From the NCBI RefSeq assembly GCF_000619845.1, contig NZ_KK211037.1:322979-354978 (forward strand): a stretch of DNA of 32,000 nucleotides. The letters are read 5' to 3'. This DNA comes from Alkanindiges illinoisensis DSM 15370. GTDB taxonomy: Bacteria > Pseudomonadota > Gammaproteobacteria > Pseudomonadales > Moraxellaceae. Made by a program: the position numbers and the translations under genes. The notes beneath the pieces are model-generated. The model was given only the letters and a program-made list of their open reading frames with translations. It did no database searches and was not told where the DNA came from. This document shows positions 1 through 32,000 of this stretch, piece after piece; within the stretch, counting starts at the first letter, position 1; the number at the start of each line of letters is the position of its first letter.

Positions 1-1
1 T

Positions 2-1708
2 GTTGCTGGTGCTGGTGTTAATACCAATGCTGGTAGCGGCTTTGGCTGCATCACCAGTACCAGTACCTACGCGAACAGTAGTGCTGCTGGTTGCACCCAG
101 AGCTACCTTGATGCTGACATTATTACCCGCTTTTGGACGGTAGCTTTCAACCTGACTGGTTGGAATGCCACTTGTACCTGCCAGTTTATTCAAGAAGGTA
201 TCAATTGGTAGAGTAACTGCACCATTGGTTACAGTCAGGTTATCGGCCTGCAGATTATTTTTAGAATTACCGACCAGCGCTGGCGAACCAGTACCACGGA
301 ACGCATAAGTGGCACCTACAGGAACAGACGCAGCAGTCAGCGTACCATTACTGTCAAAGCTCATGTTTACGCGATCAATGATCAGGTCAAGTGTATTGCC
401 ACCGCTAATCGCATAGCTTAAGCCAACGCGAGCTTCTGAGAAGTTACCTTCAAATGGTGAGCCTACTTTGTTGAGTTTAACCTGTACGCTGTCCAATGGA
501 CCAGTAGTACTAAGTTCATTTCCTGATACTACAGAACCTTCAATGGCAGCAATATTGTACGGTGTACCACCATTTAGGCCCAGACTAACTAGTTGCAGAT
601 AGTTCTTGTACAGGTCAACCTGCTGTAGGTCATCAGCAATACTGTCAGGAATTTTGCTACCTGCTGGCAGTGATTCATTAACATCAGCTAAAGCATCTTT
701 AATCTGGTTCAGATTACCAGCCGCAACAGCTGCGCCCAAAGCCTGCAGGTCAGCAGCACTTACAGTAGTGGACATAAGTGCAGCAGATAAAGCATTAATC
801 AGATTGGCAGTAGCAGGAGATGTAGCGGTGGCTTTTACAGTTTCCAGCTTTTCACCCAGCGCATTTAAGGTCGCTTGAGGATTTGCACCAATCGTAATGT
901 TGCTTAATGCAGTATTAACAGCAGCTACTTTTTCCTGAATTACGGCAGCGGTAAGCGCGGCGGTATTGGCAGCAATTTTCTCAATATTTGCCTGCATGCT
1001 TGCTGGTAAATCATTTTTAGCTTCTAGTACAGCACCTTGAACTGCAGCCTGAATGAAATCAATATTGGTCAGGTCCACTGTACCAGTTTGTGCTTCAAGA
1101 CGGGCAGCCAGCGCAGCAGAAGCTGCACGTGCTGCTTGCTCTGGGGTTAGGCTACCACCACCGCTAGTACTGAGCTGGATTAGGGCTTTTTGAATCTGAT
1201 CAACAAACTGTTGTACCACAACTGTTTGTTTTAATGCAGCAGCATCAGTCATTGGATCAAGTGTTAACAGGTTTTTCCCACTTAGGCCTAGTTTGGCTGC
1301 AACCGCTGCACTATCACCTGCACCACCAGCATAGGTGATTAAAGTTGTGAGAGGAGAAGCAATATTCAAATTGCCTGCGGTTGTTTTTGGCGCTTTTAGC
1401 GTACCGGAAAATGGCAAATCAGTACCAATATCTATACCACCAGTAACCGTCAGGGCTGTATCGCGGCAGTCATTTGGATAGTTAAAGCCACCGGTAGCAT
1501 CAGTAGTAGTGGTTTGATCATTACAATCTTCAAAAGTAACTGTAGCGCCAGCCAGATAAAAGTCAATGGCTTTACCTTTGGCTTGAGCTGCGGGAGGATT
1601 AGGATTTGATGGCGGTAAATCATCATGGTCACTACCACAGCCAGCAACGAGTGAAGCGGCAATTGCGATAGTTAATGAGGTAAAGGTAGTCTTGAGCTTC
1701 ATATTCAT
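2..1708 (-). CDS. Large Ala/Thr/Gly-rich lipoprotein of unknown function; N-terminus is in the window and the gene runs off the left edge (partial, at least 569 codons)
   Basis: It is absent from the ORF track because it has no in-window stop. My minus-strand translation from the ATG at 1708 reads MNMKLKTTFTSLTIAIAASLVAGCGSDHDDLPPSNPNPP... and stays open to position 2. It has a signal peptide plus a lipobox (VAG|C, Cys24). A GGGAAG Shine-Dalgarno-like motif lies about 5-6 nt upstream. The segment ATVTFEDC..TTTDATGGF resembles a carboxypeptidase-regulatory-like beta-sandwich motif. Confidence 0.75.
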   Translation of the reverse strand, partial: MNMKLKTTFTSLTIAIAASLVAGCGSDHDDLPPSNPNPPAAQAKGKAIDFYLAGATVTFEDCNDQTTTTDATGGFNYPNDCRDTALTVTGGIDIGTDLPFSGTLKAPKTTAGNLNIASPLTTLITYAGGAGDSAAVAAKLGLSGKNLLTLDPMTDAAALKQTVVVQQFVDQIQKALIQLSTSGGGSLTPEQAARAASAALAARLEAQTGTVDLTNIDFIQAAVQGAVLEAKNDLPASMQANIEKIAANTAALTAAVIQEKVAAVNTALSNITIGANPQATLNALGEKLETVKATATSPATANLINALSAALMSTTVSAADLQALGAAVAAGNLNQIKDALADVNESLPAGSKIPDSIADDLQQVDLYKNYLQLVSLGLNGGTPYNIAAIEGSVVSGNELSTTGPLDSVQVKLNKVGSPFEGNFSEARVGLSYAISGGNTLDLIIDRVNMSFDSNGTLTAASVPVGATYAFRGTGSPALVGNSKNNLQADNLTVTNGAVTLPIDTFLNKLAGTSGIPTSQVESYRPKAGNNVSIKVALGATSSTTVRVGTGTGDAAKAATSIGINTSTSN

Positions 1709-1928
1709 TGGTACTTCTTCCCTTGGCTGGATAAATGTCTGGTCAATAGTAGTGCTTAATATGTTATTGAAACCTAAATGGTAAGCACCTGTTCTTGTCA
1801 GAATAAATGTTTTTCTTATATCAAAAAACAGCTACACGGGCAATGAAAAAAGGATAGACCTCCTTTATTGGTTCAATATTTCTTGTAAATATTATTAAAT
1901 AAACTTAAAACTGCTTCACATTAGTTGA

Positions 1929-3074
1929 TCAAAATACAACCATTTTCTCGCTAATGTTGCCTTTTTGAATTAATTCCAGAAATTCATCTCCCAAGCGTTG
2001 GCTTTCTGCTACAGCCTGCTGCCAGTATTTCTTACGTTCGCTATCGTTACTGGCAAAACGGGCAAAATCACTACGGTCCGGTAGCCGGCCCAGCGGCAAG
2101 GAAGCAAGATATTCAGGAGATGGAGAAATCAGCACAGTACGCTGATGATTCTGGGCGTTGGCTTTACGCCAGCTTAAACTTTTATCAAACCAGCCGGGAA
2201 TAATCCGGTCAGTGAAGTGGGGATATAACACCAGGCCTTTGGGTTTATAAGGTAAATCCAGATGATAGTCCAGCAAGCCGCCATCTCGGTAACTGCCTTT
2301 GGGCGCCAGCGGTATATCTCTTACAGCGCTCATCACGGCAGGAATGGCTGCAGAAGCCATCAGCAAATGCATGGCATTATCTGCATTAAGGGGCAGGTGA
2401 TGGGTAAAAAATTCCTGATTGTCATTGATCGGCAGCGGATTATGCTGTGGATGGGCATACGCAAAGCCGCGCTGCATGAACAAACGGTTAGCACGTCTGG
2501 ACAGCATGTTGCCGCCAAACACTCCAGCTAATGCAAGTCCAAGTGGAATAACATGGTCACTGGCAAAAATATGCCGGCTTTTAACCACCACAATGACCAG
2601 TTGCATCCACGGATGATTGATCAGGCTTTCCATGTTGCCATCAATCAGTTGTTGCAACATCTCGTGGCAGCGCTGAGTTACCTCTGGGACTTTATCTTTC
2701 TTGGAAAACTGCATGTTGGTGTACAGCTCGGCCAACCGTTTTGGCCCTTCCTGGCCACCGTGTGCAGCAATGGCAGCAAAGCGCCAACTGCCAATCGACG
2801 CGCCAAAGCAAGTGCGCTTGCTATTCCCATGAACTGGTGCACGCAGCAGGAAATCTCCAAAAATGGCTTGATCCAGTCCACATAGCCCAATACCTTTAGG
2901 GCCACCTGCAGCACCTGGAATAATGTCAATATCCTGGGGCTGTATGCCATTCTGGCGAATATGCGTTAGGGCTTCCTGCCCGGCACGGATGGTGAGTGCA
3001 GACATTTTATGATGGATATACGCCAAAACAGCCTCGGCTAGCAGATGAGCGAGCGGATATTGTGCAAAAAGCAT
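1929..3074 (-). CDS. Patatin-like phospholipase family protein
   Basis: 381-aa ORF. It has an oxyanion-type glycine-rich loop (PGAAGGPKG), a GxSxG nucleophile elbow (GASIGS) and a downstream catalytic Asp motif (YRDGGLLDY). An alternative start at the internal ATG at 3005 (MSALTIRAGQEA...) is plausible. Confidence 0.8.
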   Translation of the reverse strand: MLFAQYPLAHLLAEAVLAYIHHKMSALTIRAGQEALTHIRQNGIQPQDIDIIPGAAGGPKGIGLCGLDQAIFGDFLLRAPVHGNSKRTCFGASIGSWRFAAIAAHGGQEGPKRLAELYTNMQFSKKDKVPEVTQRCHEMLQQLIDGNMESLINHPWMQLVIVVVKSRHIFASDHVIPLGLALAGVFGGNMLSRRANRLFMQRGFAYAHPQHNPLPINDNQEFFTHHLPLNADNAMHLLMASAAIPAVMSAVRDIPLAPKGSYRDGGLLDYHLDLPYKPKGLVLYPHFTDRIIPGWFDKSLSWRKANAQNHQRTVLISPSPEYLASLPLGRLPDRSDFARFASNDSERKKYWQQAVAESQRLGDEFLELIQKGNISEKMVVF

Positions 3075-3163
3075 TGATTAGGCACAACCCTAATATAAGA
3101 ATGGTCAGTTTATAAAATCTTGAGCCGGCTATATTGGGTTAACTGGTCAGGCATCAAATTTAA

Positions 3164-4003
3164 TTAGCTGATAAATAATAGCTTTATGAGATAAATAATT
3201 AGCAGATGTACTGGATAAAACCAGTAGCCCCAGGCAGTTACCGGGAAAACAGAAAAACTGATTTTTTGCTGCAATACTATGATCCCAAGGAGAGGCGCTA
3301 ACGCTGCACTCATAAGGAGCAGGCCATCCTGCGGATTAAAATGCGAGGCCGATAACCTAAGCAGCATATTCAGTGTGGGCAGGGACATATTGCATAGCGC
3401 ACTAAGCAGCATGGCCAATAGCACAAAACTCCGACCATATATCAAACCTGCCAAACATACAGCAGGCAACAAGGCCCCCAAGGCGCCATACATGAGCCAC
3501 GGGTTAAGCAGGATTGCTATACAGGAGAAGCTGATTGCTGATAACAGGCCAGCCCTAGACGGATACTGTAGGCTTAAGCAAATCAGTAAGCCCAGTAGCA
3601 GGGTGGGCAATATATTGAGTGTGTCCGCCTCAGGCCGCAGCAACCGATAGGGCAGTTCCGAGATAACCGCAAAAACGCTGAGACGTACCAGATAGGGAAA
3701 ATGGTAGATGACAGGTGTGCTGACAGGCAGACGCTGTACATTGGCAGCCATTGCCAGACAAAATAATGGAAAAGCAAACCGGCCAATAATGATCAAGGCG
3801 TCCATGCTGGGAAAAATAAAGCGCAAATGATCAATCACCATGCTGAGCATGGCAATCCATTTCAACAAATCCTGAGCTTTAGCGCGTTGTTGCATGGAAT
3901 TCAATAAAAGGCCTATTGGAAATTTTAAGGCTTTCATACCAAAAAGCATGACCATTAAAATACTAACCGTAATCCCGTTTATCAAAACTGATTGGCAACT
4001 CAT
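3164..4003 (-). CDS. TraX-family polytopic membrane protein
   Basis: Highly hydrophobic multi-TM ORF. The motif DLLKWIAMLSMVIDHL resembles the conserved N-terminal TraX signature. The start is uncertain: TTG 4006, ATG 4003, or ATG 3895 (MQQRAKAQDLLKW...). Confidence 0.6.
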   Translation of the reverse strand: MSCQSVLINGITVSILMVMLFGMKALKFPIGLLLNSMQQRAKAQDLLKWIAMLSMVIDHLRFIFPSMDALIIIGRFAFPLFCLAMAANVQRLPVSTPVIYHFPYLVRLSVFAVISELPYRLLRPEADTLNILPTLLLGLLICLSLQYPSRAGLLSAISFSCIAILLNPWLMYGALGALLPAVCLAGLIYGRSFVLLAMLLSALCNMSLPTLNMLLRLSASHFNPQDGLLLMSAALAPLLGIIVLQQKISFSVFPVTAWGYWFYPVHLLIIYLIKLLFIS

Positions 4004-4014
4004 CAATGAGCAGC

Positions 4015-4623
4015 TTATTTTAAAATAGGATAAATGCTGGCAACCAGTAAAATCCCCATGCTGATATTAAACCATTTTAAATAGGCTGGCTGGTTCAGGA
4101 CTTGCTTTAGTAGTACCCCAAACAAAGCCCAGCAGGCAATGCAAGGCAGGTTAATGATGGCAAACACAATGGAAATCCACCACATGCTGGCAACTGGATG
4201 CAGTGTACTGCTATAGATAATCATGGCTGATAGCGCCATCATCCAGGCTTTGGGGTTAACCCACTGAAACAGGGCAGCTTGCAAAAATGTCAGGGGATGG
4301 CTGGTTGCCACTTCGTGACTATTTATAGGACGGCTACGGGCAATTTGAATGGCTAGATACACCAGATACAGTGCAGAAATGATTTTAAGCACAATATGCA
4401 ATGTTGGGTACTGTTGTAAAACGGCAGCAATGCCAAGTCCAGTGGCCAGGCACAGGACAAAAAAACCGGCACAAATGCCCAGCATATGGGGAATCGTTCG
4501 CTTAAAACCAAAATTAACGCCGGAACTTAGCAGCATAATATTATTCGGGCCGGGAGTAATAGAACTAACCAATGCAAATAAGACTAGGCCAGTTAAGGTT
4601 TCAAGCGTAAATAGGCTCAACAT
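4015..4623 (-). CDS. LysE/RhtB-family amino-acid exporter
   Basis: About 200 aa with six predicted TM segments. It carries the N-terminal motif SSITPGPNNIMLLSSG typical of LysE/RhtB translocators. The ATG at 4623 is preceded by GAGGA; the track start at 4632 is a TTG. Confidence 0.8.
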   Translation of the reverse strand: MLSLFTLETLTGLVLFALVSSITPGPNNIMLLSSGVNFGFKRTIPHMLGICAGFFVLCLATGLGIAAVLQQYPTLHIVLKIISALYLVYLAIQIARSRPINSHEVATSHPLTFLQAALFQWVNPKAWMMALSAMIIYSSTLHPVASMWWISIVFAIINLPCIACWALFGVLLKQVLNQPAYLKWFNISMGILLVASIYPILK

Positions 4624-4689
4624 GATCCTCAATCAATAGTGGTAAAAATGAGCCTGTTGAGATTCAGCGAAAAATAGAAATGCTATCAA

Positions 4690-6309
4690 TCAGGCAATTA
4701 AACGCCATAGCACCACAATGCCTGCCAGAATCAGGAATATCACGGCCACTGGCCAGGGTAATTGGGTAGCCGTTATCAGCAGGGTTAAAAAGCCACTGGC
4801 GGCAATCCAGTCACGGCGGCGGGTTTGCTGGATGTCCAGACGCATTTGCTGTAACTCACGCCATTGGCGATCCTGCCATGCCCCTTGCTGGCGCAGGTTA
4901 TGCAGACTATCAATCAGCAAGGCGGGCAAATCGGTTGCGCCCATCAGCATGTCAGGAATTTGCTGGCCCAGTTCCTTAAGGCTGTTCATGGGGTTAACAT
5001 TTTGCTTGACCCACTCGGTTAAAATCGGTTTGGCCAGTTTCCAGATATCCAGTTGTGGATACAGGTCGCGTCCCAGCCCTTCCACATGCACCAACGTCTT
5101 GAGCAGTAACATGAGCTGGGGCGGAATTTCCAGATGATGGCGACGGGCAATATCCATCACCTGCACCAGAATACCAGCAAAATCCAGTTGATCCATGGGC
5201 TTGGAGATCATGGGACCGACAGTGCGGCGCATTTCACGTGCCAGGGTATTTTGATCCGTACCTGCCGGAATCCAGCCTGCCTGATGCACAATTTGAATAA
5301 GTTGCTCAAAGTTATTATTCATTACTGCTAGTAGCAGGCGAGCCACCGTCATCTGGTCACTTTTGGATAACTCGCCCACAATGGCGCAGTCGAGGGCAAT
5401 AAAGCGTGGATTTTGCGGGTTGAGGGTTTCAACAAACACATTGCCCGGATGCATGTCGGCATGGAAAAAATTGTCGCGAAACACCTGGGTAAAAAAGATG
5501 GTCAAGCCCTTTTCGCCCAGCATGGCACGATCCATGCCCAACCGCTCAAAGGTTTCAATATCGGATACCGGCACACCACTAATGCGCTCAGCCACCATCA
5601 CATCCTTGGTGGCCGTATAGACTTCCGGTACATACATCATGCTGGACCCCATAAAATTATGGCGCATCTGCATGGTGTTGGCTGCTTCCAGACTTAAATC
5701 CAGCTCGTTTAAAATCACCTGTCGATAGTCACTAATGACTTGAACCAGATGCAGGGCACGTGCAGCTTCAAGGCGTGCTTCCAGCCAGTGACCCAGCCAA
5801 TTGAGGATTTCAAAATCCTTGATGATTTGCGGACGAATTGCCGGGCGGACAATTTTAACAATCACTTCACGGCCATCATGCAAGGCTGCTGTATGCACTT
5901 GTGCAATTGAGGCAGCAGCCAGCGGCGCATCATCAAAGCGGGCAAACAGGGTTTCAATCTTAGCATTGAGCGATGTTTCGACCTGTTGCCGGGCAATATC
6001 GGTGGCAAATGGTGTAACCCGATCCTGAAGCTGTACCAGTTGCACCAACAGCTCAGGTGGAATTAAGTCGCGGCGGGTAGACAACAGTTGCCCAAGCTTA
6101 ACAAACAACGGCCCCATTTCTTCCAGTGCATGCTTGAGACGCAACGGGTCCTTGCTGGCCCGGCTGGTCCATGCCGCTGGATGCAACTTGATGAGCTGAA
6201 CAAGCGGACGTGCCTTGGCCGGAAGTTCTTCCTCCGGGATCAGGGTATCCAGCCGATGATGTGCGGCCAGTTGCCAGAGTTCAAGCAAGCGGGAAAAATG
6301 CGGAATCAT
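4690..6309 (-). CDS. ubiB: Ubiquinone biosynthesis regulatory protein kinase UbiB (ABC1/ADCK family)
   Basis: 539 aa. It has the ABC1 kinase-like core (LGPLFVKLGQLLSTRRDLIPPE, AAASIAQVH, HADMHPGNVFV) and two C-terminal TM helices. It is the last gene of the ubiE-ubiJ-ubiB arrangement known from E. coli. Confidence 0.93.
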   Translation of the reverse strand: MIPHFSRLLELWQLAAHHRLDTLIPEEELPAKARPLVQLIKLHPAAWTSRASKDPLRLKHALEEMGPLFVKLGQLLSTRRDLIPPELLVQLVQLQDRVTPFATDIARQQVETSLNAKIETLFARFDDAPLAAASIAQVHTAALHDGREVIVKIVRPAIRPQIIKDFEILNWLGHWLEARLEAARALHLVQVISDYRQVILNELDLSLEAANTMQMRHNFMGSSMMYVPEVYTATKDVMVAERISGVPVSDIETFERLGMDRAMLGEKGLTIFFTQVFRDNFFHADMHPGNVFVETLNPQNPRFIALDCAIVGELSKSDQMTVARLLLAVMNNNFEQLIQIVHQAGWIPAGTDQNTLAREMRRTVGPMISKPMDQLDFAGILVQVMDIARRHHLEIPPQLMLLLKTLVHVEGLGRDLYPQLDIWKLAKPILTEWVKQNVNPMNSLKELGQQIPDMLMGATDLPALLIDSLHNLRQQGAWQDRQWRELQQMRLDIQQTRRRDWIAASGFLTLLITATQLPWPVAVIFLILAGIVVLWRLIA

Positions 6310-6329
6310 TGGCTGTCGTCCTAAAGTTT

Positions 6330-7121
6330 TTACTGTTGCTGCTGTTCTTGCTGTTGCCGGGTTTGCTGCGCTAAGGATAGCGATGCGGTAGATGGTGTAG
6401 TGGCCTGTTCAGGCTTTGCTGGCATATCCAGCTTAGGTTGAGTGTGTTGCTCAACTTTTCGTTGCAGTTGCTGAAGTTTGGCCTGGGCACGTTCAATATC
6501 CTGACGCAGGTTACGGACATTGTTTTTAAACTGGTCCATTTGCCAGCGGGCTACAAATAGCTGGCTATCCTCACTAATCGCTTCGCTGCCATGGCTGGCC
6601 ACACTGGAGGCCATGCGGCTAAACACCTGCCGGGTCTGGCTAATGGCATTGCCCAGCTGTCCGGCGGGAATCGCACCAATCCATGGACTTAAGCGGCTGG
6701 CTAGATCAGGCTGCGCCTGCGCCAGAATGCGTTGCAACTGCTGGAGCAGGCTCATGTCGCCCTGCAATGGAATATTACCGGTTGCACCTGCTTGAGCAGT
6801 CATTAATTTGCCCAGTTCAACCAGATTGGCCACGTGCAAGGTGGTGGTGGCCTGTTCTGGTGCCTGTAATGGATCATGCACCGGATCATAGGGCCGCTGT
6901 TCAAAAATACTGGTTTTACGCTCGGGCATGCCCAGTGCTGTAGGGTTTAAGCGTACTTTGTCCTGGTCAAACCAGACATCCACCGACAGTTGCGGCGAAT
7001 CAATCACCACGCGCAGCAGTTTACCGGCCAGTCCGTTAAGTTGCTGGCGGGTGGCAGCATCAAGGTCAATCCACTGGTTAAACAGGGTTTCTACGGTACC
7101 AAGCGCAAGTACAGCAAGCAT
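6330..7121 (-). CDS. ubiJ: Ubiquinone biosynthesis accessory factor UbiJ (SCP2-like domain) with a Gln-rich C-terminal extension
   Basis: 263 aa. The N-terminal SCP2-like region (LFNQWIDLDAATRQQLNGLAGKLLRVVI) and the position between ubiE and ubiB match E. coli yigP/ubiJ. AAGGAAA Shine-Dalgarno 5 nt before the ATG at 7121. The C-terminus ends ...QQTRQQQEQQQQ. Confidence 0.8.
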   Translation of the reverse strand: MLAVLALGTVETLFNQWIDLDAATRQQLNGLAGKLLRVVIDSPQLSVDVWFDQDKVRLNPTALGMPERKTSIFEQRPYDPVHDPLQAPEQATTTLHVANLVELGKLMTAQAGATGNIPLQGDMSLLQQLQRILAQAQPDLASRLSPWIGAIPAGQLGNAISQTRQVFSRMASSVASHGSEAISEDSQLFVARWQMDQFKNNVRNLRQDIERAQAKLQQLQRKVEQHTQPKLDMPAKPEQATTPSTASLSLAQQTRQQQEQQQQ

Positions 7122-7374
7122 GATGATTTCCTTAAAACAAGGTCAGCCTGGTATGCATCGAGGGCATGTTAAGGCTTTAAAGAAATAATTAAGGTTTGTC
7201 GTTTAAATGGGACAAATGGCGCTGCCATGCAAGAAAAACCATCTTGCAAAGCTGGGCTTCTCATCGCAAAACTCGATTTATAACAGCTATAAGTTAATAG
7301 GGGAATCATGAGCAGTTCTCTTATTAAATTATTGAAGTCCTATCCCGAAACTACAACGCTGCCTTTGGCTTGCA

Positions 7375-7509
7375 CAGCAGCGTGGCTTGCGCTCGGGTAA
7401 ATGAAGAACACTGTTCTGCAAGACGAAGTGGTTTCACTTATCCTCTTACTTCTGGCATAGCCTTCGGTGTTGCGCTCGGGTTGAGTAATACTCAACTTAT
7501 CCTCGCTCA
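7375..7509. repeat. Structured dispersed-repeat copy filling the 3' part of the ubiE-ubiJ spacer
   Basis: The module [ttgcgctcggg ... acttatcctc] occurs twice, at 7387-7445 and 7470-7504. There are palindromes AGAACAcTGTTCT (7405-7417) and GTTGAGTAaTACTCAAC (7480-7496). The 46 nt at 7386-7431 align without gaps to recB 27986-28031 at 34/46 identities (my hand count), including the shared 14-mer gcaagacgaagtgg (7418-7431 and 28018-28031). Confidence 0.7.
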
Positions 7510-8442
7510 TTACTTAAAGCCGCGATGCAGCGCCACAATACCACCAGTCATGTTGTGATAATCACAGCTCTGGAAGCCTGCATTTTCCATCATTTGCTTT
7601 AAGGTGCGCTGGTCAGGGTGCATGCGGATAGATTCGGCCAGATAGCGATAGCTTTCAGAGTCATTGGCTACCAGCTTGCCCATCACGGGCAAGGCAGTAA
7701 AGGAATACAGGTCATACAGGCGTGATAACGGCTCAAATACCGGCTTGGAAAATTCAAGCACCAGCAGGCGACCACCCGGCTTGAGCACCCGGTACATGGC
7801 ACGCAGGGCAGCGTCCTTGTCGGTGACATTGCGCAGGCCAAAACTGATGGTCACCAGATCAAAGCTTTCATCGGCAAAGGGTTCGAGGGTTTCAGCATTG
7901 GCCAGTACAAAATCCACATTGGTACAGCCTTTGTCAATCAGGCGGTCACGGCCTACATTGAGCATGGATTCATTGATATCAGACAACACCACGTGACCCT
8001 GTGGTCCTACTTCGCGGCTAAAGGCCAGCGCCAGATCGCCCGTACCACCTGCAATATCCAGCACCTGCTGGCCACGCCGTACGCCGGACAGATTAATGGC
8101 AAAGCGCTTCCACAAGCGGTGAATCCCGAATGACATCAAATCATTCATCAGGTCATATTTGGCTGCCACTGAATGAAAGACTTCTGCCACTTTTTGCTGT
8201 TTCTCTTCCACATCCACGGTCTTGTAGCCAAAATGGGTGGTTGATCCCAGATTGCGGTGGTCAGCACCCTTAGGCAGACTTTGTTGCTGGCCCTGTGGAG
8301 TGCCTTGCGGTAAGGGCTGGCTTAAAAAGGGAGAGTTGGCATTGGCGGCATTATTGCTGTCTTGCGCAGGTGTATTTTGTGGGGAAGGATTGTTATTGGG
8401 ATTATTAAGGTTATTATGGGTGCTATTGTTGCTGTCAGACAT
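7510..8442 (-). CDS. ubiE: Demethylmenaquinone / 2-methoxy-6-polyprenyl-1,4-benzoquinol methyltransferase UbiE with an Asn/Gln/Pro-rich N-terminal extension
   Basis: 310 aa. The core from THFGYKTV onward ([25 protein letters not shown] motif [11 protein letters not shown], ...IVALHRGFK) is typical UbiE/MenG. The first ~65 residues are low complexity ([27 protein letters not shown]...). Confidence 0.93.
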
Positions 8443-8560
8443 GGGTAAAACTCCCTAATAAGCTGGTAAATGCAGTAAAATAAACATAAACAATGCTGCC
8501 GATCATGCCAGATTTTAGATTGTGTTGCTGGCCTAAACTGCAAAAAAATACATTAATTTA

Positions 8561-8630
8561 ATGACTAAAGTGAACAGGTTTCATAACTTTAAGCAGTGCT
8601 CGACATTACACCATTGCCCACTTTAGTCAT
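8561..8630. repeat. Perfect 12-bp inverted repeat (ATGACTAAAGTG ... CACTTTAGTCAT) with a 46-nt spacer, upstream of ubiE
   Basis: Arms at 8561-8572 and 8619-8630 are exact reverse complements. The repeat lies between the stop of the upstream minus-strand gene (8703) and the ubiE start (8442). Confidence 0.6.
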
Positions 8631-8702
8631 CTGGCGTTGATCATCCAGAGCGCCTGCTGCATTGTAAAGTCCTGATGATGGCTACCAGTAATTGACATGC
8701 GA

Positions 8703-9407
8703 TCAGGCAAATGGATAGGGGTCGCCCGCATGAACCTTGTCAATAATTTCACGTTCCTTGGCAGTAAAGGTATTTACAAATTCCTGTGCTGATGACAGTG
8801 GTTTCATGGCCTCAAAGCCTTCTTCCACAAAGTCATACATGGGGCCAACCTTGTATTTATAGGCCAGTCCTTTTGCCATCTTAAAAGCAGCCTTGACCAT
8901 GCGCGAGCGTACATATTTATCCAGACTAATGCCCAGCTCATCCAGCAGTGCCATCTGGCGCAAGCGGGGTTCACGCTGATCCAGCTTAAGGTAGGCGCGG
9001 CGCATGATGTCATCATTGAGTGGCATGGTGGGCGCGTAAGTGTTGAGCAGTTCAACCGCAAGCTCCTGATCCAGCCGGATTGCCAGTACAGCAAGTTCTA
9101 CTCCGGAAAAACCTGTACGGATGGCGGAGTCGGGAATAATTTTTTCAACCATGCCAGCATTATTGATCAACCGGGCAATCTGTCCAGCCAGTACATCAAA
9201 ATCAGGGCCACCATACAGGCGGTTTAAAAAATACTGGGTCATTAAGTGATGTTCTGGCACTGCAAAAAAATCATGGTGAGTTTTTTTCATGCGTTCTTTT
9301 TGCCAGCTTTGTACATCGTTCAAACGCTTGGCCAGTATTGGGTCCTGATGAAAATCCATTGCATGAAAAACTTCGAGTTGCTGTTGCAGTGCATCAAACT
9401 TTGACAT
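8703..9407 (-). CDS. Hypothetical helical protein, paralog A of a tandem pair
   Basis: 234-aa ORF with good coding appearance. It shares clear collinear motifs with the adjacent ORF: VQSWQKERMKKTH vs VQHWQKQRMQRMH, FLNRLYG vs LLDRLYN, LDQELAVELL vs LDEQVAQHLL, YDFVEEGFEAM vs YDYLAEAFAAI, and the C-terminal G(D/H)P(Y/M)PF. Confidence 0.7.
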   Translation of the reverse strand: MSKFDALQQQLEVFHAMDFHQDPILAKRLNDVQSWQKERMKKTHHDFFAVPEHHLMTQYFLNRLYGGPDFDVLAGQIARLINNAGMVEKIIPDSAIRTGFSGVELAVLAIRLDQELAVELLNTYAPTMPLNDDIMRRAYLKLDQREPRLRQMALLDELGISLDKYVRSRMVKAAFKMAKGLAYKYKVGPMYDFVEEGFEAMKPLSSAQEFVNTFTAKEREIIDKVHAGDPYPFA

Positions 9408-9495
9408 AAAAAATCATGACATTAAAATAACATGGTGACGAAGCATAACCGATTTTTCTAAGCACGGAATCATCCGGACGTGCCAAAATTGTGCA

Positions 9496-10218
9496 TCAAG
9501 CCTGTGCAAGCTGACAATTTTGGCCAAAAGGCATGGGGTGTCCCTGATAAATACGCTGCAATACCTGCTTTTCATCAGCGATAAACTGCTCAAAAAAAAT
9601 GTTACTGCGATCAGTACTGCGAATAGCTGCAAATGCCTCGGCCAGATAATCATATAAAAAGTTAAATTCACGCCGATAAGCCGTGCGCCGCGCCAGCCGG
9701 AAAGCGCTTTGAGTCAAAAAACTTCGACCATACTGATGAAAAGCCTGACTTATTTTTCTAAGTAGTATCAGCTGCTTAATGCGATCATTATATTGTTGCA
9801 GTGTTAGCATGGCCTGATGGATGCTGTCATCATCAATGATGGTAATGCCTTGATCGAGCAAATGCTGAGCAACCTGTTCATCCAGCTTTAATGTCAGGTA
9901 GGCCAGCCTGAAGGCAGAAATAGCAGCGCTAAGTACACCTTCAGGCAAAAAGCGATCCAGCTTGATTTTTTCTTTTAGCGCCTTGTCCAGTTGCTTTGCT
10001 AACTCATTCAAGTCATGCATATTATAGAGGCGATCTAATAAAAAACTGGCAAGACGCTGATATTGAAGCTGACTAAATAAAGGCTGATGCATGCGTTGCA
10101 TACGCTGCTTTTGCCAATGCTGAACTGCTGTTAAATAATGGGAAACATCGCGGTTACGATGAAGCTGGAGGCGTTTATAATATCTGAGCTGCTTGGATAA
10201 AGTGACAATAGCTGACAT
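9496..10218 (-). CDS. Hypothetical helical protein, paralog B of a tandem pair
   Basis: 240-aa ORF, paralogous to 8703-9407 (motifs listed there). It is divergent from the PPK2 gene across a 75-bp spacer. Confidence 0.7.
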   Translation of the reverse strand: MSAIVTLSKQLRYYKRLQLHRNRDVSHYLTAVQHWQKQRMQRMHQPLFSQLQYQRLASFLLDRLYNMHDLNELAKQLDKALKEKIKLDRFLPEGVLSAAISAFRLAYLTLKLDEQVAQHLLDQGITIIDDDSIHQAMLTLQQYNDRIKQLILLRKISQAFHQYGRSFLTQSAFRLARRTAYRREFNFLYDYLAEAFAAIRSTDRSNIFFEQFIADEKQVLQRIYQGHPMPFGQNCQLAQA

Positions 10219-10293
10219 AAAACCAGTGAAGAAAACGACATAATGCCAGCATACTCAACTTTTAGAATTTTAATGTAAAAAAAGGATAAAGCC

Positions 10294-11970
10294 ATGTCAG
10301 AAAAAATGCCCATGTCGCCCGCTGGTCAAAAACAGGCTCTTCAGAGGCGGACTGTACGCAAGCCAGCAATTCATAAGCCAACAGTGGATCATTCCAAAGC
10401 GCAAGAAAAATTAGACCAGCCACAATCAGCCAGCAGTATAAAACCGGCTGTACCTGCACTTACCCACATTGAGCCGGATGCATTAAATCTGGCCTTGTTA
10501 AAAGCCCAGTTGCAGTTGCGCGCCAGTAGTCAAAATGTTAAGCAGCCTCAGCCTGGCAAAAGCCTGCTGATTCTGGTGGGCGGTATTGAACTGGCTGGCA
10601 AGGGGGAAGCCGTCATCCAGTTACGGGAATGGATGGACCCGCGTTATCTAAAGGTCAAGGCCAGCTTGTCCAAACCCTTGGCCAGCAACCAGCCGTTCTG
10701 GCAGGATTATGTGGATGCCATTCCAGCATGCGGGCAAATTGCCGTGCTGTTTGGCAATTGGTATGGTGACCTGCTGTACAGTGGCCTGCATGAAAGCCAG
10801 TTTAATACGCGTCAGTTTCAGCAGGCAGTGCTGCAAATGCGCGAGTTTGAGCAGGATCTGGCCGCTAATGGCGTGACTGTAATCAAGTGCTGGTTTGATA
10901 TTTCATGGAATTGCCTGCAACAGCGCCTGAACAAGCTGGATGCCAGTGCCCGGCAATGGCAGCAACTGCATGGGCTGGACTGGCGCGACCAGCAGCAGTA
11001 CCGCAGAATTCAGCGCTTGCGCAAACAGTTTACCGACGACTGGTTTATCATCAATGGTGAAAACAGCCAGCAGCGTGATTTGGAATTCGGCCATCTGGTG
11101 CTAGATGCATCAAACACCGCGTTACCGGTACCGCAGATTGCAAATTGCTGGCAACAGGCCAGTATTCCAGCCATGTTGTTAAAACCTGCGCAACAAAAGC
11201 TGGAAAAGCAGCAATATAACGTGGAGCTGGCACAGCTTCAGCAACAGGTGGCGCAATTGCTACGCCAGTATATGCTGTATTCATCCGTAGTCATTGTGTT
11301 TGAAGGGATGGATGCTGCTGGCAAGGGCGGCGCAATCAAGCGCGTGGTCGCGCCACTGGACCCGCGCGAGTATGAGATTCATAGTATTGCTGCGCCGGAT
11401 TCTTTCGAAAAACGCCATCCGTACTTATGGCGCTTCTGGACACGCCTGCCCAGACCGGGCGGCATGACTATTTTTGATCGCTCATGGTATGGTCGCGTGC
11501 TGGTTGAACGGGTAGAAAGTTTTGCCAGTAACGCTGAGTGGCAGCGCGCTTATGATGAGATCAACCACTTTGAACAACAACTTAGTGACAGCGGAATACT
11601 GGTGATCAAATTCTGGCTGGGCATTAGTGAAAAGGAACAGCTCAAGCGCTTTCAGGCCCGCGAGGTTAATCCGCACAAGCAATATAAAATTACTGATGAG
11701 GATTGGCGCAATCGCAAAAAATGGCAGCAATATCTGGAGGCCGCAGCGGATATGCTCCAGCGTACCGATAGTTCTCAGGCGCCATGGGCCGTTATTGCCA
11801 CCAATGATAAAAAAACCGCACGCATTGCTGTGCTAAGCCACATGGTCAATCAGCTTGAAGAAAGGTTAAAAACAATGACCAAATCACTCCGGAAGCCAAA
11901 ACCAGCCACCCAGCAGCCTGATCCGGCAAACGCTAACCAGACTCCGGTAGCTCATCAGTTGGAAGAATGA
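10294..11970 (+). CDS. pap: Two-domain polyphosphate kinase 2 family protein (polyphosphate:AMP phosphotransferase type)
   Basis: 558 aa with two tandem PPK2 domains. The N-terminal domain has a variant P-loop (LVGGIELAGKGEAV). The C-terminal domain has a canonical one (VFEGMDAAGKGGAIKRV, FDRSWYGRVLVERV). This is the architecture of the PAP enzyme characterised in Acinetobacter johnsonii. AAGGA Shine-Dalgarno 7 nt before the ATG. There is a ~80-aa low-complexity N-terminal extension. Confidence 0.88.
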   Translation: MSEKMPMSPAGQKQALQRRTVRKPAIHKPTVDHSKAQEKLDQPQSASSIKPAVPALTHIEPDALNLALLKAQLQLRASSQNVKQPQPGKSLLILVGGIELAGKGEAVIQLREWMDPRYLKVKASLSKPLASNQPFWQDYVDAIPACGQIAVLFGNWYGDLLYSGLHESQFNTRQFQQAVLQMREFEQDLAANGVTVIKCWFDISWNCLQQRLNKLDASARQWQQLHGLDWRDQQQYRRIQRLRKQFTDDWFIINGENSQQRDLEFGHLVLDASNTALPVPQIANCWQQASIPAMLLKPAQQKLEKQQYNVELAQLQQQVAQLLRQYMLYSSVVIVFEGMDAAGKGGAIKRVVAPLDPREYEIHSIAAPDSFEKRHPYLWRFWTRLPRPGGMTIFDRSWYGRVLVERVESFASNAEWQRAYDEINHFEQQLSDSGILVIKFWLGISEKEQLKRFQAREVNPHKQYKITDEDWRNRKKWQQYLEAAADMLQRTDSSQAPWAVIATNDKKTARIAVLSHMVNQLEERLKTMTKSLRKPKPATQQPDPANANQTPVAHQLEE

Positions 11971-13598
11971 AGTATTTCCCAGCTTAAGCCAAAACGAGCC
12001 AGATACTTTTTAACCCGGTCGCTGTCGTTGGTGGTGCTGCGTTGTTCGCGTGATACGGCAAACAGCTGGCGTCCGGCTTCGGCCATGGTTTTGCTATTTT
12101 GACAAACCTGAATCACGCCAAGTAGTTGAATCTTATCAAACTCATCAATTTGCATGAGTTGTTCGTTGCTTAAAAGTTGTGCTAAAAGGGCAGCATCTGT
12201 GGATAACTTCTGGTTTTTCCACAGTGCATTTTCCCCAAGTGCAGGGTCTGTTGCATCAGTTTTCCACAATTGCTTAAGGCGCTCAATTTCCTGCGTAACA
12301 TCAGGCAGGTTAATGCGGGAGCCATTGGCCAGCGTTGCCATACGGGTCACACTGGCGGTTAAATCCCGGAAATTGCCTTGCCAGGTGGCTTGTTCCGATT
12401 TTGCAAATTTGAGATACACATCCAATGCGTCGCGGTTAAACCGTAACTGGCGCTGGTGCAGGTTGGCAAAGCGTTGCAGTTCAAACTGCACATTGGGTGC
12501 AATATCCTCGCTGCGGTCTTTTAGCGCAGGCAAAAAGAATGTCCAGGTATTCAGGCGTGCCCATAAATCCTCACGAAAACGTCCCGCTTTAACTTCCTGA
12601 CGCAAATCACAATTGGTGCCTGCAATTAACTGGAAATCGGCCTGAATTTCCTTGTCACTACCAACTGGAAAAAAGATTTTATCTTCCAGTGCCTTGAGCA
12701 GCATGGCTTGTTCATCGGCACCCAGTTCGCCAATTTCATCCAGAAATAAAATGCCGCCATCGGCACTTTTGAGTAATCCCTGCCGTGCGCTGGCTGCCCC
12801 GGTAAACGCGCCTTTAACATGACCAAACAACGCCGACATGGCACTATCACCGCGCAGGGTGGCACAATTGACATCAACAAAGCGGCCATTTAAATGAAAT
12901 TTCTCTTTTTTTAGTTGGTAAATCTGCTTGGCCAGATGCGATTTGCCAGCGCCCGTGGCGCCCATAATTAAAATCGGCGCACTGGAGCGGGTGGCAACCA
13001 GTTCTACCTGTTCAATCAGCTGGTTAAAGGCGGCATTGTGTGTGGCAATATTGGCTTTAAGCTGCTGCCAGTTGGCATTTTGCTCATTTTCAAAGCGCTG
13101 GTTTAAGGCATCATATTTGGATAAATCCAGATCAATAATCCGGTACTGGCCCTGTGCGGTTTTATTTTCATTGGGCGAGCTTTGGATGAGCTTGGCAGGT
13201 AAATAACCGGCTTCAATCAGCAAATACCAGCAAATTTGCGCCACATGCGTGCCTGTGGTGATATGCAGCAAATACTCATATTTTTCAGTGTCAAACTGAT
13301 AGTTTTTGACAAAGTCATACAGGGCGCCGTAAACATCGGCAAAATCCCATGGATCACGCACACTCACCTTGGCGCCAGTCACCTGTGTTTGCGGTGAAAG
13401 CTGTGCCATATCCTCGCTTAAAAAATTCACCAGATTGCGGTGCTGGCGATCATGCAACAGTACCAGCTCATCAATGACCAGATCATCATGCATGAGCAAA
13501 CTCATGGTTGGCCGCCAGCGCTGCCAGCGATCATCCTTTTTGCCCTGATCCAGCGTTGCGCCGACAAAGCCAATCACCACGGTTTTTTTGTGCGTCAT
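11955..13598 (-). CDS. rtcR: Sigma54-dependent transcriptional activator RtcR (CARF sensor domain + AAA+ + HTH)
   Basis: 547 aa. The N-terminus (KKTVVIGFVGATLDQGKK..RWQRWRPT..., HITTGTHVAQICWYLLIEAGYLPAKLIQSSP) matches the RtcR CARF-type domain. The central region is a sigma54-interaction AAA+ domain (GATGAGKS Walker A, GAFTGA loop, LFLDEIGEL Walker B). The 3' end overlaps the convergent pap gene by 16 bp. Confidence 0.92.
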   Translation of the reverse strand: MTHKKTVVIGFVGATLDQGKKDDRWQRWRPTMSLLMHDDLVIDELVLLHDRQHRNLVNFLSEDMAQLSPQTQVTGAKVSVRDPWDFADVYGALYDFVKNYQFDTEKYEYLLHITTGTHVAQICWYLLIEAGYLPAKLIQSSPNENKTAQGQYRIIDLDLSKYDALNQRFENEQNANWQQLKANIATHNAAFNQLIEQVELVATRSSAPILIMGATGAGKSHLAKQIYQLKKEKFHLNGRFVDVNCATLRGDSAMSALFGHVKGAFTGAASARQGLLKSADGGILFLDEIGELGADEQAMLLKALEDKIFFPVGSDKEIQADFQLIAGTNCDLRQEVKAGRFREDLWARLNTWTFFLPALKDRSEDIAPNVQFELQRFANLHQRQLRFNRDALDVYLKFAKSEQATWQGNFRDLTASVTRMATLANGSRINLPDVTQEIERLKQLWKTDATDPALGENALWKNQKLSTDAALLAQLLSNEQLMQIDEFDKIQLLGVIQVCQNSKTMAEAGRQLFAVSREQRSTTNDSDRVKKYLARFGLSWEILHSSN

Positions 13599-13787
13599 TC
13601 CAGTTGGCTAATATTGAGGTGTTGGCTGAATTCTAGCGATAAAACCAGCCAATAAACATGCGCAGCCCGCTTTTTATTCAAGCTTAATAAGTACACGTAC
13701 AAGCATTGCCCCACACCAGTGATAAACCCGCTAAAATGTCCCCAGTTTTTGCACTATTCTGCGATGTCTATTTTGGGATGTATGGCC

Positions 13788-14780
13788 ATGACCGATATGC
13801 TCACGTTTACCTTTTTGGGAACCTCTTCCGGAGTGCCCACCAAAACCCGTAATGTGTCTGGCCTGGCGCTGCAAACCAGTTTGAGCAAAAAATGGCTACT
13901 GATTGATGCCGGGGAAGCCACCCAGCACCGCTTGCAGCATACTGGCCTGTCACCGCATGACATGGCTGTAGTCTGTATTACCCATGCGCATGGCGACCAT
14001 TGCTATGGCTTGCCGGGCTTATTGGCCAGCGCCAGCATGGGCAAGCGCACCGAACCCTTAATTCTGATTGCACCGCAAAACGTACTGGACTGGTTTAACG
14101 CCACCGTTAAGCTCACCGACCTGCATTTGTCTTATGAAGTGATTTTGCGTGACAGCAGTAGTGTGCTGGCACAACCAGTTGAATTGATGCATGGGATTTG
14201 GGTACAGGCTTATGCGCTGGTACATCGGGTGGAATGCTATGCCTATGCCTTTACCGTGCAGCACAGTCGGCGCAAGTTAAATACCACAGCACTGCAACAA
14301 CTAGGCCTACCTGCTGGACGTGACTGGAAAGCTTTGCAGCATGGGCAGGATGTAGAATTTAACGGGCAAATTCTGCATAGCCACGATTTTGTGCAAAACC
14401 AAACTATGCAGGTTAAAGCAGTGATTGCCGGGGATAATGCGCAACCCGATGTGCTAACGCAGGCCTGCCAGAATGCTGATGTGCTGGTGCATGAAGCCAC
14501 CTATTTGCAGGCGGTGCTAGATAAGGTGGGGCCGGGGCCAATGCACAGCTCGGCCAAGCTGGTGGCGGAATTTGCCGGATTGGTAAGCTTGCCCAATCTG
14601 GTGCTCACGCATTTTAGTCCGCGGCATCATGGTGATGCAGGACAGGCCGCGATTGAACAGGAGGTGAAAACTTATTATCAGGGCACAGTATTTTTAGCTG
14701 ATGATTTGAAGCGCTATCGCCTGAGTGAGACAGGGATGTTGCAGGAAGTTGCCGAATCAGCAGAACAGAAAAAAGCGTAA
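13788..14780 (+). CDS. rnz: Ribonuclease Z / RNase BN (metallo-beta-lactamase fold tRNA 3' endonuclease)
   Basis: It is collinear with E. coli RNase BN/ElaC as I recall it: FLGTSSGVPTKTRNVSGLAL, LIDAGEATQHRL, the HxHxDH motif (ITHAHGDHCYGLPGLLAS), VHEAT and LTHFSPR. The start is uncertain: the track start at 13719 is GTG, and in-frame ATGs lie at 13782, 13788 and 13797. Confidence 0.85.
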   Translation: MTDMLTFTFLGTSSGVPTKTRNVSGLALQTSLSKKWLLIDAGEATQHRLQHTGLSPHDMAVVCITHAHGDHCYGLPGLLASASMGKRTEPLILIAPQNVLDWFNATVKLTDLHLSYEVILRDSSSVLAQPVELMHGIWVQAYALVHRVECYAYAFTVQHSRRKLNTTALQQLGLPAGRDWKALQHGQDVEFNGQILHSHDFVQNQTMQVKAVIAGDNAQPDVLTQACQNADVLVHEATYLQAVLDKVGPGPMHSSAKLVAEFAGLVSLPNLVLTHFSPRHHGDAGQAAIEQEVKTYYQGTVFLADDLKRYRLSETGMLQEVAESAEQKKA

Positions 14781-14794
14781 CCCAATACCAAGCG

Positions 14795-15115
14795 TTAAAG
14801 ATCCGGCGAAAAATCAATATCCAGATGCTTTAACAGTTTGCCCAGCAGTCGAAAAGGCCAGCTAATGATCTGAAATAAAAATTCAATGGGTAGGTCAATG
14901 AGGTCTAGCCAGTCGTGATTGCTCTTCGTATTACTGTTGCGTCGCCCCGCGCGCTGTCGTTGTGAAGTAGCAGGCTTAATCCAGTAAGCCAATATAATGC
15001 AAACTGCAAAGGCCAGTAGAAAAATCCAGTTCCAGTCATCACTAAAAAACCGGATGACACAAAATATGCCTGTAATGAATAAAATTATTGCCACTAGATA
15101 GCGGATAAAAACCAT
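14795..15115 (-). CDS. Small hypothetical membrane protein (two predicted N-terminal TM helices, basic loop)
   Basis: 106-aa ORF reading MVFIRYLVAIILFITGIFCVIRFF...IFLLAFAVCIILAYWI followed by a basic stretch RQRAGRRNSNTK. I recognise no family. It is convergent with rnz across a 14-bp gap. Confidence 0.5.
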   Translation of the reverse strand: MVFIRYLVAIILFITGIFCVIRFFSDDWNWIFLLAFAVCIILAYWIKPATSQRQRAGRRNSNTKSNHDWLDLIDLPIEFLFQIISWPFRLLGKLLKHLDIDFSPDL

Positions 15116-15345
15116 AGAAATAATCTCAAATTTATAGGAATCATTGAATTTTTCTTGTGCTTTAACTTAGCAGCTTTTAGTAGCAAAACCAGTAAAATAA
15201 ATTATAGATTAAAAAATATAATAATAGATTTTATTCTATAAATTTAAAAAATTTGAATTTACCTATTTTTAAATAGAAAATAATTTATGGCTTAATTCAA
15301 TGATTTTAAATATTTTTATTTTTAATTTAAAAGAAAACTTAAAGC

Positions 15346-15361
15346 TGGCACAGGCTGTGCA
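15346..15361 (+). promoter_or_regulatory. Sigma54 (-24/-12) promoter for rtcB
   Basis: TGGCAC-aggct-GTGCA has a perfect -24 TGGCAC element and the correct GG-N10-GC spacing. It lies 87 nt upstream of the rtcB ATG and is preceded by about 230 bp of very AT-rich DNA. This fits the established RtcR/sigma54 control of rtcBA in E. coli. Confidence 0.75.
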
Positions 15362-15447
15362 ATATATACATGAGCAAATGATAGCAGTATAGAAAATCCC
15401 TGCTAAGCCATGAATAACCAGTATTTATTTTAAAATAGGGTAAGACC

Positions 15448-16746
15448 ATGAACACAGCCATTGAGCAATCCATTAATAATTCAGCCCAGTCTTCCGTAGA
15501 GTTGTCAGCGCAACCGCACGCTGCTTCCCGTGCCTATAACGTAATTCAAACTGAAAAAACCGTTCCGGTAAAAATGTGGACGCAGGGTGTGAACGTGGAT
15601 GAAAAGTCCAAGGATCAATTGCTGAAAACTGCACAAATGCCGTTTATTTATAAATGGATGGCGGTGATGCCGGATGTGCATGTGGGGATTGGTGCCACCA
15701 TTGGTAGTGTGATTCCAACCAAGGGCGCCATTATTCCAGCAGCGGTGGGCGTGGATATTGGTTGCGGAATGATGGCAGTGAAAACCAGCCTGACTGCGTC
15801 CGATTTGCCAGATAACCTGCATGCGCTACGGACAGAACTGGAGCGTTTGATCCCGCACGGGATGAGTCCAAAAAATCGCGGCCGTGACCGGGGATCATGG
15901 GAAAATGCACCAGACCGGATGGATCAGGTTTGGGCTGAGCTGGCGGCGGATTTTGAGCTGATTTGTGCCAAGCATCCGCGCCTGAAAAATACTAACAACC
16001 GCAAGCATCTGGGAACGCTGGGAACCGGCAACCACTTTGTGGAAGTGTGCCTGGATGAATATCAGGGCGTGTGGATTATGCTGCACTCCGGTTCGCGCGG
16101 TGTGGGAAATGCCATTGGGACGCATTTTATTGAGCTGGCGCGTAAAGACATGCAAAAGCATTTTATTAACCTGCCCGATAAAGACCTTGCGTATCTGGTT
16201 GAAGGCACCGAGCATTTTGATGATTACTGGTTTGCGGTGGGCTGGACGCAGCGTTTTGCCCTGAAAAACCGTGAACTAATGATGGAATCTGCCATTAAAG
16301 CACTGGCCACCATTATTCCAAAACCGTTTAATGCCAAGGTGGAAGCAGTGAATTGTCACCATAATTATGTGGACCGCGAAACTCACTATGGTGAAGAAGT
16401 GCTGGTGACCCGTAAGGGCGCGGTGCGTGCGCGATTGGGTGAATACGGGATTATTCCGGGTTCGATGGGTGCCAAGTCATTTATTGTGCGTGGTCTTGGT
16501 AATCAGGAATCGTTTTGTTCCTGCTCGCATGGCGCTGGCCGACTGATGAGCCGTACCGAAGCCAAAAAACGCTTTACCGTGCAGGATCAAGTTGCGCAAA
16601 CTGAAGGCGTGGAGTGCCGGAAGGACACAGCGGTGATTGATGAAATTCCATCGGCCTATAAACCAATTGAAGATGTGATGAAGGCACAAAGGGATCTGGT
16701 AGAGGTGGTCTATACCTTGCGGCAGGTGGTGTGTGTGAAGGGATGA
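15448..16746 (+). CDS. rtcB: RNA 3'-phosphate ligase RtcB
   Basis: 432 aa carrying RtcB metal-binding and active-site signatures: MPDVHVGIGATIGSV, DIGCGM, GTLGTGNHFVE, HSGSRGVGN, NCHHNY, SCSHGAGR. Confidence 0.95.
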   Translation: MNTAIEQSINNSAQSSVELSAQPHAASRAYNVIQTEKTVPVKMWTQGVNVDEKSKDQLLKTAQMPFIYKWMAVMPDVHVGIGATIGSVIPTKGAIIPAAVGVDIGCGMMAVKTSLTASDLPDNLHALRTELERLIPHGMSPKNRGRDRGSWENAPDRMDQVWAELAADFELICAKHPRLKNTNNRKHLGTLGTGNHFVEVCLDEYQGVWIMLHSGSRGVGNAIGTHFIELARKDMQKHFINLPDKDLAYLVEGTEHFDDYWFAVGWTQRFALKNRELMMESAIKALATIIPKPFNAKVEAVNCHHNYVDRETHYGEEVLVTRKGAVRARLGEYGIIPGSMGAKSFIVRGLGNQESFCSCSHGAGRLMSRTEAKKRFTVQDQVAQTEGVECRKDTAVIDEIPSAYKPIEDVMKAQRDLVEVVYTLRQVVCVKG

Positions 16747-16749
16747 TGG

Positions 16750-16916
16750 TTCGACAAGCTCACCAACCGTGGTTCGACACTTCCTCTAAGGCTGTCGAAA
16801 GTTGGTTTCTGAGTTTGCCAAAGGACACTAACTATCCAAGGATGCTAGCCGGTTCCCTGAGCTTGCCGAAGGGCAGTGCCCGGTTTGTGTTGATCCGGTG
16901 CCTGAGCTTGTCGAAG
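16750..16916. repeat. Array of a ~15-nt motif (TTCGACAAGCTCAGC and its complement CTGAGCTTGTCGAAG) starting 4 nt after the rtcB stop
   Basis: A forward copy sits at 16750-16762. A ttcgaca/tgtcgaa hairpin pair lies at about 16773-16798. Complement-orientation copies are at 16809-16823 (degenerate), 16857-16871 and 16902-16916, spaced 48 and 45 bp apart. Their translation produces the spurious SLSLPKG / LSLSKAE peptide seen in track ORF 16731-16925. Confidence 0.8.
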
Positions 16917-17270
16917 GCCGAATAACACACTATTGTTTAACTTACTAATAAAAATGCCGAATGCAATCCATGAACGCTTATATGTACATACTGAGATGTG
17001 CTGATGATAGTTATTATGTAGGCAGTACCACAAATCTGGAAGCTCGCCTTTATCAGCATCAAATGGGTGAAGGGTCAAATCATACCAAGAAGCATTTACC
17101 AGTAACCTTGGTGTACTGTGAGGAATTTGAGCGGATTGATGGAGCGTTTGCACGAGAGAAGCAGGTGCAAAAGTGGCGACGGCAAAAGAAGGAAGCACTT
17201 ATCAATCATGAGTTTGAGAAGTTGCCAGAGCTTTCAATGTCAAGGTCGTCTAGGGCTTCGACAAGCTCAG
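16902..17270. mobile_element. Putative GIY-YIG cassette bounded by a perfect 15-bp inverted repeat
   Basis: CTGAGCTTGTCGAAG (16902-16916) and CTTCGACAAGCTCAG (17256-17270) are exact reverse complements. They bracket the conserved part of the GIY-YIG ORF. More copies of the same motif lie outside both ends. Mobility itself is an inference. Confidence 0.5.
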
Positions 17271-17290
17271 CCACCGAGTACGGGGTGTAG
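16961..17290 (+). CDS. GIY-YIG nuclease family protein (small stand-alone UPF0213/YhbQ-like type)
   Basis: The sequence YMYILRCADDSYYVGSTTNLEARLYQHQ...VYCEEFERIDGAFAREKQVQKWRRQKKEALI carries the GIY-YIG core (YIL..YVG, R, E, KxW.R.KK). The likely true start is ATG 16970 (MNAYMYIL). The last ~17 codons (..SRASTSSATEYGV) are read out of the flanking repeat motif. Confidence 0.8.
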   Translation: MQSMNAYMYILRCADDSYYVGSTTNLEARLYQHQMGEGSNHTKKHLPVTLVYCEEFERIDGAFAREKQVQKWRRQKKEALINHEFEKLPELSMSRSSRASTSSATEYGV

Positions 17291-17444
17291 TCCGATTGGT
17301 TTAGACGAGTTCAGCCATCGGTTCCGCATGCTCAACTCCTGAATCAACACAAGTTTAAGCACTGCCTTTCAATGGTTGGTGCCTTTCGACAGGCTTACGG
17401 GACGTGTCGAACTACAAGCTCAGCCAGCGTCTAACAAGCTTAGC
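17256..17444. repeat. Second array of the TTCGACAAGCTCAGC motif, downstream of the GIY-YIG ORF
   Basis: One perfect copy lies at 17256-17270. Degenerate copies are tttagacgagttcagcc (~17299-17315), tttcgacaggcttac (~17386-17400), gtcgaactacaagctcagcc (~17406-17425) and acaagcttagc (~17434-17444). Confidence 0.7.
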
Positions 17445-17476
17445 AATCCATTGCAGAATATTTGAGGACAACTAAA

Positions 17477-17930
17477 ATGAAACTCGCAGAAGCCTTATTA
17501 CTGCGTAGCGACCAGCAAAAAAAGCTGGCATCAATGAAACAGCGTATCAACGCCAACGTGCTGGTACAGGAAGGCGATACGCCATCGGAAGACCCGAATG
17601 AACTGATGCAACAGGTCTTTGCCTTAACCCATGAAACCCAGGGGCTGATTTTGCAGATTCACCGCACCAATGCGCAGGCAAAACTGGGCGATGGACGCCT
17701 GCTGCTAGAGCTTTTAATGCAGCGTGATGAACTGGCAGAGCGGCATAAAATTATCACCGGGGCCATTGCCAGTACGCACCGTGAGCCGGATCGCTATAGC
17801 GCGCGAAATCAAATGGCAAAAAGTGATACCCGTCGCTAGCCTGCAAAAACAGGCTGATGATATTAGCGCCAAATTGCGAGATTTGAATATTACAATTCAG
17901 GCTGCTAACTGGCAGATTGATGTGGTTTAA
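17477..17930 (+). pseudogene. DIP1984-family (septicolysin-like) helical protein gene, interrupted by a frameshift
   Basis: Two overlapping track ORFs (17462-17839 and 17724-17930) join into one ~150-aa protein: MKLAEALLLRSDQQKKLASMKQRI...REPDRYSAR|EIKWQKVIPVASLQKQADDISAKLRDLNITIQAANWQIDVV. This matches the DIP1984 family pattern as I recall it. The frame changes inside the alternating run agcgcgcg at 17798-17805. GAGGA Shine-Dalgarno 8 nt before the ATG at 17477. A sequencing error cannot be excluded. Confidence 0.65.
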
Positions 17931-17981
17931 CTAACCACGTAAAGAATTTTGCGCATTGCAATTGTGGTGGGCAATACCGTT

Positions 17982-18177
17982 TAGAACATACTGAGCGAGT
18001 GCAAGACCCCCGTAATTCCCGTCTGAGGGGTTGAACAAATATCAGAGGGCTATGGCGCGCGGTGAGCTCGTGCACAACTTTGCATATGGCAAGCTCAGCA
18101 CCTTGCACGATTCAAGCCTTTGCCTAACCCGCAAAGTCACTTGTAACCCAGCACTACCATGCACTGACAGTATGTTC
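17982..18177. mobile_element. 196-bp MITE-like element with terminal inverted repeats, 45 bp upstream of rtcA
   Basis: There is an 11-bp perfect TIR: AGAACATACTG at 17982-17992 and CAGTATGTTCT at 18167-18177. It extends imperfectly to ~20 bp (..agcgagtgca vs ..tcagtgca). The element has internal hairpins (ACCCC..GGGGT, CTTTGCctaacccGCAAAG) and no credible ORF. It shares motifs with the ubi-spacer and recB repeats (agaaca, tgcaagac, ctttgc-ytaa-yc..gcaaag). Confidence 0.6.
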
Positions 18178-18222
18178 TTTTATTTAAACTTAATGATAAA
18201 ACAAATTAATTAGAGAAAAGCA

Positions 18223-19248
18223 ATGACAACAATCATCGATATTGATGGTTCACAAGGGGAAGGGGGCGGCCAGATTTTGCGTACTGCACTATCGCTGTCC
18301 ATGATTACGGGCAAGCCGTTCCGGCTGGTCAATATCCGCGCTGGCCGTAAAAAGCCCGGCTTAATGCGCCAGCATCTGGTTTGTGTGCAGGCGGCCCAGC
18401 GCATCAGTAATGCCAGCGTGCAGGGCGATGAGCTGCACAGCCAGCAGCTTGAATTTTTCCCGCAAGGCATTCAGGCCGGGCAGTATGACTTTAATATTGG
18501 AACGGCAGGCAGCACCATGCTGGTATTGCAAACCCTGCTGCCTGCCCTGTTGCTTCAGGAGAAGTCCAGCCGGATTAGTATTCAGGGCGGCACGCATAAT
18601 CCTATGGCACCGACTGCTGATTTTATCCAGCAATGCTTTTTACCGACAATTTCCAGGATGGGCATTGACGTTGAATTTGAGGTAGAACAAGCCGGATTTT
18701 TCCCGATTGGTGGCGGTAAGGTCACTGCCACTATCCAGCCCTGGCAAAACCGGCAAAGCCTGGATTTAACCAAGCGTGGTGAAGTGCAGGCAGTTAATTC
18801 TTATGCCGGTGTGTTGAATTTAACCGATGATATTGCCAAACGCGAAATGGCCGTGCTGCAAGATCAATTATCGCCTAGTCACAGCCAGCAGGTTTATTTA
18901 AAAGGCATTAGTCAGGGCAATACGGCTTATGTTGCTGTACACAGTGAGCAGCATTGTCAGCTGTTTACCGCACTAGGCGAAATGCGCAAAAGTGCCGAAC
19001 GGGTTGCGCATGATCTAGCGCGCGAGGTGAAAAATTACCTGAAAAGTAATGCGGTCGTAGATGAGCATTTGGCGGATCAGTTGTTACTGCCGCTGGCCTT
19101 GGGCAATGGTGGCACATTTACCGCACAGTGCATAAGCGAACATACCCGCACCCAAGCCGCCATGATTCAAAAATTTCTGGATTGTGAGATTAAATTCGCT
19201 ACCACAATAGATGGCACAGACCTGATTACTGTCATTGCTAGTCATTAA
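18223..19248 (+). CDS. rtcA: RNA 3'-terminal phosphate cyclase RtcA
   Basis: 341 aa. IDGSQGEGGGQILRTALSLSMITGKPFRLVNIRAGRKKPGLMRQHL is the canonical RtcA N-terminus. The active-site His region is present (VDEHLADQLLLPLAL). Confidence 0.93.
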   Translation: MTTIIDIDGSQGEGGGQILRTALSLSMITGKPFRLVNIRAGRKKPGLMRQHLVCVQAAQRISNASVQGDELHSQQLEFFPQGIQAGQYDFNIGTAGSTMLVLQTLLPALLLQEKSSRISIQGGTHNPMAPTADFIQQCFLPTISRMGIDVEFEVEQAGFFPIGGGKVTATIQPWQNRQSLDLTKRGEVQAVNSYAGVLNLTDDIAKREMAVLQDQLSPSHSQQVYLKGISQGNTAYVAVHSEQHCQLFTALGEMRKSAERVAHDLAREVKNYLKSNAVVDEHLADQLLLPLALGNGGTFTAQCISEHTRTQAAMIQKFLDCEIKFATTIDGTDLITVIASH

Positions 19249-19387
19249 ATCTAAAGCGCTAAAAAGACAATTCATGTTATATCTTTAGCGCAATCACAAT
19301 AAATTGAATTAAGAAATTTTGTGATAAGAATCTTGCAATAAAAACTGTAGATCAAAAAAACTACAGCAAGAAAGTTTTGGGGAATTC

Positions 19388-19921
19388 ATGAACGTAAATC
19401 ATTTGCTGGTGGCACTGGTGGCTGCACTGGTGTTTATTGTGGGCGGTACATGGCTTTATACCAGCATATCCAACGAGCAGCACCGTGCCAAGCTGGCCGC
19501 AGCGCACGCTGCCATGCAGGATCATTCGCCGGTTTATACCACTGTTCAGATTAAGATGCAGGGACAGGGCAGGGAAATTACCTTAAAAGGTGTGTTTGAG
19601 TCGGTCGATGCTGAACACTGCTTTAATGAGCAGCAGAAAAGTTCTTCTTTAATGGGCAACTATCAGCAACGCTGCAATAGTGAGCTTAGCTGTCAGTCAG
19701 TTAAGCTGTCATCTTGCAGCACCTTTGTAGAAGCAAACTATAAGGATATGCTGAATAAAAAACCAGCGCCCACACGCTATGTGCATTTGCAAAATGCTCA
19801 GAACCCTAAAGAGCGTGGCGTTTTAGTATTTTGGGGCTTAAACAGCAGCGAAGCTGATGATTTTTGTACGCATATGACCAAACAACGTGTGCCCGAATAC
19901 ATTGAAATGGCCTGTATTTAA
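19388..19921 (+). CDS. Hypothetical N-terminally anchored, Cys-rich protein
   Basis: 177-aa ORF with a GGGGA Shine-Dalgarno 4 nt upstream and one N-terminal TM or signal-anchor helix (LLVALVAALVFIVGGTWLY). Seven Cys residues lie in the predicted extracytoplasmic part. I recognise no family. Confidence 0.55.
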   Translation: MNVNHLLVALVAALVFIVGGTWLYTSISNEQHRAKLAAAHAAMQDHSPVYTTVQIKMQGQGREITLKGVFESVDAEHCFNEQQKSSSLMGNYQQRCNSELSCQSVKLSSCSTFVEANYKDMLNKKPAPTRYVHLQNAQNPKERGVLVFWGLNSSEADDFCTHMTKQRVPEYIEMACI

Positions 19922-19957
19922 CCAACGATTGAATAGGCAAAAAACAGCTTATGTACT

Positions 19958-19991
19958 GATAGGCTTAATCTAAATACAGACTAAGCCTATC
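19958..19991. terminator. Putative bidirectional hairpin terminator between convergent genes
   Basis: A perfect 10-bp inverted repeat, GATAGGCTTA (19958-19967) and TAAGCCTATC (19982-19991), has a 14-nt loop. It sits in the 79-bp gap between the stops at 19921 (+) and 20001 (-). The flanks are A/T-rich, but there is no long U-tract. Confidence 0.5.
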
Positions 19992-20000
19992 GAAATACTT

Positions 20001-21836
20001 TTAATTTGTATCATCTTCTACTAAGAAACCGCCACTCTGGTGCGTCCAGAGCCGCGCATAAATCCCATTTTTGGCCAGCAATTCCTGATGAGTGCCCTGT
20101 TCCACAATTTGTCCCTGATCCATCACAATCAGCCGATCCATGGCTGCAATGGTAGACAATCGATGGGCAATGGCAATTACGGTTTTGCCCTGCATCAGCT
20201 TGTACAGACTATGCTGAATAGCTGCTTCCACTTCCGAATCCAGCGCGCTAGTGGCTTCATCCAGCAGTAGAATGGGTGCATCTTTTAGCATCACGCGGGC
20301 AATCGCAATGCGTTGACGCTGGCCACCTGATAGTTTAACCCCACGCTCGCCCACATGGGCATCAAAGCCGGTACGGCCATTGGGGTCAGTCAGGTGAGCA
20401 ATAAATTCATCGGCTTCGGCTTGCTGGGCAGCGGCAATCAGTTCAGCCTCGCTGGCATCCGGCTTGCCATAAAGGATATTTTCACGTACCGAACGATGCA
20501 GTAGTGAGGTGTCTTGCGTCACCATGCCAATTTGAGCGCGCAAACTGTCTTGGGTAACCTGCGCAATATCCTGCCCATCAATCAGAATACGCCCCTGTTG
20601 CGGCTCATAAAAATGCAGCAGCAGGTTAATCAGGGTCGATTTACCCGCGCCGGAACGTCCCACCAGTCCAATTTTTTCACCAGCCTGAATATCCAGATTC
20701 AGGTGAGATAAAATCGGTTTGTCCGGGCTATAGGCAAAGCTGACGTTGTCAAATTGCACCCGGCTTTGCGTCACTTTTAAGGTGGTGGCATTGGGTTTGT
20801 CTTCAATTAGTTGCGGCTTGGTCAGGGTGTTAATGCCATCCTGTACGGTGCCAATATTTTCAAACAGGGATGAAATTTCCCACATGATCCACTGGGCAAA
20901 ACCATTTAAGCGCAAGGCCATGGCTGTGGTTGCTGCAACAGCGCCAATGCCCAGCGCTGAATTTGACCACAACCACAGTGCCACACCGGAAGTTGATAAA
21001 ATCAAAAATGCATTGAGGCACTGGTTGGTGAGTTGCAGCCACGTGACCAGCCGCATTTGCTGGTGTACCGTCACCAGAAAATCATCCATGGATTCACGGG
21101 CATAATCTGCTTCACGCCCAGCATGCGAAAACAGCTTCACGGTTTGAATGTTGGTGTAGGCATCAGTCACCCGGCCAACCATATTGGAGCGGGCATTGGC
21201 CTGTGACTTGGCAATGGCACCCAGCCGCGGCAGGAAATAATACATACTTAGACTGTAGGCAGTGAGCCAGATAAAAAATGGCACCAGCATCCACAGGCTA
21301 AATGAGCCCATCACCAGACTCAAGGTGACAAAATACACCAGCATAAAGGCCAGAATATCAGCAGCCAGCATCCATACGTCCCGCACCGCCAGTGAGGTTT
21401 GCATCACTTTGGTGGCAATGCGTCCGGCAAAGTCATCGCTAAAAAAGCCAAGACTTTGACTTAACACTTGGCGGTGAAAGTTCCAGCGCAGCCGCATGGG
21501 GAAAGTACCCAGCAAGCCCTGATGCTTGATCAGCGATTGCAAGCCCACCAGCAAAATACTGCCCACAATTACAGCAGCCAATATGCCCAGACGCATGCCT
21601 TCCTTTTGCCATAATAGGGCAGGCTCAACATGACTGAGCCAGTCCACCATTTTGCCCATCATGGCAAACAGCATGGCTTCAAAAATGCCAATAATGGCAG
21701 TGAGGACGGTGAGGCCAATAATCAGCCCGCGTGTGCCTTTGGTGGCCTGCCAGATAAAGGCAAAAAACTGTTGCGGTAACAGCGGTGGTGGTGCATCAGG
21801 ATAGGGATGAATCCGCTTTTCAAACCAGCTAAACAT
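20001..21836 (-). CDS. ABC transporter, fused permease/ATP-binding protein (type I exporter, MsbA/multidrug-like)
   Basis: 611 aa. The N-terminal six-TM exporter domain is followed by an NBD with Walker A (GRSGAGKST), signature (LSGGQRQR), Walker B (ILLLDEATSALD) and an H-loop (IAHRLST). Confidence 0.9.
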   Translation of the reverse strand: MFSWFEKRIHPYPDAPPPLLPQQFFAFIWQATKGTRGLIIGLTVLTAIIGIFEAMLFAMMGKMVDWLSHVEPALLWQKEGMRLGILAAVIVGSILLVGLQSLIKHQGLLGTFPMRLRWNFHRQVLSQSLGFFSDDFAGRIATKVMQTSLAVRDVWMLAADILAFMLVYFVTLSLVMGSFSLWMLVPFFIWLTAYSLSMYYFLPRLGAIAKSQANARSNMVGRVTDAYTNIQTVKLFSHAGREADYARESMDDFLVTVHQQMRLVTWLQLTNQCLNAFLILSTSGVALWLWSNSALGIGAVAATTAMALRLNGFAQWIMWEISSLFENIGTVQDGINTLTKPQLIEDKPNATTLKVTQSRVQFDNVSFAYSPDKPILSHLNLDIQAGEKIGLVGRSGAGKSTLINLLLHFYEPQQGRILIDGQDIAQVTQDSLRAQIGMVTQDTSLLHRSVRENILYGKPDASEAELIAAAQQAEADEFIAHLTDPNGRTGFDAHVGERGVKLSGGQRQRIAIARVMLKDAPILLLDEATSALDSEVEAAIQHSLYKLMQGKTVIAIAHRLSTIAAMDRLIVMDQGQIVEQGTHQELLAKNGIYARLWTHQSGGFLVEDDTN

Positions 21837-22133
21837 GAAATGTCCTTGAAAGTGTGTAACCCGAGAAGCCTAAGATAAAGAATAACGCCAGTCGGCTCAC
21901 AGCGTGTTAACTGATCAATACAGCATTAATGAATGAAAGACTGCCTAACATTGTTGTTATTACGAGAGGGCAGCTAGGGTTCAATAATAAACCCAGTTTT
22001 AAATGATTATAGTCTTTAATAACCCGTCAGGTTTAACAGAAAACCTAAAATTACAATGTATGAAAACAGGTTAATCACAACTAGTCATTGTGACTGTAAT
22101 TATGATTAGCCCGTTTGCGGTTAATACGCTGGC

Positions 22134-22637
22134 TTACTGTTTTTTTTGCTGCTGTTGCATTTGCTTGGCCAGTTTATAGCTGTCTTCCACATGCGTCAGG
22201 GCAATTTTTTTCAAAATCTGGTAACCCAGTGTGGCTGCCACAATCTGCCCACCTAATGGTACAAACTTGGTCACTTGCTTGGTCAGGATTTTCCCGGCAA
22301 AACCGCTAAGGCTCTTGCGTGCCACGGCACGGGTGGTCACCAGTCCGGCAAACTGAATACCACGCTTACGCAAGGCATTCCAGTGCACCTGACGGGTTTT
22401 GGGGTCATACACGGCAATTTGTTCTGGTTCCAGCCCAAACTTGGCGTTGATTTGCGGCAGCAATACGCTGAGCACGCTGGTATCAATCACTACATCCAGA
22501 AAAGGCACTGGGACTACGGCTGCTCCGGCAGAAATCCAGGCGCGTTTCTTGACCAGATCAATGCATTCACGGCGAATCAGTTCCAGATCCAGTGTTGGGC
22601 TAATCAGGTGTTCATCGGCATTTTTGGCAGTTGTCAT
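22134..22637 (-). CDS. Hypothetical protein, possibly DUF697-like
   Basis: ORF reading MTTAKNADEHL...AAVVPVPFLDVVIDTSVLSVLLPQINAKFG. The P.PF.D...D and hydrophobic pattern resembles DUF697 (YcjF-type) domains. The start is set at ATG 22637 because of a GGAGA Shine-Dalgarno 5 nt upstream; the track start at 22691 lacks one. Gln/Lys-rich C-terminal tail. Confidence 0.55.
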   Translation of the reverse strand: MTTAKNADEHLISPTLDLELIRRECIDLVKKRAWISAGAAVVPVPFLDVVIDTSVLSVLLPQINAKFGLEPEQIAVYDPKTRQVHWNALRKRGIQFAGLVTTRAVARKSLSGFAGKILTKQVTKFVPLGGQIVAATLGYQILKKIALTHVEDSYKLAKQMQQQQKKQ

Positions 22638-23056
22638 TTTTTCTCCACGGTCATTAGAAAAGCAGTTATTAAATATAAAAAGGCTGATCATCTGGTGTGC
22701 AAAGCTATGATTTAATCAAAGCTCAACTCACATAACATCCGGCATAAACCAGCCAAATAAATGGATGCATTAAACGCTTGGTCATAAAGTGCCATAAAAC
22801 CAGTGGTTTGAGTTAGGGATTCGTTTAGTGTTCCTGATAATCTTTGTAAATGTTCAAAAGCACTGCTAAATGCGCCTGAAAAAATGGTGGTTATGAAACA
22901 GCAGCGCCAGTGTTTTTAGTGTGATGCAGATCAGCACAACCGGCGCAAATGGGTTAAGATAAGGCGCAATAAACAAGGGATGTTGCAAGAACGCCAAGGC
23001 AGTATTGCTGATTGTTATTTGATCCATTTTTATTCAAGGCGGTGTCCTAATTAGCC

Positions 23057-26000
23057 ATGCTTAACATTACCCAAAGTCAGCGTATTGATCTGCTGTTTGC
23101 AGCCATGCAGGACTTTTTTGCCGCGCATCCGGTGGGAGTGCTGGAGGCACAGCAGGTGATTGTGCCGTCGCACGGGGTAGGGGTGTGGCTGCGTTATCAA
23201 CTGGCTAGCCAGCAGGGTATTAGCGCGCGCCTAAATACCGACTTTTTTGGGACATACCAGTGGACCCTGTATCGGCGTGTGCTGGGCAATCATATTCCGC
23301 GCAGTGCACCCTTTGCACGGCAGGTCATTCAATGGAAGCTGTTTGCCTATTTTCTGGCAGTGCTCAAGCAGCCTGAGCAATATGAACAGGCACAGCAGGT
23401 ACTGAAGCCGCTATTTGAACGGCTGCAACATCATTCAGCCAATCCTGCCAAAAACCAGCAGCGCCTACTATGGAAAATGGCCGAACACATTGCACAGGTA
23501 TTTGCCAATTATGTGCTGTATCGGCCCGAATGGCTGGTGCGCTGGGGCAAAGGCCAGTTACTGGATATGATTCCGGTGATTCAGCACATGGATGCCAAGA
23601 CCCCGGAATGGCTGCTGCAACGCTACAGCGACATGGAGCTGTGGCAGCAGTTTTTATGGCAAACCCTGTTTAGTGAAGACTTTGAAAAGCACCAGAATAT
23701 CCGGCGCAATTTCTGGCAGATACTGGAGACAAACCCGGCCAAGCGCAAGGTGCTGCCCAAAAGCCTGACCGTGTTTACCGTGCTGCAATTGCCGCCGTCC
23801 GAATTTACTTTTCTTAAGGAACTGGCACGCTATATTGATATCCAGTTTTTGCATTACAACCCCTCGCAGGAATACTGGGCGGATAGCGTTGATCCGCTGT
23901 GGCTCAAGCAGTTTGAACTCAAAAACCCCAAGGCTGCCGCCCTGTTTGACAGCCGTCATCCGTTACTGACCCGCATGGGCAAGCAGGCGCGCGATATTTT
24001 TGCCCTGCTGGCTGAACTATCGGGCAATGATGTGAGCCATCAGGGTGAATGGCTGGATCTGTTTCCGGCTTATTTTCCCAATACCCTGCTGGGACAAATC
24101 CAGCATGACGTGCTGCATCTGGTGCAACCACAAAAGCATGGTTTTAAATTGCAGGCGCAGGATGATTCCATTCAGGTGCATGCCTGCCATTCGCCATTGC
24201 GCCAGCTGGAAGTGCTGCGTGAACAACTGATGGGCTGGCTAAGTGCCGATAAGACCCGCAAGCCTGCTGATATTGTGGTGTTTGTGCCCAACCTGAATGA
24301 GATTGCGCCGCTGGTGCGCACGGTGTTTTCAGCGCAAAGCGGCATGTTTTTACCCGTGCATATTACTGGCGTGGCGCAGGCTGATGCCGAACAGTTATGG
24401 CAAGCCATGACCGGACGTTATTATTTGCTGGATGGCCGTTTTAGTGTTGAGGATTTGCTGGACTGGCTGGGTCTGGAAGCGGTACAGGAGTTGTATGCCT
24501 TAAACCGTGAAGACGTACAACGCCTGGGTGAGCTATTGGCAGATGCGGGTTTCCGTCGTGGTTTTGATGGCGCGCACTTGCGTGAAACGCTGGCTGATGG
24601 CGACCATGACACCCGCTTTACCCTGGAGTTTGCCTTAAACCGCCTGATGCTGGGCATTGCCATGCCAGTGCAGGCTGTTCATGCCGGTGTGCTGGCCTAC
24701 GAGGGTGTTGGGCGGCAGGATTTTGAACTGCTGGCCAAGTTATCCCGGATTTATCAGGATTTGGACGTCCGGCGTCACTGGCTGAAAACCCACAATAAAT
24801 CACAGCATCAAAGTCTACAGGACTGGCTTAGCTTGCTGCGTGAAGAACTCAGCAGTGACTTTGACCATACCACAGGCACAATTGGCGGCAAGGGCGTAGC
24901 CTGTGCGCTGGATGAATTGCAGCACAGTCTGGATTTAACCCAAAGCTCGCAGTTGAACCTGCCATTCCGTTTTGTACTGGATGAGGTGGGGCAAATTCTG
25001 GAACAGGCGCCACCCGGTTCGGTGCCAACCGGAAAAATTACCTTTAGCCGTCTGGGCACATTGCGTCCGCTACCGTATAAGCTAGTGGTCATGCTTAATC
25101 TGGACAGTGGCCTGTTTCCCGCACGCGACACTAAAAACACCTTTGATTTGATGAGCGTGATGCCTGCACAGCGCGGTGACCGTTCGCGCCTGATTGATGA
25201 ACAGGGCGCTTTTCTGGATGGCCTGTTGCTGGCACAGGAGGCCTGCTGGATGTTTTACAATGGCTTTGATGTCAGCGATACCCAGCCACGCCAGCCGTCC
25301 GGCACCTTGCAGGAACTGATTGAGTTTATCCGCGACATGCTGGAAACACCGGACATGCTGTATGCACACATCGTGCATTACCATACGCTGGAACCATTTG
25401 AGCTAATGAATTTTCAGGCGCAAACAAGCAACACGCAATCCAGCAATCCAGATTCTACGATAGTCCTTGGCAAAAACCAGTTAAGTCATGGCAAGCCGCG
25501 CAGCTATCACGGCACATGGTCGACGGTAGCTGCCAACCTGCAACAGCAGTTCCCGGTGGTTAAGTGGCTGGACCAGGACTTGATTCATGAGGCGCAGGGA
25601 CTACTGTCGCTAGAGCGTATTATTCGCCAGTTGTGCCGTCCAGCCAGCCATTTTTTAAGCCAGAGCCGCGTACAGCAAATTGCCCGGCAAGACTTGCCCG
25701 CCATTTTTGAACCCTTAAGCCTGAACAAGCTGGATGAATATCATATTCGCGCGTTACATCAGCAGCAGCCGGATCAACTGGCGCAGGGTCATTTGCAGGC
25801 CATTTTGCCGGTAGGAAGTGCGGCCATGGCCTACTGGAAAAAAAGTCAGGCCGAGGCTGCGCGCAACCGCCAGCGCTTGCGCCGTTATGGCGAGCAGGAA
25901 ACAGCACTCACCGAACGGGTATTAATGCTTGAACCATGGCAATTGCGGGTACAGGTGCCAGCGGATGAACAGTGTCAGCTCTGGTTAAGCCAATATCCCT

Positions 26001-26500
26001 ATAAACAAAAAGGCCAGCGCCAGTTGCGTTACTGGCTGGAGCATCTGGCCTGGCATATCCAGCGCAACACACAAGCAACTGATGTACAGCAGGACATTGG
26101 CCAGCGGGTGATTGTGCTCAGTGATAGCACGCTGATTTATCAACCTGTCACCGCTATTGTCGCTAGTGCGCAGTTGCTCAAATGGCTGGACGTGTGGCAA
26201 CAGGCCAGTTGTGCGCCGTGGGTGTTGCCACCCAATCTGGTGCTGCATGCATCCGGTGTGCATTATGATGCAGAACAGCAACAGGCCAGTATTAAAAATC
26301 TGGATAGCCTGTGCAAGACATGGCTGGACGGTAATAGTTTCTGGCCCGTGCAGGAGCAGGAAGATTGCGCCCAGCACCGTGACTGGCAACTGATTTTACG
26401 CGGGCAGGATGCAGGGCAGCTATTTGCTGACTTTATGCAGCAGCATGCGATTGTGCTGTATCAGCCGATTAAACAGTTCAGTCAGGTGCTTAATCAATGA
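23057..26500 (+). CDS. recC: Exodeoxyribonuclease V gamma subunit RecC
   Basis: 1147 aa, a length typical of RecC. The N-terminus and internal blocks match the RecC pattern (VIVPSHGVGVWLRYQLA, VFTVLQLPPSEFTFLKELA, SFSRLGTLRPLPYKLVVMLNLDSGLFP). It lies immediately upstream of recB-recD. Confidence 0.9.
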   Translation: MLNITQSQRIDLLFAAMQDFFAAHPVGVLEAQQVIVPSHGVGVWLRYQLASQQGISARLNTDFFGTYQWTLYRRVLGNHIPRSAPFARQVIQWKLFAYFLAVLKQPEQYEQAQQVLKPLFERLQHHSANPAKNQQRLLWKMAEHIAQVFANYVLYRPEWLVRWGKGQLLDMIPVIQHMDAKTPEWLLQRYSDMELWQQFLWQTLFSEDFEKHQNIRRNFWQILETNPAKRKVLPKSLTVFTVLQLPPSEFTFLKELARYIDIQFLHYNPSQEYWADSVDPLWLKQFELKNPKAAALFDSRHPLLTRMGKQARDIFALLAELSGNDVSHQGEWLDLFPAYFPNTLLGQIQHDVLHLVQPQKHGFKLQAQDDSIQVHACHSPLRQLEVLREQLMGWLSADKTRKPADIVVFVPNLNEIAPLVRTVFSAQSGMFLPVHITGVAQADAEQLWQAMTGRYYLLDGRFSVEDLLDWLGLEAVQELYALNREDVQRLGELLADAGFRRGFDGAHLRETLADGDHDTRFTLEFALNRLMLGIAMPVQAVHAGVLAYEGVGRQDFELLAKLSRIYQDLDVRRHWLKTHNKSQHQSLQDWLSLLREELSSDFDHTTGTIGGKGVACALDELQHSLDLTQSSQLNLPFRFVLDEVGQILEQAPPGSVPTGKITFSRLGTLRPLPYKLVVMLNLDSGLFPARDTKNTFDLMSVMPAQRGDRSRLIDEQGAFLDGLLLAQEACWMFYNGFDVSDTQPRQPSGTLQELIEFIRDMLETPDMLYAHIVHYHTLEPFELMNFQAQTSNTQSSNPDSTIVLGKNQLSHGKPRSYHGTWSTVAANLQQQFPVVKWLDQDLIHEAQGLLSLERIIRQLCRPASHFLSQSRVQQIARQDLPAIFEPLSLNKLDEYHIRALHQQQPDQLAQGHLQAILPVGSAAMAYWKKSQAEAARNRQRLRRYGEQETALTERVLMLEPWQLRVQVPADEQCQLWLSQYPYKQKGQRQLRYWLEHLAWHIQRNTQATDVQQDIGQRVIVLSDSTLIYQPVTAIVASAQLLKWLDVWQQASCAPWVLPPNLVLHASGVHYDAEQQQASIKNLDSLCKTWLDGNSFWPVQEQEDCAQHRDWQLILRGQDAGQLFADFMQQHAIVLYQPIKQFSQVLNQ

Positions 26501-26554
26501 TCGTGACCATTATGGGATTTAATTCTAGGGGATTTAATCCAGGCTGCGCATGCC

Positions 26555-29500
26555 ATGAATAGTCAGGTTCAGCCACAGGCGATCATTCCGCCAACCCCGG
26601 CCATTGACCTTGGTCTCAACGGGATTCACCTGATTGAAGCCTCGGCAGGCACTGGCAAAACCTGGACACTCTCCACCCTGATGGTGCGCTTTATTGTGGA
26701 AGGCGAATACCTGACCCGCCAGATTATTGCCACCACGTTTACCCGTGCTGCTGCTGCCGAGCTAAAACTGCGCATCCGCAAGCGTTTTGAGGATTTTCGC
26801 AGCCTGTTTCACCGCGCCATTGAACACCATGCTGAAGTATTACAACACATGCAGGCTGAGCAGGACTGGCTGGCCGTGTATTTGCTGCAAAAGCTGGATA
26901 TCGAGCAGCTCAACCATGCCAGCAACCGCCTGCAACTGGCACTGGACAGTTTTGATGAACTGTTTGTGGGCACGCTGGACAGTTTTTGCCAGAAGCTGCT
27001 GAATGAATTTGCCTTTGATAGCGGCCAGCATGAAATCCTGCAAATTAGTGAACAGGAAGCCGAGGCCTGCTATCAGGTGATGCACGATGCCTTGCGTCAA
27101 TGGCGTAGCCGTCAGCCTGCGTGCATCATTGAATTATTGGTACTCACCGACCAGCTCAAAGACGTCGAAGACTATCGCGGTAGCATGACCACGGTGCTGA
27201 ATTTTTTATCCGCACAATTGCAGCCGATTGACATGCCAGTGATTGACTGGCAATTATTTGAGCAGACCCAGCAGCAATTAAAGCAATGTGACTGGTCAAC
27301 ATTGGCTGCATTTTTACAGCCGGATGGGGAACACCACAGCAAGCTGGTGAAGAACCGCGCCTTTAGCAATAATGCGCAGGTATTTCCGGCAATCGTAGCG
27401 GCATTGCAGGACAACCTGCTGGATTATTTGTGTCAGCTTAATGCAGACAGTGCTGAGTATCGCTGGCTGGAAGGATTTGCCAAGATTGAAGGCCAGTTTA
27501 AAAAGGCTGATGAAGCCCTTAAGCAGCATTTTATTAATCTGCCTGCCTGTCAGGTGCTGATGCAGGTTCAGCATTGTATGCTGCATTTGCACGACAGTCT
27601 GGAGCAAATTTCCCAGCACACGCATTATTTTGTCAGTCAAATGGTGCGCCAGCAACTGCCGCAAATTTTAAGCGAGCGTGGTGAAACCACCTTTTCCCAG
27701 CAAATGCGTGTACTGGCCGATGTGCTGCAACAGGATGCCAGCCAAAGTCTGGCGCAGCATATCCAGCACCGTTATCCGGTGGCACTGGTGGATGAGTTTC
27801 AGGACACCAATTTTGATCAGGATCGCGTGATTGCATATATCTGGCGGCAGCCGGTGCAATCTATCAATCAGCCTTCTAAATCTCCTGTAGTGCTTGAACA
27901 AGATTCTGGCCTTCTTGCAGCGCAGAACGCCTCAGAACATGGCAGTGCTTTGCTTAATCCTCGCCTGCTCGAGCAAAGCTCTCGCCTTGCGCGCGGACAG
28001 ATGAGAAGCAAAGCTTCGCAAGACGAAGTGGCCCTGTTTAATCCGCGCTCATGCCTCGTGCTAGTCGGTGATCCCAAACAAGCCATTTATGGTTTTCGCG
28101 GCGGGGACATGCTCACCTATCAGCGCGCCAAAATGCAGGTCATGCAGCATGGCGGGCAGCAGCATTTTTTACGCTTTAACCATCGTTCCATTGCGCCATT
28201 GGTGTCAGCGGTAGATCGCCTGTTTCAGTTTAATCCCGAGTTTGGCGAGCAGGTACAATATCAGCCCGTCGAAGCCGGTGGCCGCAATAGCACTGAGCTG
28301 CGTGATGGCAATGACATCAATCATGTGCCCTTGCGCCTATTGTGTATTGAAGACCAAAAAACCGAGTTTGAACAGGTGGCGTGGCAAATCATTCATTTGC
28401 TGCAAGCAAGCCATAGCGGACAAGTACAAATTAAGCACCATGACCAGTTTGAGCCCATCAGCCCCAGCCATATTGCCGTGTTATGCCGTTCCAACAGTCA
28501 ACTGGATAAGGTTCAGGCCGTGTTACAACAGGCCAAAGTGCCGGTATGGCGTGGTTCACGCTTAAGTATTTTCCAGACCACGCTGGCCGAAGACATTGTC
28601 GCGCTCATGCAAGTGATGCTGGCACCGTACCATGAAGGCCGTTTGCGGCGTGCGCTGGCGGGCAGCCTGATTGGCAAAACCTTAAAGGCACTGGTGCAAC
28701 TCGACCAGCAACCCGATGAACTGGCACGCTTGCAGGGTCTGTTTTTTAGTCTGGGTGAACGCTGGTACAGGGCCGGATTTTTGGCAGCATGGCAGCAGCT
28801 GAGTGAAGCCTTTGACATCTGGCCGCAATTGTCACGGCAGCCCAATGCCGAACGGCTGGTGGTGAATTTGCGCCATTTGATTGAAGTGATTCACCAGCAA
28901 AGCGAAAAAATTCAGGGCCAGCATCACTTGCTGGCGTGGCTGATGCGCCAAATGAGCCAGCCGGGTCAGCGCGAGTGGGAGCTGGAGCGCAGGCTGTCCG
29001 GCGAGCAGGGCGTGCAGCTGATGACCATTCACAAATCCAAGGGCCTTGAGTTTCCCATTGTGTTTGTGGCGGGGCTTGATCCCGCGAAAGGTGGACAAAA
29101 ATCCAATATTATTTTTTATGAAGAAAACCAGCAACGCATGCTGTCGTTTTCCAACCGTAATGCTGCCCAGCTGGAAGCTCATCAGCAACGTGAACAGGCC
29201 GAATTACGCCGCCTGATTTATGTGGCTCTCACGCGTGCCAGCATGCGCCTATATGTGATTGCGCCACCTGCACCGGGCAAGGATGGTAAAATAAAGGATG
29301 GTAAAATAAAGGATGGTAAAATAAAGGATGGTAAAATAAAGGATGGTAAAATCAGGGGCGCACTGTATCACTGGCTACCTGCCGCACGTGAGGGCTGGAG
29401 CGGCCCCAATACCTTGGTACAGGACGGACTGACTGAATGTCCGCAGTTTATTTATAAACAGCTGAGCAGCCATGTGGATATTGATGCACGGCCAGTGCCC

Positions 29501-30598
29501 AGCCATCGGGTATATGCGTGGGGTCTCACCAGTTTTAGCCAGTTGTCACGCCATCAAAAAATGCTGCCCATCGTGGTGGAGCAACCGGAGCATCAAGCCT
29601 TAAATGACATTGCTGCTACTCCTGCGGATGACATTTTGCTGCATACCGATGAGCCATTAACTGACCTACAAAAGGTACAAAAAACCAGTCAGCGCGCTAG
29701 CATGTCCACAGGAAAAATAGCTCTGCAAGCTGATGAAGGCCTAGTGCTTTCTTCAAATCTTTTAGAATCAAAGGAGCTTGAAGCAGGACGTCTTGAACCA
29801 AAAGAACCTAAGACAGAAGCGACACTAGTAGCAGATCCAGAAACTAGTGAACCCACACTGCCATTGTGTTTTAGCTTTCCACGCGGTGCCAATGCAGGGG
29901 ATTGCCTGCATCATATTCTGGAGCAGCTCAATCCCGGACATCAGGAATATTGGCCGCAGGTGTTTGAAAAACAGTTGCAGAACTTTGCCATTAATGCCCA
30001 ACTGGAACGCTATGGGCAGCCTGTGGTTGACCTTGAGCACATGGCAGGCTGGTTTAACGATATCTTGCAGGCTCAATTGCCAGAAGGTGCCACGCTGGCC
30101 AGTCTGGACAGCCAGATTCATGAGTTTGAGTTTCACCTGTCGGTTGCTGACAAAATGGTGGATACCCAAGCCATTGGGCAGTTACTGGCCCAGCATCAAG
30201 TACCGGTAGCGCCGCTCAATAGCGTGATGAATGCACGTTACCTGCATGGTTTTATTGATCTGGTATATGTGCATCAGGACAAATATTATATTGCCGATTA
30301 CAAGAGCAATTATCTGGGCGACCAGTATAGTGATTACCAGCCTGCGGCACTGCGCGACAACATGAGTAATTCCAGCTACTGGCTACAGGCGGCGCTATAC
30401 CAGCTGGCCTTGCATCGGTTCCTTAAGCTGCGTTTGCCAGACTATCAGCCTGCACGGCATCTGGGAGGGTCTGTGTATTTGTATTTGCGTGGCATGCAGC
30501 AGGGTTCTGACCAGAACGGTATCCTGCACTGGCAGGCAAACGAGGACTTGCTTGATCAACTGGATCACTTGCTAGGACAGCATGATCCGTGGCAATAA
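26555..30598 (+). CDS. recB: Exodeoxyribonuclease V beta subunit RecB (SF1 helicase + PD-(D/E)xK nuclease), enlarged by insertions
   Basis: 1347 aa. It has helicase motifs I (EASAGTGKTWT), II (VDEFQDTN), III (LVGDPKQAIYGFRGGD) and V/VI (TIHKSKGLEFP, YVALTRA). The C-terminal nuclease motif is GFIDLVYVHQDKYYIADYKSN. It is about 170 aa longer than E. coli RecB as I recall it (1180 aa). The extra length is concentrated at 27855-28053, 29279-29352 and ~29684-29865. Confidence 0.93.
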   Translation: MNSQVQPQAIIPPTPAIDLGLNGIHLIEASAGTGKTWTLSTLMVRFIVEGEYLTRQIIATTFTRAAAAELKLRIRKRFEDFRSLFHRAIEHHAEVLQHMQAEQDWLAVYLLQKLDIEQLNHASNRLQLALDSFDELFVGTLDSFCQKLLNEFAFDSGQHEILQISEQEAEACYQVMHDALRQWRSRQPACIIELLVLTDQLKDVEDYRGSMTTVLNFLSAQLQPIDMPVIDWQLFEQTQQQLKQCDWSTLAAFLQPDGEHHSKLVKNRAFSNNAQVFPAIVAALQDNLLDYLCQLNADSAEYRWLEGFAKIEGQFKKADEALKQHFINLPACQVLMQVQHCMLHLHDSLEQISQHTHYFVSQMVRQQLPQILSERGETTFSQQMRVLADVLQQDASQSLAQHIQHRYPVALVDEFQDTNFDQDRVIAYIWRQPVQSINQPSKSPVVLEQDSGLLAAQNASEHGSALLNPRLLEQSSRLARGQMRSKASQDEVALFNPRSCLVLVGDPKQAIYGFRGGDMLTYQRAKMQVMQHGGQQHFLRFNHRSIAPLVSAVDRLFQFNPEFGEQVQYQPVEAGGRNSTELRDGNDINHVPLRLLCIEDQKTEFEQVAWQIIHLLQASHSGQVQIKHHDQFEPISPSHIAVLCRSNSQLDKVQAVLQQAKVPVWRGSRLSIFQTTLAEDIVALMQVMLAPYHEGRLRRALAGSLIGKTLKALVQLDQQPDELARLQGLFFSLGERWYRAGFLAAWQQLSEAFDIWPQLSRQPNAERLVVNLRHLIEVIHQQSEKIQGQHHLLAWLMRQMSQPGQREWELERRLSGEQGVQLMTIHKSKGLEFPIVFVAGLDPAKGGQKSNIIFYEENQQRMLSFSNRNAAQLEAHQQREQAELRRLIYVALTRASMRLYVIAPPAPGKDGKIKDGKIKDGKIKDGKIKDGKIRGALYHWLPAAREGWSGPNTLVQDGLTECPQFIYKQLSSHVDIDARPVPSHRVYAWGLTSFSQLSRHQKMLPIVVEQPEHQALNDIAATPADDILLHTDEPLTDLQKVQKTSQRASMSTGKIALQADEGLVLSSNLLESKELEAGRLEPKEPKTEATLVADPETSEPTLPLCFSFPRGANAGDCLHHILEQLNPGHQEYWPQVFEKQLQNFAINAQLERYGQPVVDLEHMAGWFNDILQAQLPEGATLASLDSQIHEFEFHLSVADKMVDTQAIGQLLAQHQVPVAPLNSVMNARYLHGFIDLVYVHQDKYYIADYKSNYLGDQYSDYQPAALRDNMSNSSYWLQAALYQLALHRFLKLRLPDYQPARHLGGSVYLYLRGMQQGSDQNGILHWQANEDLLDQLDHLLGQHDPWQ
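27855..28053. repeat. ~200-bp structured repeat copy embedded in-frame in recB between helicase motifs II and III
   Basis: It encodes ..VQSINQPSKSPVVLEQDSGLLAAQNASEHGSALLNPRLLEQSSRLARGQMRSKASQDEVALFNPRS.., where E. coli RecB (as I recall it) has only ~15 residues. Positions 27986-28031 are 34/46 identical (my hand count) to the intergenic copy at 7386-7431, with a shared 14-mer. The right end tttaatccgcgctcat matches acttatcctcgctcat (7495-7510) at 12/16. It contains the hairpin GCTTTGC..GCAAAGC, like the one in the MITE-like element. Confidence 0.65.
29279..29352. repeat. Perfect 15-bp tandem repeat (GGATGGTAAAATAAA x4 plus a 12-nt partial copy) inside recB
   Basis: Identical units lie at 29281-29295, 29296-29310, 29311-29325 and 29326-29340. 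A partial unit follows at 29341-29352. The repeat is in-frame and encodes GKDGKIKDGKIKDGKIKDGKIKDGKIRG just after helicase motif VI. Confidence 0.95.
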
Positions 30599-30610
30599 CT
30601 AAACAACCTG

Positions 30611-31999
30611 ATGGCAAATGGGCAAACATTAAAAGACTTTTGTCATTTTCTAAGGGCACTAAAACAGGCAGGCAAGGCTGTGGATAACTCTGTTGATAAC
30701 CCTGTGGGTAAGTTTGTGGATAAACCTGTTGATAACCTTGCGGATAAGTCTGTTGATAATATTCAGACAACTGATGAGTCTGTAGAAGACACCTGGTTTG
30801 CTGCTTTGGCAACCCAGTTAACCCGTCTGGATGCTGGGCTTACTGACCTTAAAAAAGATCAATTAAAACAACTTATTCTTAATGTTGGGCAGGCACTGGA
30901 CAATGGCCATACCTGTTTGCTGCTAACGCCAGAGCATCTAAAATCTGTACAGTTACAGCATCCTTTGATTGTGGATGAAAAACAGGCCACAACTCAACCG
31001 GCACCGCTGGTCAGGGCGGAGGATTATCTATACTTTTATCGGCAGTGGCAACAGGAATATCGACTGGCTGAACAATTAACACGCATTTTAACGGCTGTTC
31101 GGCCAGTAACTGTACAATTTGAAGCCGGTGAAACGGCCAATGCACGCCAGCAACAAGCCATTACCCTGGCCGCCAGGCATTCCTTTAGCCTGATTACCGG
31201 TGGGCCGGGCACTGGCAAGACCTATACCTTGGTGAGGATTGTTAAGGCCCTGCAACAGGCCCAGCCGGATTTGCGTATTGCACTGGCAGCTCCCACGGGC
31301 AAGGCCGCACAGCGTATGCAAAGTGTACTGGATATCGCCTTTGCCGAATCCGGCATTCAAAGCAGCCAGATTCAAACCGCCCAGACTGTGCATCGGCTAC
31401 TGGGACTGGGCAGCAGCGGCAAGCCCCGTTATCACCAGCGCGTCCCGTTGCCGTATGACCTGATTGTACTGGACGAAGGCTCCATGCTGGATCTGGCGCT
31501 GGGCAGTTTGCTGTTTGATGCCATTGCACCGGGTACCCGCCTGATTATTCTGGGCGATGCCGACCAGCTGGCTGCGGTGGATGCCGGGGCAGTACTGGCT
31601 GACCTGCAACAAACCCCGGCCTTGCAGGATCACCAGATTCATTTGCTGGAAAGTAAGCGCTTTAATGCCACGCAAGGTATTGGCCAACTGGCATCGGCAA
31701 TTTTGGCGCAGGATATTACGACGTTCTGGCACACCTTTCACAAGCCTGAAAACCAGTCCATTTTAAAACACATTAATCCTGAGCCTTTAAGCGACCAGCA
31801 ACTGTTTGACCAGTTATGGCAGGGTTTTTTACCGTATGTTGACGCGCTAAAAAACGGACAGTCGGTGCAGCAACTGTTTTCGGTATTTGATCAGTACCGC
31901 ATTTTAACAGCCATGCGCTCAGGCCGCCTTGGCGTTAAACGGATCAATCAGGAAATGTCACGTCGGCTGCAACTGGCACTCACCCAGACGGTTGGCTTT
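30611..31999 (+). CDS. recD: Exodeoxyribonuclease V alpha subunit RecD (partial, runs off the right edge)
   Basis: It is absent from the ORF track because it has no in-window stop. My translation from the ATG at 30611 stays open to the window end. It contains SF1 motifs: Walker A (LITGGPGTGKTYT), AAPTGKAAQRM, Walker B (LIVLDEGSMLD) and ILGDADQLAAV. It starts 12 nt after the recB stop. An alternative in-frame TTG at 30806 would remove the repeat-bearing N-terminal extension. Confidence 0.88.
   Translation, partial: MANGQTLKDFCHFLRALKQAGKAVDNSVDNPVGKFVDKPVDNLADKSVDNIQTTDESVEDTWFAALATQLTRLDAGLTDLKKDQLKQLILNVGQALDNGHTCLLLTPEHLKSVQLQHPLIVDEKQATTQPAPLVRAEDYLYFYRQWQQEYRLAEQLTRILTAVRPVTVQFEAGETANARQQQAITLAARHSFSLITGGPGTGKTYTLVRIVKALQQAQPDLRIALAAPTGKAAQRMQSVLDIAFAESGIQSSQIQTAQTVHRLLGLGSSGKPRYHQRVPLPYDLIVLDEGSMLDLALGSLLFDAIAPGTRLIILGDADQLAAVDAGAVLADLQQTPALQDHQIHLLESKRFNATQGIGQLASAILAQDITTFWHTFHKPENQSILKHINPEPLSDQQLFDQLWQGFLPYVDALKNGQSVQQLFSVFDQYRILTAMRSGRLGVKRINQEMSRRLQLALTQTVGF
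30677..30760 (+). repeat. Seven head-to-tail 12-bp repeats (consensus yCTGTkGATAAc), each containing a DnaA-box-like 9-mer
   Basis: The units are gctgtggataac, tctgttgataac, cctgtgggtaag, tttgtggataaa, cctgttgataac, cttgcggataag and tctgttgataat. TGTGGATAA, the exact complement of the TTATCCACA DnaA box, occurs at 30679-30687 and 30715-30723. The other five 9-mers each differ from it at one position. In the recD frame the array encodes (A/S/P/F/L)-V/A-D/G-N/K x7. Confidence 0.85.
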
Positions 32000-32000
32000 G

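Follow-up and report, generated by a model that had tools for sequence, protein, structure and literature searches.

In E. coli, the RNA ligase gene rtcB and the RNA 3'-phosphate cyclase gene rtcA are adjacent cistrons on one strand behind a sigma54-type promoter, with rtcR lying divergently beside them. In Salmonella, the RtcR/sigma54 RNA-repair operon also encodes Ro60/Rsr and two Y RNA-like RNAs, YrlA and YrlB, in the order rsr-yrlBA-rtcBA. To our knowledge, this Ro/Y RNA combination of Salmonella-type operons is the only known accessory RNA–protein pair of Rtc, and the natural substrates and partners of bacterial Rtc RNA repair are largely unknown. The DUF6847/DIP1984 family, a member of which occurs at the locus described here, has a solved structure and no known function, and is often misleadingly annotated as septicolysin.

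We have analysed an rtc locus within a 32-kb stretch of DNA (the window). It shares with E. coli rtcR/rtcBA a divergent rtcR, a sigma54-type promoter (a candidate here) and rtcB followed by rtcA on the same strand, but differs in the 1476 nt that separate rtcB from rtcA, in the RNase Z-like gene in the rtcR–rtcB interval, and in having a variable slot and a module of a DIP1984 gene and a predicted structured RNA. With the Salmonella operon it has in common an RtcR/sigma54 setting in which a non-enzymatic protein gene adjoins one or two structured non-coding RNAs, a long stem formed by the RNA ends and, in some members, a tRNA-like T-arm. By this analogy the DIP1984–RNA pair would be comparable in layout to rsr-yrlBA-rtcBA, protein and RNA both being unrelated: a 151-aa four-helix DIP1984/DUF6847 protein takes the place of the TROVE/Ro ring, the RNA is longer and matches no Rfam model, the position is in the rtcB–rtcA interval instead of upstream of rtcB, and such modules are also found by themselves, on plasmids and across at least five phyla.

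Layout of the rtc locus

Profile matches place rtcR at 11955–13598 on the minus strand, adjoining the operon, with an RtcR/CARF-type N-domain (PF06956, E 7e-79) and a sigma54-interaction AAA+ domain (PF00158, E 3e-51); a 558-aa ORF next to rtcR was considered as a Ro protein and rejected, as it is PPK2. On the plus strand follow an RNase Z-like metallo-beta-lactamase gene at 13719–14780 (PF12706, PF00753, and TIGR02651 at 241 bits, which is under the model cut-off), whose equivalent position is also occupied in Acinetobacter loci, rtcB at 15448–16746 (PF01139, E 5e-130) and rtcA at 18223–19248 (PF01137, E 2e-80; NF003246, 419 bits against a cut-off of 352). The Logan assembly of SRR3313971, possibly built from the same reads as the window, is base-for-base identical to it over 10416–19119, including a frameshift in DIP1984.

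An earlier, sequence-only reading of this locus had put the rtcB stop at 16746 and the rtcA start at 18223, with which PF01139 and PF01137 agree, and had listed four components of the gap, all of which we recovered: two arrays of a ~15-nt motif (14 nt by our count), a GIY-YIG ORF, a frameshifted DIP1984-like gene and a 196-bp element with terminal inverted repeats. The E. coli paradigm of adjoining rtcB and rtcA, from which it started, does not hold generally: among 64 related loci, a biased sample retrieved via RtcB or DIP1984, the gap is at most 150 nt in 27 and exceeds 400 nt in 33. In the comparison of rtcB–rtcA synteny that it proposed, DIP1984 and the RNA are conserved in relatives and the slot content is replaced. 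Judged by these comparisons, the gap falls into two classes, a swappable slot (16747–17463) and a conserved module (17477–18178).

A candidate sigma54-type promoter (TGGCACAGGCTGTGCA, 15346–15361, plus strand) lies about 90 nt 5' of rtcB, with one mismatch to TGGCAC-N5-TTGCW. It is a consensus match only, and the total of such matches over the whole window is not above chance; TGGCAC-N5-CTGCA was found 65–130 nt 5' of rtcB in eight relatives. Consensus scans of the plus strand of the gap returned neither promoter-like matches of the sigma70 or sigma54 type nor terminator-like sites, in line with the earlier claim that rtcA has no obvious promoter of its own; the counts from the sigma70 and terminator scans are not above those in shuffles. 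Because the plus strand of the gap is free of promoter-like and terminator-like sites, rtcA is probably read through from the candidate 5' of rtcB. A transcript starting at this candidate would cover rtcB, the slot, DIP1984, the RNA and rtcA.

The slot and its GIY-YIG gene

The region 16747–17463 (plus strand), delimited by alignment to two related loci, L165 and L166, is a cargo slot whose content varies even between close relatives. Its limits are sharp, with the rtcB stop on one side and the DIP1984 start on the other. L165, the closest relative (flanks ~92% identical), aligns to the window as far as 16746 and again from 17464, with 466 bp of unrelated DNA in between; in L166 the alignment runs to 16742 and resumes at 17465, and the slot holds a DUF4145 gene. 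The slot is thus polymorphic for the presence or absence of the window's cargo among close relatives. More broadly, relatives with flanks 82–92% identical carry unrelated cargo or nearly none at the same boundaries, and in Acinetobacter species the slot contains HEPN-like, DUF7684 or unclassified ORFs, an IS3 element, or just 56 nt, the last in a tight minimal operon of the order rtcB-56 nt-DIP1984-RNA-rtcA. A further locus, L082, has a GIY-YIG gene at the same place as in the window. For the GIY-YIG element, neither a target-site duplication nor an empty-site pair that would delimit it or reveal its mode of movement was identified.

In the window, the slot is filled by a GIY-YIG nuclease ORF and the two motif arrays that flank it. 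The ORF (16961–17290, plus strand) probably starts at ATG 16970, judged by homologues, and its catalytic domain belongs to the GIY-YIG superfamily by its match to PF01541 (E 2e-17; 63.6 bits, cut-off 22.6). The left array (16750–16919) comprises five copies of the 14-nt motif, CTGAGCTTGTCGAA and variants; the right array (17253–17446), of TTCGACAAGCTCAG and variants, is inverted relative to the left and encodes the final ~35 nt of the ORF. When the 32-kb window was scanned for TTCGACAAGCTCAG with up to three mismatches, 12 matches were found against 2.2 expected, a number reached in none of 100 shuffles. Nine of the 12 are located in 16750–17423, mostly on the minus strand 5' of the ORF and on the plus strand 3' of it, while a weaker match with three mismatches inside the RNA element (18085–18098) looks coincidental. 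The arrays make nested long inverted repeats (16769–16801 with 17383–17415, and 16896–16919 with 17253–17276), and the slot folded as RNA reaches −244 kcal/mol against −208 in shuffles (z −6.75), the two arrays pairing over long range.

Homologues of the GIY-YIG protein are numerous (n=2168) and are 60–75% identical in Bacteroidota, Smithella, KSB1 and Pasteurellaceae; a look-up of the exact protein sequence gave no match. The C-terminal tails of the homologues likewise run into repeats, the motif density near 80 metagenomic homologues is 2.37/kb within 500 bp against 0.07/kb farther away (33-fold), and a Phocoenobacter homologue is flanked by the same motif. Distant hosts contain similar elements, flanked by the motif as in the window. 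Because relatives hold unrelated cargo in the slot, and because the same motif flanks homologous genes in distant bacteria, these data support the view that the GIY-YIG gene and its inverted arrays are a selfish element that would spread horizontally, and it is from these comparisons that we infer its movement.

The free-standing GIY-YIG homing genes of the phage T4 Seg and I-TevI type are similar in being small nuclease genes whose presence at a given intergenic position varies among close relatives and which are highly similar across distant hosts, as expected of a horizontally moving selfish gene. Unlike them, the protein encoded in the window is of ~90–110 aa and has no recognisable separate DNA-binding domain, its gene lies outside any intron, intein or phage context, and the inverted 14-nt motif arrays at its flanks are undescribed for homing endonuclease genes. 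REP/RAYT systems share the association of a nuclease-type gene with clusters of its own short palindrome-forming repeat. Membership was rejected, as the enzyme is GIY-YIG, the sole family-matching ORF between the arrays, instead of a HUH/Y1 (IS200/IS605-like) transposase; moreover, the motif is conserved across phyla whereas REP sequences are lineage-specific, and it lacks dispersal of the genome-wide type as far as the 32-kb window shows. A search of the literature found no report of a GIY-YIG gene with this repeat, and the gene with its cross-phylum motif arrays may represent an undescribed class of mobile element. The frequent presence of HEPN-type genes in the slot, and of GIY-YIG here, suggests that genes linked to conflict turn over at the Rtc locus.

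The conserved DIP1984–RNA module

Between the slot and rtcA lie the DIP1984/DUF6847 gene (17477–17930, plus strand) and, 3' of it, the RNA element (17983–18178, plus strand). Intact DIP1984 followed by the RNA element is found between rtcB and rtcA in all ten Acinetobacter loci and in three Psychrobacter loci, and two Undibacterium loci have both, intact, after rtcA (rtcB-rtcA-DIP1984-RNA-rtcB2). Model R1 detected the RNA 3' of DIP1984 in all Moraxellaceae rtc loci, in Undibacterium, in the close relatives L165–L168, on a Picosynechococcus plasmid (E 1e-8) and on an 8.7-kb A. baumannii plasmid that lacks rtc genes (E 2e-41). Model R2 detected it in loci outside the training set, namely Streptantibioticus (E 1e-25), a Mycobacterium avium plasmid (E 2e-21) and an Enterococcus contig (E 1e-16), and gave no match at E<=0.1 in 20 scanned loci without DIP1984; covariance-model E-values are to be taken as rough. 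A simple anchored pattern, with ~25 chance matches per 2.8 Mb, also placed the RNA after DIP1984 in Paracoccus, Enterococcus and Mycobacterium; its matches in L095, L100 and L136, considered as extra copies of the RNA, fall within coding sequences that have no DIP1984 in their vicinity and were set aside as chance. The module spans at least five phyla and is carried by chromosomes, plasmids and one phage-labelled contig; it is found without rtc genes on Acinetobacter plasmids and in Cyanobacteria, Alphaproteobacteria, Actinobacteria and Enterococcus. In L082, rtcR-rtcB and rtcA have been lost, and the GIY-YIG gene, DIP1984 and the RNA are kept.

The Moraxellaceae order is rtcB-slot-DIP1984-RNA-rtcA inside the RtcR/sigma54 operon, of which DIP1984 and the RNA appear to be an ancestral, conserved layer that travels as one module. 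The sequence-only reading had proposed either that the operon is a hotspot for selfish elements or that some intervening genes are unrecognised accessory parts of an Rtc-type system. The first proposal fits 16747–17463, given L165, L166 and the cargo swaps in Acinetobacter. On the refuting condition that the reading had set itself, it fails for DIP1984 and the 196-bp element, which are intact and conserved in the rtc loci of Acinetobacter, Psychrobacter and Undibacterium. The second would fit these two, a conserved module with a putative Rtc role, and does not extend to the slot. We consider it likely that the gap has two layers, an ancestral DIP1984–RNA module and a variable slot, and that DIP1984 and the RNA form an accessory protein–RNA pair for the Rtc system. 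The RNA would be either excised or act within the transcript, and DIP1984 would bind it, as their strict adjacency suggests.

Alternatively, DIP1984 and the RNA could be a mobile self-serving module (e.g. an addiction- or defence-type cassette) that landed in the rtc operon of the Moraxellaceae ancestor and has no role in RNA repair, so that the whole 1.48 kb would be accumulated mobile DNA of different ages. Carriage on small Acinetobacter plasmids and a phage-labelled contig, unrelated neighbourhoods in Cyanobacteria, Actinobacteria, Alphaproteobacteria and Enterococcus, retention in L082 despite loss of rtc, and the broken DIP1984 of the window are all in keeping with this alternative. We nevertheless regard it as rather doubtful, because position and strand between rtcB and rtcA are constant in Acinetobacter, Psychrobacter and the lineage of the window, because Undibacterium provides a second linkage to rtc in another order, and because the minimal Acinetobacter operon is so tight. 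The link of the module to RNA repair may still be incidental, since plasmids and other phyla carry it in the absence of rtc genes and L082 keeps it after rtc loss.

The DIP1984 gene of the window is itself broken into two frames, 17477–17839 and 17724–17930, which cover profile positions 1–109 and 107–148, respectively. The N part scores 115 bits against NF038048 (cut-off 70; NF038048/PF20935), which assigns it to the family, and the C part 45 bits. Instead of the intact frame of ~150 aa seen in relatives (151–153 aa; 151 aa in all those 93–97% identical), the window has a 1-nt deletion in a GCGCGCG run at 17799–17805, where 14 of 14 compared relatives are in frame (AGC-NNN-CGN-GAA). By this comparison the deletion has inactivated DIP1984 in this strain, the RNA staying intact, and since the gene is broken the protein would be dispensable, at least in this strain. 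An error of sequencing or assembly, with an intact gene in the organism itself, is an unlikely source of the frameshift. A single base missing from a short GC-repeat, two halves that are otherwise perfectly conserved and without other defects, and intact genes in all close relatives are what such an error would leave, but the site is not a homopolymer and the Logan assembly of SRR3313971, though possibly from the same reads, is identical.

Structural comparison gave no functional clue: PDB 3KDQ matches a relative (E 6e-22), and the AlphaFold model of DIP1984 (pLDDT 87) matched only this uncharacterised structure, the rest being generic coiled coils at E >0.1. The family comprises about 2,400 clusters at 50% identity. 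Our literature search, outside which the RNA-repair survey of Burroughs & Aravind 2016 fell, found nothing on the function of DIP1984/DUF6847; the mentions were of 'septicolysin' and, once, of a gene annotated as 'DIP1984', in papers on Acinetobacter plasmids and genomes.

The structured RNA and its possible roles

A perfect 11-nt inverted repeat (17983–17993 with 18168–18178) encloses the 196 nt of the element; these are the terminal inverted repeats of the sequence-only reading. An interpretation of the repeats as transposon ends was rejected, as they would form the closing helix, P1, of a conserved structured RNA. P1 is followed by an internal loop (AGCG at 17994–17997 opposite GA at 18166–18167), helix P2 (17998–18003 with 18160–18165), hairpins at 18018–18049, 18063–18067 with 18093–18097, and 18118–18136, and a conserved ACCA (18156–18159). 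Members of the family, identified by nhmmer, two covariance models and covariation, are 140–200 nt long (~195 nt here) and lie 15–55 nt 3' of DIP1984, on the same strand, in all DIP1984 genes examined. The terminal stem with its internal loop is present in all members, and the loop is conserved and asymmetric, 5'-RGCG opposite 3'-GA, with P1 before it and P2 after.

Two alignments carry the case for this structure. In A4, which is model-fitted and has 21 rows, one of them a weak match (E 0.94), compensatory changes occur in 28 of 48 pairs and 89.5% of cells are paired, against 26–45% with slid partners; the observed score was reached in 0 of 500 shuffles. In A7, a MAFFT alignment of ten sequences from six lineages with a hand-written structure, from which the shorter covariance model was built, all 14 pairs of P1 and P2 covary and 91% are paired against 24–40% when slid. 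There are 62 G-U pairs against 21 A-C pairs, a bias that points to the plus strand as the sense of the RNA. On this strong covariation, we conclude that the element is a structured RNA, of which the transcript and its ends are predicted.

Rfam 15 contained no matching family for the whole window at gathering thresholds, and none at E<=5-10 in permissive searches of the gap and of the copies in L009, L181 and L182, which returned chance matches and a sub-threshold tRNA-Sec on actinobacterial copies; ARAGORN found no tRNA or tmRNA in the window, nor at the RNA in seven other loci. The RNA occurs in two tandem copies in L009 and L011, actinobacterial members contain a perfect tRNA-like T-arm (GGGGUUCGACUCCC), and in Enterococcus a canonical terminator lies 3' of the RNA. 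A 53-aa ORF (18052–18213) overlaps the element, but most relatives have no ORF there and a peptide reading was discarded. A type III toxin–antitoxin system was also rejected: these have a tandem-repeat RNA gene 5' of the toxin gene with a terminator between, whereas RNAs of the window's type lie 3' of the protein gene, are usually single-copy and lack short tandem repeats.

Given its place in an rtc operon, the long stem with an internal loop made by its 5' and 3' ends, the tandem copies in L009 and L011 and the T-arm of the actinobacterial members only, the element could be a YrlA-like Y RNA with its Ro60/Rsr partner encoded elsewhere. This is very unlikely. Y RNAs are 80–130 nt long (PMC4201824) and combine a long stem of the 5' and 3' ends with a domain of T-arm, closed stem and D-arm (PMC4201824; bioRxiv 10.1101/312249), whereas the present element is longer, at 140–200 nt, and shows neither a D-arm nor that order of parts. 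In addition, no tested copy matched any Rfam family in the permissive searches, no TROVE/Ro gene was found among the scanned window ORFs (>=120 aa, outside known genes), and the constant neighbour is DIP1984, not rsr. Least credible of all is a cis-acting leader, attenuator or promoter region of rtcA with no DIP1984 partner, which would account for a position directly 5' of rtcA in most Acinetobacter loci at a constant spacer of ~283–292 nt, but not for an element that stays with DIP1984 where genes are inserted before rtcA (L007, L010), where rtcA is upstream (Undibacterium) and where rtcA is absent (plasmids, other phyla, L082).

We tentatively suggest that DIP1984/DUF6847 and the RNA could constitute an unrecognised, widespread protein–RNA particle, which two proteobacterial lineages recruited to the Rtc operon and which has a Ro/Y RNA-like role there. 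If this is true, the particle could sense damaged RNA in the Rtc setting, or serve as a decoy or scaffold for it. The RNA could also be a direct substrate of RtcB, since its two ends, paired with one another, are favourably positioned for circularisation by ligation.

Here we have described an RNA family that is absent from Rfam 15, covaries strongly and has RGCG/GA as a conserved internal loop. The 200–300 nt unannotated stretch 3' of DIP1984 genes is, on this evidence, not empty, and labelling its inverted repeat element as a MITE is unwarranted. The constant structured-RNA companion would be the first functional clue for the DIP1984 'septicolysin'. Finally, a second, unrelated protein–RNA pair between rtcB and rtcA would be a concrete and easily testable lead on the function of Rtc, in that Acinetobacter is genetically tractable and the module is also present on 8.7-kb clinical plasmids.

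Organization and predicted transcription of the rtc locus

The rtc locus comprises rtcR (11955-13598, minus strand), an RNase Z-like metallo-beta-lactamase gene (13719-14780, plus), a 106-aa membrane ORF without family match between that gene and rtcB (14795-15115, minus), rtcB (15448-16746, plus), rtcA (18223-19248, plus) and, 3' of rtcA, a 177-aa ORF also without family match (19388-19921, plus). L165 and L166, two close relatives, keep both unmatched ORFs. The RNase Z-like gene, whose precomputed Pfam matches include Anti-Pycsar_Apyc1, is constant between rtcR and rtcB in the Moraxellaceae rtc locus, and Variovorax and Allofranklinella loci have a homologue 3' of rtcB; the comparison covered the window and loci L063, L067, L069 and L073. 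We confirmed the 1476-nt rtcB-rtcA interval and all of the contents listed in the sequence-only reading, namely motif arrays, a GIY-YIG ORF, a split DIP1984 gene and a 196-nt inverted-repeat element. A Logan assembly, which may share the same reads, is identical to the window across 10416-19119.

A genome scan for RtcB yielded 80 loci with which the window proteins were compared by tblastn, the nearest being those of Acinetobacter (83-87% protein identity) and Psychrobacter. Where rtcA lies downstream of rtcB (64 loci), the gap is at most 150 nt in 27 and more than 400 nt in 33, so in this portion of the tree adjacency is not the norm. Gaps of 840-1020 nt with neither DIP1984 nor a match to the RNA described below occur in many beta-proteobacterial loci (L072, L078, L058, L076, L079 and L034), and several loci of Oxalobacteraceae and related Burkholderiales (L031, L038, L023, L033 and L042) carry a second rtcB downstream of rtcA, a paralogue diverged to 56-57% identity.

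A candidate sigma54-type site is located at 15346-15361, and similar sites lie upstream of rtcB in eight relatives. Scanning of the plus strand of the rtcB-rtcA gap detected no promoter-like or terminator-like site, and the simplest model is therefore that rtcA would be transcribed by read-through from the putative rtcB promoter.

DIP1984 and its structured RNA

The gap had been read either as a selfish-element hotspot or as harbouring unrecognised Rtc accessory genes. Invasion does not describe the DIP1984/DUF6847 gene and the inverted-repeat element, which by comparison with relatives are a conserved protein-RNA module. Intact DIP1984 was found by tblastn between rtcB and rtcA in 10 of 10 Acinetobacter loci and three Psychrobacter loci, and after rtcA in two Undibacterium loci. 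In Undibacterium loci L031 and L038 the module lies between rtcA and the second rtcB. The window gene is spread over two reading frames, with both halves well conserved apart from the frameshift: the site reads ...GAT CGN TAT AGN NNN CGN GAA ATN AAA TGG... in 14 relatives and GAT CGC TAT AGC GCG CG- GAA ATC AAA TGG in the window, where one base is missing in a GCGCGCG run (17799-17805). All 14 proteins with 93-97% identity to the repaired product are intact, at 151 aa. Either the gene was inactivated recently and in this strain alone, or the frameshift is an error. The family is large (2365 clusters at 50% identity), its predicted fold is four helices with an uncharacterised PDB entry, 3KDQ, as sole match, and the literature searched held nothing on its function.

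The inverted-repeat element (17983-18178) spans 196 nt and is bounded by a perfect 11-nt repeat. In seven Moraxellaceae species the DIP1984-rtcA spacer is nearly fixed in length (282-292 nt) and conserved far above spacer expectation, and nhmmer with a spacer alignment located the element immediately 3' of DIP1984, in the same orientation, in each Moraxellaceae locus that carries DIP1984. The close relatives L165, L166 and L167 also have the element, and so do Acinetobacter loci with the tight order rtcB-56 nt-DIP1984-RNA-rtcA. Two tandem diverged copies follow one DIP1984 in L009 (7932-8370) and L011 (8590-9032), recalling the Salmonella yrlB-yrlA pair. The terminal inverted repeat covaries: Acinetobacter has GAACAUACUG/CAGUAUGUUC, Psychrobacter has GAACCGACUG/CAGUCGGUUU and the second, tandem copies have AAAUAUAUUG/CAAUAUAUUU. 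A covariance model, R1, retrieves all three of these groups and also Undibacterium; the resulting alignment has compensatory changes at 28 of 48 pairs and 89.5% paired cells versus 26-45% with slid partners. G-U pairs outnumber A-C pairs (62 versus 21), in keeping with an RNA read from the plus strand. We therefore regard the element, on this pattern of covariation, as a conserved structured RNA; no Rfam 15 family matches it.

The variable slot and the GIY-YIG element

For the GIY-YIG element the hotspot reading stood. L165 shares about 92% identity with the window; its alignment runs to 16746 and resumes at 17464, with 466 unrelated bp and a 98-aa ORF in the intervening slot (window 16747-17463); L166 carries a DUF4145 gene (L166 5289-6032) at the same boundaries. 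The element thus occupies a true hotspot, as judged from this unrelated cargo. Elsewhere the slot contains a HEPN-like integron-type domain, DUF7684, unclassified ORFs, an IS3 element or nothing, and in L007 (8403-10007) a HEPN_LA2681 gene lies outside the slot, between RNA and rtcA. It is possible that relatives carry RNase-type genes inside their RNA-repair operon. Besides L166 and L007, the loci with such cargo between rtcB and rtcA include L005 (7243-7902) and, in their slots, L006 and L008; the IS3-family element of Acinetobacter colistiniresistens (L004 7708-8927) has two overlapping minus-strand ORFs.

The GIY-YIG ORF (16961-17290; PF01541) has a homologue in none of the 80 RtcB-scan loci by tblastn. 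Its 2168 homologues include many at 60-75% identity in Bacteroidota, Smithella, KSB1 and Pasteurellaceae, and their variable C-terminal tails run into repeats, with peptides such as ASTSSATG and PEPVEG. A 14-nt motif (at most 3 mismatches) has 12 matches in the window versus 2.2 expected, nine of them at 16750-17423, and forms two arrays that are inverted relative to each other and are predicted as RNA to pair over long range (z -6.75). In Phocoenobacter the gene is flanked by the same motif pair, in tandem units, and around 80 metagenomic homologues motif density is 2.37 per kb within 500 bp versus 0.07 per kb beyond. No target duplication was seen at the element, and no description of a GIY-YIG element with this motif was found in the literature searched. 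One weaker match (18085-18098) falls within the RNA, whose conserved GCUCAGCAC strand resembles the motif AAGCTCAG with 3 mismatches over 14 nt; this likeness appears to be due to chance, as species lacking the GIY-YIG element also conserve the stretch.

A more distant relative, L082 (4661-5985, Logan SRR27257537; about 70-87% identity over aligned segments), has the GIY-YIG gene at the same place, adjoining intact DIP1984 and RNA, and has lost rtcA as well as rtcR-rtcB except for a 180-nt rtcR remnant. Its flanks are syntenic with the window (PPK2 ... ABC transporter); the right array is absent and the left consists of three tandem units.

The module beyond rtc

Genomic context ties the RNA to DIP1984 rather than to rtc. 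The A. baumannii plasmid pHKU6a (8.7 kb) has DIP1984 adjoining znuD2, with no rtc genes nearby and the RNA 3' of DIP1984 (E 2e-41), and a plasmid of the cyanobacterium Picosynechococcus encodes a 38% identical DIP1984 with the RNA at E 1e-8. An anchored pattern (6-bp terminal helix P1, RGCG, 5-bp second helix P2, interval, P2', GA or GG, P1') matches immediately 3' of DIP1984 in Paracoccus, Enterococcus and Mycobacterium, against a chance background of about 25 hits over 2.8 Mb, and Streptomyces agrees by eye. In an alignment of ten sequences from six lineages, P1 and P2 are kept despite entirely different sequences, all 14 of their pairs covary (91% paired versus 24-40% slid), and the RGCG/GA loop, a GGGC...GCCCAGCAC hairpin and ACCA before P2' are likewise conserved. 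The covariance model built from this alignment, R2, detects copies outside its training set in Streptantibioticus, on a Mycobacterium avium plasmid and on an Enterococcus contig (three in all, E 1e-16 to 1e-25) and nothing at E<=0.1 in 20 scanned loci without DIP1984. A canonical terminator 3' of the Enterococcus RNA indicates a DIP1984-RNA-terminator unit.

In actinobacterial copies the conserved GGGC/GCCC hairpin encloses a perfect tRNA T-arm (GGGUUCGACUCCC; L181 4563-4585, L182 4556-4575), in place of which proteobacterial copies have a conserved GGRUUGAAAAUA loop in another hairpin. At the actinobacterial copies ARAGORN called no tRNA and Rfam gave only sub-threshold tRNA-Sec hits. On Mycobacterium avium plasmid pS2b (L184 2099-5392) the module is surrounded by 12 tRNA genes, arrayed on the opposite strand.

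What the module does is a matter of inference. Among known systems it most closely resembles the Ro/Y RNA pair carried by Salmonella rtc operons (PMC4201824, PMC7790460), but tests of membership place it outside that family.

Follow-up and report, generated by a model that had tools for sequence, protein, structure and literature searches.

Between helicase motifs II and III, recB of Alkanindiges illinoisensis has an extra segment that is very probably the in-frame insertion of a small modular hairpin repeat drawn from a Moraxellaceae-wide family. The segment is an insertion relative to the orthologues of the gene, it belongs to that family, the reading frame stays open through it, the loop that it encodes is predicted to be disordered and the number of its units varies between species. 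A preliminary description of this DNA had proposed that an intergenic-type repeat lies in frame in recB between these two motifs, and this is upheld by a covariance model built from copies outside recB, which matches the insert as well as the spacer between ubiE and ubiJ. Both lie in the window, which is the whole 32-kb stretch of DNA that was analysed, and the features concerned are collected in Table 1.

What kind of gene, then, is the carrier? Inspection of the open reading frame reveals no interruption across 27855-28053, in agreement with the open frame claimed earlier, and the product is 100% identical to an Alkanindiges illinoisensis UvrD-helicase/RecB protein. It contains the domains PF00580, PF13361 and PF12705, helicase motifs of the UvrD type, among them motif II (DEFQD) and motif III (GDPKQAIY), and a C-terminal PD-(D/E)XK nuclease domain. 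The gene stands in the order recC-recB-recD, with both recC and recD intact, and an AF2 model of RecB residues 1-620 finds its best structure matches in the RecB chains of RecBCD (E 5e-19). On motifs, domains, gene order and fold the protein is classed as an SF1A UvrD-like RecBCD subunit. The gene also holds a separate and unrelated 15-nt tandem expansion.

The excess length is most apparent in the spacing between VDEFQDT and GDPKQAIY, which is 86 aa in A. illinoisensis versus 26 aa in most Moraxellaceae RecB proteins, an excess of about 60 aa or 180 nt. The preliminary description had set about 80 residues against about 15 in E. coli; the excess is real, with the E. coli interval amended to about 23 residues. 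When E. coli RecB is aligned there is a clean break at H403/Q404, with 63 A. illinoisensis residues (about 433-495) left unmatched. The relative P0004, whose RecB is 78% identical overall and about 91% identical in the N-terminal half, has the 26-aa spacing, as does the outgroup P0008. The length of the motif II-III loop is already variable among relatives, and the insert itself is confined, among the RecB sequences examined, to the Alkanindiges clade rather than conserved across diverse orthologues. Six sequences of this clade have 71-90 residues between motifs II and III, with the number and order of the units varying by species, and two Alkanindiges sub-clades with the insert share the right-hand junction ..CG[CT]TCATG[CT].

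Table 1. Positions in the window of recB, the parts of its insert and the related repeat DNA between ubiE and ubiJ
Feature	Position	Strand	Remarks
ubiE-ubiJ spacer	7122..7509	.	388 nt; second site 'filled' by repeat DNA
Core of long-hairpin unit	7242..7265	-	88% complementary to 28000-28023; within ubiE-ubiJ spacer
Intergenic family member	7386..7509	+	Antisense to ubiE; directly adjoins ubiE stop codon
recB (RecBCD beta subunit)	26555..30598	+	Intact ORF, 1347 aa; carrier of insert
Expanded loop, helicase motifs II-III	27851..28051	+	Codons 433-499; 67 aa versus 7 in insert-free relatives
Left part of loop, PVQSINQPSKSPVV	27851..27892	+	Remnant of ancestral loop or decayed element part
Composite unit I, degenerate	27893..27964	+	Collinear with relatives' units
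Unit I long linker	27893-27937	+	
Unit I short hairpin, CATGGC-AGT-GCTTTG	27938-27952	+	
Unit I linker, CTTAATCCTCGC	27953-27964	+	
Composite unit II	27965..28051	+	Family covariance model match
Unit II hairpin 1 and linker, CTGCTCGAGCAAAGCTCTCGCCTTGCGCGCGGA	27965-27997	+	
46-nt stretch matched to ubiE-ubiJ spacer	27986..28031	+	Alignment
Unit II long hairpin variant	27998-28036	+	
Unit II terminal linker, TTTAATCCGCGCTCA	28037-28051	+	Followed by TGC, the conserved Cys500

The loop can be divided into a left part and two composite units. The left part is conserved in the two closest insert-bearing relatives and has no match to the family model. Unit I has a counterpart in the relative L004, which reads CTCGAGCAAAGC..GCCTCAGGG-CAGAGCAATGCTCTG-CTTTTTCCTCGT, and an HMM of the recB units matches at 27930-27963, while in a local alignment unit II agrees at 29 of 34 nt with L028, a copy that lies between genes in a different A. 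illinoisensis strain. The modules in recB have lengths that are multiples of three (36, 60 and 24 nt), and the 36-nt sub-units, variable in number among species, give the insert a 12-aa periodicity; the predicted peptide is rich in S, L, Q, N and P, with stretches that include SALLNPR and ASQDEVALFNPR. A GCTTTGC..GCAAAGC hairpin had also been reported here, and the pair does exist, at 27947-27979, with one arm in each of two adjacent modules, and it is distinct from the hairpins proper to the family.

The similarity that first linked the insert to the ubiE-ubiJ spacer is reproduced. Positions 27986-28031 and 7386-7431 agree at 34 of 46 nt (74%), with the 14-mer GCAAGACGAAGTGG in common, and a further match, inverted and absent from the preliminary description, pairs 28000-28023 with 7242-7265 (21 of 24). 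The local alignment scores of the direct and inverted matches, 34 and 33, stand clear of a background drawn from 300 other segments of the same 32 kb (mean 18.9, sd 2.0, maximum 26), and the likeness thereby survives the significance check that the preliminary description had set for it. The common ending noted earlier likewise holds, as both copies finish in ..ATCC(T/G)CGCTCAT, which is the conserved 3' terminus of the repeat family. Within the spacer the intergenic member proceeds from a long-hairpin unit to hairpin 1 and its linker, then to a short hairpin, TTGAGTA-A-TACTCAA, and finally to CTTATCCTCGCTCAT, and the antisense strand of 7380-7512, which is the sense of the ubiE mRNA, folds with z = -2.5. 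This spacer, which lies between ubiE (PF01209) and an SCP2/ubiJ-like neighbour, is far longer than the 5-71 nt found in relatives.

The family has a modular architecture. In its basic unit, of about 60 nt, hairpin 1, which is variable, is followed by the linker (T)CTTGCGCTCGGG, then by a 6-3-6 hairpin 2 with a freely covarying stem and last by the terminus CTT(A/T)ATCCTCGCTCA, and such units form head-to-tail arrays. An exact-pattern scan of one genome per species gave 113 matches in total, among which 68 have at least five of six pairs in the N15 hairpin; one of these (L102) looks like chance, leaving about 67 copies. These come from records labelled Acinetobacter, Psychrobacter and Alkanindiges, save for four unlabelled or mislabelled MAG contigs, and the remaining 45 matches, which lack the hairpin, are dispersed over unrelated phyla. 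Additional copies were found by BLAST on Moraxella plasmids. Hairpin 1 and the CTTG linker are conserved though they lie outside the search pattern. Once aligned, 50 copies show pairing in 93% of cells versus 34-46% when the partner is slid, a percentage that is inflated for hairpin 2 by the selection of members with a hairpin filter, and nine of the ten pairs have changes on both sides. The exact pattern occurs three to four times per Alkanindiges genome, a count best read as a rough lower bound, and the 8-kb flanks add few model matches to it.

An HMM built from the 36-nt units of recB found nothing outside recB in about 130 kb; it is too bound to particular stem sequences, and a structure-aware model was therefore used instead. 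This covariance model, R1, was made from 50 Moraxellaceae copies, none of them from recB or from the window. Its matches in the window are limited to two places, the ubiE-ubiJ spacer (7438-7511, plus strand, 65.3 bits, E 2e-13) and the recB insert (27956-28053, plus strand, full model length, 37 bits, E 1.5e-6). Applied to the recB inserts of relatives it scores 72 bits (L006), 47 (L001), 35 (L005), 26 (L004, a partial match) and 20 (L007), and in the ubiE-ubiJ loci of 61 relatives it finds no match. An element upstream of rtcA (about 17930-18190), described earlier as MITE-like and akin to the insert, has a CTTTGC..GCAAAG pair; the kinship is rejected, as the element shows neither blastn similarity to the insert nor an R1 match.

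Other searches returned little. Rfam, at gathering scores over the window and 18 element-bearing loci, reports only tRNA and the FMN riboswitch and no family for the element, and a phage collection contains no match to it. Peptides from four frames, joined into one query, had no match at E <= 10 among 5.8 billion proteins, a search space too large for motifs so short to become significant, and the insert peptide set against 1.84 billion representative proteins matched a single, unrelated 917-aa repetitive ORF. The protein searches are thus uninformative on whether other proteins carry the element. No description of the family was found in the literature searched, an absence from those sources that is not proof of novelty. 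No associated transposase was identified for the family, and neither terminal inverted repeats nor a target duplication was seen at the recB, ubiE, IS3 or IS630 junctions, where the element ends are approximate and the empty sites have diverged too far for a clean comparison. Together with the low copy number, the degeneracy of unit I and an overall fold of the insert that does not exceed shuffles, these last absences count against the insertion reading.

The hairpins are also maintained inside recB. Across 13 units in the gene 88.5% of cells are paired versus 24-44% when slid, three of the six pairs show compensatory changes, and pairing is kept among lineages in which the RecB N-terminal region is only about 70% identical. 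The compensatory changes also alter amino acids (S-A, G-A and D-V), which argues that any constraint or turnover acts on the nucleic acid and not on the peptide. Only one sense frame is open through the A. illinoisensis copy, and a synthetic consensus array of units is open in only that same sense frame. The RNA fold of the whole insert is no better than that of shuffled sequence (z = +0.7). The sense strand of the insert contains no sigma-70 promoter and no intrinsic terminator, and the antisense strand has one weak terminator-like hairpin (28028-28014), with totals no higher than in shuffles. At the protein level the AF2 model assigns residues 436-496 (27860-28042) a pLDDT of about 30, with all values below 50 and without secondary structure, against a model mean of 82, and the helix (420-430) and strand (500-505) on either side are modelled with confidence. 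The insert is accordingly modelled as a floppy surface loop, predicted to comprise 61 disordered residues between well-folded helicase elements.

Elsewhere in these genomes the family occupies a characteristic set of sites. Copies adjoin the 5' ends of tRNA genes, where for tRNA-Val and tRNA-Lys the element ends exactly at the first base of the gene, and several are at orthologous sites, for instance at tRNA-Val in Alkanindiges and Psychrobacter, at tRNA-Lys in Acinetobacter and at the cysG 3' end in many Acinetobacter species. The family supplies a "(P/H)ERG-stop" tail to eight different housekeeping genes and ends ruvB in two Alkanindiges genomes. At 15 of 29 loci a convergent gene has its end inside the element, and on the antisense strand the element reads as arrays in which GAGGAUAAG alternates with hairpins. 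An IS630-type DDE_3 transposase in Psychrobacter and, on M. osloensis plasmids, an IS3-type transposase contain in-frame copies. That the family enters new sites is attested by the filled ubiE-ubiJ spacer and by these transposase copies; the many copies at orthologous positions are explained equally well by mobile DNA and by elements that are ancient, passed on vertically and possibly functional, a point to be set against the insertion reading. A role for the element as promoter of the downstream tRNA was considered and rejected, the TTGCGC-TATCCT hexamer spacing being about 22 nt (by eye), which is too long.

How might such a repeat have come to reside in a helicase? The repeat would have inserted in sense orientation into the loop that leads from the helix after motif II to the motif III strand, at the point corresponding to E. 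coli H403/Q404. It was probably tolerated there, to judge from the open sense frame, the multiple-of-three modules and a predicted disordered loop that spares the helicase core, and the insert would be translated as part of RecB. The array may then have grown and shrunk by entire units, through slippage, unequal recombination or copying from other members by conversion, which would account for the range of motif II-III lengths in the six Alkanindiges-clade sequences. P0004, with its insert-free recB, is nested inside the insert-bearing clade and has a loop resembling that of the outgroup, and this weighs against the insertion reading in that the history needs a single early insertion followed by a loss that restored an ancestral-looking loop, two gains at one site, or allele replacement.

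The most substantial alternative, itself rather unlikely, is that the recB element has been kept for work at the level of nucleic acid, whether as an RNA or DNA hairpin module bound by a conserved host factor, as a means of tuning recB translation or mRNA stability or as a recombination-related cis site. It draws on the hairpin pairing kept in recB through changes that alter the protein, on linkers and architecture conserved across four genera, on the copies at orthologous sites and at the end of ruvB, and on a low copy number that speaks against a purely selfish, proliferating repeat. However, one close relative does without the insert, the A. illinoisensis copy is partly degenerate and its overall fold does not surpass that of shuffles, species differ freely in the number and order of units, and no binding factor or known RNA family in Rfam matches; moreover, hairpins would likewise stay intact if duplication or conversion went on generating units. 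Extended to the whole family, the repeat could conceivably be a hitherto undescribed, host-maintained Moraxellaceae nucleic-acid module and not junk, with covarying hairpins, invariant single-stranded linkers and a conserved recognising factor, the recB copy being preserved because it acts in cis on the mRNA or DNA of recB. The tRNA-Val and tRNA-Lys junctions, the 'PERG-stop' ends, ruvB included, and the antisense arrays would fit such a module, which is nonetheless given only a small chance.

Could the insert instead be home-grown, a coding minisatellite in which codons of the native loop expanded as a 36-nt tandem repeat, with the likeness to the spacer coincidental or derived from recB? The 12-aa periodicity, the differing unit numbers, the failure of the recB-unit HMM to find anything outside recB and the unrelated 15-nt expansion in the same gene lend themselves to this, but a model made from non-recB copies in other genera matches recB inserts at up to 72 bits, the module order (hairpin 1, CTTGCGCTCGGG, hairpin 2, CTTAATCCTCGCTCA) is collinear with that of the approximately 67 copies elsewhere, and insert-free relatives have only a 7-aa loop without unit-like sequence, so that such an origin is very improbable. 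An artefact, either a misassembly across the repeat or a decaying recB pseudogene, is more improbable still: short-read assemblers can be misled by repeats, but six independent assemblies, including the complete chromosome CP171007.1, have the insert at the same recB site with the frame open, and the gene retains its full set of helicase motifs and its nuclease domain, with recC and recD intact alongside. There is next to no likelihood that the segment is an ancestral RecB domain or loop lost by most lineages. Two Alkanindiges sub-clades do carry it with the same right-hand junction, but E. coli RecB and every other Moraxellaceae RecB protein examined lack it, conservation at the protein level is wanting even among the sequences that have it, and it is predicted to be disordered and is built of a DNA repeat that is also found at non-coding sites.

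Insertion of a family member into recB, as the preferred reading, adds a new case of a core enzyme that harbours a repeat element. Small palindromic repeats that have settled in frame in essential enzymes are known mainly from Rickettsia; in the present case, which lies outside that genus, the host is a free-living gammaproteobacterium and the site is the RecBCD helicase core, between two catalytic motifs. The differing unit numbers in related species, together with an insert-free relative, constitute a natural series on the tolerance of a motor protein for disorder, and the same series could be used to ask whether hairpins in coding regions face selection. The family, common to Acinetobacter, Psychrobacter, Moraxella and Alkanindiges and without an Rfam entry, rewrites the C-termini of housekeeping genes and adjoins tRNA genes, with consequences for annotation where gene ends, spurious ORFs or split transposases are concerned, and it may bear on gene regulation in the Moraxellaceae, which include important pathogens.

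Among known repeats, MITEAba12 is reported across the Moraxellaceae as an element of 113 bp and 78% A+T, with 16-bp TIRs (GGCTTTGTTGCACAAA), 9-bp target duplications and stop codons in all six frames (PMC6382973). The present element is similarly small and non-autonomous and is likewise found in Acinetobacter and Moraxella osloensis; by length, A+T content, TIRs, target duplications and stop codons it is clearly a different element. The enterobacterial RU-1/RU-2/RU-3 (ERIC, YPAL) and the pneumococcal BOX/RUP/SPRITE repeats, which can be fused to ORFs, are mostly MITE-like with terminal inverted repeats (PMC2759123, PMC3184786), whereas none are seen in the Moraxellaceae family and the sequences differ. 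MIRUs, as outlined in PMC3184786, are intergenic tandem units of 40-100 nt with variable copy number, short open frames and array ends that overlap the flanking stop codon. The Moraxellaceae family shares with them its intergenic tandem units of varying number, the short open frames at the array ends and the overlap with the stop codon of a flanking gene, but it is unrelated in taxon and sequence, and MIRUs are not defined by covarying hairpins. To our knowledge no MIRU lies internal to a conserved enzyme core.

REP, BIME and REPIN sequences, with their RAYT (Y1) transposases, are short imperfect palindromes with covarying stems, in arrays typically just downstream of stop codons and with long vertical inheritance (PMC2817692, PMC3116915). 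The Moraxellaceae family is also a short imperfect palindrome with covarying stems, clustered in arrays, mostly extragenic and near stop codons and apparently of long vertical inheritance, but it numbers, on a rough lower bound, a few copies per genome and not the hundreds (more than 100) of these systems. Its arrays are direct and not alternating or inverted, unlike those of BIMEs and REPINs, and its consensus shows no sign of the GTAG-type conserved 5' tetranucleotide of REPs. We know of no REP that forms an in-frame array within a helicase core.

The closest parallel in behaviour is with the RPEs of Rickettsia, which, on the account of Ogata et al. 2000 given in PMC3184786 and PMC10969869, are 100-150 nt long, form a sequence family specific to Rickettsia, fold as one long palindrome and occur between genes, in or beside RNA genes and in frame within housekeeping genes, to which they add a fold-compatible peptide. 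Like them, the Moraxellaceae family is small and non-coding in type, and occurs both intergenically and in frame in protein genes, and beside RNA genes; the recB insert is in frame at a fold-compatible position, and the transposase genes hold further in-frame copies. Unlike them, the insert does not fold as one long palindrome (z = +0.7) and has two short hairpins plus linkers, the family being based on a unit of about 60 nt with conserved single-stranded linkers, head-to-tail arrays and, in recB, 36-nt sub-units. The host family differs, the sequences are apparently unrelated and the copy number is apparently much lower. The RPE-like character claimed for the insertion thus gives way on sequence and architecture and stands on behaviour, that of a repeat residing in frame in recB.

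The RecB protein encoded in the window contains all of the expected helicase motifs, and what sets it apart is the spacing between two of them, with 86 residues lying between motif II (VDEFQDT) and motif III (GDPKQAIY). Among 64 relatives this interval is mostly 26 residues and otherwise 25-42, except in a small clade of closest relatives where it extends to 90, 73, 84, 85 and 71 residues. One near relative, P0004, is 78% identical overall to the window protein and yet has an interval of 26. The alignment with E. coli RecB stops at H403 and restarts at Q404, leaving 63 residues of the window protein (~433-495) unmatched. The large extra segment of the preliminary description is therefore present, and is lacking in most of the relatives compared, although the interval given there for E. 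coli, about 15 residues, is in fact ~23.

Other repeats lie in recB and elsewhere in the window. Directly past helicase motif VI (YVALTRA), a 15-nt tandem repeat (29279-29357) encodes (KDGKI)x5; relatives hold only one or two copies at this site (KDGKTKDGKI, KDGKTKEATI), which makes it a strain-specific in-frame expansion, unrelated to the hairpin repeat described below. The linker between helicase and nuclease (residues ~1000-1090; 29560-29830) is long and acidic or low-complexity (..EPLTDLQKVQKTSQRASMSTGK..EPKEPKTEATLVADPETSEPT), and this linker together with the two insertions accounts for a RecB that is ~170 aa longer than that of E. coli. A 12-nt periodic repeat at 30671-30766 (GTGGATAAC / GTTGATAAC / GCGGATAAG ...) encodes the (V-D-N/K-x)n N-terminus of RecD, which is kept in Alkanindiges relatives, and its DNA looks like seven or eight 9-mers in succession, each resembling a DnaA box (TGTGGATAA). 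Finally, 16740-17440 contains several direct and inverted copies of a GGTTCGACAAGCTCA(G/C)C-type repeat, a family distinct from the repeat in recB, on either side of a small GIY-YIG-type ORF (16961-17290).

What, then, is the extra DNA in recB? When recB from six relatives was compared, with the loop aligned codon by codon, the relatives' inserts were found to be arrays of units. The 36-nt unit, for instance TCGCTCGGG-CAAAGC-AGT-GCTTTG-CTTAATCCTCGC, encodes SLGQSSALLNPR; a 60-nt variant with a longer nested hairpin encodes SLGQMRSKASQDEVALFNPR, and a linking module, CTGCTCGAGCAAAGCTCTCGCCTT, also occurs. Stem sequence changes between units, yet the arms remain complementary (CAAAGC/GCTTTG, CAGAGC/GCTCTG, CAGGGC/GCCCTG, CAAGAC/GTCTTA). 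In the 13 units taken from five recB genes, pairing covers 88.5% of the stem cells, against 24-44% when the partner is slid by 1-3 columns, and three of the six stem pairs have changed on both sides. Such compensation also changes the amino acids of the protein (S..A, G..A, D..V), and it is the hairpin that is conserved in the recB inserts, not the peptide. Every unit in recB has a length divisible by three, while intergenic units measure 61-62 or 73-74 nt.

The long-hairpin variant is also present in the ubiE-ubiJ spacer of the window, and visual inspection shows similar long units in an intergenic array from another A. illinoisensis strain (locus L028), where formal alignment is restricted to the hairpin 1-linker part (29 matches over 34 nt). 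The 46-nt match between insert and spacer that had been counted by hand is significant: it has 34 of 46 positions identical, including an exact 14-mer, and is joined by a second, inverted match of 24 nt (spacer 7242-7265, 21/24). The two local alignments score 34 and 33, whereas the insert, aligned to both strands of 300 further windows from this 32 kb, scores 18.9 +/- 2.0 with a maximum of 26; the similarity is beyond chance.

Both copies belong to a repeat that is widespread in the Moraxellaceae and whose unit of ~60 nt consists of hairpin 1, a linker, a 6-3-6 hairpin 2 and a terminal linker. A scan of one genome per species with the pattern CGCTCGGG-N15-YTKW-N(0,1)-TCCKCGYTC gave 113 matches, in 68 of which the free N15 can fold as a 6-3-6 hairpin having five or more of its six pairs. 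One of the 68 looks like chance. Apart from four MAG contigs that are unlabelled or evidently mis-binned, the rest are from many species of Acinetobacter and from Psychrobacter and Alkanindiges. The 45 matches without the hairpin are spread across unrelated, mostly GC-rich phyla, as chance predicts. Family copies have in common an upstream hairpin 1 that lies outside the search pattern (e.g. ACTCGAGCACAGCTCTCG, TCAGGCACAGCCTTCG, GGAAAAATCATAGATTTTTCC) and is followed by (T)CTTG. Over 50 distinct copies 93% of the cells of the two hairpins are paired, against 34-46% when slid, a figure inflated for hairpin 2, whose pairing the selection filter favoured, hairpin 1 being unfiltered; nine of ten hairpin pairs show two-sided changes. 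BLAST with an A. lwoffii array found units on 25 Moraxella osloensis and 2 Psychrobacter plasmids, and none in phages. Rfam holds no family matching the repeat.

Membership was examined with R1, a covariance model built from these 50 copies, none of them from recB or the window, and searched in the window and in Alkanindiges loci. It recovers the spacer copy at 7438-7511 (+) with 65 bits (E 2e-13) and the recB insert at 27956-28053 (+) with 37 bits (E 1.5e-6) along the entire model; relatives' recB inserts score 72 (L006), 47 (L001), 35 (L005), 26 (L004, partial) and 20 bits (L007). These hits place the recB insert in the two-hairpin family, and the view that an intergenic-type repeat resides in recB is upheld. 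The proposed kinship with the MITE-like element upstream of rtcA (17930-18190) finds no support, with no relation detectable by blastn and no match to R1; this element has a CTTTGC..GCAAAG pair. The ubiE-ubiJ spacer is 388 nt long in the window against 5-71 nt in relatives, including those with 84-88% identical UbiE, and R1 finds no match in the relatives' ubiE-ubiJ loci (61 loci, 286 kb). The element begins at the base directly after the stop codon of the window's ubiE, which is the gene's own.

Features of the recB region and copies of the two-hairpin repeat in other loci (L numbers, DNA from other genomes or plasmids)
Feature	Position	Strand	Remarks
recB	26555-30598	+	ORF, 1347-aa RecB; identical to a protein of Alkanindiges illinoisensis, family Moraxellaceae
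recC	23057-26500		recB lies between recC and recD
Left 40 nt of loop	27851-27892		origin not attributed to family units
Composite unit I	27893-27964		degenerate copy, stem weakened
Composite unit II	27965-28051		collinear with family consensus
Copies before tRNA genes	L024 6140-6214; L025 1478-1551; L046 5688-5958; L052 3461-3533; L113 1129-1201		
(P/H)ERG-stop loci	L010, L080, L088, L112, L092, L029, L054, L028, L032		Acinetobacter, Alkanindiges
A. lwoffii array	L119 7615-7984		downstream of cysG; six head-to-tail units, 61-62 nt
Transposase-borne copies	L066 2526-3044; L050, L096, L108, L110, L117, L027; L201 1208-1855		

Elsewhere the repeat has preferred positions. In Alkanindiges and Psychrobacter, sense-oriented copies stop exactly one base short of the 5' end of tRNA-Val(TAC), and in Acinetobacter of that of tRNA-Lys(TTT), which suggests that the association with tRNA leaders is old and conserved. 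Antisense copies lie at gene 3' ends, and in 15 of 29 loci the CTCGCTCA end and a convergent gene share exactly 14 nt. Since the repeat contains the last four codons of these overlapping genes and the TAA, within GAGGATAAG, that stops them, they end in ..(P/H)-E-R-G-stop. This ending, biased to one reading frame, occurs in eight different housekeeping genes (cysG, ruvB, ribBA, acs, pth, a DUF454 gene, a BLH-phosphatase/oxidoreductase gene and others), unlike pdxH, which uses a TGA of the element as its stop. On the mRNA strand of the upstream gene, the A. lwoffii array has GAGGAUAAG motifs between its hairpins that resemble Shine-Dalgarno or GGA motifs, a layout that, speculatively, recalls protein-sponge RNAs. 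Coding regions are also entered. In Psychrobacter cibarius a copy lies in frame between VMD and RFHK of an IS630-type DDE_3 transposase, whose Pfam domain is split in two, another copy truncates such a transposase at LPPYSPDLNP in several Psychrobacter species, and a 60-nt unit lies in frame between SMSRKG and YDNAPIESF in an IS3-type transposase of the M. osloensis plasmid pMOSL1. These interrupted insertion sequences are present in several species or plasmids. RecB is the only housekeeping enzyme found with an internal copy, although not the sole coding host.

In recB the repeat fills the motif II-III loop in frame, with unit number and order varying between species and the hairpins staying paired. 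AlphaFold2 modelling of RecB residues 1-620 from a 40-sequence alignment gave a confident helicase (mean pLDDT 82), with RecB chains of RecBCD structures as the best structural matches. Residues 436-496, between a helix (420-430) after motif II and a strand (500-505) toward motif III, have a pLDDT of ~30 and no secondary structure, and the insert is on this basis a predicted disordered loop, 61 residues long, at a point where length already varies among relatives. The reading frame was correctly described as open; the window's copy has a single open sense frame, and a synthetic consensus array has stops in two of its three sense frames. Such frame-preserving, stop-free arrangements are read as survivorship, as others could not persist in an important gene. 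The element would have entered loop-coding DNA and be translated as an inert, flexible loop, and the array would later have gained and lost units, either because 36-nt repeats slipped or recombined with one another or by conversion from other copies. Hairpin pairing is retained across lineages whose RecB is ~30% diverged, so that either the hairpin is under selection or units turn over faster than they decay. In this strain the copy is partly decayed: the weakened stem of unit I and a whole insert that folds no better than shuffles (z = +0.7) argue against a strong hairpin requirement.

How the insert came to be distributed was considered on a neighbour-joining tree of the N-terminal 541 columns of RecB, insert excluded, in which ((window,(P0002,P0003)),P0004) is sister to (P0007,(P0005,P0006)) with P0008 outside. 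The insert occurs in both sub-clades; P0004, although nested, and the outgroup P0008 lack it. All carriers have in common the right-hand junction ..CG(C/T)TCA|TG(C/T), followed by a conserved Cys-Leu-Val, and this favours a single old insertion, in which case one gain may have been followed by loss or allele replacement. The P0004 loop, AAKEVKNA, is more like the outgroup's TPKELKNC than any carrier's remnant is, which favours P0004 never having carried the insert; alternatively, the site may be a preferred one that gained the insert twice, or recombination may have transferred the segment.

The recB finding is real, and its original interpretation was essentially right except for the rtcA comparison. 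Literature searches aimed at the two-hairpin family found no description of it, MITE-type terminal repeats are not visible in it, and MITEAba12, a MITE reported across Moraxellaceae, is not this element. The likeness drawn to Rickettsia palindromic elements holds for behaviour, in which they are the closest analogue, but not for sequence or architecture; RPEs are a single long palindrome, which this family lacks. REP/BIME, MIRU, and enterobacterial and pneumococcal repeats fused to ORFs behave similarly (PMC3184786, PMC2759123, PMC10969869). By sequence or architecture the two-hairpin family falls outside all of these groups, RPEs included, and it has neither the inverted pairing nor the high copy number of REPs/REPINs. 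The recB insert is a new instance of something already known, and the repeat family behind it is seemingly uncatalogued and has some unusual habits.
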